The position numbers and the translations under genes are program-made. Under the pieces are notes generated by a model. That model was not told the DNA's origin. It ran no database searches and worked only from the letters and a program-made list of their open reading frames with translations. Below, one piece after another: positions 1-64,000 of a stretch of DNA of 64,000 nt (its first letter is position 1; every line of letters begins with the position of its first letter). The stretch is from Bacillota bacterium. GTDB taxonomy: Bacteria; Bacillota; Sulfobacillia; Sulfobacillales; JAIMBI01. Location of the stretch: contig JAJZYZ010000007.1 in NCBI GenBank assembly GCA_021797815.1, positions 3,118 to 67,117 on the forward strand. The letters run 5' to 3'.

Positions 1-720
1 GCCGCCAAGGCCCTGTTCCCGCACCAGAAGAACCCGGTCGGCCGGACCGTATCGGTGGGCAGCACGCGCCTGACCGTTGACGGTGTCCTGGTAGCAAACA
101 AAGGCATCGCCGCCGCCCAATCGTCGCACGTCGTGTTTCTTGACGTCACGCGCGGCCTGAAGCTAGCGGGACTGAACAAAGTCTCCGAGATCGTGGTCCG
201 CGCTACCTCCAACTCCACTGTAAATCGGGCGGACCGGCAGGTGACGAGCGTGATGAACCACCGCCACCCGAACCGCGACTTTCAGGTGACCAAGAACAGT
301 CAGCTGCTTTCCACCGTGACCAGTACGCTGTCAACTATCACGACGTTCCTGTCCGGCCTCGCCGCCATCTCCCTCCTGGTCGGAGGCATCGGCATCATGA
401 ACATCATGCTGGTCACCGTGGCCGAACGCTTTCGGGAGATCGGCATTCGAAAGGCCATGGGTGCCCGGGATGGAGACATTCTCGTCCAGTTCCTGGCCGA
501 GTCGATCCTGCTGTCACTCCTGGGCGGCGCCGTAGGCATGGGTCTTGCAGCCATCGCCTCCGGCATCATCGGACACCTGGCTGGATTTGCGGCCGGCCTC
601 ACCTTGAATGCTATCGTCCTCGCGCTCGCCTTCTCCATCGTGGTGGGCGCCGTCTTCGGGGTGCTGCCCGCGTTAAGGGCGGCGCGTCTCATGCCCACAG
701 ATGCGCTTCGAACCGAGTAA
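1..720 (+). CDS. ABC transporter permease, FtsX/MacB-type, C-terminal part (5' end outside window)
   Basis: Frame 1 is open from base 1 (AAKALFPHQKNPVGRTVSVGSTRLTVDGVL...). It carries the FtsX-domain signature GGIGIMNIMLVTVAERFREIGIRKAMGA, followed by three further hydrophobic helices. Confidence 0.85.
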   Translation, partial: AAKALFPHQKNPVGRTVSVGSTRLTVDGVLVANKGIAAAQSSHVVFLDVTRGLKLAGLNKVSEIVVRATSNSTVNRADRQVTSVMNHRHPNRDFQVTKNSQLLSTVTSTLSTITTFLSGLAAISLLVGGIGIMNIMLVTVAERFREIGIRKAMGARDGDILVQFLAESILLSLLGGAVGMGLAAIASGIIGHLAGFAAGLTLNAIVLALAFSIVVGAVFGVLPALRAARLMPTDALRTE

Positions 721-732
721 GCGGGCGGAGGG

Positions 733-765
733 GTTGGAGGGGCGTCACGAGACTACCCCTCCAAC
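733..765 (+). terminator. Stem-loop just downstream of the FtsX-type gene
   Basis: GTTGGAGGGG (733-742) pairs with CCCCTCCAAC (756-765) around a 13-nt loop. Only a weak T-rich tail (TTCGGATTCGG) follows. Confidence 0.45.
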
Positions 766-961
766 TTCGGATTCGGAGCCGGGAGGCGTCTCGACGAGGG
801 ACGGCATTAGACGAACGCATCCGGGAAGTGCAGTCCGCCGTCTAGCAGTTTGGCTTATGCGTGCCCGCCCGCGACCAGTTCGGCCGTGGGCACGCCGAGA
901 ACCCTGAAGAGACCCTTCACTCATGAGCCGAAAGAAAGCCTCTGAGTCGTCGGGCCCGTCT

Positions 962-1243
962 TCAAGACGGGGTTTTCAGGTCTCGCTGGCAGTGAGGGCA
1001 GACCGTAGCGCCGTGGCGGACCGGCTCCTGACAAAAGGGGCAGGCGAAACCCTCGGTCAGGAGGAGGCGGCGCTGAGCCTCTGGCGAGGGGCTTATGACG
1101 GCCATGATAATGACTCCGATCCAGCCAAGGAACAGGCCGAGGAGCCAGCCGGCCAGGCTGTGCCCCTTTTGATTTCCAAGATGCACGCTCACCCACACCG
1201 AGACAATCCAGAGGAGTAAGAGAATGAACAGAGGGGAAAACAT
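962..1243 (-). CDS. Small membrane protein with C-terminal zinc-ribbon (CPFC...CPHC)
   Basis: The internal Met at 1243 is preceded by GGAAGGGGG. Two hydrophobic helices are followed by CPFCQEPVRHGATVCPHCQRDL. The longer ORF reaches 1321. Confidence 0.55.
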   Translation of the reverse strand: MFSPLFILLLLWIVSVWVSVHLGNQKGHSLAGWLLGLFLGWIGVIIMAVISPSPEAQRRLLLTEGFACPFCQEPVRHGATVCPHCQRDLKTPS

Positions 1244-1415
1244 ATCCCGCCCCCTTCCATACCGCAAGAGGGGCCCGCGCCCACCCTGCCAGTATACGAG
1301 GAGCGTGCAGATGGGTCTCACCTGTGGGCTCGATTAAGGCGGGCCCGCCTCCGCCCGCGGCCGGGGGCGGTTCTCGGCGCGGAGAGGCTCTCTTCCGGCG
1401 CCTGTGCAGGGACAA

Positions 1416-2168
1416 TCAGCGGCGGGCCGCTCCCTGCATGGCGCCCAGCGTCGGCGGCACGGCGGGTCCCGTGCTCCAGGTGCGCTCAAGCTCGGCGGTC
1501 AGAAGGACCCCCGCCAGCTTATAGCCCCGCAGGTTGGGGTCAAAGCCGTTGTACATGTATCGGAAGGCCTGAGCATGATCCTGGGCCCACAGCTGCATCT
1601 CAGTGAAATAGGTGTCGGCCAGATGGACGCGGGGAGAGTGAAATCCCTCAGCGATTCGGTACTCGAGTCGGACCAGCCGGGCCTCACTGCTCCGCCACTT
1701 GCCAACCGAGAGCCGGGTAAGCGGGGGCGCGACGATAAGCACCTGGTCGCCGCGGTGCAGCGCTGACACAATTTCTGCGTGAATGGCGTCCGCCGTTGCC
1801 GCGGGTTTGACGTGAAGGCGCAGGTCGTTCAGCATCCCCCAGGCCAGGACAACAAGCCCGTGCGGACCGAGGCGGGTGAGCCACTGCCCGTACTGGGCCG
1901 CCACGCGCGCATCGACGGTCGGCGCACCCGGTATTCCATAGTTGGTGATGATGAAGTGTAGTCCCTCGGCGTGCGCGTAGGCCAAGAGCCCCCGCTCGAC
2001 ATATCCGTGTCCGACGGGATCGTTCCATCCGGAAGCGGCCGAGCCGCCGATGATGATGGCGCGCACGGAACGGACCGGGGCTGCGTGGGCGGTATGCAAC
2101 CCAAACGGCGCGAGACCAACGAGGAAAGCGGCGGTGAGGACCAGCGACCGCATGCTCTTTACGGCCAA
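1416..2168 (-). CDS. Secreted SGNH/GDSL-like hydrolase
   Basis: N-terminal signal peptide (MRSLVLTAAFLVGLAPFGLHTAHA). An IIGGSAASGW block matches the SGNH block I pattern, and the size is about 250 aa. Confidence 0.6.
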   Translation of the reverse strand: MAVKSMRSLVLTAAFLVGLAPFGLHTAHAAPVRSVRAIIIGGSAASGWNDPVGHGYVERGLLAYAHAEGLHFIITNYGIPGAPTVDARVAAQYGQWLTRLGPHGLVVLAWGMLNDLRLHVKPAATADAIHAEIVSALHRGDQVLIVAPPLTRLSVGKWRSSEARLVRLEYRIAEGFHSPRVHLADTYFTEMQLWAQDHAQAFRYMYNGFDPNLRGYKLAGVLLTAELERTWSTGPAVPPTLGAMQGAARR

Positions 2169-2329
2169 GGAGGCTCTCCTCCCTCAATGCACGGCCTGGA
2201 CGCTTTCATCCAGACAAACGATGCGACACACGAAAACCATCCTGAAGAAACGCTGAACCTCAGGACTAATATTAAGCGATAGCCGACCCTTGGAGATGAA
2301 AAGAAATTAAGAAATTGTGAAGGTCTAGG

Positions 2330-3019
2330 TTAAGCCGTGGCGCTGACATGGGACACGAGAAACTCGACGGCATCTGTCGGAAATTCGTTCCGGAGGGCAT
2401 CCGAGATGGCGTCGGCCACGGTCGGGTCGTGCCGGGTCCAGCTGTCCAGGAGCCGCGCGGGCTTCTCCTGCCACCATGGAGCTTTTACAAACGCCTCCTC
2501 GGCCAGCGCCAGCAGCAGGACGCCGCCAACAAACCGGCGGGCTTCTTCCCTGCTCGCGTCAAGAAAACTTGCGTAGAGACCCGAAACGCGCCTGGCGGCT
2601 TTTTCAATCTCCCCGGGGACCGGCGCCTCCGGTCCCCGCTCCCAATATTCGCGGGCCAGTGCCACGAGGCGTTCCCACTCCGGCGTCTTACCCCACAAAA
2701 GGCGGGCCCTCGCCAGCATGCCGGTCACGGTGCCGACATTGCCTGCCCGTTCGTACACCGTGATGACATGTTCATACCAGGAGGCGGGAGCTTCGAACGC
2801 CTCGACCGGAAGGTGGCCGTACGCGTCGCGGACGCGCCGGAACTCGCCGCCGGCCGTCACTACCACCAGATCAATGTCGCTGTGGGGGCCGAAGTCACCT
2901 GTGGCCCGCGATCCCGAGAGTCCTACGCTCACCGCGTCGGGGTGCCGTTCGCGCCACCACTCGACCAGGTCGGCGGGGACCTCCCAGAAAGGGCAAGGCT
3001 TCGGTTCTTCCGTCGGCAT
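2330..3019 (-). CDS. Nucleotidyltransferase-domain protein
   Basis: GLSGSRATGDFGPHSDIDLVVV matches the GS-x(9-10)-DxD minimal NTase motif. The C-terminal half is helical. Confidence 0.7.
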   Translation of the reverse strand: MPTEEPKPCPFWEVPADLVEWWRERHPDAVSVGLSGSRATGDFGPHSDIDLVVVTAGGEFRRVRDAYGHLPVEAFEAPASWYEHVITVYERAGNVGTVTGMLARARLLWGKTPEWERLVALAREYWERGPEAPVPGEIEKAARRVSGLYASFLDASREEARRFVGGVLLLALAEEAFVKAPWWQEKPARLLDSWTRHDPTVADAISDALRNEFPTDAVEFLVSHVSATA

Positions 3020-3028
3020 CCGCCCGAC

Positions 3029-3487
3029 CTAGGCGTCCGCGCGCGGCGACTCTGGGGCGAACAGGTGCAGGTACGCCCCGTACCCTTCCGCTTCCAGATC
3101 GGCGCGAGGAACGAAACGCAGCGCGGCGGAATTGATGCAGTAGCGAAGACCGCCGTGCTCGCGGGGGCCGTCATTGAACACGTGCCCGAGATGGGAGTCG
3201 GCCGTGTTCGAGCGAACTTCGGTGCGGACCATGCCATGACTCCGGTCGATGCGCCGGGCTACCTCGTCCTCGGCCAATGGCCGTGTGAAGCTTGGCCAGC
3301 CGCAGCCGGAGTCGTATTTGGCCCGGGACGAAAACAGCGGAACCCCCGAGACGACGTCCACGTACAGCCCCTCTTCGTGGTGGTCCCAGAACTCATTCTG
3401 GAATGGAGGCTCGGTGGCGGCGTTTTGCGTTACCTCAAAGGCCAGGTGCGACAGCTGGGCTCGCAGGGTGTCCCGATCGTAGGTCAT
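3029..3487 (-). CDS. msrB: Peptide-methionine (R)-S-oxide reductase
   Basis: Motifs [16 protein letters not shown] and RYCINSAAL. The Met at 3487 is preceded by GGGAGGG. The longer ORF to 3595 is unlikely to be the real start. Confidence 0.9.
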
Positions 3488-3616
3488 GAGTCCCTCCCAT
3501 ATCGTTGCACGAACAACAGCATCCGCCCCTCCCATTATACGAAGGAACGGACGAGGTGACGGCCGCCGAGACTTCATGACGGCCCTCGGCGGCACGGCCT
3601 GCAGGAGACTCTTCAG

Positions 3617-4549
3617 TTACCGGGACCCGTCGCCTGCCGCCGCGGCTCCGCTTCCCACAAGGAGCCCCGACGTGGCCATCGCCTCCGCCGGTGGCGGCAC
3701 TACGAACACCTTATTGGCCGGGTTGGCCGACAGCTGCGGCAGCACCTGAAGGTACAGGTAGCGCAGCACTTCCTCTGACGTGCCCGCCTCGTGAAGCGCC
3801 AGGAACAAGACACGCGCCGCGTCGGCCTGGGCCTGCTGAATGGTCCGGATGGCCTGGGCATCGCCCTCCGCGCGAAGGATGGCCGACTGCTTGGCGCCCT
3901 CGGCCTGCAGGATGTTGCTCTGCTTGGAGCCCTCGGCGCCCAGGATCGCGGCCTGCTTCTCGCCCTCGGCCGTCAGGATGGCCGCCCGCTTCGTGCGCTC
4001 CGCCTGCATCTGCCGCTCCATAGCCTGCTGGATATCTTTGGGCGGCATGATGTCCTTGATCTCCACCCGGTTCACCCGCACCCCCCAGCGCTCCGTCACC
4101 TCGTCGAGCACGGTGCGCATGCGCTGGTTGATGTCATCACGGGAGGTGAGCGCCTGGTCCAGAGTCAGGCTACCGAACACGTTGCGGAGCGTGGTCTGCG
4201 TGAGCTGCTCGAGGGCCAGGAGATAGTTGGCCACCTGGTAGATGGCGTTCTTGGCGTCGATAATCTGGTAGTAGACGACCGTAGCCACCTGAATGGTCAC
4301 GTTGTCAGACGTGATGACGGCCTGCGGATCGATGGCGATGACCTGTTCTCGCAGGTCAATAAGCGGCAGCATCACGTCGACGAACGGCACCAGCATGGTG
4401 AGGCCGGAGGGGGCGGCGCGATGGAAGTTGCCAAGCCGCTGCACGATGCCAAGCCGGCTCTGAGGGATGATGCGCACGGAACGGGCCAGGATCAGGATGA
4501 CGAACAGGACGACCAGGATAATGACGATTGTTGAGCCCATTTCGTTCAT
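3617..4549 (-). CDS. SPFH/band-7 (stomatin/prohibitin-like) membrane protein
   Basis: N-terminal TM helix, an SPFH core (IDLREQVIAIDPQAVITSDNVTIQVATVVYYQI) and an Ala/Glu/Gln-rich coiled-coil tail. Confidence 0.9.
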   Translation of the reverse strand: MNEMGSTIVIILVVLFVILILARSVRIIPQSRLGIVQRLGNFHRAAPSGLTMLVPFVDVMLPLIDLREQVIAIDPQAVITSDNVTIQVATVVYYQIIDAKNAIYQVANYLLALEQLTQTTLRNVFGSLTLDQALTSRDDINQRMRTVLDEVTERWGVRVNRVEIKDIMPPKDIQQAMERQMQAERTKRAAILTAEGEKQAAILGAEGSKQSNILQAEGAKQSAILRAEGDAQAIRTIQQAQADAARVLFLALHEAGTSEEVLRYLYLQVLPQLSANPANKVFVVPPPAEAMATSGLLVGSGAAAAGDGSR

Positions 4550-4576
4550 CGCCTCTCCGGATTGCAGATTACGTGT

Positions 4577-5038
4577 CTAGGTATTCCCCGTGTGGCTCGG
4601 GTGAGCGTCCAGGCTCGGGTCATCTACGACGAGCCTCACGCCATCTCGAAAGGCCACCTCGACCCGGCTTCCCACGGCGAACGCACGGTCCGGCATCAGG
4701 GAACGTGCCGACCAGAACTCACCCCCGCCCAGGTCGATGAGTCCGCCGGTGGCCGTCACTTCCTCGCGCACGGTCGCATGACGCCCCACCAGATCGGGGT
4801 ACTGGGTGGTGGGCCGCGGCTTCATGCGCAGGAGATAATTGATGGTGGCCGGGCGCAGCACAAATACGCTCAGGACCGATGCCACCAAAAACACCAGCAC
4901 CTGCAGGAAGAACACGGGCAGCAAGGGAGCCAGGAGCCCCGTCACGACTGCGGCCGCCGCCTCATAGATGAGATAAAAGGACAGGGTGAACATCTCGCCG
5001 GCTACAGCGGCGATTGCGATGATGAGCCAGAAGACCAC
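4577..5038 (-). CDS. NfeD-family membrane protein (partner of the SPFH protein)
   Basis: Three N-terminal TM helices and a C-terminal OB-like soluble domain. It lies immediately upstream of the SPFH gene, which is the classic NfeD-SPFH operon arrangement. Confidence 0.85.
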   Translation of the reverse strand: MVFWLIIAIAAVAGEMFTLSFYLIYEAAAAVVTGLLAPLLPVFFLQVLVFLVASVLSVFVLRPATINYLLRMKPRPTTQYPDLVGRHATVREEVTATGGLIDLGGGEFWSARSLMPDRAFAVGSRVEVAFRDGVRLVVDDPSLDAHPSHTGNT

Positions 5039-5131
5039 GCTGACACCCCGGCCTCATTATGTCATGGGAACGTCCGCGCGGCATTCGCTTCCAGGTAATT
5101 GCCCCAAAACGGCTCTTTCCACTCCGACGCA

Positions 5132-5181
5132 CCCCAAGAACGGCCGGAAGCACAATCGAGTGCTTCCGGCCGTTCTTGGGG
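5132..5181 (-). terminator. Perfect 22-bp stem hairpin downstream of the peroxiredoxin gene (no U-tract)
   Basis: CCCCAAGAACGGCCGGAAGCAC (5132-5153) pairs with GTGCTTCCGGCCGTTCTTGGGG (5160-5181) around a 6-nt loop. It starts 7 nt after the prx stop on the minus strand. Confidence 0.45.
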
Positions 5182-5187
5182 TGGCCG

Positions 5188-5832
5188 CTATCCCCGAAGC
5201 TTCAGATACCAGGTGCGCTGAGCGGAGTCGCCAGAGTCCCGCAGGCGCTCGCGGAGCCCCTCCACGGTGACGGGCGCGGGGACCACCGCGGGCTGTCCCG
5301 GCATCCAGTTGGCCGGCGTGGACAATCCTTCCTGCTGATTGAACTGCAGCGCGTCCACGACCCGCAGGATCTCGTCCATGCTGCGGCCCAGGGAAAGCGG
5401 GTAGTAGATGAGCGCGCGCACGATGCCCTTGTCGTCGATGAAGAAGACGGTCCGCACGGTGACCGTCGACTCCGAGGCGGGCGGGATCATGCCGTACATG
5501 TGGGCGACCTTCTGACTCAAGTCGGCCACAATGGGAAACGGGATCGTGACCCCGAATGCCTGCTCGATGCTGGCCTGCCAGGCCAGGTGCGAGCTTACGG
5601 AGTCGACAGACAGACCGATAAGTTTGACGTTTCGCTTCTCAAAATCGTGGGCCCGCTCGGTGAACGCCACGAATTCGGTGGTGCACACAGGCGTGAAGTC
5701 TGCCGGGTGCGAGAAGAGCACCACCCACTGGCCCCGGAAATCTGAAAGTCGAATCGGTCCATGAGTCGACGGCGCCTCGAAATCGGGCGCCGCCTCGCCG
5801 ATCAACGGTATGTATGGTCGTGTTTCGTCCAC
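5188..5832 (-). CDS. Peroxiredoxin (Prx6/1-Cys-like subfamily)
   Basis: The active-site block is VVLFSHPADFTPVCTTEF, and the 214-aa length is typical of Prx6-type proteins. Confidence 0.9.
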   Translation of the reverse strand: MDETRPYIPLIGEAAPDFEAPSTHGPIRLSDFRGQWVVLFSHPADFTPVCTTEFVAFTERAHDFEKRNVKLIGLSVDSVSSHLAWQASIEQAFGVTIPFPIVADLSQKVAHMYGMIPPASESTVTVRTVFFIDDKGIVRALIYYPLSLGRSMDEILRVVDALQFNQQEGLSTPANWMPGQPAVVPAPVTVEGLRERLRDSGDSAQRTWYLKLRG

Positions 5833-6060
5833 GTCCGCAACTCCTTTCCCTACCTGCAGTCCCCTCTTGAGACCACCGGACCCGCGTCCGGAAGGAAAGA
5901 GGGCGATGGAAGTATAGCCGATACCTTGAAGCTCGCCAACGCGCGGACCAGGATCGCAGGGATTGTCTCAGGAAAGCCTCAGGCGACCGATAACTTTCTG
6001 GTTGATGACTTACGTTTTACGTGGTACTCTTTTTTTGTAATCTATTTCGAGGAGGCTCTC

Positions 6061-6597
6061 ATGGCCAGCCAAACCACCTGGGATATTGATGAAGCGCACA
6101 GCACCGCAGAATTTTCGATCCGGCACATGTTCACATCGGTCAAGGGACACTTTGAAGGCATCTCCGGCACCATCGTTGGCGACCCCGCGGATCTCACCTC
6201 CGCCGACGTGCATCTAAGCATCGACGTGGCCACCGTCAACACCCGTAATGCAGATCGTGACAAGCATCTCCGGACGGGCGACTTCTTTGATGTGGAGAAG
6301 TACCCGGCGATGACATTTGTGAGCCGCGAGATCAAGAAGACCGGCCCGGACACTTACGAGGCCACCGGCGATCTTTCCATGCATGGCGTGACCAAGACCG
6401 TCACCGTAGAAGTCACCTCAGGCGGCCAGGGCAAGGACCCCTGGGGCGGTACCCGGGCCGGATTCTCCGGCACCATCACCCTGAACCGCAAGGATTTCGG
6501 CCTCATGTGGAACGTGGCCCTGGAGGCCGGCGGTCTCATGGTAGGCGACCAGGTCAAGGTGTCGGTGGAACTGGAGACCGTCGCGCGCGCGTCTTAA
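6061..6597 (+). CDS. YceI-family (polyisoprenoid-binding-like) protein
   Basis: WDIDEAHSTAEFSIRHMFTSVKGHF and HGVTKTVTVEV are typical YceI blocks. The ATG at 6061 is preceded by GAGGAGG. Confidence 0.85.
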   Translation: MASQTTWDIDEAHSTAEFSIRHMFTSVKGHFEGISGTIVGDPADLTSADVHLSIDVATVNTRNADRDKHLRTGDFFDVEKYPAMTFVSREIKKTGPDTYEATGDLSMHGVTKTVTVEVTSGGQGKDPWGGTRAGFSGTITLNRKDFGLMWNVALEAGGLMVGDQVKVSVELETVARAS

Positions 6598-6642
6598 AGA
6601 ATGGCCGGAATAGACCGGGCAAGACGGAAGCATGAGCAGGAT

Positions 6643-6672
6643 AGGCGGCCGGTCGAGTCCGGCCGCCTTTTT
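6643..6672 (+). terminator. Rho-independent terminator of the YceI gene
   Basis: AGGCGGCCGG - TCGAGT - CCGGCCGCCT is followed by TTTTT. It abuts the stop codon of the convergent response regulator gene. Confidence 0.8.
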
Positions 6673-7292
6673 CATCGGTCCGGCCGTCGGGAACGCTTCA
6701 GGGCATAGATGGCAAGGCCCGTGCGATCGCTCAGGTGAAGCTTCTGCAAGAGGCTTGAGACGTGGGCCTTCACCGTGCGCACCGTGATCGACAGGCGCTC
6801 GGCCATCTCGGCGTTGGTGTAGCCTTCGGCCACGAGATGCAGCACCTCACGCTCGCGCATCGACAGATCCTCCAGATCCGACTCGCGCGACGCCCGGTCG
6901 GCCTCCGGATCGATGATACGGCGCCCGGATGCCACCGCGCGGACCGCGTCCAGCACCTCGTCTCCCGACGCCGTCTTCAAAAGATATCCGTCCGCTCCTG
7001 CCTGCACCGCCGGCCCCACGAGATCCCCGTCTACGTAGCTTGTCAACATCAGGACCCGCACGTCCGGCAGCGCCGTCTTCAGGGGCGGCAGCGCCTCAAG
7101 ACCGCTCATGCCCGGCATGATAAGGTCGAGCAAGATAAGCGTCGGCGCGAGCGCCCGGGCGCGGGCGATACCCTCTTCGCCCGAGGAAGCCGTGCCCACC
7201 ACGTCGATGCCGGGTGCGCCCTGCAGCAACAGCGACAGTCCGTCACGAACCACGGCGTGGTCGTCGACAATCAACACCCGGATCGGGTTCAT
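6672..7292 (-). CDS. liaR: NarL/LuxR-family response regulator (LiaR/VraR-like)
   Basis: Receiver domain (IRVLIVDDH...LILLDLIMPG) plus a C-terminal LuxR HTH (LSMREREVLHLVAEGYTNAEMAERLSITVRTVKAHV). It is the last gene of a liaF-liaS-liaR arrangement. Confidence 0.85.
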   Translation of the reverse strand: MNPIRVLIVDDHAVVRDGLSLLLQGAPGIDVVGTASSGEEGIARARALAPTLILLDLIMPGMSGLEALPPLKTALPDVRVLMLTSYVDGDLVGPAVQAGADGYLLKTASGDEVLDAVRAVASGRRIIDPEADRASRESDLEDLSMREREVLHLVAEGYTNAEMAERLSITVRTVKAHVSSLLQKLHLSDRTGLAIYALKRSRRPDR

Positions 7293-8353
7293 CCGCCATC
7301 TACCTCCTGGCTCGCATTGCCATCGCCGCCCGCCAACGGAACCCGCACGCTGACACGGGTGCCGCGTCCGGGCTCGCCCATGATACTGAGCCGGGCACCA
7401 ATCTCCGCGGTCCGCTCCCGCATGGTGCTGAATCCCACGTGGTCTTCCACCGCGTCTGTTCTAAATCCGACCCCGTCATCCTCGACCGCCAAGGACACCC
7501 CCATGCTCTCGGCTGCCAGCAACACCGAGATGTGCGAGGGGTGCGCATGGCGAACCGCGTTGGAAACCGCCTCCTGCGCCACGCGGAACAGCGCGTCCTC
7601 GATGCCGGGAGGGATCTCCCGCTCCCCGGTGGTGGTGATGGCCGTCGCAATGCCCTGACGCTCACGCACATCGGTCAGAAGCGCGTCCAGTGCGGCCGAC
7701 AGCGGCTTGTCCCCGAGCTCGACCGGCCGCAGCGCGCGGATAAGCCCACGCATGGTGGCCTGGGCCCGTCGGGCTCCCTCCTCCACCTGGCGGAGCCGCG
7801 CCCGCACTTCCGTATCGTCCTCGGGCAAGAGGCTCCGCGTCGCGGCCACCAGCATCGCCAGGCCGAACAGCTCCTGGCTCACGGTGTCATGAAGCTCCCG
7901 GGCGAGCCGCTGACGCTCTTCCAAAACGGCCAGCCTCTCCGCCCGCTCAGAGAGATGCGCGCGCTCGTCGGCCAGCCGCTGCAGTGCCTCCACCTGGCCC
8001 GACCATGTCGCCGCCATCTGACGGAGCTGGCGGAACAAATAGCGCGCCTCGCCGGTCCCGGCCACCAGGGAGGCCGGCGCCTGATACTGACCCCGGGCCA
8101 GGAGCGCCGCGTAGATGCCAATCTGGGTCAGATCGCGCTTTAGGGTTCGGGCCAGCAGGAACCCGAGCACACCGCCCGCCGCGGCCCCTGCCAGGACTCC
8201 CAGAACCCCGGCTCCGGCGGGGGCCCGGAGAAGAAACGCCGTCAGGGCGGCCGAGAAGGCGCCGATAAGAAGACCGTACCCGGCTACCTGCCAGTCGATC
8301 CCGAGACGGGCGGGGCGGGAAACGGGATTTTTTGAGGCCTCCCGCCCCTCCAT
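7289..8353 (-). CDS. liaS: HisKA_3-type sensor histidine kinase (LiaS/VraS-like)
   Basis: Two TM helices, an H-box (RLARELHDTVSQELF) and HATPase_c blocks (EAVSNAVRHA, DDGVGF). Its 4-nt overlap with liaR suggests translational coupling. Confidence 0.85.
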   Translation of the reverse strand: MEGREASKNPVSRPARLGIDWQVAGYGLLIGAFSAALTAFLLRAPAGAGVLGVLAGAAAGGVLGFLLARTLKRDLTQIGIYAALLARGQYQAPASLVAGTGEARYLFRQLRQMAATWSGQVEALQRLADERAHLSERAERLAVLEERQRLARELHDTVSQELFGLAMLVAATRSLLPEDDTEVRARLRQVEEGARRAQATMRGLIRALRPVELGDKPLSAALDALLTDVRERQGIATAITTTGEREIPPGIEDALFRVAQEAVSNAVRHAHPSHISVLLAAESMGVSLAVEDDGVGFRTDAVEDHVGFSTMRERTAEIGARLSIMGEPGRGTRVSVRVPLAGGDGNASQEVDGG

Positions 8354-9163
8354 CTAGAAGCGCTCCACCCGGATGTCTCCAACCCACAGATGCGCGTCGA
8401 TCGACACCTTGCGCACGGCCTCCTCGTAGCCTGGCGTGCGGTAACTGAGCTGGCGCCCGAACCCGTCCGCCTTTTGACCGAAGACCCGGACATCGCCGAC
8501 CTGCACCTCGGCCACCACCTGCACGGGCAGGTCGTGCGGCACCAGGACCGTGATGTCACCGATAAGCCCGGACAGGTCGTAGCGCGTCTCTTCATTGGGC
8601 AGGTACTGGTCCGAAAGGTCGAGGCGGATATCGCCGATGAGGAGCGTGTGCTGCCGGGGCCCGCTGGTTCCGTCCCCGTGTTGTGTTGCGTCCGCCTCGA
8701 TGGTGGTCCCGCCCACGTCGAGATCCCCGATAGGAAAGCCGTGCGAATCGTGCCGGTCAAAGGGCCAGTTTCCATGCCGTCGCCACGAGGGGGACCGCCG
8801 ACGGGTCAGGGCCTCCAGGCCGACGGCCAGGATGACGACAGCCCAGAAGATGGTCCATCCGTGCAGGTGCCCGATGTGTAGATGGCTCGCCTGGAACGCC
8901 GCCGCCACCACCAGCACGAGCAGGTACAGCATCTGACCGCCGCGCCCGCGGACGAGAGACTCGACGATGCCCGCCACTGCCCAGGCCATGAAGATAAGCG
9001 GCCAATAGACATCGATGAGACGTCCAACCGGAGCCCCGGAGAGTCCGAGACCCCCGACCGCCAGGGTGGCGCCCCAGGTGAGGAGTGCCAGTCCGAGCAG
9101 CCAGCGTCCGCTCACGACGTGATAATGGCGGCCGAGTCCACTCATCCTCACCACCACCACCAT
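8354..9163 (-). CDS. liaF: LiaF/YvqF-like cell-wall-stress module protein
   Basis: N-terminal multi-TM region and a C-terminal repetitive beta region (IGDITVLVPHDLPVQVVAEVQVGDVRVFG...VGDIRVERF), as in the LiaF DUF2154 domain. An alternative start lies at 9145. Confidence 0.75.
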   Translation of the reverse strand: MVVVVRMSGLGRHYHVVSGRWLLGLALLTWGATLAVGGLGLSGAPVGRLIDVYWPLIFMAWAVAGIVESLVRGRGGQMLYLLVLVVAAAFQASHLHIGHLHGWTIFWAVVILAVGLEALTRRRSPSWRRHGNWPFDRHDSHGFPIGDLDVGGTTIEADATQHGDGTSGPRQHTLLIGDIRLDLSDQYLPNEETRYDLSGLIGDITVLVPHDLPVQVVAEVQVGDVRVFGQKADGFGRQLSYRTPGYEEAVRKVSIDAHLWVGDIRVERF

Positions 9164-9537
9164 CCCTTCTTGCGCGTGAAAACTAGCGCCGCCACTAAAA
9201 CCAGGACACCGGCCGCCACCAGCGAACTCAGGTTAAGTCCCGCGAACGGGATGTGCTGGAGGAGAAGCAAGACGCTCCCCACCACGACGAAGGCCGACAG
9301 CACGAACCCGAGGCGGACCATCCGGGGCCACAAGAGCCCGATGAGCCCGTAGAGCAAAAACGGCAGCGCCCAGTAATAATTGAAGTACCGGGCCGCGAGC
9401 GTATGCCCGAGACCCAGGCCCGACAAGCCCAGAGAGACGCCCCAGGCCAGAAGCAGCCCTGCCGAGACGACACGAAGCCCGTCGCCCGCCGGAGCCCGAT
9501 CCGACCATGTCTGTCGCTCCCGCCTGTACGTTTTCAT
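9148..9537 (-). CDS. Small 4-TM membrane protein (LiaI/LiaF-TM-like), first gene of the lia-like operon
   Basis: 129 aa with four hydrophobic helices, directly upstream of and overlapping liaF. Confidence 0.6.
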   Translation of the reverse strand: MKTYRRERQTWSDRAPAGDGLRVVSAGLLLAWGVSLGLSGLGLGHTLAARYFNYYWALPFLLYGLIGLLWPRMVRLGFVLSAFVVVGSVLLLLQHIPFAGLNLSSLVAAGVLVLVAALVFTRKKGWWWW

Positions 9538-9763
9538 CCCTGCGCCCTCTTCCTGTCGCTCCGCGATCCAGGATGAGCGTACGCCGCATAGCAGGCGGCG
9601 CCATTGTCCCCGAGGACATATTGGCCGTGAGGGCCTGATTTCCCTCCGGCGCCCGCGACGGCCAGTGGCCAGCCCGCCGGGACTATGCCCGACCTGCTTC
9701 CGCTAGACGCGAAGACAGAGCCGAAGGTGCCGCGGTCTGCGCCCGAACTCGGTCCGGTCCGTC

Positions 9764-10521
9764 GTGACGCACGACGTGGAAGGTGACACGGCCGTCATCA
9801 GCGTCGACGAGCAAGAAAGGCGGCTCCGGCTGGGCTGCGAGATGGTGGGCCGGCTTCAGTCGCAGTTGTATGACCGTCTTCTGGCCGTGGCGGCCTAAGG
9901 CCCGGTGGCGCCCCAAGCTGCCGACGGGGACTCCGATCGGGCGCTCAGCGTACGGGCAGATCCGTCCGAGAAGCCGGTGACGGTGCGTCCCATCGTGGAA
10001 GGGATCCAGGTCGAGCACGATGTCGTATCGGTGGAACGCATGCTGAAGGCGGCCGTCCGCGTTACGCAGGAGTGGGCGATGGAAGGTGATGCCCACCTCC
10101 ACCCGAAGGCGCTTTGGGACCCGGATGGCCTGTTCGACCGCGTGCGCGGGGCCGCCCTCCCCATCCCGCCGCAGGCGTTCGCCGACGCGCTCGCACAGAG
10201 CTCTTGGTCTGCGCGTGCGTATGCCGCAAGAGTGCGGGCACCTATACACGGTCGGACCCGGCCGGTTTTGCTCTCGCAGCGGGCGCGTACGCACGCATCT
10301 CTGCGATGAGAGTGGCGCTTGTCTGGCCGACGCCGTATACCGGCAGCCGCACTGTGTGGCGCGAAGCCGCGTCTGCCATGCCGGAGTTGGAGTGCCTCCT
10401 CGATGCCCTGGCGCGCGGTCAGCGCCAACTGGCGGCACAGGCCGCCGCTGCCGTCGCGGAGGCACTGGACAGATTCGGTCGCCCGGCCGATCCGTCTCTC
10501 CCGTACATCATCCCGAAGTGA
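9764..10521 (+). other. Coding-like segment with unresolved gene structure
   Basis: Three consecutive plus-strand reading frames have balanced amino-acid composition and G/C-rich third positions. One frame (9764-9898) is followed 6 nt later by the GTG of 9905-10309. That stop overlaps the ATG of 10306-10521 as ATGA. Ribosome-binding sites are weak. Confidence 0.3.
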
Positions 10522-10614
10522 GCGCGAGCGTTCATCTTGTGCGCAGGACAGGGGCCTGCCGCGCCGAATGACTGCATGTCAGGACTCGACGGACCGACGA
10601 AAGGATGCGTATGC

Positions 10615-10911
10615 ATGATCCAGCACGTCGCCCTCATCAAATACCCCGAGCCAAAGCGGCCAGGTTTCAAGGAAGAGGCGGAGGAGCTTCTGCACCCCTT
10701 CGCCACGGGCATTGCCGGCATCCGGGATTTCCATTGGGGCTGGGATATAAGCGGACGCTCCCGCGGCTACCACCTTGGCCTTGTAATGGCTTTTGAAACC
10801 CCGGCTGAGCTGGCCGCCTACACTCCACACCCGGTCCATCAGGCTTTTTCGCAGTGGACAGCCCGGCAGGGCGGCGAGGTTCTCGCCTTCGACTTTCCCT
10901 TCGCCAAGTAA
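10615..10911 (+). CDS. Dabb (stress-responsive alpha/beta-barrel) domain protein
   Basis: MIQHVALIKY...FHWGWDISGRS...HLGLVMAFETPAELAAYTPHPVHQAF is the typical Dabb pattern. The ATG is at 10615. Confidence 0.8.
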   Translation: MIQHVALIKYPEPKRPGFKEEAEELLHPFATGIAGIRDFHWGWDISGRSRGYHLGLVMAFETPAELAAYTPHPVHQAFSQWTARQGGEVLAFDFPFAK

Positions 10912-10952
10912 GACCGTCAGCCCGAGGCTTATGGTGTGCGCGGCCGGCGGGC

Positions 10953-11678
10953 TCACCGGCCGGTCTCGACGACCAGCACGCGGCTTGCCACCGCCTCGGG
11001 CACTTCGGTCTGAGGACCGTCGGCGGGGTATCTGACGAAGGTGCGCCCGCGCTCCCGGCAAATTTCCACGGTGTGGCCGGGGATCAATCCGTGGCTCTCG
11101 GCCCATGCCAGCATGTCCTCAAGCCCCTCCAGCTGCTCGTAGAGACGATCGACCCGGACTACACCCGCCGTCACCTGCGAAAGCGGGACTGCCGGGGTCA
11201 GCGGTGGCAGCGATCCGGTCAGATCCGGAATGGGGTTCCCGTGCGGGCAGGTGGCGGGCCGCCCCAGCTTCTCCCACAACGCCTCGGTAACCGTGCTGGA
11301 AAAAGCGTGTTCGAGACGCTCCGCCTCGCGATGCGCGTCGACAAGCCCGAGTCCCAGCCCGTCGGCGAGCCAGCGCTCCACGAGCCGGTGCCGACGAACC
11401 ACCCGGGCCGCTTCCCGCCATCCCTCGTCGGTCAATCGAACCTCAGGCGTGCGCCTCTGTACGACGCCGGCTTTCTCCAGGCGGTGGAGGCTCTTCGACA
11501 CGCTGACGGCTGACACGCCCAGATACTCGGCCACCCTGGCCGCACGGACACGCCCGCCTTCTGTGGCCAGCACGAAGATGGCTTCGAGGTACCCCTCCGC
11601 GCCGGGAAGCTCCGTCTGGCTAAGGCCCCGGTCGGCACGGCCAAGGCCTGTGGGTCTGTCGCCGTCGCGCTGTGGCAT
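10953..11678 (-). CDS. DtxR/MntR/IdeR-family metal-dependent regulator with C-terminal FeoA/SH3-like domain
   Basis: YLEAIFVLATEGGRVRAARVAEYLGVSAVSVSKSLHRLEKAGVV (wHTH), HRLVERWL and CPHGNPIP are present. The ORF is open to 11723. Confidence 0.85.
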   Translation of the reverse strand: MPQRDGDRPTGLGRADRGLSQTELPGAEGYLEAIFVLATEGGRVRAARVAEYLGVSAVSVSKSLHRLEKAGVVQRRTPEVRLTDEGWREAARVVRRHRLVERWLADGLGLGLVDAHREAERLEHAFSSTVTEALWEKLGRPATCPHGNPIPDLTGSLPPLTPAVPLSQVTAGVVRVDRLYEQLEGLEDMLAWAESHGLIPGHTVEICRERGRTFVRYPADGPQTEVPEAVASRVLVVETGR

Positions 11679-11793
11679 CGCGAACCCCTCCCGATCAGCA
11701 TCGGCCGAGTCATTGTCGCACACCCCATCCGTTGCCCGATATGCGCCGGGGGACTATCCTGGCGACGAAACGCCGAAAGGGGTTGGGCCCGTC

Positions 11794-11985
11794 GTGGAGC
11801 TCCGGCAACACTGTGCCACATGTGTGCACATCGCCCGGGTGGTGACACCTGAGACCAACCGGCGTCCCTTCTTTCGGTGCCAGCGTCTAGGGTTTCGCAC
11901 GGAGCCCCGTTATCAGTTTCACTGCTGGGTGGAGCGCCCGCGCACCGTCAAAATGGCGGAGCGCCGGCTTGACGACGACGGGTGA
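11794..11985 (+). CDS. Hypothetical small Cys-containing protein (63 aa)
   Basis: This is the non-overlapping tail of a long ORF that is otherwise antisense to the DtxR gene. The GTG at 11794 lies 12 nt after GAAAGGGG. The sequence is VELRQHCATCVHIARVV...FFRCQRLGF...YQFHCW, and I do not recognise a family. Confidence 0.3.
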   Translation: MELRQHCATCVHIARVVTPETNRRPFFRCQRLGFRTEPRYQFHCWVERPRTVKMAERRLDDDG

Positions 11986-12009
11986 GCGGCGCGGACAGCG
12001 TTTTTGGCC

Positions 12010-12381
12010 TCAGCGATACGTCCGGATTTCCACCTGGTGGCCGTCCGGATCGTGGACGTAAACGCTGGTGCCGTCGCCGCGGGCCCCAAAGCGCCGGCCC
12101 GGCTCCGTATGAGGGACGCCTGCCGCGTCCAGGTCCGCCACCATCTGTGTGGCCGTCGCATCCACTTCAACGCAGAAGTGATTGGGCCCGGGTCCGGGAT
12201 CGGCACTTACAAACAGGTCGATGAGGAGTCCTCCCAGACGGACCGATGAAAACGGCACCTCCCCTCGTCGAAACGCCTCGAGACGCTCGGCGGGCATTCC
12301 CAGCAAGCCTTGATAGAACTCCAGAGAACGGTCAACGTCGCGCACTTCAAGAACGATATGGTCGAGCGCCGTCGCTTTCAA
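12010..12381 (-). CDS. VOC/glyoxalase-family protein
   Basis: LDHIVLEVRDVDRSLEFYQGLLGM...NHFCVEV...DPDGHQVEI is the typical glyoxalase/bleomycin-resistance fold signature. Confidence 0.85.
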   Translation of the reverse strand: MKATALDHIVLEVRDVDRSLEFYQGLLGMPAERLEAFRRGEVPFSSVRLGGLLIDLFVSADPGPGPNHFCVEVDATATQMVADLDAAGVPHTEPGRRFGARGDGTSVYVHDPDGHQVEIRTYR

Positions 12382-12436
12382 GAGTCGCCTCCTGTCTCAA
12401 TCCTGCACGCGCGTATTCACTCGTTGTCACCCCGGC

Positions 12437-13045
12437 TTACTGAAGCGAGGCGTTCTGACTGATCGCGCCGAGCGCATTCCAGTTGAGCGCCCACACCTTG
12501 AGCCCCGACCGCGCGATATAGTATCGGAACACGGCCTCATGGGTGGACGGATTCATGGCTACTCCGTAAATGCTGTTGTCGGTGGAAACGGCGAGCTTGC
12601 CCGTCTTCAAACTCGAGGACCCCGGGAGGCTTCCCAGAGAAATCTCCCCGCCCGCCAGAAGGCGACGCACGTTCACCCGAAGCACAATGGTAACCAGAAA
12701 GCGACTGCCTGACACCGCCCGGACCGCCACCTGCCCGGGAAACCGGGTCGGGGAACAGGCCGCCGTTCCGGTGGCGTCGCACATCGCGTGTTCCAGGGAG
12801 GCGGCGTCGCCGGAAGGCACGAAGGTCAGCACATCGCGTGCCGCCGTGACGCGGGAGAGAGGGCCGGCGACGGCGCCTGACCCCATCGCAAGAGCCGGCT
12901 TCACGTTATTGACCGGACTGCGCGAAGCCTCATACTTCAGGACCAAAAGCGCAAGGACCGCCACAATCACCAGCAGTGCAGCCAGAAGAGCTCCGAAGCC
13001 AGGGCGGCGAATTCCGGCAGGGTGTAACACCGCGGGTTCTTTCAT
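12437..13045 (-). CDS. Hypothetical membrane-anchored (signal-anchor) protein
   Basis: The Met at 13045 is preceded by GGAGAAGGAG. A single N-terminal TM helix (FGALLAALLVIVAVLALLVL) is followed by an extracytoplasmic domain of unknown family. Confidence 0.5.
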   Translation of the reverse strand: MKEPAVLHPAGIRRPGFGALLAALLVIVAVLALLVLKYEASRSPVNNVKPALAMGSGAVAGPLSRVTAARDVLTFVPSGDAASLEHAMCDATGTAACSPTRFPGQVAVRAVSGSRFLVTIVLRVNVRRLLAGGEISLGSLPGSSSLKTGKLAVSTDNSIYGVAMNPSTHEAVFRYYIARSGLKVWALNWNALGAISQNASLQ

Positions 13046-13422
13046 CAGCCGCACTCCTTCTCCCCGGCCGATCATAGCAGAGACCGGAAACCCCTCTGCC
13101 GGCCGACCCACCCCGACCAGAGGGTCTCCGCCGCGGCTTTTCTCATGATTGAGGTGAGGAGGCCAGATTCTTCCTGCGCGACCGACCCGCGGGCATCGGG
13201 CTTCGGCGGCACGCCGGTATGGCCGCCGGGGTCAACAGGGACGCTTTTACCCTGCTATCAAACCGGACCGAGTAGAAGAACCACGGCCCGAAGCGGCGGA
13301 TCTTCCCAGCACGCGTTTGCGTTCGCGGGATGCGCCATCGCTCTCGGTCGGCCAGGCCGCTGCACGCCCCCGGGAAACTTGGATCTGAACCAAGAATTTG
13401 GACACCCTGAAAGGGGTCGAGA

Positions 13423-14449
13423 CTAGGCCACGCTCTCTGCTTCGACTGCCGCGAGCGTGCGGTAACCCAGGGCGCCATGTAGCCGTTCCCGGTTATAGAA
13501 GATCTCAATGGACCTCGAAGATCGTCACCGTCGCGTCGGCCCGGGTCGGCAAGTGGTGCAGGTACACGCACTCGTTCTTCAACAGGTTGTGTCAGAACTC
13601 GATGCCGGCATTGTCCCAGCCGTGGCCTTTGCGATTCATGCGTCCCGCCACGGGATACCGGGCCAACCGGGCTGGGTACGCATGCCCCGCATATTGGCTG
13701 CCGCGGTCCGAGTGGTGAGGGACGACGGCCGCCGGGCGATAGCGCTGCGCCGCCTGGTCGAGCCCGGCGAGTACGAGTTCCTGCGTCATCCGGGCGCCCG
13801 CCGCCCCGCCCACGATCTTGCGCGTGTCGAGGTCCTCGCGGCTCGCCCCATACAACCATCCTGCATCGGTCGGGCCATCCGTGACCGCGGCCATCCAGAC
13901 CTGGTGGGGCCGCGTGGCCACGAACGGTTGGGCCAACACGTTGTCCGCCACCGGAAGGGGATGGCGCGAATTGGTGGTGGCCTTATCGCGCCGCACCACG
14001 CGGGATCGCCACCCATGCTGCGCCATCGGGCGCGCCGCGGTCTTCCGGCTCATCCGATCGCCCGCCCGTCGCCGTTGCGCGGTGATCTTCGGGCTCCCCT
14101 ACCGCCGGCCTGATTGCTCGCACACGGCCTGGATCTGGGCGATGCGGGCCTGCCGCCGAGTCCGCGTGGGGCTCACGGGGCGATCGCGCCAGGCATAAAA
14201 CCCGCTGCGGGAGACCTGAAGTACGTCGCACATCCTCGTGACCGAGCAGGGGCCGCGATGATCCTGGATGAACCGGTATTTCACTTCGGGTCGTTGGTGA
14301 CGAGGCGCACCGCTTTTCTTACGGTCGCGTTCTCCTCTTGCCGGCGGTGCACCTGCCGTTGGAGGTCCCGCAGCGGCTGACCCTCCGCCGGTAGCCGTCC
14401 CCGGCCGACGAAGGGCTCGCCGGGACGCTGCCGGGCGGCCTCCATCCAC
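13423..14449 (-). pseudogene. IS3 orfB (rve/DDE integrase-core transposase), disrupted
   Basis: YRFIQDHRG..VTRMCDVLQVSRSGFYAWRDRP, HSDRGSQY, DNAGIEF and IEIFYNRERLHGALGYRT motifs are present. It is broken by an in-frame TAG (..EQSGRR*GSPKI..), an in-frame TGA (..DNAGIEF*HNLLKNE..) and a frameshift before IEIFYNRERLHGALGY. Confidence 0.75.
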
Positions 14450-14580
14450 GTGTAGAGCGTCTTGCGGGGGATGCCGCGTTGCTGGGCGATCTGCGTCGCC
14501 GGCTTTTCCTTCCGCGCCGCCAAGGCCAGGGCTTGCTACTTAAACTCCTCGCGGTATCGTAGTCCCGCCACGATGCTCAC
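14281..14580 (-). pseudogene. IS3 orfA (HTH transposase N-terminal protein) with in-frame TAG
   Basis: VSIVAGLRYREEFK*QALALAARKEKPATQIAQQRGIPRKTLYTWMEA...LRDLQRQVHRRQEENATVRK has the IS3/IS911 orfA pattern. An A-rich AAGAAAAG lies near the expected -1 frameshift site. Confidence 0.7.
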
Positions 14581-14802
14581 CTCGAATGGATTGATGGGAG
14601 GGGATCCCCATTCGCGGTGTCCGAGATCTAGACTGACATCCACCTTGATGGGAAGGCGGGGAAGAGGTGCGTGACCATGGCCCGACAAATTTCCCTCCTC
14701 GGCGGTTTCAGTTGGAGTCTCAGTAAGGCCCGTATCTCCCGTCCGCCGAGTCTCTTGTAGGATGCAGGGTCGGTTTACCTGCCCCTTATTGACAAAGATC
14801 GG

Positions 14803-15084
14803 TTAACGCCAGGGCGCGGCTTGGTGCGCCAGCCCGTCGAGAGTCGCTTCTCCGAGCGTGCCGTCGCGGAAACGGCTCGATCGCTCGGTAACAGGTACCT
14901 GCCCGCCTGTCGCCGCGGCGCACACCAGATGTCGCTCGTCCAGCACCTCAAGGCGGTCGCGGCTGTACTCCCCTGTCAACGCCGGCGGCTCCCAGTCGTC
15001 TAAGGATAGGACGGACGACTGCCGCCACTGTTGGATCTCCCACAGCCACGGACCGGCCGTTTTAGCGCCTGGCTTCTCTGTGGT
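14803..15084 (-). pseudogene. 5'-truncated gene remnant of unknown family
   Basis: An open frame of about 93 codons has G/C-rich third positions and ends in TAA at 14803. There is no ATG or GTG until late in the frame (..PWLWEIQQWRQSSVLSLDDWEPPALTGEYSRDRLEVLDERHLVCAAATGGQVPV..). Confidence 0.25.
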
Positions 15085-15281
15085 TCATTGATGGGAGGAA
15101 CCGAGACACAGAGGATGGCTACGGATTCTCCCAATTGGCTGGGTAACCCACCTTAAAGAGGGATTTGCGTACTTTCGCCGAACTCATACGGCGTTTGGAG
15201 GTGTAGTAAGTCGTGACAAGTTCAAAGCGATGGGCTTGAGCGGCGGGTCTTGCGGCCGGGTTCTTCCTGGCCGGACTTGGT

Positions 15282-15614
15282 GTGGCGATGGCTTCATCGT
15301 GGTACAGCTATGACATGAGCGTTCCGATCCTGGGCGGCGATGTGTGGAGTATTCAAACGCGAACGATGTATCATGCGCCCACCGCGTATCTGAAGAAGTC
15401 TTACGAATCCGGTGGCGGGACGATCTGGTATGCGGTGGCCTACGAGGACTACTCCCAACTTACCCCCTTCTATGCCGTTAGCCCAAACGACCAGCAGGTT
15501 GACCTCACAGGGTCGTCGCAGTACCTCAAAGATGGTTACAGCGTGAAGCTGGAGGCCCAGTCTGGGAGCGACTATCTCATCAAGACCACCGTAGAAGGGA
15601 CGTGGAACCCGTAA
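15282..15614 (+). CDS. Small Tyr/Ser/Thr-rich protein, originally secreted (the upstream in-frame signal peptide from 15213 is interrupted by TGA)
   Basis: The ORF-track frame is 15282-15614. The same frame upstream reads GTG(15213) TSSKRWA TGA(15237) AAGLAAGFFLAGLGVAMA|SSWY. A GGAGGTG lies 9 nt before 15213, and there is no SD before 15282. Confidence 0.5.
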   Translation: MAMASSWYSYDMSVPILGGDVWSIQTRTMYHAPTAYLKKSYESGGGTIWYAVAYEDYSQLTPFYAVSPNDQQVDLTGSSQYLKDGYSVKLEAQSGSDYLIKTTVEGTWNP

Positions 15615-15648
15615 GCTCGGATGGTTGCCCCCCGGTCAAGGTGCCGCA

Positions 15649-15693
15649 CGTAGGGCCAAGGGATACGTTGTGCTAGTAACTCTTGGCCCTACG
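15649..15693 (+). terminator. 12-bp stem hairpin after the small-protein gene
   Basis: CGTAGGGCCAAG (15649-15660) pairs with CTTGGCCCTACG (15682-15693) around a 21-nt loop. There is no clear T-tract. Confidence 0.4.
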
Positions 15694-16093
15694 GATGACG
15701 AACCGGGAAAGTCGCGTGTGACAAATGCGGGTACCAAATCACCGGAGTGTCACGGTAGGTCGCGGGAATGTTGACGGCCGTCGCACCTGGTGAGCCGAAA
15801 GGCCACGCGAGGTGTTACTACGCCAGCATCCGTCGGCCTATGCTGTCAAACGGTGTCGCTGTCATGCGAAAGACCACATCGGAGCCAGCAGGTGGACACG
15901 GTCGGCGTCGATTAGGCGCTCGCTCAGCCAATTTACGACTCGCGGTTCAACCAGATATAGCTTTCCGGATATTACGAACCGGCGACCAGAACAGTCTGTA
16001 GACATCGTGGTCATTCCGGCTCGATCCCGGACACCGTGGCCCGGGGGATTTTTCCGTCTGGGGGAAGTACTCGACATCGTGAGAGGTGAGAAC

Positions 16094-16954
16094 GTGACCG
16101 GTCGCATGGTAGGTCTTGACTGGAGACGAGCCCTCCACGGGATGGGCGTGTGGGTCTCGCTTGCCCTCGTCGTGGCGATCATGGCTCTGTCCTTCGCCCA
16201 GTACGGAGCTGAGAAGGTGTTGATGGGGCCCCACCCTGCCGCGTACTTCAACGCGTACCAGGCCATGCTGTCAGGACTGGGAGCCAGTCCGAATGCGCTC
16301 CTCTACTTGATGGTGCCAGTCCTGGCGGTGCTGCCAAACGGTGATTCGCTGGCGGTCGACCGTGCCACGGGCGCCGACGCCCACTTCCTGGTTCGGGCCG
16401 GTTGGCCCGGGTACCTATGGGGCCGTCTCGTGGGCAACAGCACGGCGGCCGCGGCCACCATGTTCACCGGGCTTATCCTATCGAGTGTTTTGGGGGCGGC
16501 TTTGTATCCGGTCGCCTTGCCTCCGTATTTGGGAAGTCAGGGTCCCGTCGCATACACCCATCAGGGAGTGTATGGGCGGGAGTATCAGCCCTTCGTCTGG
16601 CCGTCGCTGTTTTGGCACGCGCCGGTACTCTACGTGCTGTTGGCGATGGGTGTGGTGGTGTTGGCGACGGCGGTCATCGCAGGGATCGCCACGTTGGCGG
16701 CGGTATGGGTGCGCAGACGGTTGGTGGTGTTAGTCATCGCGATCGCGGTCTTTCTGGCGGGAGACGTCATCTTGCAGCTTGTTGGATGGCCGGCGTGGAT
16801 TCCATCCGAGATGGTGGGAGGTTACCTCGTGAACTATACACACCTTCCGGTGACTATCGCCGTGTACTGGATCGTACCAGCGGGAGCGCTGATTGCCGTC
16901 ATGTGGTGGCGGATACGAATCCGCGACTGGCCCTATCGGCGAGAGTGGCATTGA
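16094..16954 (+). CDS. Polytopic membrane protein (ABC-2-type permease-like)
   Basis: The GTG at 16094 follows GAGAGGTGAG. There are about 6 hydrophobic helices. It lies immediately upstream of an ABC-2-type ATPase. Confidence 0.6.
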   Translation: MTGRMVGLDWRRALHGMGVWVSLALVVAIMALSFAQYGAEKVLMGPHPAAYFNAYQAMLSGLGASPNALLYLMVPVLAVLPNGDSLAVDRATGADAHFLVRAGWPGYLWGRLVGNSTAAAATMFTGLILSSVLGAALYPVALPPYLGSQGPVAYTHQGVYGREYQPFVWPSLFWHAPVLYVLLAMGVVVLATAVIAGIATLAAVWVRRRLVVLVIAIAVFLAGDVILQLVGWPAWIPSEMVGGYLVNYTHLPVTIAVYWIVPAGALIAVMWWRIRIRDWPYRREWH

Positions 16955-16986
16955 GGGATACGACGGCAGCAAAACGGGAGATGGAT

Positions 16987-17718
16987 ATGCCGCTTAGCAT
17001 TCAAGTCGAGCACGTTGCGAAACGTTACGGCGCGACGACGGTACTGGATGATGTATCCCTCACCGTGGCTTCTGGACAGATGATCGGCCTGGTGGGTGCC
17101 AACGGAACGGGGAAAACGACGTTGCTGCGTCTCGTCGCCGGGTTGGCGAGGCCCACCCGTGGATCCATTTCATTAGGGGGCCAGAACCTCGCCGACGACT
17201 GGGCCGTGCTGCCTGTTTCCGTCGGGGTGCTGTTCGAACCCCCGGGACTGCTCCCCAACCTCACTGGGCTCGACAACCTACTGATGTTGGCGGCTGTGCG
17301 CGGGCAACTGAAATCCGCGGCAGTCCGGGGATGGATGGAGAAGGTTGGCCTCGACCCTCTAAGCCGTCGGCGCGTGGGACACTACTCCCAAGGGATGAAG
17401 AAGCGCCTCGGCCTAGCGCAGGCACTCATGGAGAGCCCCGACGTACTTTTGCTCGACGAACCCACGAACGGCTTGGATCCCGACGGGGTTGCCCAGCTCG
17501 CGACCTGGCTCGCGGAGGCGCAGCGGGGCGGTGCGGCGATCATACTGGCTGGTCACGACCTGGCTCAGATGTCCCGTATTTGCGGCGAGGTGTGGCGGAT
17601 GACGGATGGGAGGCTCGTGCCGGCCGACATCTCGCTTGTCGTGCCAGGTCAGGCGGAGGAGGGAGGAGGTTCGTCGGTTGACAGAGGTAACCAGGGCCAC
17701 GAGGGATGCGTGACGTGA
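16987..17718 (+). CDS. ABC transporter ATP-binding protein (ABC-2/LanF/BcrA-like subfamily)
   Basis: Walker A is GANGTGKTT, the signature is YSQGMKKRLGLAQAL and Walker B is VLLLDEPTNGLD. An alternative ATG lies at 16981. Confidence 0.9.
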   Translation: MPLSIQVEHVAKRYGATTVLDDVSLTVASGQMIGLVGANGTGKTTLLRLVAGLARPTRGSISLGGQNLADDWAVLPVSVGVLFEPPGLLPNLTGLDNLLMLAAVRGQLKSAAVRGWMEKVGLDPLSRRRVGHYSQGMKKRLGLAQALMESPDVLLLDEPTNGLDPDGVAQLATWLAEAQRGGAAIILAGHDLAQMSRICGEVWRMTDGRLVPADISLVVPGQAEEGGGSSVDRGNQGHEGCVT

Positions 17719-17820
17719 GCGCCACAATCGTGTGCGCGACATCTGCGGCTGTTCCGGGGAGAACCATATGATCGGGGCCTCGGCGATGAGGTATCAGAGG
17801 ACGAGCGGGGCCGTCGATCT

Positions 17821-18624
17821 ATGATACGCGGAGGATTTGGGACATCCCTGCGGCTCGTACTGGGAGGTTGGCGATGGTTCCCGTTACTGGCGGTGGTGGC
17901 CGGCAACGCCGCGGCCGGCCTGATCAACGTGGGCCCCTTGCGATTGCATGGTGGTGCGAATGCATGGGATCCACTGGTATTTGGCGGGATCACAGTACAA
18001 ACTTTCGCACTGCTCACCGCGCCCGCATTTTTAATCGGGACAAGTCGTGACATGAACAGGTCTTGGGAACACCTTTTGTGTCTGCGGCTCCGTAACCGCC
18101 GCAGCTGGTGGGGGACGGACATATTGGGTTTGGGAGCAGCCGCCGGACTCTACGGCCTCGCCATTGGGGCCGGAACGTTCGGGCTGGGCTTGGCGGAGCT
18201 GCCGTTTGCTTTCACCTGGAGTGCCCTCGCACAAAGTCGCCTAGCGGTGGGGTCGACTCGGCTGCTGGTGACCTTGCACAGCACGCCACCGTGGACGGTC
18301 AGTCTCGAGATGTTGGGCCTTCTGGCACTGGGGCTCTGGCTCCTTGCCGTGTTGGCGCGGGCGGCCACGCTCCTGATGAAGAGCCAATGGTCTGCCCTCG
18401 CGCTCATCTGGGTCGTCGTGCTGGGGCAATACGTGTTAGTGCAGATGGGCCTCGCCTCGATTTTTCCCTGGGGACCGGGAGATCAGTTTGTCTACCTCAC
18501 TCACTTCGCAACGGACGGGGGCGGGATTCCGTTTTCGTGGACGGTCGAGTACGGCCTGGCGTTGACGCTCGTCGGCGCGGTAGTAGGGATGGCCATCGCC
18601 CAGCGGCGCGAATGGCCCATATGA
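17821..18624 (+). CDS. Polytopic membrane protein (second permease-like component)
   Basis: 267 aa with about 6 hydrophobic helices and no recognisable soluble domain. Confidence 0.6.
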   Translation: MIRGGFGTSLRLVLGGWRWFPLLAVVAGNAAAGLINVGPLRLHGGANAWDPLVFGGITVQTFALLTAPAFLIGTSRDMNRSWEHLLCLRLRNRRSWWGTDILGLGAAAGLYGLAIGAGTFGLGLAELPFAFTWSALAQSRLAVGSTRLLVTLHSTPPWTVSLEMLGLLALGLWLLAVLARAATLLMKSQWSALALIWVVVLGQYVLVQMGLASIFPWGPGDQFVYLTHFATDGGGIPFSWTVEYGLALTLVGAVVGMAIAQRREWPI

Positions 18625-19346
18625 CTCGTCCCTGGGCCATCGTCTGGTCAGCGGTCTGGCGTGGGCGACACGGGAGGACCGTATCCGCCATCGGCGTTCT
18701 GACGGCTGCCGTAGTGGGTTGGAGTGCCCTTCACCATCCGCCGGCCCTGATCCTCTTCGGCGGCCCTTACAGGCAAGGGGCCGACGTTCAAGGGCGCCTG
18801 GGAACTCCGTGGCTATGGCTATTCGAATATACGTTGTTCGTATGGACGGTGGGTCAGATTGTAACCAGTGTCGGTGCACGGGACGTCGTGGCCCTTCAGC
18901 GGATACGCGGCATTGCTCCGGGTCGGTGGGCCATGGCCCAGCTCATGGCGAGTGGATTGCTCGCGGTCGCCTGGGTGATCGGGCTGACGGTCGCCGCCAC
19001 GGCTCTAGCCGCCCTGCGCGGGGGGGATATCAGCATCCCGTGGTTCGACCTGGCATTGTTCGCCGCTGGGTTGTGGGCGACAGCGGGGCCACTGGTAGCG
19101 AGCCAGCGGTTCCTTGGCGATGCCCGAACGGGACTTTTGCTTGCGGGCCTTCTTATCATTGGCGCGACGTCTGGCCCACCACTCATGTACTGGACACCGT
19201 TTGCATACGCGATGACGGGCATGGGGGCCCATGCAACTTGGGGCGTATGCATCGTGGTCCTAACGGGGTGGACGACAGTGTGGGGATTGCTCTTGTCGCA
19301 AGTGGCTCCTGGAACTGTTTGGGTTACCTTCACGAGCGAGCGATGA
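18621..19346 (+). CDS. Polytopic membrane protein (third permease-like component)
   Basis: The ATG at 18621 overlaps the preceding TGA as ATGA. 241 aa with about 6 hydrophobic helices. Confidence 0.6.
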   Translation: MTRPWAIVWSAVWRGRHGRTVSAIGVLTAAVVGWSALHHPPALILFGGPYRQGADVQGRLGTPWLWLFEYTLFVWTVGQIVTSVGARDVVALQRIRGIAPGRWAMAQLMASGLLAVAWVIGLTVAATALAALRGGDISIPWFDLALFAAGLWATAGPLVASQRFLGDARTGLLLAGLLIIGATSGPPLMYWTPFAYAMTGMGAHATWGVCIVVLTGWTTVWGLLLSQVAPGTVWVTFTSER

Positions 19347-19942
19347 TCCCGTCATCCGAAGGCGGCCACAATTCCCAATACAGTCGCTCGGGCCAACGGC
19401 GAGGACTTCCAAACTACTCGGCGATATAAGAAATGCCTCCCGCACCGCGAGGCTCAGGGGGTGGAATTTGGTGACCGTCGACAAGGTGTACGCAGCGGCC
19501 GATGCCCGACTCATCCCGCATCCTGCCGATGTAGCCGAGCGTTCTTGTAGGAGCAGGAACCCCGGCACCGAAAGTTCCCAAGGTGGCGTTAGGGCAACTC
19601 ATGGTGACTCGGCCCCGCGGTCCCCTTCGTTGACCTTACTGAACTCGGGAAATCCCTGAACGGATCCGACCCCGTCCCACGCCTGTCCCAGAGACTTCCT
19701 CCCCGGCCACGCCTTTCGGTCCGACCCCCACGCACCCGGGACATCGACGCCGGCACGGCAACAAGGTCAGGACCGCTCGGAATCGGCCCAAAAGACAGTA
19801 TTGTCACGTTGCTCGTCATTCGCCGGAGGGTCATTCCACCGGAGCAGGGAGACCCCGGCAAGGAGTCCTTCTACCCCGGTTCCCCCTGCCGTGGCCGGAG
19901 ACACCAGGCGCAGGGAAGGCCGGGGACGCGTGGTTTCGAGAC

Positions 19943-20824
19943 TCAGGCGGCAGCGAGCTTGCGAAGGGGTTCCCGGAGCCGCAGGGTCTGGCTCAAACCA
20001 AGGTCGATGAGCGTCGGGATCAGGTGGAAATCGCTCAGCGACATCCCGGTCACCGGGATCGGGATCTCCACCCGCGGGGTGCCGAACCGTTCCGCCACGA
20101 GGTGCCGGCGTACCCACGCTGAGTCGTTCAGGAGAATATTCAGGCTGGAGCCGGCGGTGCTGATGATGTGCGGTGCGGCGAACTGGTCCAGCTTAGTTCC
20201 TCGGTCTTCGATGTAGACGCCGATGATCCGGGTTGCTCCGGCCAGCACGGCGACGTCAAGGGGGTAGTCGTCGAGAACACCGCCGTCTACCAGCCAGTGG
20301 TCCTTCAACCGCACCGGGCGAAACAGACCGGGGACGGCCGTGCTGGCCGCCATAGCCGTCATGATGGGGACGTCTTCCGGCCACGGCAGGAGCTTCAACG
20401 CATCTTCTGAAAGGGGGTCGACCTCTAGAGGCGGCCCGAAGACAATCACGCGGCGCGCTGTCAGGGATGTGGCCGTGATGTAGCAGGGGATCGGAGCCTC
20501 GCGCACGCTCATCGAGCCCACCAAATCTTCGGCTTTTTTCAGCAGGGGCGCCGGATTCAAGAGCCGGTCCGGCAGGTGCCGCCGACGGATGATGGCCGCC
20601 AGGATCGACCGCCAGTCGAGCGGCACGTCCCGCGCCGTAAGCGCCCGGGTGAGCCTCACCAACGTGTCCACTGGCTGGCCCGCGGCATATACCCCACCCA
20701 CAAGCGACCCGGACGATGTGCCCACCACGATGTCGGGCACGATGTTTAACTCCTCCAGGGCCGCCAGCACGCCGACATGCGCCGCTCCATAGATTCCGCC
20801 GCCCGACAGCACCAGCGCCAGCAC
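19943..20824 (-). CDS. Patatin-like phospholipase
   Basis: The oxyanion hole is LSGGGIYG, the nucleophile motif is GTSSG and the catalytic Asp motif is VDGGV. The GTG at 20824 is preceded by GGGGAGAA. The long N-terminal extension to 21064 is spurious. Confidence 0.85.
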   Translation of the reverse strand: MLALVLSGGGIYGAAHVGVLAALEELNIVPDIVVGTSSGSLVGGVYAAGQPVDTLVRLTRALTARDVPLDWRSILAAIIRRRHLPDRLLNPAPLLKKAEDLVGSMSVREAPIPCYITATSLTARRVIVFGPPLEVDPLSEDALKLLPWPEDVPIMTAMAASTAVPGLFRPVRLKDHWLVDGGVLDDYPLDVAVLAGATRIIGVYIEDRGTKLDQFAAPHIISTAGSSLNILLNDSAWVRRHLVAERFGTPRVEIPIPVTGMSLSDFHLIPTLIDLGLSQTLRLREPLRKLAAA

Positions 20825-20826
20825 CT

Positions 20827-21159
20827 TTACTTCTCCCCGCGGGCGAGCCACGGCTCTAGGCGATGCTCCAGCATGGAATTGGCGACCACCTGCGCCCCGG
20901 CCTGACGGGCGCCCAGGAAGCGTTCGCGGTCGACGTGCGGGCCGAACCCCAGAACCCGGGCGTCCGAGGTTTTGAGAGCCGCGAGGGCGTCGGTGTTCGC
21001 CTCCGCCAGGTTGACCACGACGTGCGTGGGCTTTTCGCGTACCAGCGCCTCGCCGGCAGAGCACGGCGAGGCCACCGCATACGGGGCCTCAAGACGCTTC
21101 AGGTGGGCTTCAATGCGACTTCGAAAGAGAAGATCGTCCACCAGAACCAGAACCTTCAC
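20827..21159 (-). CDS. CheY-like pseudo-receiver domain protein
   Basis: The GTG at 21159 follows AAGGAGGAGG. VKVLVLVDD is a receiver beta1 strand, but the phospho-acceptor position reads HVVVNLAE (Asn) and there is no K-P motif. Confidence 0.5.
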   Translation of the reverse strand: MKVLVLVDDLLFRSRIEAHLKRLEAPYAVASPCSAGEALVREKPTHVVVNLAEANTDALAALKTSDARVLGFGPHVDRERFLGARQAGAQVVANSMLEHRLEPWLARGEK

Positions 21160-21874
21160 GTAGGCCTCCTCCTTGCCCCCGAGCCGTCGACGATACGGCG
21201 TCCTCGCGTCCCGGACACCAGCGGGCGACGGCACACCGACCACACGCCGGCCGGCGCGCGTGGCAGACCTGCCGCCCGTGCAGGATGAGCCAGTGGTGGG
21301 CGCGCGACCACTCCCGGCGGGGAATCAGGCGGGTCAGGTCGGCCTCCGTCCGGTCAGCGTCGCGGGCCGCGCTCCAGCCAAGGCGATGCGCCACCCTAAA
21401 GACATGGGTGTCGACCGCCAGCGCGTCCGCGCCGAACGCATTGGACAGGACCACGTTTGCCGTCTTGCGCCCGACACCGGGCAGCCTGGTCATTTCCGCG
21501 TGTGTGATGGACGGGGGAACGTCCCCGCCGTACTCCTCCACCACGATCCGAGCCGTTTGGGACAGATAGCGGGCCTTCGATCGAAACAGTCCGCAGTCCC
21601 GTATGAGGCCGGCTATCTCCTCTTCAGACAGGGTGGCGAGACTCCTCGCATCGGGATACCGCTGAAAAAGGCGCTCCGTAATGATATTCACCCGAACGTC
21701 GGTACATTGGGCGGAGAGAATGGTGGCCACCAGAAGCTGCCAAGGCGTCTCGAAGCGGAGCGCCGTGCGCGCGTCCGGATACAGGCCCGCGAGTGCATCC
21801 AGCACCCGTCGCACCCGGTACCGCGACGGGACTTCTTCAGAGGGATTTGACAAAGTCCAGTACCTGCTGCACAT
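21110..21874 (-). CDS. nth: Endonuclease III
   Basis: LLVATILSAQCTDVRVN, the HhH-GPD block LPGVGRKTANVV, VDTHVFRV and the 4Fe-4S cluster loop CHARRPACGRCAVARWC are present. The start is uncertain and the 3' end overlaps the next gene. Confidence 0.9.
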   Translation of the reverse strand: MCSRYWTLSNPSEEVPSRYRVRRVLDALAGLYPDARTALRFETPWQLLVATILSAQCTDVRVNIITERLFQRYPDARSLATLSEEEIAGLIRDCGLFRSKARYLSQTARIVVEEYGGDVPPSITHAEMTRLPGVGRKTANVVLSNAFGADALAVDTHVFRVAHRLGWSAARDADRTEADLTRLIPRREWSRAHHWLILHGRQVCHARRPACGRCAVARWCPGREDAVSSTARGQGGGLREGSGSGGRSSLSKSH

Positions 21875-22316
21875 GCGGCGCCACCTTCACCTTGCGAAAT
21901 TCGGCCCGGACGATGCCGTCCCGGTCGATGATAAAGGTAGATCGCTCGATGCCCATGGAGCGTTTGCCGTAGAGCACTTTCTCCTTGTACACGCCAAACG
22001 CGCGCGCGGCCTCCGCCTCCGGGTCGCTTGCCAGCACGAACGGAAGCTGGTGCTTGGCAACAAACCGGGCGTGACTGGACAGGGAGTCGGTGCTGACCCC
22101 GACGATCGTGGCGCCCAGGCCCTGGAACTCACTCCAGTGATCCCGAAAGTCACAGGCCTCGGTCGTACATCCGGGAGTCATGTCACGTGGATAAAAGTAC
22201 AAAACGAGAGTCCGACCCCGGAAATCCCGAAGCCGCATCACACCCATTTCGGTGGTGAGCGCCACGTCGGGGCAGGGCCTGCCTACTTCCACAAGGTGCT
22301 CGGTTTCCTGCGGCAT
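21837..22316 (-). CDS. bcp: Thiol peroxidase Bcp (peroxiredoxin Q-type)
   Basis: LVLYFYPRDMTPGCTTEACDFRD is present, in a 159-aa protein. Confidence 0.9.
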   Translation of the reverse strand: MPQETEHLVEVGRPCPDVALTTEMGVMRLRDFRGRTLVLYFYPRDMTPGCTTEACDFRDHWSEFQGLGATIVGVSTDSLSSHARFVAKHQLPFVLASDPEAEAARAFGVYKEKVLYGKRSMGIERSTFIIDRDGIVRAEFRKVKVAPHVQQVLDFVKSL

Positions 22317-22466
22317 GCTCTCCTCCTCTCGGGCTCACGTACTCTTGCCGTCTCGATGTCTGCTCCCGCGTCCATTATAGCGTCGGCTCGCCTCGCTCTC
22401 CTGTGGAACCCCTGCGGGATCGTGGGCGTTATAGCCTGGGAATCGCTTCGTGAATGGAGCACTGAC

Positions 22467-22646
22467 ATGCCATCCCCAAAACCATCCGGACCCGGCCCAT
22501 TTTTCTGGCTGGTGCGTGCCGGCTCCTTCGCGGTCGGCGTAGCGGCCCTGGTGGTCCTCCTGCACACCTCGATGATGCTGTGGCTCCGCCTGGGCATCAT
22601 GCTGGTCCTGGCGGTGGCTGTCATCGTTGTCGTATCCAGTTCCTGA
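22467..22646 (+). CDS. Hypothetical small two-helix membrane protein (59 aa)
   Basis: The ATG at 22467 lies 7 nt after GGAG. The sequence is MPSPKPSGPGPFFWLVRAGSFAVGVAALVVLL...LGIMLVLAVAVIVVV. Confidence 0.35.
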   Translation: MPSPKPSGPGPFFWLVRAGSFAVGVAALVVLLHTSMMLWLRLGIMLVLAVAVIVVVSSS

Positions 22647-22649
22647 CCC

Positions 22650-23270
22650 TCAGCGATCGTACGTGAGAAGACCGGAGAGCTCCTTCATCGTCGCGAGCCG
22701 TACAGTGTACGGGATTGTGGACCGCCGGCTCGGATTGGGCGCCACGTAGTCTCGGACACCCGGTATCATGATCGCCTCCTGCACGCCCCACGCCACGACC
22801 CGCCCGCCTGCGATTCCCGCATGGGCCCGGTAAATGTCCTTGCCGAGAAAACAGGCCACCCGGGGCTTCAGCTGGCCGAGCTTCCCACCAAGCCGCTGCG
22901 CCCCGGCCGCCTTCTCCGCGTCCGTGAGATCGGCGGACGACGGCGTCATACGCGAAACGAGGTTCGTGATGCCAATTCCGTACAGCAGGAGCTCCTGGTC
23001 CTCTTCGGCACGAAGGCGGCGCGGCGTGAGCCCCGCCTCATAGAGAAGCGGCCAGAACAGATTCTGCGGACCGGCAAAGTGATGGCCCGCTTCCTCGCTG
23101 GCCCGGCCCGGATTGTAGCCGACAAAGATCACTTGGAGCCCTTCAGCCAGGACGTCCGGGACCAACCAATACCTCCTCTCGCCGGGCTTCGTCGGCACGG
23201 TCGAAAGCCCCTCCCGTTCACGTCGCGTCGAGCCCCGTACGCGCTTTCGATAGGAACCCAAGGGATTCAC
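22650..23270 (-). CDS. Mismatch-specific uracil/thymine DNA glycosylase (UDG family 2, Mug-like)
   Basis: VIFVGYNPGRASEEAGHHFAGPQNLFWPLL and GIGITNLVSR match Mug/TDG motifs. Confidence 0.8.
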   Translation of the reverse strand: MNPLGSYRKRVRGSTRREREGLSTVPTKPGERRYWLVPDVLAEGLQVIFVGYNPGRASEEAGHHFAGPQNLFWPLLYEAGLTPRRLRAEEDQELLLYGIGITNLVSRMTPSSADLTDAEKAAGAQRLGGKLGQLKPRVACFLGKDIYRAHAGIAGGRVVAWGVQEAIMIPGVRDYVAPNPSRRSTIPYTVRLATMKELSGLLTYDR

Positions 23271-23761
23271 GGCCTCTGATCGCCGAGGACACCCTGCTCT
23301 TCCTCGGGATCGGGCTCGGGCAGCCGCCGCATGGGCGCCCTTCCCTCAATGCGTCCCGCCCGTCCGTTACGGAGCGAAACAGGATTCAAAGTGCCCGAAG
23401 ACGCCTTCGTCGGGTGTCTTCCTGCCGACGTTCGCCGCGTGGCGATCGAGCTGAGCTTCCGCGAAGTCGCGGCGTAAGAACGGCAGATCCGAAACGGCCT
23501 CGTTATCTGACGAAGGGCCAGGGAGGCGCCCGGGTCGGAAGTCGCCAGACCTGTGTGAGCGCTGGGGGGTCGGTGACCGGGACAACGCGGAGAGTACGAG
23601 GCGCAAACACCCGGACGAAGCCGCAACCCGGAGGCCTATCTGGCATCGAGCGGGCCGGTCAGGACTAGGTGCGCCATGACCGTCGCCCTATCTGTCCCTG
23701 GCCGCCCGCCGCTTTCAGGAACCGGCGGGCGCCGTGAGCAGGTGTCTCAGGTTCCTCGGGG

Positions 23762-24559
23762 TTACGACTGCACTGGCGGCGAGCTTTGATAGAGAGCGGC
23801 CGGCAGCACGGCGATAAAGCCACTCATAACCCACAGGCCGAGCAAGAGAAAGATGGCGCCGAAAAACGGGATCCGGGCAAGGGTCAAGAGCACGAAGAAC
23901 CCCACCGCGAAGACGCCGATGAGAAGCAGGCCAAAGAGAATGCAAAAGCCGATGCGGCCCGAAGCCCAGCGAAGCGCGAAGACCACCGCCTGCCCCGCAG
24001 CCAGGTCATTGGCCATAATCGCGCCAAGCCCCATCAGGGCGAGGGTGACGGCAAACAGCACGGCGACCATCCATGGGATGAGGAGAAGGCTTCCCGCCGC
24101 CCCCAGGGCCGAGGACGCGACGGCCAGCCCCACAAGCAGGAGAAGGAGCACGACCGCCATTGCGATACCGGCCAGAGTGGCGGCGAACCCGCGCCAGAAC
24201 ATCGTCCAGCCGACCCGGAAAAAGACGAGCCACTGCCCCACCGTGGGCCGCTTGCCGAGAACCTGGAAGGCGCCCCCGTAGAGACCCGCGAGGCGGTATG
24301 GCGTCACGATGAGAAGCACCGTCGCAAAGAAGAGACCAAGCTTCAGCGCCCCGCCGGGCGGAAACTTCAGATGCGCCAGACGGGCCGAGGTCAAGAGGGA
24401 CGGGTGCGTCAACACCGCCGGCAAGTCGGCCGCGAGCCGCGTCTGCAGCACCAGTTCGGTTAAGAGCGAGAGCATGAGACTCCAGAACACGAGGTTGAAG
24501 ACGCCGGGGTTCTTCCACAAAAGTTGCCAGGCACGACCCACGAGGCCCGTTGCACTCAT
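23762..24559 (-). CDS. Hypothetical polytopic membrane protein
   Basis: 265 aa with about 6 hydrophobic helices. I do not recognise a family. Confidence 0.65.
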   Translation of the reverse strand: MSATGLVGRAWQLLWKNPGVFNLVFWSLMLSLLTELVLQTRLAADLPAVLTHPSLLTSARLAHLKFPPGGALKLGLFFATVLLIVTPYRLAGLYGGAFQVLGKRPTVGQWLVFFRVGWTMFWRGFAATLAGIAMAVVLLLLLVGLAVASSALGAAGSLLLIPWMVAVLFAVTLALMGLGAIMANDLAAGQAVVFALRWASGRIGFCILFGLLLIGVFAVGFFVLLTLARIPFFGAIFLLLGLWVMSGFIAVLPAALYQSSPPVQS

Positions 24560-25269
24560 CGCGTCGTTCGTTCCTCCGTTCGCGGGACCGAGGCCCGGGG
24601 ACGACTTGCCGCCCCATCCCGGAACAGCTTACCAGATACCGATTATCTTCCGAGATCCCCCTGTGGGCACGGCTGCCGGCCCCGAACCACCAAAGGCGGC
24701 CCCTTCTCTTGACCGCATCAGCCCGAGTGGAACGGTATGCCAGGCCATGTTCTCCTGGGTGAGCGCGAGACTGATGCCTCGCCTTTCGGCCAGGGGGGGC
24801 CCATGCGGTTCCAACAAACACGCCATCCGCGGAGCGGGTCGACAACGTTCCCGCCGACGGTATCGAGGGCTGTCAACAGCCCGACGCATCAGCCCGATGG
24901 GATACGGGAACGGCCGGCCTTGAGCCTACCCACCCCCGGAAAGAACCATGCCGGGTGCGCTCCAAACGAGCTCCGACGGATTGACGGGGGTGACCTACGG
25001 CGGCGCCCATGCATGGACAGGGTCTTTCGGGCCAGCTCCACCCGCCGCGATAGCGGGCGGACCAGATTCGGCGCGAGGTCGAACGGGGAGTGCGCGCGCC
25101 GGGCCCTGGCTCCGACTCGCATGAAGCAGCCGGATCTGGGGTCGCCGGGTGGTTTTCGACCGGCGCCAGGGTATCCCGGCGATTCGCGAGCGCCCCTCAG
25201 AGACGGTGCCGAGCGGTGGCACCCCATTGGTGGCTCTCCTCAACCCATCTGGGCGTGCCTCGACGGGGG

Positions 25270-27000
25270 TCACGCATCCTGTTCGGTGGATAGCGGCCCT
25301 GCCCGGTCGACGCCGCGCTCGCGCGCCACCCGGATGGCTTTTTCGTAGCCCGCGTCCGCGTGCCGCACGACACCCATGCCCGGGTCGGTCGTGAGGACCA
25401 GTCGGAGACGCTCGGCCGCCAGTTCAGTTCCATCTGCGACGACGACCATCCCGGCATGAAGGGAGTAGCCTATCCCGACGCCGCCGCCGTGATGCACCGA
25501 GACCCAGCTCGCACCAGCGGCGGTATTGACGAGCGCATTTAAGATGGGCCAGTCGGCCACGGCGTCGCTTCCGTCCCGCATGCCCTCCGTCTCGCGATAG
25601 GGGGAGGCGACAGACCCCGCGTCGAGGTGGTCGCGGCCAATCACGATGGGGGCGCGGAGCTCGCCCCGACGCACCATCTCGTTGATGGCAAGCCCAAACC
25701 GGGCCCGCTCCCCGTAGCCAAGCCAGCAGATGCGGGCAGGCAGACCTTGAAACGGCACGCGGGCTTCGGCCATCTCGATCCAACGCCTGAGCTTGTGGTC
25801 CTCGGGGAAAAGCTCCAGGACCTTCCGGTCCGTCGCCAGAATGTCGTTCGGGTCACCGGACAGCGCAACCCACCGAAACGGTCCGCGCCCCTCCTCAAAC
25901 TGAGGGCGGATAAAGGCGGGGACGAAACCGGGATAGCTGAACGCATCGGTGGCCCCGGCTTCAGAGGCAAACTGCCGGAGATTGTTTCCGTAGTCGAAAA
26001 CGACGGCGCCTTCCCGCCCGAAAGCCAGCATCGCCTCCACCTGGCGTGCCATGGCGGCTTTCGACTCCTGCACGTAGGCATCCGGCTCGTCGCGTCGGAG
26101 ACGCTCCACCTCTTCCAGAGCTAGTCCCGGAACCACGTATCCGAAGAGGGGATCGTGCGACGACGTCTGGTCAGTGACCACATCCGGCCGGAGTCCGAGG
26201 CGCAGCATTTCAGGATGGGTACGGGCCGCATTGCCCAAAAGACCGATGGAGACGGCCTCGCCCGCCTCGCGCGCTGACTCGGCGCGGGTGATGGCGGTAT
26301 GAATGTCAGGCGCGGTCTCGTCCAGATAACCGTTCGCGAGGCGGCGGGCGATGCGGTCAGGATCGGCCTCCACCACGATGGCCACGCCGCCGTTCATCGT
26401 CACGGCCAGCGGCTGGGCGCCACCCATGCCGCCAAGCCCGGCTGTCAGGACCAGACGATGCTGCAGGCTTCCTCCGAAGTGCTGTTCGGCCAGGGCGGCC
26501 AGGGTCTCAAAGGTGCCCTGGAGAATTCCCTGGGTCCCGATGTAGACCCAGGATCCGGCCGTCATCTGTCCGTACATGGTGAGGCCGGCCGCCTCCAATT
26601 CCCAGAACTTCTCCCAGGTCGCCCAGGCGGGAACCAATAAAGAATTCGCGATGAGAACCCGGGGCGCGCGCTCGTGGGTCTCGAACACGGCGACCGGTTT
26701 CCCACTCTGGACCAGCAGCGTCTCGTTGTCCCCAAGCCGCAAGAGTGTCTCGACGATGTCCCAAAAGGCGTCCCAGTTGCGCGCCGCCTTGCCGCGGCCG
26801 CCGTATACCACCAGGTCTTGAGGACGCTCCGCGACATCCGGATCGAGATTGTTGAGCAACATCCGGAGGGCCGCTTCCTGGGCCCATCCTCGACAGACCA
26901 GTTCGGTGCCATGAAGACCTGCCGGGGCGCGATGGGGCCGGGCCGCGAGCGCAGAGCGAAACGCTGCTTGACGCTCACGGGGACTTGATGCCTGATCCAT
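25270..27000 (-). CDS. hutU: Urocanate hydratase
   Basis: [53 protein letters not shown] and [12 protein letters not shown] are diagnostic. The probable start is the Met at 27000. Confidence 0.95.
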
Positions 27001-27107
27001 GAGTAGGGCTCCTACACGCGATTTGCGCAAAGTTAATAGAACCGAATCGCGTCGTCTCATCTTATATCACGGCGGCATTCGGAGCTATTCACGGGGGTTG
27101 AAGGAAC

Positions 27108-28139
27108 TTGAACGAGGCACGGCCGGTGGACCTGTTCGCGGTCCAGCCATATATGACGCTCGCCGACTACGCGAGCGAGGACGCGTTCTCCCACCACATG
27201 GCGCGCCTCCTCCACGATATGGAAAGCCTCCGGCATGCAGAGGAGGCAGTGGTAGTCCTGCCCGAGGATCTGGCCACCTTTCTCGCCCTTTTGGGCGCGC
27301 CGCCGGAGGTGAGGGAGCAGCCGACCCTCGATGCGGCATTTGCCGTCATCGGCCGCGCCCGCATGGCCCCCCTTGTCCGGGTGATGCTGGCGCGCCGGAC
27401 TTTCCGGCTGCCGGTAGCGTTCTTTTATCTGGTGGCCGAACACGTATACGGCGCCTGGTACCGGACGATGCAGGAGCTTTCGCGCGAGCATCGGGTCACG
27501 CTGGTGGCCGGATCGGCGCTTCTTCCGGTAAACCGTCTCGGATATGGCGATGATCGGTTCGAGGCCCGTGCCGGTGGTGTCTACAATTCCTGCCTCACGT
27601 TCGGCCCCGAGGGGCAGGTCCTGTCTGTCACCCACAAGAGGAACCTGGTGCCGACGCAGGAGGATCGCCTCTACCTGTCACGAGGACCCGAACTTCCTCC
27701 GTCTCCGATTCCGGTGGGAGTCCATCGCCTCGGCGTCGCCATCTGCTACGATGCCTTCGCCCGAGCACACACAGAGCATGAACCCGGATTCGAGCCCCTG
27801 GTGCCCAAATTGGCGGCCCTTGGCGCCGACATCATTGCCCAGCCTTCGGCCAACCCATGGCCGTGGTCCGCTCCCTATATATTCCGGCAACGGGACGACC
27901 ACCGATCGCGAAGCGAGCAGTGGCACCAGGAAGGCCTATGGGAGTCCATGCGCCGCGAGCCCTCAATCCGAGCCGGCATCAACCCCCAGCTCCTTGCCCT
28001 CCTGTTTGACACGCACTTCGACGGACAGAGCGTCATCTATGTCCGCGACGGTGACACCGTGCGGCCAGTTGTCGAGGCGGCACGGGGAGAGGCGAGCCCG
28101 GACGCGGAAACCGTGATCGGATGGTCATTGCCGGCTTAA
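27108..28139 (+). CDS. Carbon-nitrogen hydrolase (nitrilase-superfamily) protein
   Basis: The Glu-Lys-Cys triad context is VVVLPEDL, THKRNLVP and VAICYDAF. The start is TTG after GAAGGAA. Confidence 0.8.
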   Translation: MNEARPVDLFAVQPYMTLADYASEDAFSHHMARLLHDMESLRHAEEAVVVLPEDLATFLALLGAPPEVREQPTLDAAFAVIGRARMAPLVRVMLARRTFRLPVAFFYLVAEHVYGAWYRTMQELSREHRVTLVAGSALLPVNRLGYGDDRFEARAGGVYNSCLTFGPEGQVLSVTHKRNLVPTQEDRLYLSRGPELPPSPIPVGVHRLGVAICYDAFARAHTEHEPGFEPLVPKLAALGADIIAQPSANPWPWSAPYIFRQRDDHRSRSEQWHQEGLWESMRREPSIRAGINPQLLALLFDTHFDGQSVIYVRDGDTVRPVVEAARGEASPDAETVIGWSLPA

Positions 28140-29044
28140 CCTCAGCCCGGCTGGCTTCTGCAGCATGGATGACAGGTCTCATCCCGAAACTCGCCAACGC
28201 CCAGTCTCCATGTCTGTGCGACACAGTGACTGCCCGCACTGGCCCGAGACGTGTGGGAAGCCACCGGCACAAGGGGCTCGCTTGCAAACGACAGCCAGGG
28301 TCTGGCGGCGCTCGTGGCCGCGTCGAACGGCCAGAGATCCACACGACGTGCCGCCGTGGTACGATCCGGCGCCGCGCGTGCTCCGAGACTGGACAGCACG
28401 TGACGCTCCCGAGGCCGCCAGCAGGCATCCCTCGCCCGGCCGGCCTTCAGTGTGAAACGGTCGTGGGGACACCCGGGGCCGGGGATGCGTGCGGCACCTT
28501 CGTGTGGCCCGGCCTCTCGAGCACCCAGTGCGGCGATGCCGGCTCCCGGTCCATCGCGGCAGCGGCGGACCCGAATCTACCCTCAGCGGCATATCCGATC
28601 CCGGCGGTTCGGATGATTTTGCTCGCGCTTCCCGATCTCACCGTCATTCTCACCGTTCCCCCACGAGCGCCATCCCCGATTACGGGACGATTCCCTGCCG
28701 CGAGGCGCCCTGCCGACACTTGGATTCACCGCTTTAGATTGTGTCGTTTGGATTCTCTCTCTTTGTCCTGCCGGAGGCGTTCCCCCACTCCCGGAGCCGA
28801 CCGACTACGGACTGCGCCCGCGGGCGTTGTCGGTCAGTTCGCGGGGTGCAGGCGAATAGTGAGGCCCTCCGTCAGCGTCGCAGCGCCGAGGACGATGCCT
28901 TTCAGAACATCGCCGCCATGAACGGATGCCGGCTTTTCTTCGACAACCTCGAGGCCCACGGCACTTTCCACGGCACGGCAGCGTGCCACCAAGAGTGGCG
29001 CATTCGGTCATAATGAGCCCGGAGGGGTTGCCATCGTCGCCGAA

Positions 29045-29614
29045 GTGCCGGTCGTGGACCGCCATGGCGCTCCCCTGACCCCATGCTCGCCCGCCAAAGC
29101 CGAGGAAAACCTCCTCCTGGGGCTCGCCGACATGGTGGATGGGACGCTCAAGCTGCGTTACGCCCCCATGGCCTATCGGTCGGTGTTTCGCGCCGTGGTA
29201 AGACGCGACCGTTTCCAGTGCGCCTGGTGCGGGACCCCGGGATCCACGGTCGATCACCTGGTACCGGTATCGCGCGGGGGCCAGTCCCGCCTCGACAACT
29301 GCGTCGTCGCCTGCCGTTCGTGCAACCATTCCCGCAACAACCGTCTGCCGTCGGCCTTCGCGCACGCGACCGGCATGACGCCCGTCCACGAGCTGCTGCG
29401 CTGGTTCCTGCAGCATGAGGCCCGCCTGGTGCGAGAGGCGGAACAGGCTCTCATGATGCGGCCCGTCTCGCACTGCCGCAGCAAAGAAGAAGCCGCCGTA
29501 TGGGCGCAGGCGCACCGCGGGCAGGCGCTGGCGGCCCCTCCCGCCCTTGACGAGCCGCTCGTGACCCGCCTGAAGACGGACGTCCGGGTGAACCACGAGC
29601 TTTATCTGCCCTGA
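29045..29614 (+). CDS. PLMP-like N-terminal domain + HNH endonuclease (IshB-like mini-protein)
   Basis: The N-terminus VPVVDRHGAPLTPCSPAKAEENLLLGLADMV resembles the IscB PLMP domain. The HNH motif is CAWCG..VDHLVPVSRGG..DNCVVACRSCNHSRNN. There is no RuvC-like segment. The start is GTG with a weak SD. Confidence 0.8.
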   Translation: MPVVDRHGAPLTPCSPAKAEENLLLGLADMVDGTLKLRYAPMAYRSVFRAVVRRDRFQCAWCGTPGSTVDHLVPVSRGGQSRLDNCVVACRSCNHSRNNRLPSAFAHATGMTPVHELLRWFLQHEARLVREAEQALMMRPVSHCRSKEEAAVWAQAHRGQALAAPPALDEPLVTRLKTDVRVNHELYLP

Positions 29615-30228
29615 CTCTCGTTCAGACATGGCTTCACAGGTGCGCACTACCGCACAGTTGGCGATGGCATCCCCATGGCCACGCGCCGTCGGGGCGTGTG
29701 GATGGCTCCTCCCAGAGCGTTGCCTCACCGGGAGGGGCCGGCGTTCCAAAACGGGACAACGGAACAGAGGAAGCCTGATGGCTCACCCGTTCCGTGTTTA
29801 GTGCCGGCAACTTCATGGATCCGCGCCTATCAATTCAGGCAGAGGGAACGCCCCGATGACGGCGGGGCCGTCGGCCCTTAGGCGCGGCGCCAACTCCGGC
29901 GAGAGTATTTCTCGGTACATGGGAAGCGTGTGGGAAGGCCGCCTCCCGGGCTCACTTTGGTGAGAGACGGCCGTCGTGGTGCGTGTCGCGCTGTCGGGAC
30001 ATATGGGGCGAGACGCGTCTGTCCGGGATCGCGCCCCCCGGCTGCGGGGTGAGGCACCGGGTCGGGATCCGTTTTGTCCGGGACCGGATCACCGAGTATC
30101 CCTTTGATGCCCAAGGGCAGCTCGAGGCGTTGGCGGACATGGCATACGTCATCACGGATCGGCTCCGCGCAGCACGGGAGCCTCGCATTTCGGGCGCGTG
30201 GCCTCAACCGAAGCGCCGCATCCGGCGC

Positions 30229-31875
30229 CTACATGTTTTCGGGAATCTCGACACCGATGAGGCCAGTCGCGGTCTCCAGCACCGCAAGGACGGCCCGGAC
30301 CAGCCGGAGCCGCGCGCGGACCGTGTCCGCCTCCCCGCCCAGCACCCGGTGCTGGCGGTAAAAGCCGTGAAAGTGGCCCGCGAACTCCACCAGGTAGCGG
30401 GTCAGGAAATGCGGCGAGAGTTCTCGTGCGGCGCGGTCCACCACGTCGGGAAACGACGCCAGGTCCCAAAGGAGCGCCCGCTCCTCGTCCGAGGTCATCG
30501 GGGCGGCGGGCCCGTCGCCGACCGTCTCATGCGCTGCCTGCCGCAGGATGGAGCGGATGCGCGCGCCTGCGTACTGAACGTAGAAGACGGGGTTCGCCTG
30601 TGTGTTGAGGAGGGCCAGTCCGAGGTCAAAATCAAGCGGCGTCTCCGACGCCCGCTCGATGAAGAAGAAGCGGGCGGCGTCGACGCCGGCCTCGTCCAGA
30701 AGCTCCGTCAGCTCGACAAACTCCCCGCCGCGTTTGGACATGCGCACGGCTTCCTGGCCGCGCATGAGCCGCACCAGCTGGACAATCAGAACCAACAGCC
30801 GTGAGCCCTGGCCCGACAGGGCCTCCAGGATGGCGGTGATCCGGCTCACGTATCCGTGGTGGTCAGGCCCCAGGAGATCGATGAGCCGTTCGTAGCCCCG
30901 GTTTACCTTGTCCCAGTGATAGGCGGCGTCGGGCACGATATAGGTGAGCGACCCGTCGCTCTTCACCACCACCCGATCTTTGTCGTCCCCGAACGCGGTC
31001 GAGCGAAACCACACCGCCCCGTCCTGGTCGTAGAGATGCCCGCTCTCGCGGAGGGCGGCGATGACCCCCTCGGCCGCCCCGCTCTCGCGAAACCGCCGCT
31101 CCTCGGCCCACGAATCGTAATGGACCCGGAACCGTTCCAGCACCTCTCGCTGCCGGTCGGTGAAGAAGTCGGCGGCGAATGCGCCTAGAACCTCGTGACT
31201 CCTCGGCGCGTCTGCCCCCCGCTGGTCAAGATAGGCACGCGCCACGTCCCGAACGTAGGCGCCCGGGTACACGCCCTCCGGCCACGTGCTCTCCACCTCT
31301 TCACCAAAAAGTTCCCGAATACGCAGGTCCACCGCCTGGCCCAGCTTTAAAATCTGGACACCGGCGTTGTTCAGATAAAACTCTTTGTCCGCCCGCCAGC
31401 CGGTGAAATTAAGCAGCCGGGCGAGGCTGTCACCGAGCGCCGCGGCACGGCCGCTGACCACGTTCAACGGTCCGGTGGGATTCGCCGACACAAACTCCAG
31501 CAGGACCCGAGCGCCCTGTCCCTCGTCGCTGCGGCCGAAGGACCGGGGGTTTTCCAGCACGTCGTCGAGAATCCCGGCCAGAAACTCCACCCGGAGCCAG
31601 ACGTTCACATACCCGGGCCCGTCGGCCTGCAAGGCCCGGACGGCCGGATGCCCGGAAAATCGGGCACTCATCTCGGCGGCAATGTCGCGAGGACTCTTTC
31701 GAAGCGTGCGGGCGAGGCCGAAGGCCACGCTGGTGGCAAGGTCCGCCCGTCCCGCTTCCGTCGGTTCCGACAGCACCACGGGAGTGCCGGGCGGTGCCCC
31801 GAGGTCCTGGATGATGGCCTCGAGTGCCGCCTCCAGTTCATGACGGACCTGAGAGAGCCGGGACCGCTCAGCCAT
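30229..31875 (-). CDS. argS: Arginine--tRNA ligase
   Basis: SANPTGPLNVVSGR is the HIGH-region equivalent and RMSKRGG is KMSK-like. The DALR anticodon-binding C-terminus ends ..GVEIPENM. Confidence 0.95.
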   Translation of the reverse strand: MAERSRLSQVRHELEAALEAIIQDLGAPPGTPVVLSEPTEAGRADLATSVAFGLARTLRKSPRDIAAEMSARFSGHPAVRALQADGPGYVNVWLRVEFLAGILDDVLENPRSFGRSDEGQGARVLLEFVSANPTGPLNVVSGRAAALGDSLARLLNFTGWRADKEFYLNNAGVQILKLGQAVDLRIRELFGEEVESTWPEGVYPGAYVRDVARAYLDQRGADAPRSHEVLGAFAADFFTDRQREVLERFRVHYDSWAEERRFRESGAAEGVIAALRESGHLYDQDGAVWFRSTAFGDDKDRVVVKSDGSLTYIVPDAAYHWDKVNRGYERLIDLLGPDHHGYVSRITAILEALSGQGSRLLVLIVQLVRLMRGQEAVRMSKRGGEFVELTELLDEAGVDAARFFFIERASETPLDFDLGLALLNTQANPVFYVQYAGARIRSILRQAAHETVGDGPAAPMTSDEERALLWDLASFPDVVDRAARELSPHFLTRYLVEFAGHFHGFYRQHRVLGGEADTVRARLRLVRAVLAVLETATGLIGVEIPENM

Positions 31876-32746
31876 GGGAGTGCTCCCCGGTCACCAGAAG
31901 GGCGGTTTCCCGGACGAGTTTGGCTGCCAGCAGGGCCGAGCGCAGAGACGGATCGGCCGCCGGCATCGTCTCCACGATATCGGCACCGACAATGTGTTGA
32001 CCACGCAGGGCCGAAAGCGCCATGAATCCCTCCCGCGGCGTGATGCCGCCCGGCTCCGGCGTCCCCGTGCCCGGCATGAAGGCCGGATCGAAGACGTCTA
32101 CATCGATCGTGAGGTAGATGGGCCGTCCCGCCCAGGCATCAAGCATGGGCAGGAGGGGCTGCAGGACGTCGTCGGGGAACAGATGCGTATGGGCCCTGCC
32201 CCAGGCCAACTCCTCCGCCGTCCCCGAGCGAATGCCGAACTGGTAGACCCGCCCGTCTCCAACCAGCTCCGCCACGCGGCGCAGCACGGTGGCATGCGAA
32301 AACCGTTCCTCCAGATACGTGTCCCGGAGATCGGCATGGGCGTCCCAATGCACGACCAGGAGATCGGGCCAGGCGCGAAGGGCAGCCGTGATGAGCGGCA
32401 ACGTGATGAGATGCTCACCGCCGAGAGCCAGGAGCCGCTTTCCGCGGGCCAGCAGGTCGGCCGCCGCGTCCTCAATGAGGGCGAGGCTTTTCGACACGTT
32501 GCCGATGGGCAGTTCGAGATCACCCGCATCGTAGAGCGCCCGTTCTGTGAGATCCGCATCCTGCAGGGGCGAATAGGTCTCAAGGCCGTAAGATGCCTCG
32601 CGAATTCGGGGCGGGCCAAAGCGCGACCCCGCCTGAAACGACGCGGTAAAATCCATGGGAACCCCGCCCAGCACCCAGCGCGCCTGTGTGAAGTCGGCGT
32701 CGAATCCGAGAAAGCGGTCCGTGCGCTGGAAGCCGGCGATGGTCAT
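31868..32746 (-). CDS. speB: Agmatinase (ureohydrolase family)
   Basis: GGEHLITLP, HWDAHADL and LTIDVDVFDPAFMPGTGTPEPGG are Mn-binding ureohydrolase motifs. The ATG at 32746 overlaps the speE stop as ATGA. Confidence 0.9.
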   Translation of the reverse strand: MTIAGFQRTDRFLGFDADFTQARWVLGGVPMDFTASFQAGSRFGPPRIREASYGLETYSPLQDADLTERALYDAGDLELPIGNVSKSLALIEDAAADLLARGKRLLALGGEHLITLPLITAALRAWPDLLVVHWDAHADLRDTYLEERFSHATVLRRVAELVGDGRVYQFGIRSGTAEELAWGRAHTHLFPDDVLQPLLPMLDAWAGRPIYLTIDVDVFDPAFMPGTGTPEPGGITPREGFMALSALRGQHIVGADIVETMPAADPSLRSALLAAKLVRETALLVTGEHSHG

Positions 32747-33570
32747 TCCATAAGCTCCCGTACCATCGGGGGTAGCACAAACGCCGCCGCCTGTACCTCG
32801 GCGGTCCAGTAGCGGGTGTCGAGGCCGCTTACCTGACGCGGAGTCGCGAGCGGTTTCTTGCTCCCCAGTCCGAACGTCCATAGGCCGGTGGGATAGGTGG
32901 CAACCGCCCCGAGGTAGAGGGTGACCGTGGGAAACGCGCTTCGAAGTCCCCGCTGCACCTTCTTCACCAATTCCGGCTCCAAAAGCGGTGACTCCGACTG
33001 GGCGACCACGATCCCATCCTCACCGAGCGCTGCAAACACCGACTGATAAAAGGCCGGGCCGAACAGACCTTCCGCCGGCCCCACGGGGTCGGTGGAGTCG
33101 ACAATGATGACGTCGAACTTGGCCGCCGCCTCCTGGATGAAGCGAATGCCGTCGGTCACGTGCAGATGAGCCCGGGCGTAGTCGAACGCGACCGACAGCG
33201 CCGGAAAGAAGTCGCGCGATGCCGCCATCACGCGCTCGTCAATCTCGACGAGGTGAGCCTCTTCCACCTCCGGATGCTTCAGAACCTCACGCAGCACACC
33301 GCCGTCTCCCCCACCGATGATTCCGACCCGCCGGGGGTGGGGATGGAGGCTCAACGGCACATGCGCCATCATCTCGTGATAGACGAACTCGTCGCGGTCC
33401 GTGGTCTGGATGGCTCCGTCCAGCACCAGCACCCGTCCGTACGCGTCGGTGTCGAGCACCAGAAGCTCCTGGAATGGAGTGGTCTCCTGGCGCAGCACCG
33501 CCTTGACCCGTAGTCCGAGTGTTACGTCATCGGTCTGGAATTCGGTAAACCACACGTTATCGGCCATCAA
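32743..33570 (-). CDS. speE: Spermidine synthase
   Basis: VLVLDGAIQTTDRDEFVYHEMMAHVPL, IIGGGDGGVLREVLKH and IIVDSTDPVGPAEGLF are present. Confidence 0.95.
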   Translation of the reverse strand: MMADNVWFTEFQTDDVTLGLRVKAVLRQETTPFQELLVLDTDAYGRVLVLDGAIQTTDRDEFVYHEMMAHVPLSLHPHPRRVGIIGGGDGGVLREVLKHPEVEEAHLVEIDERVMAASRDFFPALSVAFDYARAHLHVTDGIRFIQEAAAKFDVIIVDSTDPVGPAEGLFGPAFYQSVFAALGEDGIVVAQSESPLLEPELVKKVQRGLRSAFPTVTLYLGAVATYPTGLWTFGLGSKKPLATPRQVSGLDTRYWTAEVQAAAFVLPPMVRELME

Positions 33571-33616
33571 AACCTCCCCGGATACCCGCCTGGCGACGCC
33601 TCACGGCGTCCACGGC

Positions 33617-34078
33617 CTAGCTCCAAAGCACACAGGCGGCAAGTGCGCAGCCGATGTGCTCGACCCTGTACTCGACGCCGCTCACGAGCACCCGCGTGAG
33701 CCGCCGCTCGCGATAGGAGAACGCCTCCTCTACCATACTCCGCACCGCATCCTCCGCCTCTTGCCGGCTGACCCTCCCGGAGAACTCCATGATGACCCCG
33801 TACTCGCCCGGATCCCCAATGCCCACCGCCACGGCGGCGGCGATGAGCTCCCCGGGATGCTCCGAGGTGATGGCACCGTAGGCTGTCGGGACCAAAGACC
33901 CCGGTGCAATTTGCGGGTGGCTCTCCTCCTGGGCATGCGGCGGGAGAATGGAACTCACCTTCAGAAGATTCACGTTGCCGATGCCCGCATGGAGCAGGGC
34001 TCGATCAAAAGCGGTCAGGCGGGTGTCGGCCTCCGCCGCACCGGCCACCAGAACAAACTTTCGCGGGGTATCCAACAC
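33617..34078 (-). CDS. pdaD: Pyruvoyl-dependent arginine decarboxylase
   Basis: FDRALLHAGIGNVNLLKVSSILPP contains the self-cleavage Ser-Ser site. At 153 aa, it has the typical PvlArgDC size. Confidence 0.9.
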   Translation of the reverse strand: MLDTPRKFVLVAGAAEADTRLTAFDRALLHAGIGNVNLLKVSSILPPHAQEESHPQIAPGSLVPTAYGAITSEHPGELIAAAVAVGIGDPGEYGVIMEFSGRVSRQEAEDAVRSMVEEAFSYRERRLTRVLVSGVEYRVEHIGCALAACVLWS

Positions 34079-34290
34079 CGATCAGGGCCTCCCTCGTCTC
34101 GTCGACCGTGGGAAGCCCGCGGTCAGATCCGAATCATTATACGGACCACCGGATGGCGCCGCAATGGCGCTGTCGTGCGGACGCCATGCGTCACCTGGCC
34201 GTGTCGCAGACACCGTCCAAAACAGCCTCGTCATAGACCGAGTGTCCGGTCCACCAAGTGCAACGTGTCAGGGGCACCTAATTCAGAGGG

Positions 34291-34327
34291 GGCATGACAA
34301 CTCCAATTGACATGCCGACGTCTTTTC
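34291..34327 (+). promoter_or_regulatory. Terminator-like hairpin plus T-run in the leader of the molybdate/tungstate-type ABC operon
   Basis: GGCATG..(loop)..CATGCC (34291-34316) is followed by GACGTCTTTTCG. It lies about 30 nt upstream of the RBS (GAGGAGAGGG) of the binding-protein gene. Confidence 0.4.
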
Positions 34328-34354
34328 GTTACAGTTCCCGCGAGGAGAGGGTGA

Positions 34355-35299
34355 ATGAAGTTCGCTGCCGGTGCGGGGGCCGCAATGGCCGCCGCCGTTC
34401 TTCTGGCCGGGTGCGGATCTGCGCCCGCAAGTTCGTCGTCCGTCGTCAACGTCCCCTACGCCGCATCGCTGGCCTATATCATGGACCAGCAGGTCGGGCC
34501 GGCCTATCAAAAAGCCACCCATGTCACGTACCAGGGGCGTGCCGGCACCTCGCTGTCGCTGGTCCACCTGATTGCCGCCAACACCATTCCCGCCGATGTG
34601 TTCTTGAGTGTGGGTGCAGGCCCTATCAAGGATCTGGGCCAGAAGGCGCCCTGGGCCATCGGATTCGCGTCGGCGCCCCTCGTGCTCGCGTACAATCCGA
34701 AAAGCCCCTACGCGGGCGAGCTTGAGGCCATCGCCCATGGCCAGAAGCCTTTTCGCGATCTGTTCCAGATTCTCGCGCAGCCGGGCTTCAAGCTCGGTCG
34801 CACGAATCCCAACACGGACCCCCAGGGACAGGCATTCTATATGATGGTGGAGCTGGCTCAAAAGCTTTACGGACTGCCGTCAGGGAGCGTGCAAAAGATC
34901 TTGGGCCCGCTCGACAATCCCCGCGAAGTGTACTCGGAAACGGGCATCCTGACGGAACTGCAGGCCGGAAACCTGGACGCCACCAGCGCGTTCTTGCCGG
35001 AGGCCAAGGAGCATCATCTCCCCTACCTCATCCTGCCTCCGGCGCTGAACTTCGCCGATCCCGCCGACGGGGCTTTTTACAACCAGGCGTCGGTGCGCAT
35101 CACGGGAGGGAAGCTCATCCGCGGAGCCCCCATCACGATCGATCTGACCGTCGTGAATGGGAGCGCCGCCGGCATCAAGTTTGCCCGTTACGTTCTTACG
35201 CACCCGCACTACTGGACGCAAGACGGCTACACCGTTATCAGTCCCCTGTATTCGGGTCGGGTCGGCAGCATTCCGCATGCGCTCCGCAGTATCCGTTAG
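34355..35299 (+). CDS. ABC transporter substrate-binding lipoprotein, molybdate/tungstate (WtpA/ModA-like)
   Basis: The lipobox is LLAGC|GS. GRTNPNTDPQGQAFY resembles the WtpA oxyanion-binding block. It is the first gene of a binding protein-permease-ATPase operon. Confidence 0.8.
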   Translation: MKFAAGAGAAMAAAVLLAGCGSAPASSSSVVNVPYAASLAYIMDQQVGPAYQKATHVTYQGRAGTSLSLVHLIAANTIPADVFLSVGAGPIKDLGQKAPWAIGFASAPLVLAYNPKSPYAGELEAIAHGQKPFRDLFQILAQPGFKLGRTNPNTDPQGQAFYMMVELAQKLYGLPSGSVQKILGPLDNPREVYSETGILTELQAGNLDATSAFLPEAKEHHLPYLILPPALNFADPADGAFYNQASVRITGGKLIRGAPITIDLTVVNGSAAGIKFARYVLTHPHYWTQDGYTVISPLYSGRVGSIPHALRSIR

Positions 35300-36032
35300 G
35301 CGGGCCGCTCCGGTCGTCCTGATCGTCGTCCTGGGGCTCCTTCTGCTGGCGCCGGCTCTGGTACTGCTGGTGTACGGAATCCGTGACTGGGGCCTTATCC
35401 CCCCGGCCACACTCCGGCCGCTCGGAACCACTTCGCTCGGGTCGTCGGCCTTTGCGCTGCTTATTACGGCGGCCGGCGGCCTGCCCCTGGCCTGGTATCT
35501 CTCAAACCTGCCGCGCCGCCTGCGGTTCCTGGCGGAGGGCCTCCTCGCCGTACCTCTCTTGCTCCCGCCTCTGGTCGTGGGTCTGACCCTTGCCTTCTTG
35601 CTCGGCCCGGAGAGTCTCACCCATCTGGCCTGGACGAATACCTTCTGGGGACTTGTCGTGGCTGAGGTTTATGAGGCAGCCCCCTATTTTGTATTTGTCG
35701 CGTGGGCGGGCTTCGGGGGCGTTCCCCTCCTGTATCGGGAGGTGGCCCGGTCTCTCGGCTGGCGGCCCTGGCGTGTGTTCTCCCGGGTGACGCTGCCCCT
35801 GGCCTCGCCAAACCTGGCCGTCGGCGCCGCCATGGCCTGGAGCCGCGCCATCGGCGCCTTCGGCGCGCCCATCGTCGTGAGCTACCACCCCCAGGGCCTG
35901 CCGGTGGGACTATGGGTGGTACTGGAGGAATTTGGGCTGCCGCAGGCGCTTCCATTGGCCCTCCTGCTGGTCATCGTGGCACTGCCGCTCCCTATTGGCG
36001 CCCTCATCTGGTCTCGTCATGCTGCACGTTGA
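35277..36032 (+). CDS. ABC transporter permease (ModB/CysTW-type)
   Basis: The EAA-loop region is YREVARSLGWRPWRVFSRVTLPLASPNL. There are six predicted helices. It overlaps the upstream gene by 23 nt. Confidence 0.85.
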   Translation: MRSAVSVRRAAPVVLIVVLGLLLLAPALVLLVYGIRDWGLIPPATLRPLGTTSLGSSAFALLITAAGGLPLAWYLSNLPRRLRFLAEGLLAVPLLLPPLVVGLTLAFLLGPESLTHLAWTNTFWGLVVAEVYEAAPYFVFVAWAGFGGVPLLYREVARSLGWRPWRVFSRVTLPLASPNLAVGAAMAWSRAIGAFGAPIVVSYHPQGLPVGLWVVLEEFGLPQALPLALLLVIVALPLPIGALIWSRHAAR

Positions 36033-36948
36033 CCTCGTGGTCTCCATTCATGGCCACGGTCCTCGACATCTGCGGGCGGATATCCCGCAGGGGGGAACCC
36101 TGGCTCTCTTTGGTCCCTCCGGGAGCGGCAAGACCACGCTGTTGAGGGCGCTGGCCGGGTTCCACGAGGCGCGGGGCACACTCTCATGGGACGGCCGCGA
36201 GCTTATCACCGAGCCGGTGGAGACGCGTCCGTTCGCCTGGATGCCCCAGGCCCCGAGTCTCTTTCCACACTGGACCCTCCTCCGCCAGCTGGTGGAGGCC
36301 CGTCCGGGCCGCACTGCCGATGCCCGCCTCGACACTCTTATCTCCGCCCTTGGCCTCACGACACTGACAGACCGCCCGGGACGGCGCCTCTCGGGCGGCC
36401 AGCAACAGCGTGGTGAGCTTGCGCGAGCACTTGCGCGCGACCCGGATGTCCTTCTCCTGGATGAGCCGTTCTCTGCCCTCGACGCCCCCACCCGCAGCGC
36501 CATCGGCGCGTTTCTGCGCGATCTCCTGCGCTCGGAAGAAAAATCCATGGTGCTGGCCAGCCACGACTGGAACGACGTCGAGGCCTGGGCGGATGAGGTG
36601 ATTCTGCTCGACCAGGGGCAGACGGTGGCCCAGGGTGAGCCGGGCGCGCTGTACGCGGCCCCACCCAACTGGCCGGCGGCGCGCATGATGGGGTTTGAGT
36701 GCCGGATTGGCAACCGGGCCCTTCATCCAGACCTGGCGGAGTGGTCCACACCCCACGGGTGTCCCGTGGTGCTGACCGGTCGGGTCGGCGACGTGACCCC
36801 GCACGGTGCCGGTGTCCGTGTCACCATATCTTGCGCCGACGGGACCACGGTTCGCGCTTCGGTCCCGCGCGGTGTCTCCCGCCCCGCGATGGGGGACAGG
36901 GTCGAGGTCGGTTTTCACGCCCCGGAGGTGGTGGATGATGTCTCTTGA
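36019..36948 (+). CDS. ABC transporter ATP-binding protein with C-terminal TOBE-like domain
   Basis: Walker A is GPSGSGKTT, the signature is LSGGQQQRGELARAL and Walker B is VLLLDEPFSALD. The C-terminal beta-rich segment is GRVGDVTPHGAGVRVTI. Confidence 0.85.
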   Translation: MLHVDLVVSIHGHGPRHLRADIPQGGTLALFGPSGSGKTTLLRALAGFHEARGTLSWDGRELITEPVETRPFAWMPQAPSLFPHWTLLRQLVEARPGRTADARLDTLISALGLTTLTDRPGRRLSGGQQQRGELARALARDPDVLLLDEPFSALDAPTRSAIGAFLRDLLRSEEKSMVLASHDWNDVEAWADEVILLDQGQTVAQGEPGALYAAPPNWPAARMMGFECRIGNRALHPDLAEWSTPHGCPVVLTGRVGDVTPHGAGVRVTISCADGTTVRASVPRGVSRPAMGDRVEVGFHAPEVVDDVS

Positions 36949-37945
36949 AATCCGTCGAAGGCGCCAGAGCCTCGGCCTTAGCCTCAGCGAGGCGGCCCGT
37001 CAGATGGGGATAAGCCGGCAGGCGCTGCTGGCCATCGAGCAGGGCCGGGTGCCGCGCGCCGATACGGCTCTCAAGATCGCGCGGGTTCTCCACACGACGG
37101 TGGAAGCACTCTATGAGCCCGACGGTCCGCACCGATGGGTCGGCCGGCCCGGCGGGCGGGCGCGCTGGGCATGGGTACGCCAGCTCACCCTCTTTCGTAC
37201 ACCCTCGCTCGCAGCGGACGTAAGCGTCCAGGGTACGGTCGTGACCCCGCTTCCCGAAGCACGCCCGCCCGAACGGGTCGTCGTGATTGCGGGATGCGAC
37301 CCGGCCCTGCCGATAATTGCCGATTGGATGCAGCGCCTTCAACCCGGATGGTGGTGCGACGTGTGGTCGTGTCCCAGCATGGAGGCCCTCCAGCTGTACC
37401 GGGATGGACTCGTGCACGTGGCCGGGATCCACCTCTTTCACGGTCTCGGCTACAACGAACCCTGGACACGCGACCTGCCCGAGTCGGCCGGGGTGCATTC
37501 CGTGACCTGGGAGGCGGGACTTGTCGCGCGCGACACCCATGACCTCGCGGTGTGGCCCCGCCACTGGCGCGAAGGGAGGATGGCGGTGCGCCAGCCGGGA
37601 TCGGAAGCCCGGGCGCTGGCCGACCGCATGGCCGGGCGCCAGGGGTTGTCTGGGGCGGCCTGGGCGGGACGCCCCGCGCAGTCCCACCTGGAAGCGGGAC
37701 TGTGGGTGGCGGACGGCACGGCCCGGGTCGCCGTCTCGACCCGCGCGGTGGCCGCTCTTTACGGCCTGGAGTTTGAGCCATGGGCCGAAGAACCGTTTGA
37801 CTGGGTGGTGGACCGCTCCCCTCAGGAGGGGGTGGAGCGTCTCTTGCAGACGCTCACCCACCCGCTCGTGCGGGCGTCTCTGGCCCGTCTTCCCGGCTAT
37901 CGCCTGGACGGAAGCGGGGAGCCGCTCTGGAGTCACGGATCCTGA
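36935..37945 (+). CDS. XRE-type HTH regulator fused to a periplasmic-binding-protein-like (molybdate-binding-like) domain
   Basis: The HTH is LSLSEAARQMGISRQALLAIEQGRVPRADTALKIARVL, followed by a ~270-aa PBP-like domain. It is the last gene of the transporter operon. The ATG ATG at 36935/36938 follows GGAGGTG. Confidence 0.75.
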   Translation: MMSLEIRRRRQSLGLSLSEAARQMGISRQALLAIEQGRVPRADTALKIARVLHTTVEALYEPDGPHRWVGRPGGRARWAWVRQLTLFRTPSLAADVSVQGTVVTPLPEARPPERVVVIAGCDPALPIIADWMQRLQPGWWCDVWSCPSMEALQLYRDGLVHVAGIHLFHGLGYNEPWTRDLPESAGVHSVTWEAGLVARDTHDLAVWPRHWREGRMAVRQPGSEARALADRMAGRQGLSGAAWAGRPAQSHLEAGLWVADGTARVAVSTRAVAALYGLEFEPWAEEPFDWVVDRSPQEGVERLLQTLTHPLVRASLARLPGYRLDGSGEPLWSHGS

Positions 37946-37975
37946 AGGGATCGTGGCGGGGAGAGAAACAAGAAA

Positions 37976-37997
37976 AGGCGCCCCCTGAGGGGCGCCT
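37976..37997 (-). terminator. Rho-independent terminator (minus-strand PaaA-like/DUF1858 operon; may act bidirectionally)
   Basis: AGGCGCCCC-CTGA-GGGGCGCCT. On the minus strand it is followed by TTTTCTTGTTTC. Confidence 0.75.
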
Positions 37998-38005
37998 GCC
38001 ATAAC

Positions 38006-38224
38006 TCAGGCCTGGGCCGTCTCAGCATCAAGCGCGTCCGCCACCTCGCGGAAAAACGCAGCCAGGTTGCTCACGGCATTATAGTGGCCGTTTTGTTCCA
38101 CCGTGGACGTAAGGGCCACATAGCATCCCGGGCAGAACACGATGCCCCAGCGGGCCAGGACCTCGGCTACATGGGGATCTGCCACCACAAGATCCACGAC
38201 CCGCGCCTGGGCTACGTCACTCAA
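38006..38224 (-). CDS. DUF1858-like (ScdA_N-like redox disulfide) small protein
   Basis: VVDLVVADPHVAEVLARWGIVFCPGCYVALTSTVEQ fits the DUF1858 pattern with its CxxC. The TTG start overlaps the upstream TGA as TTGA. Confidence 0.55.
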   Translation of the reverse strand: MSDVAQARVVDLVVADPHVAEVLARWGIVFCPGCYVALTSTVEQNGHYNAVSNLAAFFREVADALDAETAQA

Positions 38225-39048
38225 CCCGCGGCCTGCCCCTCTTCGGGCACCTGCTCCCAGTCCGGGATCCACGTGGGGACCTGGAGGCCGGCGGCCTCGA
38301 TGGCCTTGGTCACGTCGTCGACAAAGGCCTGCCGCACTTCATCGTTGTCACGCACCTTGAGCTGCCACTTCTGGTAAATGGCATTGCGACGGGTTTTCGG
38401 GCGTCCAAACACATTCATGACCCGCGGCCACCACAGGTTGAGCGTTGTCTGCAGCTCATCGTGCGTGGCCGGATCCCGTCCGAGCCGCTTGAGCCAGGTG
38501 TCGCCATGGGCGATGTGCATGGTCTCTTCCTTCATGATGCCGTCCATCACCCGCCGCCAGGGCCCGTAGCTGCAGTGCACCACATCGTCAAGCTGGTGGC
38601 CGGCGGCGCGGTCCATCAGGACGTTGAACATGATGAAGTCTGACCAGGTGTCAATCGGGTAGTAGAAGATATTGACCCGCTGGTCCTGCCCGGCCCGCTG
38701 CTGTCCGAGATAATCTTGATCCCCCACCCGCAGGGTGAAGTCAAACTGCTTGACCCGGTCCTCGACGTCGACCCCGAGATTCTCGAGGAGCTTATATACC
38801 ACGCGGCCGTGCCGCACCTCGTCGCGGGCAATGGACGCCACCGCCAGCATCTCCGCCGGGTTGGGCGCCTTCATGATCCAGGGCACGTAGCCGAAGGCAC
38901 CGGCAATCTCCGAGTCGGCTTCCATCATCATTAAGTGGATCAGATTCTCCCGGTACTCGTCGGTCATGTCGGCGGGATCCTCCACAAGCTCTCCCTGCCG
39001 GATCTTCTCGATGAGGACCGCGTTCCTGTCTTCTTCGCGCTCGGCCAT
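38221..39048 (-). CDS. PaaA/PaaC-family ferritin-like di-iron protein
   Basis: MEADSEIAGAFGY...ARDEVRHGR...MKEETMHIAHGDTW contains two E..H-type di-iron motifs typical of the phenylacetate-CoA oxygenase subunit family. The ATG at 39048 follows GGGAGG. Confidence 0.75.
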   Translation of the reverse strand: MAEREEDRNAVLIEKIRQGELVEDPADMTDEYRENLIHLMMMEADSEIAGAFGYVPWIMKAPNPAEMLAVASIARDEVRHGRVVYKLLENLGVDVEDRVKQFDFTLRVGDQDYLGQQRAGQDQRVNIFYYPIDTWSDFIMFNVLMDRAAGHQLDDVVHCSYGPWRRVMDGIMKEETMHIAHGDTWLKRLGRDPATHDELQTTLNLWWPRVMNVFGRPKTRRNAIYQKWQLKVRDNDEVRQAFVDDVTKAIEAAGLQVPTWIPDWEQVPEEGQAAG

Positions 39049-39271
39049 AAAAGCCTCCCTCCGTGTATTCCGACCATCAAGTCCTGGCCTTCTTGCTGTC
39101 CCATCCTGTTCGGCGTCTGTTTGTCGGAAGCGGTGGTCGTGTTGGGCAACATTATACGCGGCTTGCTGTAGGTGCGAAAAACGCCAGGACCCGGCCAAGA
39201 ACACCGACTGAACAGCGGACCTGGCGACCGGGAAGGCCTTACGCGCCGCCCGGGTACCGGAGCCGGCCTCG

Positions 39272-40162
39272 TCAGGAGCCGGGCGTCACCGTGATAGCCT
39301 GCTCGCCCAGCTGCTGCCAGGCAGAGATGAAGGGGGCTTCCGGTACGGCCTCGGCTGCCTGTCCGGTCCACGGGTTGTTGACGTAGAGGGTGCTTCCCTT
39401 GTAGCCCACCAGGAGCACGGCATGCTCCAGGGGCGTGGCATGGACCGGCCCCTCGGGACTGTTCCACGTCACCCAGTTCTGCGTCGGGGCGAACGTCAGC
39501 GTCGTCCACACCTCGACCGGAATGCCGCTGGCCACCTGGGCCAGGATATCGGAGAACGGCTTGCCCGTCAGATTCTCGGCACGGCCGGGCAGCACCTGGT
39601 TAAGGAGCTTCATCATCGGCCCGTTGTAAATGCCATACCCATAGTTGACCTTGTACACATCCCCGACAAAGCCGACGTTGGGATTGCCCCAGTAGGAGAC
39701 GCGGTTTTCCACCTCGCCGCTGGCCGTGGTATAGGAGCTCAGCTGCAGGGGTGTCGGATCCTTGGGCATCTCCGCCGCCAGCGTCATCTTGCTGACCGGG
39801 TTTCCGACGGCGGTCAAGAGCATGGAAAGGCTCGTCACCTCGCACCCATTGGGCAGCTGGGGAAACTGGGACTGCGCCGGTACCGAGATGAAGGCAGACG
39901 CGGGCAGGGACGTGGTGGATGCGGCCGCAGAGGACGAGGACGTCGGCGGCGGCGATGAGGTCTTAGACGCGCTTGACGGGGGAGACGAGGTTCGGGGAGA
40001 GGGGCGCGAGGGTGTACGCTGGCCAAGACCCCAATGAAACGCGCCCATGCTGAGTGCCCCCATGCCGACCAGCACGACGCCGGTCGCAAGGGTCCGCCGC
40101 CACACCCAGTGATGGTGGGTGGACCGGCGACCGGTGCCTCTGAAGTTTGAACCCATCCGCAT
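39272..40162 (-). CDS. Secreted/membrane-anchored C39-like cysteine peptidase (YvpB-like) with Ser/Pro/Thr-rich linker
   Basis: An N-terminal TM anchor and an S/P/T-rich linker precede QLPNGCEVTSLSMLL (catalytic Cys context) and HAVLLVGY (His context). The ATG at 40162 overlaps the asnB stop. Confidence 0.7.
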   Translation of the reverse strand: MRMGSNFRGTGRRSTHHHWVWRRTLATGVVLVGMGALSMGAFHWGLGQRTPSRPSPRTSSPPSSASKTSSPPPTSSSSAAASTTSLPASAFISVPAQSQFPQLPNGCEVTSLSMLLTAVGNPVSKMTLAAEMPKDPTPLQLSSYTTASGEVENRVSYWGNPNVGFVGDVYKVNYGYGIYNGPMMKLLNQVLPGRAENLTGKPFSDILAQVASGIPVEVWTTLTFAPTQNWVTWNSPEGPVHATPLEHAVLLVGYKGSTLYVNNPWTGQAAEAVPEAPFISAWQQLGEQAITVTPGS

Positions 40163-42105
40163 CACCTCGCTCGCGTAGTCACACCCATGGCCGAAACTGT
40201 TTCCGACGCCGTCGAGGCGGGCTCTCCCAATCCTTCGCGCCATGGTGACTGCGGTTCCATGTATGCCTGGTACCAGACCAGGAAAGTGAACGCCGTCCAG
40301 ATTTTTCGGTTGCGATTCCACACAAAGGTGCCGGCATCGTTTAGAAGGCCTTCAAAGTACGTCGTGTCCAGCACCGCCGGCTGAACCGTTTGGAAGACAT
40401 CGTGGATGAAGTCGTGCAGGTCGGCGGCAATCCATTCCCGAATGGGGATGGGAAACCCGAGCTTGGGCCGGCTCACGACCTCGTCCGGCAAAATACCCCT
40501 GGCCGCCTCGCGCAAGGCCACCTTGGTTGTCCCGCGCCCGACCCGAAATTCGACCGGGAGCCGGGAGGCCACTTCAAAGACGGCGACATCCAAAAACGGC
40601 ACCCTGAGCTCCAGCGAGTGCGCCATGGACATCTTGTCGGCCTTCATCAAGATATCACCGGGAAGCCAGGTATGGCAGTCCACCGTCTGCATGCGCGCGA
40701 CCGGATCCAGGCGGGCCGAGGCCGCGTAGTACGGGTCGGTGACGCTGTACGGGTCCTGGAGTCCCCGCGCGTCCGGAACCCGAAGAAAGTCGCGCTTCTC
40801 GTCGTCGGTGAACATGCGCGCGTTGCCTATGAAGCGGCGCTCAAGGGGCCGGGCACCTCGCTCCAGATATCCTCGTCCCTTCATCCCCGGGGGGAGCGCC
40901 CGCGCCATGCGACCCACCATGCCGCGAAGTCCCGGCGGCATCCACTCGAACGGGCGGAGCGCCCCTGGCTCACGGTAAATCGGGTACCCCCCAAAGAGTT
41001 CGTCCGATCCCTCTCCGGAAAGGATGACGGTGACATGGCGGCGAGCCTCCCGCGCCAGAAAATAAAGCGCCGGCGCGCTTGGATCGGCTATCGGCTCTTC
41101 CTGGGATGCCACGATGCGGGCAAAAAGATCCCGATACTCCCCGGGTGACACTTCCACCTCGTGGTGGCGGGTGCCGAGCGCCTCGGCGATGCGGCGGGCC
41201 GCACCGAGCTCGTTCACTTCCCGATGGTTTCCGGAGAAGCCGATGCTGAAAGTATCGACGTCCTCCCTCTCCCGCATGAGCGCAACCACGAAGCTTGAGT
41301 CGATGCCGCTCGACAGGTATGCACCGCGCGGCACATCACTCACCATGTGCCGCCGCACGGAGTCGCGAAGGGTGTCCTGTATCCGCTCCGCCGTCTGGGC
41401 GAGCGACGGGGCTGCTCTTGCGGGTTCGGGTTCAAAGGCGAGCTGCCAGTAGCGATGGAGCGACAGGGCTCCATTCTGAAAGAGCAGATAGTGCGCCGGG
41501 GGCAATCGGTAGACTCCACTCCACATGGTGAGCGGGTCCGGCACGTACTGAAACGTGAAGTAATGCCAGACGGCCTGGGTGTCAAGGGACGGCCGCAGGC
41601 GGCCCGAGGCCAGGAGGCTACGGATCTCGGAGGCAAAGAGCAGGGTCCCGCCGTCCCGGGCGTAGTAAAGCGGCTTGATGCCGAAATGGTCGCGGGCCAG
41701 GTAGAGCCGGTCCGCGCGTTCGTCCCGGATAGCCAGGGCAAACATCCCGCGAAGGCGCGAAATCCCGTCGATGCCCCATTCCTCGTAGAGATGCGGCACA
41801 ACCTCGGCGTCATTGGAGGAGACTAAACGATGGCCGCGTGCACCAAGCTCCTCTCGAAGCTCGCGGTAGTTATAAATTTCGCCGTTGACGACACTCACTA
41901 CCTGGCCATCTTCGCCCCGCATGGGCTGATTCCCACCGGCCAGGTCTATGATGGACAGACGGCGGAACCCGAGGCCGACCGGACCATGCGTAAATACGCC
42001 CGCATCGTCGGGTCCGCGATGGGCCATGGCATCCATCATCCGGGAAAGCGGGCCCGGGTCGACGGACCGCGCGGCCGGCTCCACCACGCCACAGATTCCG
42101 CACAT
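40162..42105 (-). CDS. asnB: Asparagine synthase (glutamine-hydrolysing)
   Basis: The N-terminal nucleophile is MCGICGV. FRRLSIIDL is present, and the PP-loop is YLSSGIDSS. GGAGGTG precedes the ATG at 42105. Confidence 0.95.
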   Translation of the reverse strand: MCGICGVVEPAARSVDPGPLSRMMDAMAHRGPDDAGVFTHGPVGLGFRRLSIIDLAGGNQPMRGEDGQVVSVVNGEIYNYRELREELGARGHRLVSSNDAEVVPHLYEEWGIDGISRLRGMFALAIRDERADRLYLARDHFGIKPLYYARDGGTLLFASEIRSLLASGRLRPSLDTQAVWHYFTFQYVPDPLTMWSGVYRLPPAHYLLFQNGALSLHRYWQLAFEPEPARAAPSLAQTAERIQDTLRDSVRRHMVSDVPRGAYLSSGIDSSFVVALMREREDVDTFSIGFSGNHREVNELGAARRIAEALGTRHHEVEVSPGEYRDLFARIVASQEEPIADPSAPALYFLAREARRHVTVILSGEGSDELFGGYPIYREPGALRPFEWMPPGLRGMVGRMARALPPGMKGRGYLERGARPLERRFIGNARMFTDDEKRDFLRVPDARGLQDPYSVTDPYYAASARLDPVARMQTVDCHTWLPGDILMKADKMSMAHSLELRVPFLDVAVFEVASRLPVEFRVGRGTTKVALREAARGILPDEVVSRPKLGFPIPIREWIAADLHDFIHDVFQTVQPAVLDTTYFEGLLNDAGTFVWNRNRKIWTAFTFLVWYQAYMEPQSPWREGLGEPASTASETVSAMGVTTRAR

Positions 42106-42342
42106 AAGACACCTCCAACCTCCCGCCACGGCTCATCATGCGTCATTGACCCACGGGCGGGCAGCGATGGGTCGCGGACCGGAGAGCAGGCATCAGCAGA
42201 ATAACATCCCGAACACAGCCTGGTCGCCTGGTAAGTTTTCTCCGGGTGCGCGGCTTCGCCCCTCGCGGACGGACGTGTCCCATGCCGGACGCGTCCGCCG
42301 ATGGGCACCAAGACAGTCGTGGGCAGGTGGCCGCACTGGCTT

Positions 42343-43203
42343 TTAAGAAGCGAAGTGGGAGACGGCGGCCTCGAAAACGGGCACGACTCGTCCTCCCACC
42401 GCCACGGGTACTCCGTCGACCCTGAGGCGCAGATGTAGCTCGGACGGACGTCCGATCTCGAGCCCCTGGCGGATGACAAAGCGGCCCGGATCCGTGACAC
42501 CGGCGCCGCGCACGAGAAACCAGCCGAGGTCAGCGGCAGCGCTCCCGGTGGCCGCATCCTCATTCACCCCGTGGCCGGGGGCAAACATACGGGCGTGAAT
42601 CATGCCGGGTGCGGAAAACGCCCACGCGTACAGCCCGCCCACCGACCCCTCCAACCCGTCCAACACTGTCTGCATGCGGGTGAACGACGGAGCGAGCCGT
42701 GCGACAGCCGACGCCTCCACGTTCACCAGTAGGTGTGCGAGTCCCGCTGCCACCACACGGGGCGGATGCTCGTCCCGTATCGATTCCGGGGCCACGCCGA
42801 GGGCTTCTGCGGCAGCCGCGGCCGGAACCGCCTCGCCCAGCTGACCGGGCGGCGGTGTCATCCACCACATCCCACTCTCATCCCGCGTGCACTCCACCGC
42901 GCCGGCGGCCGTTGTCTGCATGACCGGGCTCTCTACAAGGCCCCGGGCTGCCAGCGCCGCGACCGTGCCCAGGGTGGGATGACCGGCAAAGGGCAGTTCA
43001 TGGGTCGGGGTAAAGATCCGGGAATGATAATGATGGGCGTCATCCACCCACACAAAGCTGGTCTCGCTGAGATTCATTTCCCGCGCCCAGGCTTGGAATC
43101 GCGAAGTCGGCAGGTCCTCAGGCGGGTTCACGAACACCGCCAGGGGATTTCCGCCCAGAAGTTCTGCGGAAAACACATCCACCTGAATCAGCGAGACACT
43201 CAC
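42343..43203 (-). CDS. PhzF-family isomerase-like protein
   Basis: VDVFSAELLGGNPLAVF...NLSETSFV...FTPTHELPFAGHPTLG is the typical PhzF pattern. Confidence 0.9.
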   Translation of the reverse strand: MSVSLIQVDVFSAELLGGNPLAVFVNPPEDLPTSRFQAWAREMNLSETSFVWVDDAHHYHSRIFTPTHELPFAGHPTLGTVAALAARGLVESPVMQTTAAGAVECTRDESGMWWMTPPPGQLGEAVPAAAAAEALGVAPESIRDEHPPRVVAAGLAHLLVNVEASAVARLAPSFTRMQTVLDGLEGSVGGLYAWAFSAPGMIHARMFAPGHGVNEDAATGSAAADLGWFLVRGAGVTDPGRFVIRQGLEIGRPSELHLRLRVDGVPVAVGGRVVPVFEAAVSHFAS

Positions 43204-43242
43204 GTCTGACGCTCCTTCTTGAGGATCAACGCCAACGCCTCC

Positions 43243-43497
43243 TCATTCGTTGGCGAGCCAGGCGGGACGCAGTTCGGGCGGACAGCCCGCCGCGACCCAC
43301 CTGAACCAGACGCCAGGGCCGTATTCGGCCTCGCCGTCCCCGGCGGCAATCGAAAAAAAGAGCTGGGCCATCCAGGGATCCTCTCCCCAGTCGGGAGAGA
43401 CCGGGTCAGTATCGGCGCTCACCCCGGCCTCCATTCCGCTCGCCTCTCCGCTCGCCTCTCCGCTCCCAACTCCGTGACCGGCTTTCTCACCGTTCAC
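43243..43497 (-). CDS. Hypothetical small acidic protein with SGEA tandem repeat
   Basis: 84 aa with G/C-rich third positions. It sits between E2 and PhzF on the same strand, and I do not recognise a family. Confidence 0.45.
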   Translation of the reverse strand: MNGEKAGHGVGSGEASGEASGMEAGVSADTDPVSPDWGEDPWMAQLFFSIAAGDGEAEYGPGVWFRWVAAGCPPELRPAWLANE

Positions 43498-43502
43498 TGC
43501 GG

Positions 43503-44786
43503 TTAAGACAGCGGGCTCTCTTTGTCGAGGGATTCCAGCGCCTTCTTGACCGTGTTGACGAAGAGGGCGGCCTCCGCCCCGTCCACGACCCGGTGGTCAA
43601 AGGACAGGCACAGATTCACCATCGAGCGCACGGCAATCGCGTCTCCGACGACGACCGGCCGCTTTACGATTGACTCCATCGTGACGATGCCCACCTCCGG
43701 CGCATTGATGACCGGGTACGTAAGCACGGTCCCGACCGCACCGGTGTTGTCCACCGTAAACGTGCCGCCCGACATATCATCCACCGTAAGCTTCCCTTGC
43801 CGCGCCCGCTGGGTAAGCTCTTGCGCCCGGTGCGCCAGGCCGACGATATTCAGCTGGTCGGCGTCCTTCACGACAGGCACTACGAGTCCCCGGTCTGTCG
43901 CCGCTGCGATGCCGACATTGACCCGCTTCTTCATCACGATGGAATCGTTGTTCCACTGCGCGTTCATGATCGGGACCGCCCGCAACGCCTCGGACACGGC
44001 CCGGAGCATGAACGGCAGGTACGTGAGCGAGACGCCTTCCCGGGCGCGAAACGCGTCTTTGTGCCGCTCCCGCAAAGATACGAGACCGCTGACGTCAGCC
44101 TCCACCATGAGCCAGGCATGCGGCACCGTCTGCTTCGAGCGCAGCATCCGCTCGGCAATGACGCGGCGGACAGAGGTGAGAGGCACCAGCGTGTCGGCGT
44201 CTTCCACACGGGCGGGCGCCCCCGCCAGGACGGCTGCGGGTGCCGACGGCGGCGCCGCGACCGGCGCGCTAGGCGCCGCGGCGGGCTTCGACGTACCGGA
44301 GGCGGCATACTGCCGGACGTCGTTTCGGGTTACGCGCCCACCGGCGCCGGTGCCCGTCAGGTCATCAGGATTGATACCCACTTCCTCCGCCAGCTTGCGA
44401 ACGGCCGGACTGTAGCGGACACCCTCGCGTCGGGGCCGCACGGTCTCCGCGGCCGCCGGGGCCGGCTCGGCGGGAACGGGTTGGGACGGGGTCGATGGAA
44501 CCTCGGCGGCGGCTTCGGCCGCTTCCTGGTCATCGTCGCCCTCGCCCTCCACCTCAAGCTCCGCAATGGCCGCACCCACCGGAACCGTCTCGCCCTCCGG
44601 CACCAGGATGCGCTTGACGACCCCGCCGGCCGGGGATGGCACCTCGGCGTTGACTTTGTCGGTCGTCACTTCCACCAGCGATTCATATTCTTCGATGGCG
44701 TCGCCCGGCTTCTTCAGCCACTGGCCGATGGTCCCCTCGGTGACGCTCTCCCCCAGCTGGGGCATCTGCACTGTTTTGACCGCCAT
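43503..44786 (-). CDS. Dihydrolipoamide acyltransferase (E2) of a 2-oxoacid dehydrogenase complex
   Basis: The lipoyl domain is EVTTDKVNAEVPSP and the E3-binding domain is YSPAVRKLAEEVGI. The catalytic C-terminus carries the DHRVVDG motif (LSFDHRVVDGAEAA). Confidence 0.95.
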   Translation of the reverse strand: MAVKTVQMPQLGESVTEGTIGQWLKKPGDAIEEYESLVEVTTDKVNAEVPSPAGGVVKRILVPEGETVPVGAAIAELEVEGEGDDDQEAAEAAAEVPSTPSQPVPAEPAPAAAETVRPRREGVRYSPAVRKLAEEVGINPDDLTGTGAGGRVTRNDVRQYAASGTSKPAAAPSAPVAAPPSAPAAVLAGAPARVEDADTLVPLTSVRRVIAERMLRSKQTVPHAWLMVEADVSGLVSLRERHKDAFRAREGVSLTYLPFMLRAVSEALRAVPIMNAQWNNDSIVMKKRVNVGIAAATDRGLVVPVVKDADQLNIVGLAHRAQELTQRARQGKLTVDDMSGGTFTVDNTGAVGTVLTYPVINAPEVGIVTMESIVKRPVVVGDAIAVRSMVNLCLSFDHRVVDGAEAALFVNTVKKALESLDKESPLS

Positions 44787-44849
44787 CTCTTGCCTCCGCT
44801 CACATCTTTCAAAACTCAGCGCTGAAAAGCGCCGGGCACCGGCGGGTCC

Positions 44850-45836
44850 TTAGAACCTGGCCAGTTTTAGGGCCGCATCGTGGATCTTGTCGGGCGTGAC
44901 CATAAACGCATGTTCCAGGGTCGCCGCATACGGCATGGCCGGGACATCGGGACCCGCAAGGCGCATGATCGGCGCATCCAGATCAAAGAGGGCGTGTTCC
45001 GCGATAATGGCACTCACCTCGCCCCCAAATCCGCCGGTCAGGTTGTCTTCATACACGATGAGGACCTTGCCGGTCTTTTTGGTAGTAGCCAGGATGGCGT
45101 CGATATCAAGGGGCCGCACGGTCCTCAGATCCAGCACCTCGGCGGACACACCGTCTTCTTCTCGCAGCCGCTCGGCCGCCGTTACGGAAAAGTTCACGGT
45201 CATGCCCCACGAAATGATGCTGATGTCGGTGCCCTGGCGCTTCACATCCGCCAAGCCCAGGGGGATCAGATAGCGCTCGTCGGGCACCTCTCCCCGGATC
45301 GACCGATAGGCGCCTTTGTGTTCGAGGAAGATGACGGGGTCCTCATCCTCGATGGAGGAGGCGAGCAGGCCCTTCACGTCGTAGGGCGTGGCCGGCATTA
45401 CCACCTTGAGGCCCGGTACATGGGCGAAAAATGCCTCCACACTCTGGGAGTGATAGAGGGCTCCGTGGATGCCGCCGCCATAAGGCGCCCGCACCACCAT
45501 GGGCACCCCGAAGTCGCCATTCGATCGGTATCGGATGCGCGCCGCTTCCTCCACGATCTGGTTGAATGCGGGGAAGATGAAGTCAGCGAACTGGATCTCG
45601 GGAATCGGTCGCAGACCATTTACCGCCGCGCCGATGGCCGTTCCCACAATGGCGGCCTCCGCCAGCGGAGAGTCCATCACCCGACCCTCGCCGAATTCGG
45701 CCTGGAGTCCTTCGGTTACGCGAAACACACCGCCGCGCACACCGACGTCCTCGCCGTATATGATGATGCGGGGATCCCGGCGCATCTCCTGCCGGAGCGT
45801 CTCCCGCACGGACTCGAGGTAAGTCATCACCGCCAT
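44850..45836 (-). CDS. 2-oxoacid dehydrogenase E1 component beta subunit
   Basis: IIYGEDVG..GGVFRVTEGL, the transketolase-like pyrimidine-binding domain and the C-terminal domain are present. The start is the Met at 45836. Confidence 0.95.
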   Translation of the reverse strand: MAVMTYLESVRETLRQEMRRDPRIIIYGEDVGVRGGVFRVTEGLQAEFGEGRVMDSPLAEAAIVGTAIGAAVNGLRPIPEIQFADFIFPAFNQIVEEAARIRYRSNGDFGVPMVVRAPYGGGIHGALYHSQSVEAFFAHVPGLKVVMPATPYDVKGLLASSIEDEDPVIFLEHKGAYRSIRGEVPDERYLIPLGLADVKRQGTDISIISWGMTVNFSVTAAERLREEDGVSAEVLDLRTVRPLDIDAILATTKKTGKVLIVYEDNLTGGFGGEVSAIIAEHALFDLDAPIMRLAGPDVPAMPYAATLEHAFMVTPDKIHDAALKLARF

Positions 45837-45896
45837 GCCTTTATCCTGCCTCCTGGGCGACTGGCTCGGGCCTCGCCGCATACTTCTCGTAAACCG

Positions 45897-46901
45897 TCAG
45901 TCTCCGTAGTACACATGCTTCAACAGCGTGTCGGGATCGGGATCTGGCGCTTTCTCCGCAAACCGGGTGGCATCGTCCACCTGAGCCTTAACCCTGGCCC
46001 GGATATCCGCCACCTTGGCATCGTCGAGGAGTCCAAGATCCCTTAGCGTGGCCTCGAAGGTGATGAGCGGGTCGGACTTCTTGTGCTCGGCCACCTCTTC
46101 CCGCGAACGGTACGCGGAGTCGTCATCGTCACTCGAATGCGGCACAAACCGGTAGGTTTTGGCCTCAACCAGGGTCGGGCCCTCGCCACGCCGCGCCCGG
46201 GCCACCGCCGCCGCCATGACCTCATAGACTTTGACCGGATCGTTTCCGTCCACGACCACGCCCGGCATGCCGTACCCCTCGGCGCGGGCGGCGACATCGG
46301 CCACCGCCATCTGCTTGCGCTGTGGCACGGAAATGGCATAGCCGTTGTTCTCGTTGAAGTAGATGACGGGCAACTTCCACACGGCCGCGATGTTCATCGC
46401 CTCATGGAATTCACCCTGAGAGGTGGATCCTTCGCCGAAGTACGCTACCGCCACCGTGTCTTCCTCACGGCGCTTGGCACCCAGCGCGAGCCCGGCGGCG
46501 TGCAGCATCTGGGTCGTCACCACCGACCCGCTGGTCATGATGTTGAGCCGCTTCAAACCCCAGTGGGCCGGCATCTGCCGGCCGCCGGAATTCGGGTCGT
46601 CCCGACGGGCCAAAAGGTGAAGGAAGATTTCCCGCGGCGTCATGCCCATCGCCACCATTAGAGCGAGGTCGCGATAATAGGGTACAACCCAGTCACGGCC
46701 GCGATCGAGCGCAAAGGCGCTCGCCACCTGGGTCGCCTCGTGCCCGTTGGACGAGTATACGACCGGGGCGCGTCCCTGCCGGTTCAGAATCCACATCCGG
46801 TCGTCAAGCGCGCGCGCCAGCACGATGTTGTAAAACATATCCTCCAAAACATCCGGCGCGATCGTCTTGGGCATCTTGTTCTTAACCGCTGCTCTAGCCA
46901 C
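45897..46901 (-). CDS. 2-oxoacid dehydrogenase E1 component alpha subunit, copy 2
   Basis: The TPP motif is YFGEGSTSQGEFHEAMNIAAVWKLPVIYFNENNGYAIS, and HSSDDDD is present. The GTG start follows AAGGAG. Confidence 0.9.
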   Translation of the reverse strand: MARAAVKNKMPKTIAPDVLEDMFYNIVLARALDDRMWILNRQGRAPVVYSSNGHEATQVASAFALDRGRDWVVPYYRDLALMVAMGMTPREIFLHLLARRDDPNSGGRQMPAHWGLKRLNIMTSGSVVTTQMLHAAGLALGAKRREEDTVAVAYFGEGSTSQGEFHEAMNIAAVWKLPVIYFNENNGYAISVPQRKQMAVADVAARAEGYGMPGVVVDGNDPVKVYEVMAAAVARARRGEGPTLVEAKTYRFVPHSSDDDDSAYRSREEVAEHKKSDPLITFEATLRDLGLLDDAKVADIRARVKAQVDDATRFAEKAPDPDPDTLLKHVYYGD

Positions 46902-46936
46902 CGCCTTGTGCTCCTTTCCTGTCCGCTGCCTGGCGG

Positions 46937-47923
46937 TTAGCCATATACGTGAAGCAGCAGGGTCTCGGGATCTGGGGACGACGCGGCCTCCGCCAGCCGG
47001 GTCGCCTGGTCGACTTCCTCACGCACTCGTTTTCTTAGCTCCTGCTCTTGGGCATCATCCCAAAGGCCCTGCTCCTCCAGCCGGGACCTGAAGCGCGGCA
47101 CCGGATCGTCCCGGCGCATGGCGGCCAGTTCCTCCTGGGACCGGTAGCTCTTGTCATCGTCATCACTGGAGTGCGCGGTGAGCCGCACCACCTTGAATTC
47201 CAGCAGGCTTGGGCCATCTCCGGCTCGCGCCCGGTCGACTGCAGCTTTCGTGGCCTCATACACCGCCACCGGGTCGAGGCCGTCCACGGTCACGCCCGGC
47301 ATGCCGTAGCCACTGGCCCGCGCCGCCACGTTGGCGACCGCCATCTGCTTGCGCTGCGGCACGGAAATGGCGTACCCATTGTTTTCACAGATGAAGACCA
47401 CCGGCAGCTTGTTTACGGAGGCGAAGTTCAGGCCTTCGTGGAAGTCGCCTTGATTGGACGAGCCTTCTCCGAAAAACGCCGCCGACACCGCCTTCTCCCC
47501 CAGCACCTTGGACGCCAGCGCCGTGCCGGTGGCGTGCAGGATCTGAGTGGCCACCGGTGACGACCCGGTAATGATGCGCCGGGCACGATGTCCCCAGTGG
47601 GACGGCATCTGCCGCCCTCCCGAGCTGGGATCTGTCGCCCGCCCGAGATGCCCGCTCACAACTTCGCCCGGCGTCATCCCGAAAACCAGGACGACCCCCA
47701 AGTCCCGATAGTAAGGGCACATGATGTCCAGGTTGGCATCAAAGGCCAGTGCCGCCCCAACCTGCGCTGCCTCATGACCCTGCCCGGATATGACAAACGG
47801 GGCCCGGCCCTGACGATTCAAGATCCACGTCCGCTCATCGAGCATCCGGGCGAGCACCATGTAGTAGTACATCCGGTGCATCAACTCGGGGTTGGGAGCG
47901 TTCTTTACGCGCGTTCTGGGCAC
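46937..47923 (-). CDS. 2-oxoacid dehydrogenase E1 component alpha subunit, copy 1
   Basis: The TPP motif is FFGEGSSNQGDFHEGLNFASVNKLPVVFICENNGYAIS, and HSSDDDD is present. The GTG start follows GGAAAGGAAG. Confidence 0.9.
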   Translation of the reverse strand: MPRTRVKNAPNPELMHRMYYYMVLARMLDERTWILNRQGRAPFVISGQGHEAAQVGAALAFDANLDIMCPYYRDLGVVLVFGMTPGEVVSGHLGRATDPSSGGRQMPSHWGHRARRIITGSSPVATQILHATGTALASKVLGEKAVSAAFFGEGSSNQGDFHEGLNFASVNKLPVVFICENNGYAISVPQRKQMAVANVAARASGYGMPGVTVDGLDPVAVYEATKAAVDRARAGDGPSLLEFKVVRLTAHSSDDDDKSYRSQEELAAMRRDDPVPRFRSRLEEQGLWDDAQEQELRKRVREEVDQATRLAEAASSPDPETLLLHVYG

Positions 47924-48004
47924 GCCCTGCGCTTCCTTTCCACCGGACTTCCTACCATGGCTCCATCACGCACAAAACGAGCATGGCCGGCACATTCGGC
48001 CATT

Positions 48005-49411
48005 CTACATGTGAATCCCGCGTCCCTCCACCGCCAGCGCCGCCTCGTGCAGGACCTCCGACACCGTCGGGTGGGCGTGGACACTTTCGGCCACCTCCCA
48101 GGCGGTGGCTTCGAGGAACTTGGCGAGTGCCATCTCGTTGATGAGGTCGGACGCGTGCGGTCCGATGATGTGGGCGCCCAGCAGATCGTTGGTCCGGGCG
48201 TCGGCGATAAGCTTCACGAAGCCCTCGCCCTCTCCGAGAATGAGCGACTTGCCGTTGGCGCGGAATGGGAACACGCCCGTCTTGACCTCGTGTCCGCCCG
48301 TCTTGGCCTGCTCCTCCGTCAGGCCCAGACTAGCCACTTCGGGCCGGCAGTAGGTAACCCGCGGCACCCGGTTGGGATCGAGCGGCTCGGGGTTCTGGCC
48401 CGCAATTTCTTCAACCGCCAGCATCCCCTCGTGTGCGGCGACATGCGCGAGCAGGTAGCCGCCGATGCAGTCGCCCACGGCATAGACGTGCGGCGCGTGG
48501 GTGCGGTACTGGTCGTCCACCTCAACAAACCCGCGGTTCATGGTCACTCCAACGGCCTCAAGACCGATATCGGCCGTGAGAGGTTGACGTCCGATGGCGA
48601 CCAGGAGTGCATCTGCGGCAATCTCCTCGGCTTTTCCGTCGCTCTTGGTGACCTTGGCCGAAATCCCCTTCTTGGACACGGAGATGTTGGCCACGTCGAT
48701 CTGAGCGCCGGCATGGACCGTAATGCCCCGCTTGGTGAAGATCTTGGTGAGCTCGGTCGCCACCTCCGCCTCGTCCTGGGGCAGGATGTGCGGGAGCATC
48801 TCGACCAGGGTGACCTTCGAACCGAAGTCCGCGTACATCGAGGCAAACTCCACCCCGATGGCGCCGCCGCCGATGATGAGAATGCGGTCTGGCACGTCCT
48901 GCTTCTCCAGCACATGGTCGGAGCTCAAGACGCGCTGGCCGTCGAAGGGAAGTCCAGGGAGCGCCCGCGGAACAGAGCCGGTAGCCACCAGGATGTCCTT
49001 GCCGCGAAGGACCTCCTCGCCTTTGGCTGTCGTCACCGTCACCGTTCCCGGGGCCGAAATTCGCCCCGTGCCCTCGTAGACGCTAATCTTGTTCTTCTTC
49101 ATCAGGAACTGGACGCCGCGCCACAGCTGGGTGACCACCTTGTTCTTGGCGTCCTGGGCCCTCGGGTAGTCGAGGCTCACCTCGCCCTGCAAGCTGATGC
49201 CGAACTCATCGTGGCGGCGGAAGCTGTCGAGCAGGTCAGCCGTATGCAAGAGCGCCTTCGTGGGGATACAGCCTTGATGCAGGCACGTGCCCCCTACCTT
49301 CGCCTTTTCCACCAGGGCCGTCTTGAACCCCAGCTGCGAGGCCCGGATAGCGCCGACGTACCCGCCCATGCCCCCGCCGAGCACTATCAGATCAAATTGT
49401 TCCTCACTCAT
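48005..49411 (-). CDS. lpd: Dihydrolipoyl dehydrogenase (E3)
   Basis: The FAD fold is LIVLGGGMGGY and the redox-active disulfide is GGTCLHQGCIPTK. The C-terminal HAHPT interface motif is present. Confidence 0.95.
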   Translation of the reverse strand: MSEEQFDLIVLGGGMGGYVGAIRASQLGFKTALVEKAKVGGTCLHQGCIPTKALLHTADLLDSFRRHDEFGISLQGEVSLDYPRAQDAKNKVVTQLWRGVQFLMKKNKISVYEGTGRISAPGTVTVTTAKGEEVLRGKDILVATGSVPRALPGLPFDGQRVLSSDHVLEKQDVPDRILIIGGGAIGVEFASMYADFGSKVTLVEMLPHILPQDEAEVATELTKIFTKRGITVHAGAQIDVANISVSKKGISAKVTKSDGKAEEIAADALLVAIGRQPLTADIGLEAVGVTMNRGFVEVDDQYRTHAPHVYAVGDCIGGYLLAHVAAHEGMLAVEEIAGQNPEPLDPNRVPRVTYCRPEVASLGLTEEQAKTGGHEVKTGVFPFRANGKSLILGEGEGFVKLIADARTNDLLGAHIIGPHASDLINEMALAKFLEATAWEVAESVHAHPTVSEVLHEAALAVEGRGIHM

Positions 49412-49638
49412 CCTGAAGCCTCCGTCTCACATCTCGTCTCGGTCGCTCGTCGTACCGGTCAAGCCCGAGAAGAGACCGGCTGGTCGCGCGAGTCGCGCGG
49501 CCGGCACGCATTGTCTTATCTCCTCGCGCACGGGCGCATACCAGAATCTCAGGATCCGACCCGGACGGTCCGGTGCGGTCCCGAGCAAGACTTAACTAGG
49601 GCCACGTTACTCCTTTTGCCGGATCCGTGACAAGCAAG

Positions 49639-50382
49639 TCAGCTCTGCCACGCGTCGGGATAGAAGTGCAGATGAAACGGGGACAGCACCTTGAACGCTT
49701 CCGCCAGCTCACACCCGGCCTCCGCCCCCAGCTCGGCGGCCTTGGTGCGTAGATAGAAGGTGATGAGATCGGCCTGCATGCCCGGGAATTGACTCTCGTG
49801 CGCCCGAAGTGCCTCGACCTTCCGATCAAACGTGGCCGTGACGTCTACCAGGGTGTTGGGCCAGGCGGTTCCGTAGAAGCCCACCGACGGCGCGTCGACG
49901 CCCGCTCCCGCCTCCGGATGAACGAGGGGAAACGCGGCCATGATGGCCGCTGTCGCCACCACACTCCCGAGGGTCCGGTGATCGGGATGCGCTTCGTAAG
50001 GGCACCACGGGTCCGGCGCCATGACAAGATCAGGCTTCAACCGACGGATCACCTCGTAGACGCGGCCAGACAGCTCCTCTTCATGCCGCGCGAGCGTCAT
50101 GTCGTGAAAGCCGAGCCACTCAAGCGCCGACCCGCCCACCACGGCCATGGCGGCTTCCTGCTCCTTTTGGCGAACGTTGACGATGCTCGATCCGGCGCTG
50201 GCGTCAAACGCTCCCATGGCGCCGTCGCTCGCGACCACCCACGTTACTTGAGCGCCCATCTCGATGAGACGCGCCAGCGTGCCCGCGGCCCCGATCTCGT
50301 TGTCGTCGGGATGCGGGGAGAACGCGACGACCCGCCGCATCGAAAGAATGTCGGGAACCGGCACCAGATCTTTTGCCGTCAC
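49639..50382 (-). CDS. PIG-L/LmbE-family N-acetylglucosaminyl deacetylase
   Basis: VVAFSPHPDDNEIGAAGTLARL is the PIG-L zinc-binding motif, and HPDHR occurs downstream. Confidence 0.85.
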   Translation of the reverse strand: MTAKDLVPVPDILSMRRVVAFSPHPDDNEIGAAGTLARLIEMGAQVTWVVASDGAMGAFDASAGSSIVNVRQKEQEAAMAVVGGSALEWLGFHDMTLARHEEELSGRVYEVIRRLKPDLVMAPDPWCPYEAHPDHRTLGSVVATAAIMAAFPLVHPEAGAGVDAPSVGFYGTAWPNTLVDVTATFDRKVEALRAHESQFPGMQADLITFYLRTKAAELGAEAGCELAEAFKVLSPFHLHFYPDAWQS

Positions 50383-50527
50383 CTTGACACCGCCTCCTTG
50401 ACCGAAGTCCTCACTGCACTAATTCACCGTGTCATAACCCGTGGCCGGCCAGCGGCTCGCAGGAATCTGGGTTCACGAGTCGAACGGAGCCACCGACAGA
50501 GTTCATAAAGCCCGAAGGGAACGTTGT

Positions 50528-51769
50528 ATGCAAGTTGCGACTTACCCTCCCCGGCGTCTGTCGGTCTCCGAGAACCTCGCCCTGTCCTTCTTCTGGTTTA
50601 CCAATAACGTGCAGTGGACCGCCCTCATCATCATCGTGATGCCGGCCGTCATTCGGGGCTTTGTGGGGAATGCCCGTTCCGGCGCGATGCTGTCGCTGGT
50701 AAGTGCCAGCGGGGCCCTAATCGCCAGTGTGAGCCAGCCCGTATTCGGCGCCATCTCCGATCGTTCGCTGCATCGCTGGGGCCGCCGACGGCCTTTCATG
50801 CTGGCGGGCGTGGTGCTGACTTCGGCCACCCTGGTCGTCATGGGATTTGCCCACTCGTTGTGGCTGTTTGCGGGCGCGTTCTTTGTCTTGGAAGTGGTCG
50901 CCAACCTCGCCACAGCCCCCTACGCCGGACTCATCCCCGACCTGGTTGTACCTGAACAGCGCGGAACCGCGAGCGGATACATGGGCCTCATGAATGAGGC
51001 CGCCATCATTTTCGGCGTCTTGCTGCCGTCCTATCTCTCGGTGCGGATGGCGTTCGAAGTGCTGGCCGCGCTTCAGGTAGTGGGACTGCTGGTCACTCTC
51101 TATGGAGTGAAGGAGCGACGGCTTTCCGACCGCCCGCCGTTTTCTCTTCGTGCGTTTTTCAAGAGTTTCTGGATTTCGCCGCAGGCCTATCCCGACTGGT
51201 GGTGGGTCTTTGGCACCCGGCTTCTGGTGCTGCTCGGCTTTGCGACGCTCGAGTATTACCTCTATTACTACCTGCTCTACGTCCAGCATCTGGTCAATCC
51301 CAACGGCTACCTGGACCAGATCCTGCTGCTTGTGACGGGCGGGTCGGTTCTGTCGGTGCTTGCGGCTGGCTGGCTATCGGACAAACTTCATCGCCGCCGC
51401 TTTCTGGTTACCATCGGCGGGCTCTTGATGGGACTCACGGCCATCGGCTTTGTGTTCACGCATCGTATGGGCGACATCCTGGCTCTGGCGGCGGTATTCG
51501 GCCTTGGATACGGCACCTACATCTCCTGCGATTGGGCCCTGGCCGTGGACGTCCTCCCGCCGACCGACAATGCGGCCAAGGACATGGGCCTGTGGTCCAT
51601 CTCTCAGACGCTGTCCCAGACCGTCGCGACCATCCTGGGCGGCGTCCTTCTCGTGGCGCTGGCCCACCGGCTCGGGCTGTCAGGCTCCTACCGGGCGCTC
51701 TATCTCCTGTCCTTCATCTATTTCCTGCTAGGTTCCGTGCTCATCTTCCGGGTCAAGAGCGCGAGGTAG
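50528..51769 (+). CDS. MFS transporter
   Basis: About 12 hydrophobic helices, with GAISDRSLHRWGRRRPF as the MFS loop 2-3 motif. The 3' end overlaps the convergent MazG-like gene by about 40 nt. Confidence 0.85.
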   Translation: MQVATYPPRRLSVSENLALSFFWFTNNVQWTALIIIVMPAVIRGFVGNARSGAMLSLVSASGALIASVSQPVFGAISDRSLHRWGRRRPFMLAGVVLTSATLVVMGFAHSLWLFAGAFFVLEVVANLATAPYAGLIPDLVVPEQRGTASGYMGLMNEAAIIFGVLLPSYLSVRMAFEVLAALQVVGLLVTLYGVKERRLSDRPPFSLRAFFKSFWISPQAYPDWWWVFGTRLLVLLGFATLEYYLYYYLLYVQHLVNPNGYLDQILLLVTGGSVLSVLAAGWLSDKLHRRRFLVTIGGLLMGLTAIGFVFTHRMGDILALAAVFGLGYGTYISCDWALAVDVLPPTDNAAKDMGLWSISQTLSQTVATILGGVLLVALAHRLGLSGSYRALYLLSFIYFLLGSVLIFRVKSAR

Positions 51770-52081
51770 ACGCGGCGTCCAGCGTCCGGCATCGCGGACC
51801 GCGTACTTTTCCAGCACGGTGTCGAGCGCCTCCGACAGGTCCACGTGCACGGCATTGGCAAAGCATACGAGCACGAAAAAAAGGTCTCCCAGCTCTTCGG
51901 ACACGCTTCCAGGCGCCTCGCCCGGCTTTTTCGGCTTGGGGCCGTACGTATGGCTCACCTCCCGCGCCAGTTCGCCCAGCTCTTCGGTAAGGCGCGCCAG
52001 CATGGCCAGGGGAGGAAAGTACCCCTCCGCAAACTGGCTGATGTACGCGTCCACGCGCTCTTGCGCCTCGGTGACCGTCAT
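51728..52081 (-). CDS. MazG-like nucleotide pyrophosphohydrolase
   Basis: LTEELGELAREV...EELGDLFFVLVCFAN is the EExxE...ExxD MazG motif. An alternative start at 52108 overlaps the rlmH stop. Confidence 0.8.
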   Translation of the reverse strand: MTVTEAQERVDAYISQFAEGYFPPLAMLARLTEELGELAREVSHTYGPKPKKPGEAPGSVSEELGDLFFVLVCFANAVHVDLSEALDTVLEKYAVRDAGRWTPRLPRALDPEDEHGT

Positions 52082-52107
52082 GGCGGCAATCCCTCGTCTT
52101 TCCGGCA

Positions 52108-52584
52108 TCAGGCTTTGTGATACGGGTGAGAATGCAGGATGCTGTGCGCACGGTAAATCTGTTCGGCCACCAGAAGCGGCACCATCTCGTGAGGAAACGT
52201 AAGGCGCGACAGCGACCACACATGGTCCGCGCGCTGCAGCACCTCAGGAGAGAGTCCGTGCGCGCCTCCGATCACGAGCGCAAGCGGCCGCCCCTGTTCT
52301 AAAAAGCGCTGGAAGCGTCCGGCCCAGGTTATGGAGTCGTCCTCGACTCCCTGTTCGGCAAGCGCGACGACAAGCCTGCCCTCAGCGCGCTCCAGGATCC
52401 GGCGCCCTTCGCGCGCCATCACGTCGCGGACCGGCAGCGAGCCCGCAGACGCTTCCGGCAGCTGCACCCAGTCCCACTGCCATCCCGCCGGCAGCCGTCG
52501 GCGGTAGGCCTCTACGGCCAGGGCCGTGCGCTCATCGACCCGCCGCCCCACGCTGATGAGGAGGATGCGCTGGCCCTCACTCAC
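52108..52584 (-). CDS. rlmH: 23S rRNA (pseudouridine1915-N3)-methyltransferase
   Basis: ILLISVGRR.., VIGGAHGLSPEV and LSLSRLTFPHEMVPLLVAEQIYRA are SPOUT/RlmH motifs. The GTG start overlaps the end of the GNAT gene. Confidence 0.9.
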   Translation of the reverse strand: MSEGQRILLISVGRRVDERTALAVEAYRRRLPAGWQWDWVQLPEASAGSLPVRDVMAREGRRILERAEGRLVVALAEQGVEDDSITWAGRFQRFLEQGRPLALVIGGAHGLSPEVLQRADHVWSLSRLTFPHEMVPLLVAEQIYRAHSILHSHPYHKA

Positions 52585-53092
52585 GGCCCGATAGCTCCGA
52601 TCCGCCCGGGACCCACTCCCACTCCCACTCATCCCGCAGGGGCTCCCCGTCCAGTCCCACCTCGGGTATGGCTGGCTTCAGTGCGCGGGCACGCGTGACG
52701 GCGTCTTTGTGGACGGCGACCCGGCGAAAACCGCGGCGGAGATGGAAGCGGGCCGCAGGGAGATTGTCATTGGTCGTGAAGAGGGAAAGTCGCTGTCCGC
52801 GTTCGGCCGCCAGCGCCTGAACCCCGCACACGAGCGCGGTGCCGACGCCACGGCCCTCGTCAAGACTGTTTAGGGAAATCAGTTCGATCGTGCGCTCCTC
52901 GTGGTCGGTCAGATAGGTGAGGAGACCCAGTGCATGACCCGTCTGCTCATCCTCCGCCAAAAAGCCGGCCAGCGCATCGACATGGTGCTCGCGGCCCCCG
53001 CTCACCATGGTCAGGCCACCCCAATGGGAGCTCCAGAGCACCTCCGCCAGGGCCCGATCACTTTCTCCCAGGGGTCGGATGCGGAAGGACAC
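52577..53092 (-). CDS. GNAT-family N-acetyltransferase
   Basis: The acetyl-CoA-binding block is LISLNSLDEGRGVGTALV...AAERGQ, followed by FHLRRGFRRV. Confidence 0.8.
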   Translation of the reverse strand: MSFRIRPLGESDRALAEVLWSSHWGGLTMVSGGREHHVDALAGFLAEDEQTGHALGLLTYLTDHEERTIELISLNSLDEGRGVGTALVCGVQALAAERGQRLSLFTTNDNLPAARFHLRRGFRRVAVHKDAVTRARALKPAIPEVGLDGEPLRDEWEWEWVPGGSELSGRE

Positions 53093-53151
53093 GGGAGCGC
53101 TCCCTTCTTCGGGTGCCGTGACCGTCTGGCCTGCAGCCTCCTAGCACGGTC

Positions 53152-53180
53152 TTGCCATCCATAATAGGCGATGATAGAAT
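53152..53180 (+). promoter_or_regulatory. SigmaA-type promoter
   Basis: TTGCCA (53152-53157), a 17-nt spacer, then TAGAAT (53175-53180). It lies in an A/T-rich patch 33 nt upstream of the ATG at 53213. Confidence 0.6.
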
Positions 53181-53196
53181 TAGAACATCAGTTCTA
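53181..53196 (+). promoter_or_regulatory. Cheo/SOS-box-like palindrome (candidate LexA operator)
   Basis: TAGAAC-ATCA-GTTCTA matches the Gram-positive LexA core GAAC-N4-GTTC and abuts the -10 element. Confidence 0.5.
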
Positions 53197-53212
53197 TTGA
53201 CGGAGGTGCCGC

Positions 53213-53449
53213 ATGTCTCTTCCCCTATCGCCCGTTCGCGAGGCTCATCCAGAGACCGACGTTCTGAGCCGGTACGTGGAAGCCATCGCGCGTCTCGGCC
53301 GAGCGCGCAAGGCACTCCGGCGGGCACGAACTACCGAACGGCGCCGTGCCGCCCGTCATGCGCTGGAAGAGGCCGAGACCCTCTGCCGACGGCTCCGGCT
53401 TGAGGCCCACGAGCGTCTGGGAGCGTACGGGTCACCCAGCCAGCCCTGA
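53213..53449 (+). CDS. Hypothetical small Arg/Ala-rich helical protein (78 aa)
   Basis: The ATG lies 5 nt after GGAGGTG. It is predicted to be helical (..RYVEAIARLGRARKALRRARTTERRRAARHALEEAETLCRRLRLEAHERL..). Confidence 0.5.
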   Translation: MSLPLSPVREAHPETDVLSRYVEAIARLGRARKALRRARTTERRRAARHALEEAETLCRRLRLEAHERLGAYGSPSQP

Positions 53450-53798
53450 AGCGCTGGCGGGTGACGGGCGGTTATGTTCCGTGTCCGTTCTGCTATGACT
53501 TATCGCCGCCTGCGCCGCGCCTGTCTTTCCCCGCCAGTCGGGAGATCTTCTTTTCAGGCCACTGAAAGCTCGGCTGCACGGTTAGGGCGACTGCCCCAGA
53601 CCGTTCGCGGTTCCACCGCGCCACACGGCGAGCCAGGGCGTCGTCAAGCGAGAACACGCCCCAGAGATATGCCGCCAACGCCGTCATTTCGAGCTCGCTG
53701 CGCGGCTTTAAGGCCGTTCCAGGTTTCTCAAGGCGGGGGGCTCCGCGGTCTACCTGCAACTCCACGCGCCAACAAAAGCGGCCCGTTCATGACCTCAG

Positions 53799-53828
53799 TT
53801 GCCGATGCAAGCTTACGTTTTGTATGAT
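53799..53828 (+). promoter_or_regulatory. Candidate sigmaA promoter of the ABC exporter pair
   Basis: TTGCCG, an 18-nt spacer, then TATGAT (with TG just upstream). It lies about 30 nt before the RBS GGAGGAA at 53850. Confidence 0.45.
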
Positions 53829-53860
53829 ACAGATCGTTAACTTACTCAGTGGAGGAATCG

Positions 53861-55609
53861 ATGCGGGACTGGCTCATGGCATTCGCTCGGCGATATCAAC
53901 GCGACGGCATCCTGGCGGTGATATGCGCCCTCCTTTATACGGTAACGCTCCAGGCTCCTCCGGCATTGAGCGGCCTATTCGTGAACCGCGTGCTGCGCGG
54001 TCACGACATCCACATGCTGTGGCCGATCATTTTGGCCGGCATCTTGGTTGCCGCCATAGCCGGGGTCTTTGGTTTCGGGGAGAGTTACCTCTCGGCCAGA
54101 ATGGGCCAAGGCGTCCTCAACCAGATGTGGGAGGCGCTCTACACCCACTTCACTGATCTGCCCTACAGCTATTACGACGAAGTCCAGACCGGCCAGCTCA
54201 TCAGCCGGCTGATTTCCGACATCAACTGGGTCCGCATGTTCTTCATGAACTTCTTCTCCATGGGGACCCAGGTCGCGTTCACGATTATCTTCGCGACCGC
54301 CCTCATCTTTGCGTATGACTGGAAGCTCGGCCTCATCTTGGTCGTGCTGCTGCCTCTCCTGTACCTGGTCGTCCATCTCTTCGACCGGAAAGTCCGTCCG
54401 GCCTGGCGAGAGGTGCGAGCCCAGTTCGCCGTGATGACGACCCACCTGAACGAGAATATCGCCGGGGTCCGGGTCGTCAAGGCGTTCGGTCAGGATGAGC
54501 GGGAAAACCGCCGGTTTGACGCCTCTCTCGATGCGCTCTTCGACCGGAACATCGATGCCACCAGACTCTGGTCCACGTTCTACCCGCTCTTCGACCTCAC
54601 GGGCGGCGTCTTCATCGTGGTCGTGTTTCTGTATGGCGGCTGGCAGACCATTCACGGCCAGCTGTCTATCGGGGCTCTGGTCGCCATCTCGGGGTACGTA
54701 CTGCTCCTGGTGCAGCCGCTTCGCCAGATCGGCATGATCATCAACACGATGGCCCAGGCGGTCGCGGCGGGTCAGCGTCTGTACGAGCTCGCGGAGGTGA
54801 ACTCGGACCTTCCCCTCCCGGCCAATCCGGTGCGTCCGGCCCGTGTAGAGGGCACGCTCACCTTCGACCACGTGTCGCTCACGTACCCGTCCACCGGCCA
54901 GACCGTGCTCCATGACATCGATTTCCACGTGGGCAGCGGACGCTCGGTGGCCATGGCCGGTCCCACCGGAGCGGGCAAGACCTCCGTCGTGGCCCTCATC
55001 CCCCGCCTGTACGACGCAAGCCAGGGGCGGGTGCTGATTGATGGGATTGATGTCCGTGAGTGGGATCCGGTGTACCTCCGGCGTCATATCGGACTCGTGC
55101 TCCAGGAGACCTTCCTGTTTTCGGCCAGCGTTCACGACAACATCGCCTTCGGGCGGCCGGACGCCACCCGCGAGCAGGTTATGCGGGCCGCCGAGCTGGC
55201 CCAGGCCGCCGAGTTCATCGAAGGCATGCCCTACGGCTACGAGCAGCTCATCGGCGAGCGGGGGATTGGTCTGTCGGGCGGCCAGCGCCAGCGCATCGCG
55301 ATTGCCCGTGCTCTCCTGGTTGATCCGGCCATCGTCATCCTCGATGACGCGACCGCCAGCGTGGATTTGGAGACCGAGGCCGCTATTCAGCTTGGCATGA
55401 AGAACCTGCTGAAAGGTCGGACCGCCATCGTTGTGGCGCATCGGCTCTCGTCCCTCAAGGCAGCCGATGAGATCCTGGTCATCGACGAAGGCCACGTCGT
55501 CCAGCGTGGCAGCCATGATCGGCTGGTGGAGCACGCCGGGCTGTACCGCGACGTTTACGACATCCAGTATCGCGACCAGGAGCAGGTGCGGGCGAGTTCG
55601 GCATCATGA
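53861..55609 (+). CDS. ABC exporter, fused TMD-NBD half-transporter (chain 1, degenerate Walker B)
   Basis: A six-helix TMD is followed by Walker A GPTGAGKTS, signature LSGGQRQRIAIARAL and Walker B IVILDDATASVD (Asp in place of the catalytic Glu). Confidence 0.9.
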   Translation: MRDWLMAFARRYQRDGILAVICALLYTVTLQAPPALSGLFVNRVLRGHDIHMLWPIILAGILVAAIAGVFGFGESYLSARMGQGVLNQMWEALYTHFTDLPYSYYDEVQTGQLISRLISDINWVRMFFMNFFSMGTQVAFTIIFATALIFAYDWKLGLILVVLLPLLYLVVHLFDRKVRPAWREVRAQFAVMTTHLNENIAGVRVVKAFGQDERENRRFDASLDALFDRNIDATRLWSTFYPLFDLTGGVFIVVVFLYGGWQTIHGQLSIGALVAISGYVLLLVQPLRQIGMIINTMAQAVAAGQRLYELAEVNSDLPLPANPVRPARVEGTLTFDHVSLTYPSTGQTVLHDIDFHVGSGRSVAMAGPTGAGKTSVVALIPRLYDASQGRVLIDGIDVREWDPVYLRRHIGLVLQETFLFSASVHDNIAFGRPDATREQVMRAAELAQAAEFIEGMPYGYEQLIGERGIGLSGGQRQRIAIARALLVDPAIVILDDATASVDLETEAAIQLGMKNLLKGRTAIVVAHRLSSLKAADEILVIDEGHVVQRGSHDRLVEHAGLYRDVYDIQYRDQEQVRASSAS

Positions 55610-55657
55610 AGCTCAACACCACCGACTCTTGCCGACTTTCGAGATAGGAGGGGCGTC

Positions 55658-57478
55658 TTGATCAATCGCGTCGACCAGGAAGAGGAGGCCGTCGAGCGGC
55701 CCTTTGATGCGCGCATGTCGTGGCGCCTGGCACTCTATGTACGCCCGTATCCGCGGCTTTTATGGCTTTCGGGCATCACCGTGCTGCTTGGCACCGGTGC
55801 TCTCCTCGCCATCCCTTACATGCTTGATCTGGCCATCCAGCGCTACGTGCTGCCCAAGAACTACGCCGGTCTAGTCATGCTGGTGGTTGTGATGTCGGCG
55901 GTGTACGCGGTCCGCTATTTCGCCTATCGGACGCAGACGTTCGTCGCCTCGAAGCTCGGGCAGGAGATCCTGCGGGATCTGAGGAGTGAGCTTTTCCACC
56001 ACATACAGAAGCTCAACTTCTCGTTCTTCGACCGGATTCCGGGCGGCAAGATCATCACCCGTGTGGTCGGCGATGTGCAGAATCTCCAGCAGCTCCTGAG
56101 CCAGGGTATCGTCAACACCCTGGCCAACGTGGTTCTCCTTATCGGCATCATCATCGCAATGCTGGTGTTGAAGTGGGATCTGGCGCTGGCGAGCTTCATC
56201 ATCATCCCCATCATGTTCTTCCTCTCCACTAATTTCCGCCGACGGATGGTGGAAAAGTGGCGGGTCGTGCGGCGGCGCAACTCGATTGTCAACGCCACCT
56301 GGGCCGAGTCCCTGAACGGGGCCCGCGTGGTGATTGCCTACGGTCGGGAAGACTTCGACCGGCGCCATTTCATGGACCTCGCCTGGGGGTACTTCCGGTC
56401 CTTCATGGATGCGGAGCGCCTGTCGTCGATGTTCACGCCGTTTGTGAACTTCGCCAGCACCATCGGGATCGGCATCGTGTTCTGGTATGGCACCGTGCTG
56501 TATCTCCATCACGCGGTCACGCTTGGCCTTCTGGTCGCCTTCATCAGTTATCTGGCGATGTTCTGGCAGCCTATCTCACAGCTGGGTCAGTTCTACAACC
56601 AGGTACTGCAGGCGATGGCATCGGCAGAACGCGTGTTTGAGTACCTCGACGAAGAGCCGCAGGTGGTGGATCGGGCGGATGCCAAACCGCTTGAGCTTAC
56701 GGGCGATGTGACCTTCGACCATGTGGTGTTCCAGTACCAGCCGAACCGTCCGGTCCTGCGAGACATCTCGTTTCATGTGAATGCCGGCGAGACGATTGCA
56801 CTGGTGGGGTCCACCGGGGCCGGCAAGAGCAGCATCCTGTCGATCCTGCCCCGCTTCTACGACGTCGTGAGCGGCCGGATTCTCCTCGACGGCGTGGATC
56901 TGCGCGACATCACGCTCCGATCCATCCGTCGTCAGGTGGCTCTCGTGCTGCAGGAGACGTTCATCTTCGACGGCACCATCCGCGACAACATTCGCTACGG
57001 GCGACCCGAGGCCACCGACACCGAGGTGGAGGGCGCCGCCCGTGCGGCCCAGGCGCATCACTTCATCAGTGAGCTGCAAGACGGATATGACACGCCTGTC
57101 CGCGAGCGCGGCTCGCGGCTCTCGCTCGGACAGCGGCAGCTTCTGGCCTTTGCCCGGGCCATCCTGGCCGATCCCCGCATCCTCATCCTGGACGAGGCCA
57201 CGGCCAGCATCGACACCCAGACGGAGCTTCTGGTCCAAGAGGGACTGAAACGACTTCTTACCGGTCGGACCGCTTTCGTGGCGGCGCACCGCCTTTCCAC
57301 GATCCGGGAAGCGGATCGCATCCTTGTCATCGACCAGGGCCGGCTCGTGGAATCTGGAAGTCACGCCGAACTGATGGCCAAACGCGGCCATTACTACCGG
57401 TTCCTGGAGGCGCAGTTTAAACTTGAAGACAGCGGTGGTTGGTTTGGCCACGAGACGCTGGCGGAGCCGGTTTCCTAG
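55658..57478 (+). CDS. ABC exporter, fused TMD-NBD half-transporter (chain 2, non-canonical signature)
   Basis: Walker A is GSTGAGKSS, the signature is LSLGQRQLLAFARAI and Walker B is ILILDEATASID. The TTG start follows GGAGGGG. Confidence 0.9.
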   Translation: MINRVDQEEEAVERPFDARMSWRLALYVRPYPRLLWLSGITVLLGTGALLAIPYMLDLAIQRYVLPKNYAGLVMLVVVMSAVYAVRYFAYRTQTFVASKLGQEILRDLRSELFHHIQKLNFSFFDRIPGGKIITRVVGDVQNLQQLLSQGIVNTLANVVLLIGIIIAMLVLKWDLALASFIIIPIMFFLSTNFRRRMVEKWRVVRRRNSIVNATWAESLNGARVVIAYGREDFDRRHFMDLAWGYFRSFMDAERLSSMFTPFVNFASTIGIGIVFWYGTVLYLHHAVTLGLLVAFISYLAMFWQPISQLGQFYNQVLQAMASAERVFEYLDEEPQVVDRADAKPLELTGDVTFDHVVFQYQPNRPVLRDISFHVNAGETIALVGSTGAGKSSILSILPRFYDVVSGRILLDGVDLRDITLRSIRRQVALVLQETFIFDGTIRDNIRYGRPEATDTEVEGAARAAQAHHFISELQDGYDTPVRERGSRLSLGQRQLLAFARAILADPRILILDEATASIDTQTELLVQEGLKRLLTGRTAFVAAHRLSTIREADRILVIDQGRLVESGSHAELMAKRGHYYRFLEAQFKLEDSGGWFGHETLAEPVS

Positions 57479-57612
57479 GTCAGCAAAGGGAGTGTGCCGG
57501 GCCAAAGTCCGGCTCCCCGTCGTCGTCGTGAGTGACCTTCAGCAAATCTAGAGATGTGACTGCAACGGGAGGCGTCTGTTATCCGTTAGGGTAGGTAAAA
57601 AGAAAGACCGGG

Positions 57613-58188
57613 GTGGCGACGGCCATGAAATGGGGCCGAACCCAGAGGCTTACCGCGTGGATCCTTGGCGCGGCGCTCGGAGCGTCCCTGGTGGCGTTCG
57701 GCCTCCTCCGGGCGGCCCCCGGCTCTCTCCTGCCTGCCCCCGCGGTCGGGGCAGCCGCTCCGACTTTCTCCCTGCCCGCCATTGACGGCGGCAGCATTTC
57801 CCTTGCGCGCCTCCGGGGCCACGCCGTCCTCATCAACTTCTGGGCATCCTGGTGTCCCTATTGTCGGGCGGAGACCGAGAGTCTCGTAACCCTGCACAGC
57901 GCGTGCGATCGTCTCACGGTGCTGGGGGTCGCGGTGGAGGCACCCGAAAACCGCGTGGTCCGGTTTGCCACCCACGCCGGAATCGGCTACCCCATCCTCA
58001 TGGATCCGAGCGGCTCCGTCGCCATGCGCTACGGAGCCACCTATCTCCCAACGTCGGTGCTGATTACGCCAGAGGGCCGGATCGCGTGGATCCACCACGG
58101 GGCCTTCATCACGGCCGATCAGGCGCGCGCACTTGTCGACAATCGGCTGCATGATGTCTGCGCCGCCCGCAACGGCACCCATGGCTAG
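57613..58188 (+). CDS. TlpA/ResA-like membrane-anchored thiol-disulfide oxidoreductase
   Basis: A signal anchor precedes LINFWASWCPYCRAE, the thioredoxin-fold CxxC motif. Confidence 0.85.
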   Translation: MATAMKWGRTQRLTAWILGAALGASLVAFGLLRAAPGSLLPAPAVGAAAPTFSLPAIDGGSISLARLRGHAVLINFWASWCPYCRAETESLVTLHSACDRLTVLGVAVEAPENRVVRFATHAGIGYPILMDPSGSVAMRYGATYLPTSVLITPEGRIAWIHHGAFITADQARALVDNRLHDVCAARNGTHG

Positions 58189-58220
58189 ACGCTGCCTCTG
58201 AAGGCGGAGAACCTGAGGCC

Positions 58221-59420
58221 TCAGTCTTCCAGTGCAATTTGCCCTCGCACATCATCCGCCTCGGTGAAGGTCTTCCGGCTCTCGATGAGGGCACGCGCCC
58301 GGTCCACACGGTCCCAGGCGTTCCACAAGAGCACCCCGTCCACGTGATTGCCGTCATCCAGGTAGTACACGATGCCTTGCCGAAACGGCTCGGCCCAATC
58401 GGCCACCGCCCGAAGCCGGCTGTCAACCCGTCCCACCGCTTCAAAACCGAGGTCAAAGAGGTCAGAGTAGAAGAAGGGCAGATAGTCGTAGGGAGCGGTT
58501 GCGCCCGCCATAATGCGGCCCGCCGCCTCTCCCTGGACGTTCGCGTTGTCCTCGTGCTCGACACGCCAGTGCCGCCCGAGCGGTCGGCTGTACACGCTGG
58601 CCACGTCTCCCGCGGCGTAAACATCAGGAGCTCCGGTCATGAGTCCCTGGTCCACCTCGATGCCGTCGCCGATCTTGAGACCGGCCAGCTCTGCGAGCTC
58701 GATGCGCGGGCGAATGCCAACCCCCGCCACGACCAGATCGACGACAATCTCCCCGCGGTCGGTCTCCAGATGAATCCGGTTTCCCTCTTTGCGGGCCCCG
58801 GTCACGCTGGTGTCGGTATGCACGTCCACGCCCTGTTCCCGGTAGTAGTCGGCCACGTTTTCGGAAAGCTCAGAAGGCAGCACACGACCGATGAGTCCCG
58901 TCTCGGGTACGATCTGGTGCACGTGCTTCTTCTGCAGCGTGAGGGCCGCCGCCATTTCCGACCCGATGAACCCACCACCCACCACCGCCACCTCGCGGGC
59001 ATTGAGCGCGTGGCGCTGAAGCCAGAAGTAGTCGTGCAGCGAACGGTAATACATCGTCGGCACGGCCGAGAGCTGGCGGAGCCGGATCGGAGTTCCCCCG
59101 GTGGCCAGAAGACAGCGCTCGTAGTGAAACACGCGGCCGGTGCTGTCTGTGACCGTATGGCCATCCGGATTGAGGGCCGTCGCCCGCGTCGTGAGGAAGA
59201 GATCCACGCCCTGCTCCTCGTAGTTCAGGGTGCGCCAGATCTGCTCGACCCGGTCGCCCTTAAAGAGAGCTTTGGACAACGGGGGCCGATTGTAGGGTGG
59301 AAAGGGCTCCTCGGAGATGAGGGCAATAGACCCATCGGGATCGAGACTCCGTATCCCGGCCACGGCCGCATCGGCGGTCATCCCGCCGCCCACAATCAGA
59401 TACCGGTACTGAAGCGCCAT
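58221..59420 (-). CDS. FAD/NAD(P)-dependent oxidoreductase (ferredoxin-reductase/AIF-like pyridine nucleotide-disulfide family)
   Basis: YLIVGGGMTADAAV is the FAD fold, VAVVGGGFIGSEMAA is the NAD fold and YAAGDVA is present. Confidence 0.85.
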   Translation of the reverse strand: MALQYRYLIVGGGMTADAAVAGIRSLDPDGSIALISEEPFPPYNRPPLSKALFKGDRVEQIWRTLNYEEQGVDLFLTTRATALNPDGHTVTDSTGRVFHYERCLLATGGTPIRLRQLSAVPTMYYRSLHDYFWLQRHALNAREVAVVGGGFIGSEMAAALTLQKKHVHQIVPETGLIGRVLPSELSENVADYYREQGVDVHTDTSVTGARKEGNRIHLETDRGEIVVDLVVAGVGIRPRIELAELAGLKIGDGIEVDQGLMTGAPDVYAAGDVASVYSRPLGRHWRVEHEDNANVQGEAAGRIMAGATAPYDYLPFFYSDLFDLGFEAVGRVDSRLRAVADWAEPFRQGIVYYLDDGNHVDGVLLWNAWDRVDRARALIESRKTFTEADDVRGQIALED

Positions 59421-59558
59421 TGTATTCCCTCCCTACGTGCTGGCCTATGTGGACATGCCAATGCCCAGTGTTTCCAGCCGCGAGCCGGGGAGTCCTGCAC
59501 CAGCGCGGAGCAGGGCAGGATTCCACGGCTGTTCATGGGAATGTCGAGGTGAGGTGAT

Positions 59559-61316
59559 GTGGTGTCCCATTTCGTCGTCAATCTGGACGAGGCTCCCCGG
59601 CACGTGGTGCGGGTGACCCTCCGGCTGTCCAATCTTGGCCCCGGCCCTCACGAGCTTTTGCTGCCCGTCTGGCAGCCCGGGTTTTACGAGATACAGGATT
59701 TCTCCCGCCATCTCTTTGGGATGGAAGGCCAGGAGGATGGCCATGCGCTCGCCATAGAGAAAGTGGCCAAGAATCGCTGGCGGTTTACCAGCCAGGGGGG
59801 CACAATCGAGGTCCGGTACCAGGTCTACGCCTTTACGCTTACCGTATACGGGAGCCACGTCGATGCGTCCCACGCCTACTGGAATGGCACCAACATCTTT
59901 CTGGCCGTGGACAACGAAACGAACAGCCCGGTTGACCTCGTCATCGAGGCGCCGCCCGGCTGGATCGCCTCCACCGGGCTCGAGCGCGTGGAGGGCCAGG
60001 CGATGGCGTTTCGGGCGCCCTCCTATGACGTGCTCTACGACTGCCCGGTGGAGGTGGGCACCCATCGCCGGCGCACGTTCCAGGTGGACGGCGTGCCGCA
60101 CGAGATCGCCGTGTATGGAGAAGGCAATGAGGATCTGGACCAGCTGGAACGCGATATCACCCGCCTCGTCAAAACGGCGTCCCGTTATTTTGGCGGTCTG
60201 CCCTACCCCCATTACACCTTCATCTTTCACGTGGCCGACGCCGTGGGCGGCCTCGAGCATGCCAACTCCACCACCTGTGGGTTCTCGCGCACCGCCTTCC
60301 GGCCCTGGGCGGCCTACCGTCGTGTGCTGGGACTCATCGCCCATGAGTTCGTGCACCTCTGGAATGTCAAGCGTATCCACCCGGAGGGCCTCGGCCCCTT
60401 TGACTACCACCACGAAGCCACAACCGAACTCTTGTGGACCATGGAGGGTGTAACGGAGTATGTGACCCGTCTCGTCCTCTGCCGGGCGGGCCTCATCCCG
60501 CCCGAAGAATTCCTGGCCGCCATGGCCGACGACATGCGCGAGCTGGAACTCAAGCCCGGCCGGCATGTGATGAGTCTCGCGGACGCCTCGTACAACATCT
60601 TCGCCAACCGCGCCCAGGTGTTTGTGGAACCGAACCGGTCCATTTCGTATTACCTGAAGGGATGTCTCGTGGGCATGCTGCTAGATCTTGAGATCCGGCG
60701 GGCGACCGGGCACCAGCGCTCCCTGGACGACGTGCTCCGACTCCTCTGGCAACGGTACGGAATGCGCGGTGTCGGCTTCCCGGAGGCCGCGTTTCGCGAA
60801 ACGGCCGAGGAAGTGTCACGGGAGAACCTGGCCGTCTTCTGGCACCGGTACGTGGTCGGCACGGACGACATCGACTGGGATGACTGCCTCGAGAGCGTCG
60901 GCCTCGGCGTCGAGCGGCGCCACATCGGTGCGGACGGACGCCCGGCTCTCCCATCCGACCCCGAGCCTGGGACGCTCGGCCTCGAATACCAGCGAGGTCC
61001 GGGTCCGGCACGTGTACGGGCGGCCTTCGACCCCGGGCCGAGCGCGGGGCTCCTGCACCCGGGGGATGAGATCGTGGCCATCGACGGCGGGCGTGTGACA
61101 ACCGTGGAGGATGTGGAAGCCCGCATTAGCACTCACCGCCCCTCCGATTCGGTGCGCGTCCATGTCTTTCGGCGGGGTCGTCTCGAAACGGTTCCGGTCA
61201 GGCTCGGCATCGCCCCGAAAGGCCGCTGGCGCCTCTTTGTGCGTGCACAGGCCGGAGAGACGGCCCGGCGCGGTTACAGCCGCTGGCTCGAGCCTGATCC
61301 GGTCGGGGCTGGCTAG
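59559..61316 (+). CDS. M61-family glycyl aminopeptidase with C-terminal PDZ domain
   Basis: The HExxH site is IAHEFVHLWNVKRIHPEG. The C-terminal PDZ-like region is GLLHPGDEIVAIDGGRV. Confidence 0.85.
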   Translation: MVSHFVVNLDEAPRHVVRVTLRLSNLGPGPHELLLPVWQPGFYEIQDFSRHLFGMEGQEDGHALAIEKVAKNRWRFTSQGGTIEVRYQVYAFTLTVYGSHVDASHAYWNGTNIFLAVDNETNSPVDLVIEAPPGWIASTGLERVEGQAMAFRAPSYDVLYDCPVEVGTHRRRTFQVDGVPHEIAVYGEGNEDLDQLERDITRLVKTASRYFGGLPYPHYTFIFHVADAVGGLEHANSTTCGFSRTAFRPWAAYRRVLGLIAHEFVHLWNVKRIHPEGLGPFDYHHEATTELLWTMEGVTEYVTRLVLCRAGLIPPEEFLAAMADDMRELELKPGRHVMSLADASYNIFANRAQVFVEPNRSISYYLKGCLVGMLLDLEIRRATGHQRSLDDVLRLLWQRYGMRGVGFPEAAFRETAEEVSRENLAVFWHRYVVGTDDIDWDDCLESVGLGVERRHIGADGRPALPSDPEPGTLGLEYQRGPGPARVRAAFDPGPSAGLLHPGDEIVAIDGGRVTTVEDVEARISTHRPSDSVRVHVFRRGRLETVPVRLGIAPKGRWRLFVRAQAGETARRGYSRWLEPDPVGAG

Positions 61317-61414
61317 ACGCCGCGGCCGGAGCACGCGGGCACCGGGCCGCCGGTCCGGCTTCTTCTCATCGCTGGCCCCGTGCCGACCGACGCGCGCTGC
61401 CTATCCCATAGAAG

Positions 61415-61444
61415 AGGACCGGCCGCGCTTGCGGCCGGTCCTCT
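61415..61444. terminator. Bidirectional terminator hairpin between convergent genes
   Basis: GAGGACCGGCCGC-GCTT-GCGGCCGGTCCTC forms a 13-bp stem. A TTCT follows on the minus strand. Confidence 0.6.
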
Positions 61445-61458
61445 CGCCTTCGACCTTG

Positions 61459-63159
61459 TTACTGGCCGATGGTGATGAAGTTGGGCGGAGTGCCCAGGTA
61501 CGCACTGTAGTTGGTGTAGTACCCCTTCACGTAGCTCGACACGGCGTAGAAGGTAGGCGCCAGCGGTACGTAGAGCACGGGCAGATTCTCCGCCGCGTAC
61601 TTCTGGTACTGGTCGAATCGCTGCTTTATCTGCGCCGGTGTTCCGCCTTCGACGGTCGTGATGTTGATGAGGTGGTTCATCGTGGCGCTGTCGTAGCCGC
61701 CAGGGTTGAACCCGGCCTGCGAGTTCAGGATGCCGTCGCCGGAGGGGTAGTAGTCGGGCACGTAGCTCCAACCGCCGCCCCACGACATGAGCGTCCACTG
61801 GCTCGCATTCTGAGTGCCGTTTGCGATGACCTGGGTGAACGGCTCCTCCTTGATGGTGACGTCGATGCCTTCCTTGGCCCAGTCAGCCTTCAGGAGCTCG
61901 GCGATGTTGGTCTGGGTCTGGGCGCCGCTGGCCACGAGGAACGTGAACTTCAGCTGCGTCGATCCTCTCGTCATCACGCCGTTGACTTCGTGCCACCCAT
62001 GGCTCTCCAAGAGCTTCAGCCCTCGGTTCGGGTTATACGGATACGGGTTCTTCAGACTCGCGTCGAAGAACTTGTTCGGTGGCTGCTCCGGCACCGGGTT
62101 GTAGACCGGATACGCGTAGCCATGGTACATGCTCTGCACGATGGCCGGCTGGTCGATCCCGAGCTGCATGGCCTGACGGAAGTACAGCTGTTGGAACAGC
62201 CCGCCGATGGCCTGCGTCTTGCTGGAGAAGTTGGGCTGGATGTAGTTGAAGCCCGGGTAGAACAGCGGCTTCACCCGGTAGTTCGGGAGCTGCTTGGCCT
62301 GATTCAGGAGAGAGAACGGGATGGCCCCGATCTGGATGTTGCCCTTCTTCAGGCTCGCAAACTCCGACGAGTTCGACGTCTCGTAGTTGTAGATCTGCGT
62401 CTTGATCGTGGGCTTGGGCGTGCCGCTGAACTTCGGGTTGATCTGGAACTCCCAGTACTGGTCGGTCACGGCCTTCACCAGCTTGTAGGGTCCGTCAATC
62501 ACCTTGAAGTTCGCGTTCATGGGCTCGCCGCCCACGGTCTTGATGTAAGACAGCTCCTGGTTCCAGTTGTTGGGGTACTTGTCCCACACGCTCTTCGGCA
62601 CGGGCGTGATCTGGGAGATGGCGTTGAACTCAAACCAGGTCGGGTTGACCGGGCCGAGGGTCGTAATCTGAACCGTGTCCTGGTTCACCGCGGTGATGCT
62701 CTTCACCTCGGTGGGCATGTTGCCGATACCGAGTCCACAGGCGGCCCAGGGCGCGCCCTTGCCGGCCGACGCCTTCAACACGTTGAACGCGAAAATGACG
62801 TCGTTGGCCGTCACGGGGTTCCCGTTCGACCAGTGCCAGATGGGGTTGATGTGTACGTCAAAGACGTTGTCGGTCTTGTTGACGGTGATATTCTTGGCGA
62901 CAGACTGCGAGTAGTTGATAGTCCCGTTGCTGTTGAACCACAAAAGGTCCTGATATTCCATGCCGAACAGGGTGCCGCCGCAGGCCGTAGTCGACCACAG
63001 CGGATACCACCAGACCGGCTGCACCTGGGCGCCCAGCGCTATATTCAGCACGCTCGGATGGCTGGACGACTGTGCGGCCGGGCTGCCCGAACCGCAGCCC
63101 ACCAACACAAGCGCCAGCGCAGCCAGGGCGGCTCCAATTGCGCCCCGGGTTCTTGTCAT
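61459..63159 (-). CDS. ABC transporter substrate-binding lipoprotein, family 5 (OppA/DppA-like)
   Basis: The lipobox is LVLVGC|GS. At 566 aa it has typical SBP_bac_5 size and composition. The RBS AAAGGAGGA precedes the ATG. Confidence 0.9.
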   Translation of the reverse strand: MTRTRGAIGAALAALALVLVGCGSGSPAAQSSSHPSVLNIALGAQVQPVWWYPLWSTTACGGTLFGMEYQDLLWFNSNGTINYSQSVAKNITVNKTDNVFDVHINPIWHWSNGNPVTANDVIFAFNVLKASAGKGAPWAACGLGIGNMPTEVKSITAVNQDTVQITTLGPVNPTWFEFNAISQITPVPKSVWDKYPNNWNQELSYIKTVGGEPMNANFKVIDGPYKLVKAVTDQYWEFQINPKFSGTPKPTIKTQIYNYETSNSSEFASLKKGNIQIGAIPFSLLNQAKQLPNYRVKPLFYPGFNYIQPNFSSKTQAIGGLFQQLYFRQAMQLGIDQPAIVQSMYHGYAYPVYNPVPEQPPNKFFDASLKNPYPYNPNRGLKLLESHGWHEVNGVMTRGSTQLKFTFLVASGAQTQTNIAELLKADWAKEGIDVTIKEEPFTQVIANGTQNASQWTLMSWGGGWSYVPDYYPSGDGILNSQAGFNPGGYDSATMNHLINITTVEGGTPAQIKQRFDQYQKYAAENLPVLYVPLAPTFYAVSSYVKGYYTNYSAYLGTPPNFITIGQ

Positions 63160-63178
63160 CGGAATCCTCCTTTGGAAA

Positions 63179-63210
63179 CTTGGAACCTGAAGCCCTTGAA
63201 ACCTGAAGCC
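63179..63210 (-). repeat. Two tandem 16-bp repeats in the 5' leader of the OppA-like gene
   Basis: CTTGGAACCTGAAGCC (63179-63194) and CTTGAAACCTGAAGCC (63195-63210) differ by one mismatch. Degenerate copies continue to about 63260. Confidence 0.7.
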
Positions 63211-64000
63211 TTACCACCGGAAAACCCCTGGAGACCGAAGCCCGTTTGAACCGGAACCCTCAAACCCCTTGCGAACCATGAGGCCTGGGCTCGATGATCG
63301 TGCTCCTCAGATGAACGCCGGGTCGCAATCAATTTCTCGCCATCGGGGAAGGAGCCGATTAGTGCTACTGTATTGGACGATAGGAAGCTCCGTCAAACAT
63401 TCGTACCCTAGGGTAACGACCGTAAAGGACACCCATGACCCTGCAACCTCGCCGGGATCCTGACGGGCCACTTCCCACAAGCTGTGTAATTTCGACGCCA
63501 TTGTCCGTATCCCTCCTTCGACGGATCGAGCCGTTTGGAGACGCTCGCCTGCAGGGCGTCAACCGCCTGTGGGACAGGCGAACCGGCGTGGGGCCCAGCC
63601 CACCTGACAACCCCCCTGTCCGCTTATCAAAAGGGAAGTCGGCACCGCCCGACCGAAGAGTGTGGCCGCTTCAGCCATGAGCCGGCTCCACCGGGGCGTC
63701 ATCGTGAGACGCTGGGACGAGAAGGCAGGGTCCTTGCCGGCGCAGGATCCATGATGGAGTTCCGCCTAGATTCGAGGGACGTTCTACGGAACGGTTTTGA
63801 GGCAGTGAGCGGGCAATCCGTGAAGAGATGACCCGGCGCCGGTCGAGAGCCGCGGTTTCGCGGGCGGCAGGCGTTCAAGGCCGGCGACGGGGGCCGACTC
63901 CAAGGCCTCCGGGCTTCCTCGGTAAGCACTTTTACGATCGCGACACTGACAGACTCCCGCCCGGCTGGTCTATCACCGAAAGCTCTGAGGGATCAACGCG

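Follow-up and report, generated by a model that had tools for sequence, protein, structure and literature searches.

A PLMP-HNH gene of IshB-like architecture as a probable fixed host gene between a decayed CN-hydrolase/amidohydrolase gene and a species-specific spacer

Results

Organization of the locus

Within the window (the whole 64-kb stretch of DNA that was analyzed), a short gene whose product joins a PLMP domain to an HNH nuclease domain lies, as the preliminary description had stated, between a CN-hydrolase gene and the 3' end of argS (Table 1). The open reading frame reported there, 189 codons with a GTG start, exists as described. The DNA on both sides of it shows little three-nucleotide periodicity: the G+C phase spread is 0.02-0.14 in 28150-29049, in agreement with the earlier tallies, and 0.04-0.18 in 29650-30099, compared with 0.20-0.46 in the flanking genes and the HNH gene itself. 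The accompanying statement that these flanks hold no convincing ORF stands only in part, since long open frames do exist there as a result of the high G+C content (one of them 266 aa long), but none of them is periodic or matched by Pfam.

Table 1. Features of the PLMP-HNH locus and its neighbors (window coordinates)
Feature	Position	Strand	Evidence or remark
CN_hydrolase-family gene, intact, 343 aa, first of conserved block	27108..28139	+	Pfam CN_hydrolase, E = 2.5e-10
Pseudogene of two-domain CN_hydrolase + Amidohydro_2 gene (~500 aa in relatives)	28169..29013	+	tblastn, DNA alignment, profile fragments, synteny
Pseudogene remnant, orthologue residues 1-38	28169-28261	+	
Pseudogene remnant, orthologue residues 225-293, other frame	28246-28428	+	
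Pseudogene remnant, orthologue residues 309-450	28436-28840	+	
Pseudogene remnant, orthologue residues 458-502, and ancestral TAA stop (29011-29013)	28861-29013	+	
90-codon frame, C-terminal tail of the pseudogene and not an independent gene	28741..29013	+	identity to orthologues, ancestral stop position
Shine-Dalgarno sequence GGAGGGG (29021-29027), then in-frame ATC at 29033	29021..29035	+	sequence read and comparison with L008, L048, L009 and L022
PLMP-HNH gene	29045..29614	+	189 aa counted from first canonical start (GTG)
PLMP domain, residues 1-45	29045..29179	+	profile, hhalign and Foldseek matches; beta-beta-alpha-beta-beta fold
HNH nuclease domain, residues 55-107	29207..29365	+	Pfam HNH and HNH_5; NCBIfam; hhalign
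C-terminal extension, helical, family-specific	29366..29611	+	alignment and AlphaFold2 model
Spacer without coding signal	29615..30228		no homology detectable beyond the same population
Sub-threshold match to SAM-I riboswitch model	29824..29925	+	34.5 bits (gathering score, 44.4)
argS, converging on the HNH gene	30229..31875	-	ORF and synteny; Pfam domains found in the identical L045 gene

A PLMP domain joined directly to an HNH domain

The PLMP pattern of IscB and IsrB that had been read at the N-terminus is present, and sequence profiles, hhalign and Foldseek agree on it, with PLMP domains of IscB and IsrB ranking first. When a profile of the N-terminus only was compared with the PDB, the top three matches were IsrB (PDB 8DMB; E = 7e-5, with a TM score of 0.74 and an rmsd of 1.2 Å), OrufIscB (7e-3) and TbaIscB (0.04). 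Positions 2-33 of the 174-position Pfam model RRXRR were matched by 22 of 26 N-terminal segments (best E = 5e-5), and hhalign paired the domain with that of a bona fide IscB, P0086, at 92.8% probability (E = 3.9e-7). With a PLMP-only model, all of the top five PDB matches in Foldseek were IscB or IsrB chains (TM 0.65-0.74, rmsd 1.1-1.8 Å); this domain-level search is the informative one, the whole protein having returned weak HNH-domain matches only. The fold of the PLMP domain of IsrB has been described (PMC9581776).

The HNH motif is likewise complete, as proposed earlier, with all of its ligands intact: Pfam HNH (PF01844; 39.6 bits, cut-off 21.4) and HNH_5 are both matched, and hhalign aligned the domain with that of IscB at 98% probability (E = 2.7e-13). 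Over this region the best NCBIfam model was guided_IscB (E = 1.8e-12), followed by Cas9d, the guided_IscB alignment being confined to positions 184-245 of a 314-position model. Residues C59/C62/C90/C93 form the zinc knuckle and D70-H71, N85 and N94-H95 the catalytic set; in an alignment of 24 homologues, these zinc ligands and catalytic residues (CxxC...CxxC, DH, N) are invariant. Beyond the HNH domain, the AlphaFold2 model of the protein (pLDDT 89) continues into an extension of ~80 aa with an invariant C..SKEEA..W motif and, at its end, a disordered tail whose last residue, a proline, is invariant; the relatives of this extension in a 50%-identity representative library comprise one full-length cluster and two fragments only. 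No RuvC-type family was matched in Pfam. By architecture alone, the 189-aa protein is thus of the IshB build recognized in the preliminary description, in which PLMP and HNH domains, both of IscB type, are directly fused and RuvC is lacking. PADLOC returned generic HNH-domain matches only and assigned the protein to no defence system.

Remains of a conserved gene upstream

The DNA in front of the HNH gene (28140-29044) had been proposed to encode a partner RNA, which would have made this an OMEGA-related locus. Instead, it aligns with a protein-coding gene of which relatives have an intact copy. Our comparison set consisted of at least ~36 species-level loci from Sulfobacillus-related genomes, labelled with L-numbers, and the intact orthologues in L009 and L048 are 86% identical to each other and matched by Pfam Amidohydro_2 and CN_hydrolase. 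Both were recovered in the window by tblastn with a summed E of 7e-18, in alternating frames, and a DNA alignment to the L009 gene was collinear at ~70% identity with many indels, the profile fragments being collinear too. What has been deleted is the CN_hydrolase core, amounting to about residues 39-224 (~190 codons) by tblastn and to ~750 bp, nearer 250-290 codons, by DNA alignment. With this core lost, at least three frameshifts and no Pfam match to any window frame over the region, 28169-29013 is a pseudogene. Its structure recurs, gap-free and at 99.6% identity, in a contig from another sample, indicating that it is not an assembly artefact.

The 90-codon frame that had been listed as a weak coding candidate was indeed once coding, but as the C-terminal tail of the pseudogene and not as a gene of its own: it shares 56% identity with residues 458-502 of the L009 orthologue and, over the equivalent stretch, 51% with L048, and a 30-residue stretch has 57% identity to L008. 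Judged from these alignments, the ORF-poor upstream DNA is a decayed CN-hydrolase/amidohydrolase gene, not a guide-RNA gene; its 900 bp are not conserved as non-coding DNA and derive from a conserved protein gene. Remnants of two other genes present in some relatives, GT87 and a 419-aa gene, were also sought in the flanks by tblastn, with no match in the window.

Start codon and leader of the HNH gene

The ancestral ATG/TTG start of the HNH gene is out of frame in the window, where the GTG at 29045, 17 nt past the Shine-Dalgarno sequence, is the only canonical start. Neither here nor in L009 is any canonical start well spaced from the Shine-Dalgarno sequence, and expression would therefore rest on an inferred ATC or on the poorly placed GTG. 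Three loci have an in-frame ATC 5-7 nt past the Shine-Dalgarno sequence, and the ATC at 29033 is a possible non-canonical start codon of the gene.

The HNH gene has a short leader of its own, which in most relatives comprises a Shine-Dalgarno sequence together with a -10 box. The distance from the upstream stop to the conserved PVVD codon ranges from 29 to 310 nt and is mostly 40-150 nt, with overlap of start and stop in several loci; in the closest relatives, the HNH start and the stop of its upstream neighbor overlap. On the 3' side, the gap is 5-26 nt in many of the relatives' loci. Promoter and terminator scans gave nothing beyond shuffled expectation.

Search for a partner RNA

The RNA models and covariation analysis suggested for the upstream DNA did not reveal a partner. 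RNAalifold found 0 consensus base pairs in 22 leader sequences, fold z-scores (+0.26 and -0.55) indicated no unusual stability, and a search of Rfam upstream of the HNH gene at E <= 10 listed a single, non-significant match (E = 9.5). Across the whole 64-kb window, Rfam gave no match at gathering score and only two weak ones at E <= 1, neither of them a guide RNA; among relatives, no guide-RNA family was detected at gathering score in 16 loci or at E <= 1 in seven. These counts apply to a library that omits some omega-RNA types, and nothing in it matched beside the tnpB gene of L009. The conserved, structured omega-RNA lying 5' of or overlapping the nuclease gene by which an OMEGA system is recognized was not found. 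A partner RNA encoded upstream is thus set aside on the basis of synteny, homology to the pseudogene, short leaders, the lack of paired positions and of fold stability, and the lack of a significant Rfam match, and to judge from these comparisons no guide-RNA gene adjoins the PLMP-HNH gene.

The downstream spacer

The 614 bp between the HNH gene and argS are 97-100% identical in contigs of the same population (L045-L047). No coding content emerged when all open frames were searched with Pfam, and tblastx comparison with every locus and with the remainder of the window returned compositional noise only. The closest relatives (L008, L010 and L048) carry an APH gene at this position; a remnant of it was considered and rejected, with tblastn and DNA alignment scoring no higher than shuffled controls. 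The slot 3' of the HNH gene varies among relatives: some have nothing there, others APH, an AAA ATPase, a 138-aa or a 419-aa gene, and the 614 bp are a species-specific spacer in this gene-variable slot.

The spacer contains the sub-threshold match to the SAM-I riboswitch model; no other Rfam match in the 64 kb has E < 0.9. Alignment to SAM-I (RF00162) shows mismatches at consensus positions of the P1 helix, J1/2 and P3, the fold z-score of 0.13 indicates no stability, and the site is followed by the converging argS alone, with no same-strand gene to regulate. No corresponding match was found in the 16 loci of relatives that were scanned, and a metagenome scan with its 18-nt core produced 32 unrelated chance matches; we take the match for a relic or a false positive.

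Chromosomal position and selection

The HNH gene belongs to a conserved block that reads hutU (-), CN-hydrolase, CN-hydrolase/amidohydrolase, in some cases GT87, HNH, argS (-), agmatinase (-) and speE (-). This order recurs in about 25 of the 36 species-level loci listed, at HNH identities as low as 44%; five of the 36 have different neighbors, and the position is thus not universal. More than 20 loci have an orthologue of the first gene of the block in the corresponding position (39-82% identity). Among the matches listed, each genome record has one PLMP-HNH locus, and the window has one copy. Pairwise identities of HNH and argS across 17 genomes are closely correlated (Spearman 0.91), and dN/dS of the HNH gene is 0.042 in comparison with L009 (dS ~0.9) and 0.080 in comparison with L008.

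The insertion-sequence context that the name IshB would lead one to expect (a transposase, defined ends and several copies of an IS200/IS605-type element) was not found. Scans of the locus for IS-type terminal repeats and hairpins, in line with a check that had been suggested, yielded short chance matches only; the TnpA and TnpB of L009, an independent IS607 insertion, have no homologues in the other loci; and no Y1-type TnpA occurs among the Pfam labels of called neighbors. As far as genome comparison can tell, in these Sulfobacillus-related Bacillota the PLMP-HNH gene is a single-copy, vertically inherited host gene under strong purifying selection and outside any mobile OMEGA element.

Discussion

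For the upstream DNA, two readings compete with that of a pseudogene. The proposal that 28140-29044 encodes an omega-like guide RNA partnering the PLMP-HNH protein draws on the position of IscB and IsrB omega-RNAs, which lie directly 5' of the protein gene and whose terminal hairpins are touched by the PLMP domain (PMC9581776), as well as on a PLMP domain that is genuine here and on 900 bp without coding periodicity. However, those 900 bp are collinear with a protein gene intact in relatives, which leave no more than 29-310 nt, or an overlap of stop and start, in front of the HNH gene; neither conserved structure nor fold stability was found, nor a significant Rfam match upstream, and the HNH gene is not mobile. 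Comparative data thus largely refute the proposal, and we regard it as extremely improbable. It is also very improbable that the 266-aa frame (28121-28921) represents a shortened amidohydrolase gene that still functions, even though this single long frame covers most of the remnant and was annotated by a gene caller in L045: it lacks codon periodicity, a Pfam match and the CN_hydrolase domain, has only 28-36% identity to orthologues that share 86% with each other, and spans homologous pieces that fall in alternating frames.

As for the gene itself, the ancestral start being out of frame, the only canonical one lying 17 nt past the Shine-Dalgarno sequence and both neighboring slots having decayed could mean that it too is decaying after loss of its start codon, with the whole 2.1 kb degenerating. 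We consider this quite unlikely, since the ORF is intact with all invariant residues present, dN/dS is 0.04 in comparison with L009 at a dS of ~0.9, and three loci have the well-spaced in-frame ATC; moreover, the ATG-to-V-codon spacing of 32 nt is common to the window and L009, which suggests that the start arrangement is old and that the gene has been under selection since. A domesticated IshB might also still be OMEGA-like, guided by or dependent on an RNA supplied in trans or overlapping the coding sequence. Of the domains with which IscB and IsrB grip the guide-target duplex (RuvC, bridge helix, TI and WED) this protein has none, the locus shows no conserved candidate RNA, and the window-wide Rfam scan offered neither a family at gathering score nor a guide RNA among its two matches at E <= 1; such dependence is therefore unlikely, although the PLMP domain of IsrB does bind RNA hairpins (PMC9581776) and reviews have speculated on IshB as a nickase of the target strand or as an ancestral form compatible with RNA (PMC10734217, PMC13284715). 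What we consider highly probable is that the PLMP-HNH protein is a stand-alone nuclease of IshB build encoded by a fixed, selected host gene, flanked by a decayed gene and a spacer and with no adjacent guide RNA.

IshB, described in 2021, is summarized in later papers as a protein of ~180 aa in which PLMP is followed directly by HNH (PMC11610941, PMC10734217). In the literature searched, which comprised such later accounts, IshB is presented by its domain architecture and no experiments on it were found. The protein studied here resembles IshB, as so summarized, in its direct PLMP-HNH junction, its length (~180-190 aa) and the lack of RuvC, bridge helix and TAM-interacting (TI) domain, a likeness of described architecture and not of clade placement. 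It differs in that its gene is fixed, single-copy, vertically inherited and chromosomal, with no homologue of the L009 TnpA or TnpB, no IS-type ends and no conserved RNA next to it, and in its conserved C-terminal extension.

Both domains match those of IscB (Pfam RRXRR and HNH; NCBIfam NF040563), whereas residues ~33-158 of IscB (RuvC-I, bridge helix and RuvC-II) and the parts that follow its HNH domain (RuvC-III and the TI domain) are absent, the protein scoring 47 bits against an NCBIfam cut-off of 175; nor does the locus have the omega-RNA or IS context of IscB. The OMEGA nickase IsrB shares the PLMP domain but has RuvC and no HNH domain, and needs an omega-RNA of ~300 nt encoded 5' of its gene. 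The best single PDB sequence match of the HNH core (E = 8e-9) is Gme HNH (PDB 4H9D), a small stand-alone nicking endonuclease. Unlike the present family, Gme HNH has neither a PLMP domain nor the C-terminal extension. Both proteins are small, and we know of no requirement for a guide RNA in either.

With its catalytic residues and zinc ligands in place, the PLMP-HNH protein would probably act as a metal-dependent HNH nuclease or nickase, and its role in the cell may lie in repair, defence or RNA processing. In IsrB, the PLMP domain contacts RNA hairpins (PMC9581776) as well as the RuvC/TI core, and by analogy the domain might serve here as a nucleic-acid-binding or adaptor module. A more far-reaching idea, which we hold to be doubtful, is that the PLMP-HNH proteins of Sulfobacillus and Symbiobacterium are ancient host-resident or domesticated IshB proteins working without a cis-encoded guide RNA; if so, these genes would reveal the role of the PLMP-HNH module before, or after, its incorporation into IscB, and would provide representatives of the IshB type in cultured organisms for the question of its RNA dependence.

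For annotation, a supposed non-coding RNA region is here replaced by a documented pseudogene. The apparent status of this PLMP-HNH gene as a stable, selected host gene across a Bacillota lineage argues against reading every IshB-like gene as a marker of OMEGA. Cultured carriers in which RNA dependence and function could be tested include Sulfobacillus thermotolerans Kr1, S. harzensis and Symbiobacterium thermophilum IAM 14863. The Symbiobacterium genes form a sister family that is chromosomal too, free of IS genes and adjacent to uvrA.

The HNH protein has the IshB build and its own C-terminal extension

The 189-codon frame between a CN-hydrolase gene and the 3' end of argS is present as originally described, and its product consists of a PLMP domain followed by an IscB-type HNH domain. 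Pfam assigns HNH at 39.6 bits (cut-off 21.4), with HNH_5 also matched, and in NCBIfam the HNH half matches guided_IscB best (E = 1.8e-12, profile positions 184-245 of 314), with Cas9d second; hhalign pairs the same half with residues 159-238 of P0086, an IscB with a full RRXRR domain plus HNH (probability 98%, E = 2.7e-13). In an alignment of 24 homologues (A1), the zinc ligands CxxC...CxxC (C59, C62, C90, C93) are invariant across the family, as are D70-H71, N85 and N94-H95, and a model of the full-length protein reached pLDDT 89 and pTM 0.81. The protein contains no counterpart of RuvC, bridge helix or TI domain, confirming the complete HNH motif without RuvC reported in the preliminary description, a build that reviews name IshB (PMC11610941, PMC10734217, PMC13284715).

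In a whole-protein Pfam search, RRXRR, the family spanning the N-terminal half of IscB, gave a weak match (E = 0.1, aligning residues 2-32 with profile positions 2-32); RRXRR positions 2-33 were matched by 22 of 26 N-terminal segments (best E = 5e-5). The three best matches of a 54-column N-terminal segment profile (A2) in the whole PDB were the PLMP domains of IsrB (7e-5), OrufIscB (7e-3) and TbaIscB (0.04), with nothing further at E < 1, and hhalign of A2 against P0086 gave a probability of 92.8% (E = 3.9e-7, residues 2-32). The A1 profile matched the small HNH nickase 4H9D; in TbaIscB it aligned with the PLMP and the HNH parts separately, and in IsrB with the PLMP region. Modelled on its own with AlphaFold2, the PLMP domain (pLDDT 83) adopts a beta-beta-alpha-beta-beta fold, in agreement with the small beta-sheet plus one helix described for this domain (PMC9581776). 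Its top five PDB matches were TbaIscB, HfmIscB, OgeuIscB (two entries) and DtIsrB (probability 0.96-1.00, query-normalised TM 0.65-0.74, rmsd 1.1-1.8 A), the sixth having a probability of 0.08 and none past rank five exceeding 0.23. Profile, hhalign and structure-model searches all rank IscB/IsrB PLMP domains first, bearing out the PLMP assignment proposed for the N-terminus.

Residues ~108-189 form a conserved extension specific to the family, matched in a 50%-identity representative library by only one full-length representative cluster and two fragments. The architectural definition of IshB applies to the protein but the insertion-sequence context does not, and we rate it as a host-fixed lineage of the known IshB-type build, with a C-terminal extension of its own. 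Four low-G+C library proteins of 460-540 aa (P0031, P0041, P0050 and P0063) apparently carry three to four tandem PLMP-like segments ahead of an HNH module or a degenerate version of one.

Features of the HNH locus in the window and of the insertion in its closest relative (L009)
Feature	Sequence	Position	Strand	Remark
CN_hydrolase-family gene	window	27108-28139	+	upstream neighbour of HNH gene
Pseudogene piece	window	28169-28261	+	orthologue residues 1-38
Pseudogene piece	window	28246-28428	+	orthologue residues 225-293; frame differs from residues 1-38 piece
Pseudogene piece	window	28436-28840	+	orthologue residues 309-450
Pseudogene piece	window	28861-28995	+	orthologue residues 458-502; frame changes again
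Ancestral TAA stop of pseudogene	window	29011-29013	+
HNH gene	window	29045-29614	+	189 aa, GTG start
SAM-I riboswitch match, sub-threshold	window	29824-29925	+	Rfam, 34.5 bits vs gathering score 44.4
argS	window	30229-31875	-	downstream neighbour; 3' end faces HNH gene
IS607-type element	L009	~2610-4955		at amidohydrolase/HNH gene junction
Serine-recombinase TnpA	L009	3143-3715		IS607-type element
TnpB	L009	3631-4944		IS607-type element

The gene occupies a fixed chromosomal position

A scan of species-representative genomes recovered at least 36 loci with HNH homologues, one per genome record, all from Sulfobacillus or related uncultured Bacillota. Neighbours mapped by tblastn form a conserved block in about 25 of the 36, namely hutU(-), small CN-hydrolase(+), CN-hydrolase/Amidohydro_2(+), HNH(+), argS(-), agmatinase(-) and speE(-), with GT87(+) inserted ahead of HNH in one subclade; within this block, HNH identity to the window falls to 44%. 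The order argS-agmatinase-speE-arginine decarboxylase is kept throughout the lineage, and the argS start overlaps the agmatinase-family stop by 8 nt (31868-31875, minus strand). HNH and argS tend to co-diverge: in 17 genomes their pairwise identities correlate (Spearman 0.91, with a p-value inflated by non-independent pairs). The HNH gene has a dN/dS of 0.042 against L009, its nearest relative at species level (94% aa identity), and of 0.080 against L008, another close relative.

The window carries a single copy of the HNH gene and no TnpA or TnpB homologue, and the proposed search for IS200/IS605-type hairpins found no IS-type terminal repeats or hairpins at the locus. At five of the 36 loci the HNH gene is flanked instead by transporter-like and two-component-system-like frames, among which no transposases were seen on inspection by eye, and the nearest sister family, in Symbiobacterium and Symbiobacteriaceae, is chromosomal, lying beside uvrA without IS genes. 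The HNH locus is not mobile. The IS607-type element of L009 sits exactly at the junction of the amidohydrolase and HNH genes and is missing from the window and every other locus; it is an independent insertion and says nothing on the HNH gene's own mobility. In S. thermophilum (L049, AP006840.1) the sister gene is divergent from uvrA across a 157-nt gap, and in another genome of the Symbiobacteriaceae set (L049-L051) an MFS gene lies between the two.

The upstream 900 bp are a decayed amidohydrolase gene

The near-absence of 3-nt periodicity tallied by hand upstream of the HNH gene holds on recomputation, the G+C spread between codon phases being 0.02-0.14 at 28150-29049 and 0.04-0.18 at 29650-30099, versus 0.20-0.46 in the flanking genes and the HNH gene. 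Describing these flanks as ORF-poor was only partly right: long open frames do occur (e.g., 266 codons at 28121-28921), as expected at ~66% G+C, but none has codon periodicity or a Pfam match.

The upstream 900 bp are a pseudogene of a CN-hydrolase/Amidohydro_2 gene. Between the small CN-hydrolase gene and HNH, relatives have an intact ~500-aa gene with CN_hydrolase and Amidohydro_2 domains (Pfam). Among the nearest relatives with data, L008 and L048, its stop lies 14-31 nt ahead of the annotated HNH start and overlaps an alternative HNH ATG in L008; in L009 the two genes are kept apart by the IS607 insertion. A profile of 14 orthologues picks up pieces of the gene in the window, in collinear order and alternating frames, and a global DNA alignment with the L009 gene is collinear at ~70% identity, with a ~750-bp gap and many small indels, the flanking functional genes being 79-83% identical between the two. 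Identity is 86% between the intact proteins of L009 and L048, versus 34-56% between the window fragments and either of them. What had been taken for a weak 90-codon coding candidate (28741-29013) is the last ~50 codons of this decayed gene plus upstream read-through. L045, an independent metagenome contig, matches the window without gaps at 99.6% identity over 6.8 kb, which rules out an assembly error as the source of the pseudogene. In other samples, two short contigs (L046, L047) start 2 nt upstream of the HNH ORF, assembly breaks that may reflect strain heterogeneity, such as IS presence/absence or pseudogene versus intact gene.

No conserved RNA adjoins the gene

A partner RNA had been expected at 28140-29044, which is the pseudogene. 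The stretch from the upstream stop to the conserved PVVD codon, which counts in non-conserved N-terminal codons, measures 29-310 nt across loci and mostly 40-150 nt; in the GT87 subclade the HNH start overlaps the upstream stop, and in many loci the next gene follows the HNH stop after 5-26 nt. Gaps this short on both sides do not fit an omega-RNA of ~200-300 nt. In 22 loci, RNAalifold predicted no base pairs from position -120 to +20, where conservation is limited to a TATAAT/TATACT box resembling a -10 element and an AAGGAGG Shine-Dalgarno sequence; upstream of the HNH gene, folds were no more stable than shuffled sequence (z = +0.26 over 300 nt, -0.55 over 905 nt). Rfam, which includes the HEARO family, the IscB omega-RNA, returned nothing significant there at E <= 10 (the sole listing was a trypanosomatid snoRNA model, E = 9.5), and no guide-RNA family at gathering score in 16 relatives' loci or at E <= 1 in 7 of those; its omega-RNA coverage is incomplete, with no match beside the L009 tnpB either. 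A conserved adjacent RNA is absent from the HNH locus. The sole Rfam matches in the relatives' loci scanned were c-di-GMP-I riboswitches in L029 (25-118, 75 bits) and L031 (2394-2489, 66 bits), which precede the HNH gene by ~2.6 kb and are unrelated to the HNH finding.

These data establish the architecture, intact catalytic residues, purifying selection and fixed chromosomal position of the HNH gene. Its product would be an active HNH nuclease or nickase, in which the PLMP domain may act as a nucleic-acid-binding or adaptor module. IscB and IsrB possess all the parts that grip the guide-target duplex, whereas the HNH protein is without every one of them, which makes guide-RNA-directed cleavage in the IscB manner unlikely. 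The PLMP domain of IsrB touches the terminal omega-RNA hairpins and the RuvC/TI core (PMC9581776); that the HNH protein binds an RNA ligand encoded in trans we consider quite improbable.

The downstream slot and the start codon

The slot 3' of the HNH gene varies in content among relatives, holding APH(-) in L008, L010 and L048, an AAA-type gene(-) in L011, a 138-aa gene(-) in Sulfobacillus and a 419-aa gene(+) in another subclade, and being empty in L016, L025 and L044. The window's 614 bp recur only in same-population contigs (L045-L047) and yielded no Pfam match in any frame and only noise in tblastx; no APH remnant was detected. Apart from the SAM-I match (E = 5.4e-4), Rfam gives nothing below E = 0.9 anywhere in the 64 kb. 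This match deviates from the model in P1 and at several positions of the core, gains no stability over shuffled sequence (z = 0.13), and is followed by no same-strand gene, argS being convergent; no SAM elements occur in the relatives' loci scanned. It is possibly an orphan relic or a false positive.

The HNH gene of L008 and L048 starts at TTG or ATG right behind GGAGG, touching or overlapping the upstream stop. Several further family members have no canonical start at a good Shine-Dalgarno distance. Start regions were compared at 29013-29047 in the window, 4969-5003 in L009 and upstream of 5001 in L022. In the window and L009, 32 nt separate the ancestral ATG from the V codon of VPVVD, which puts this ATG out of frame in both, and GTC at the L009 V codon excludes a GTG start there. 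A window-L009 dN/dS of 0.04 shows clearly that the gene stayed functional. An in-frame ATC lies 5-7 nt past the Shine-Dalgarno sequence in the window (29033), L009 and L022, and we infer that AUC is the HNH start codon, with GTG at 29045 as the alternative.
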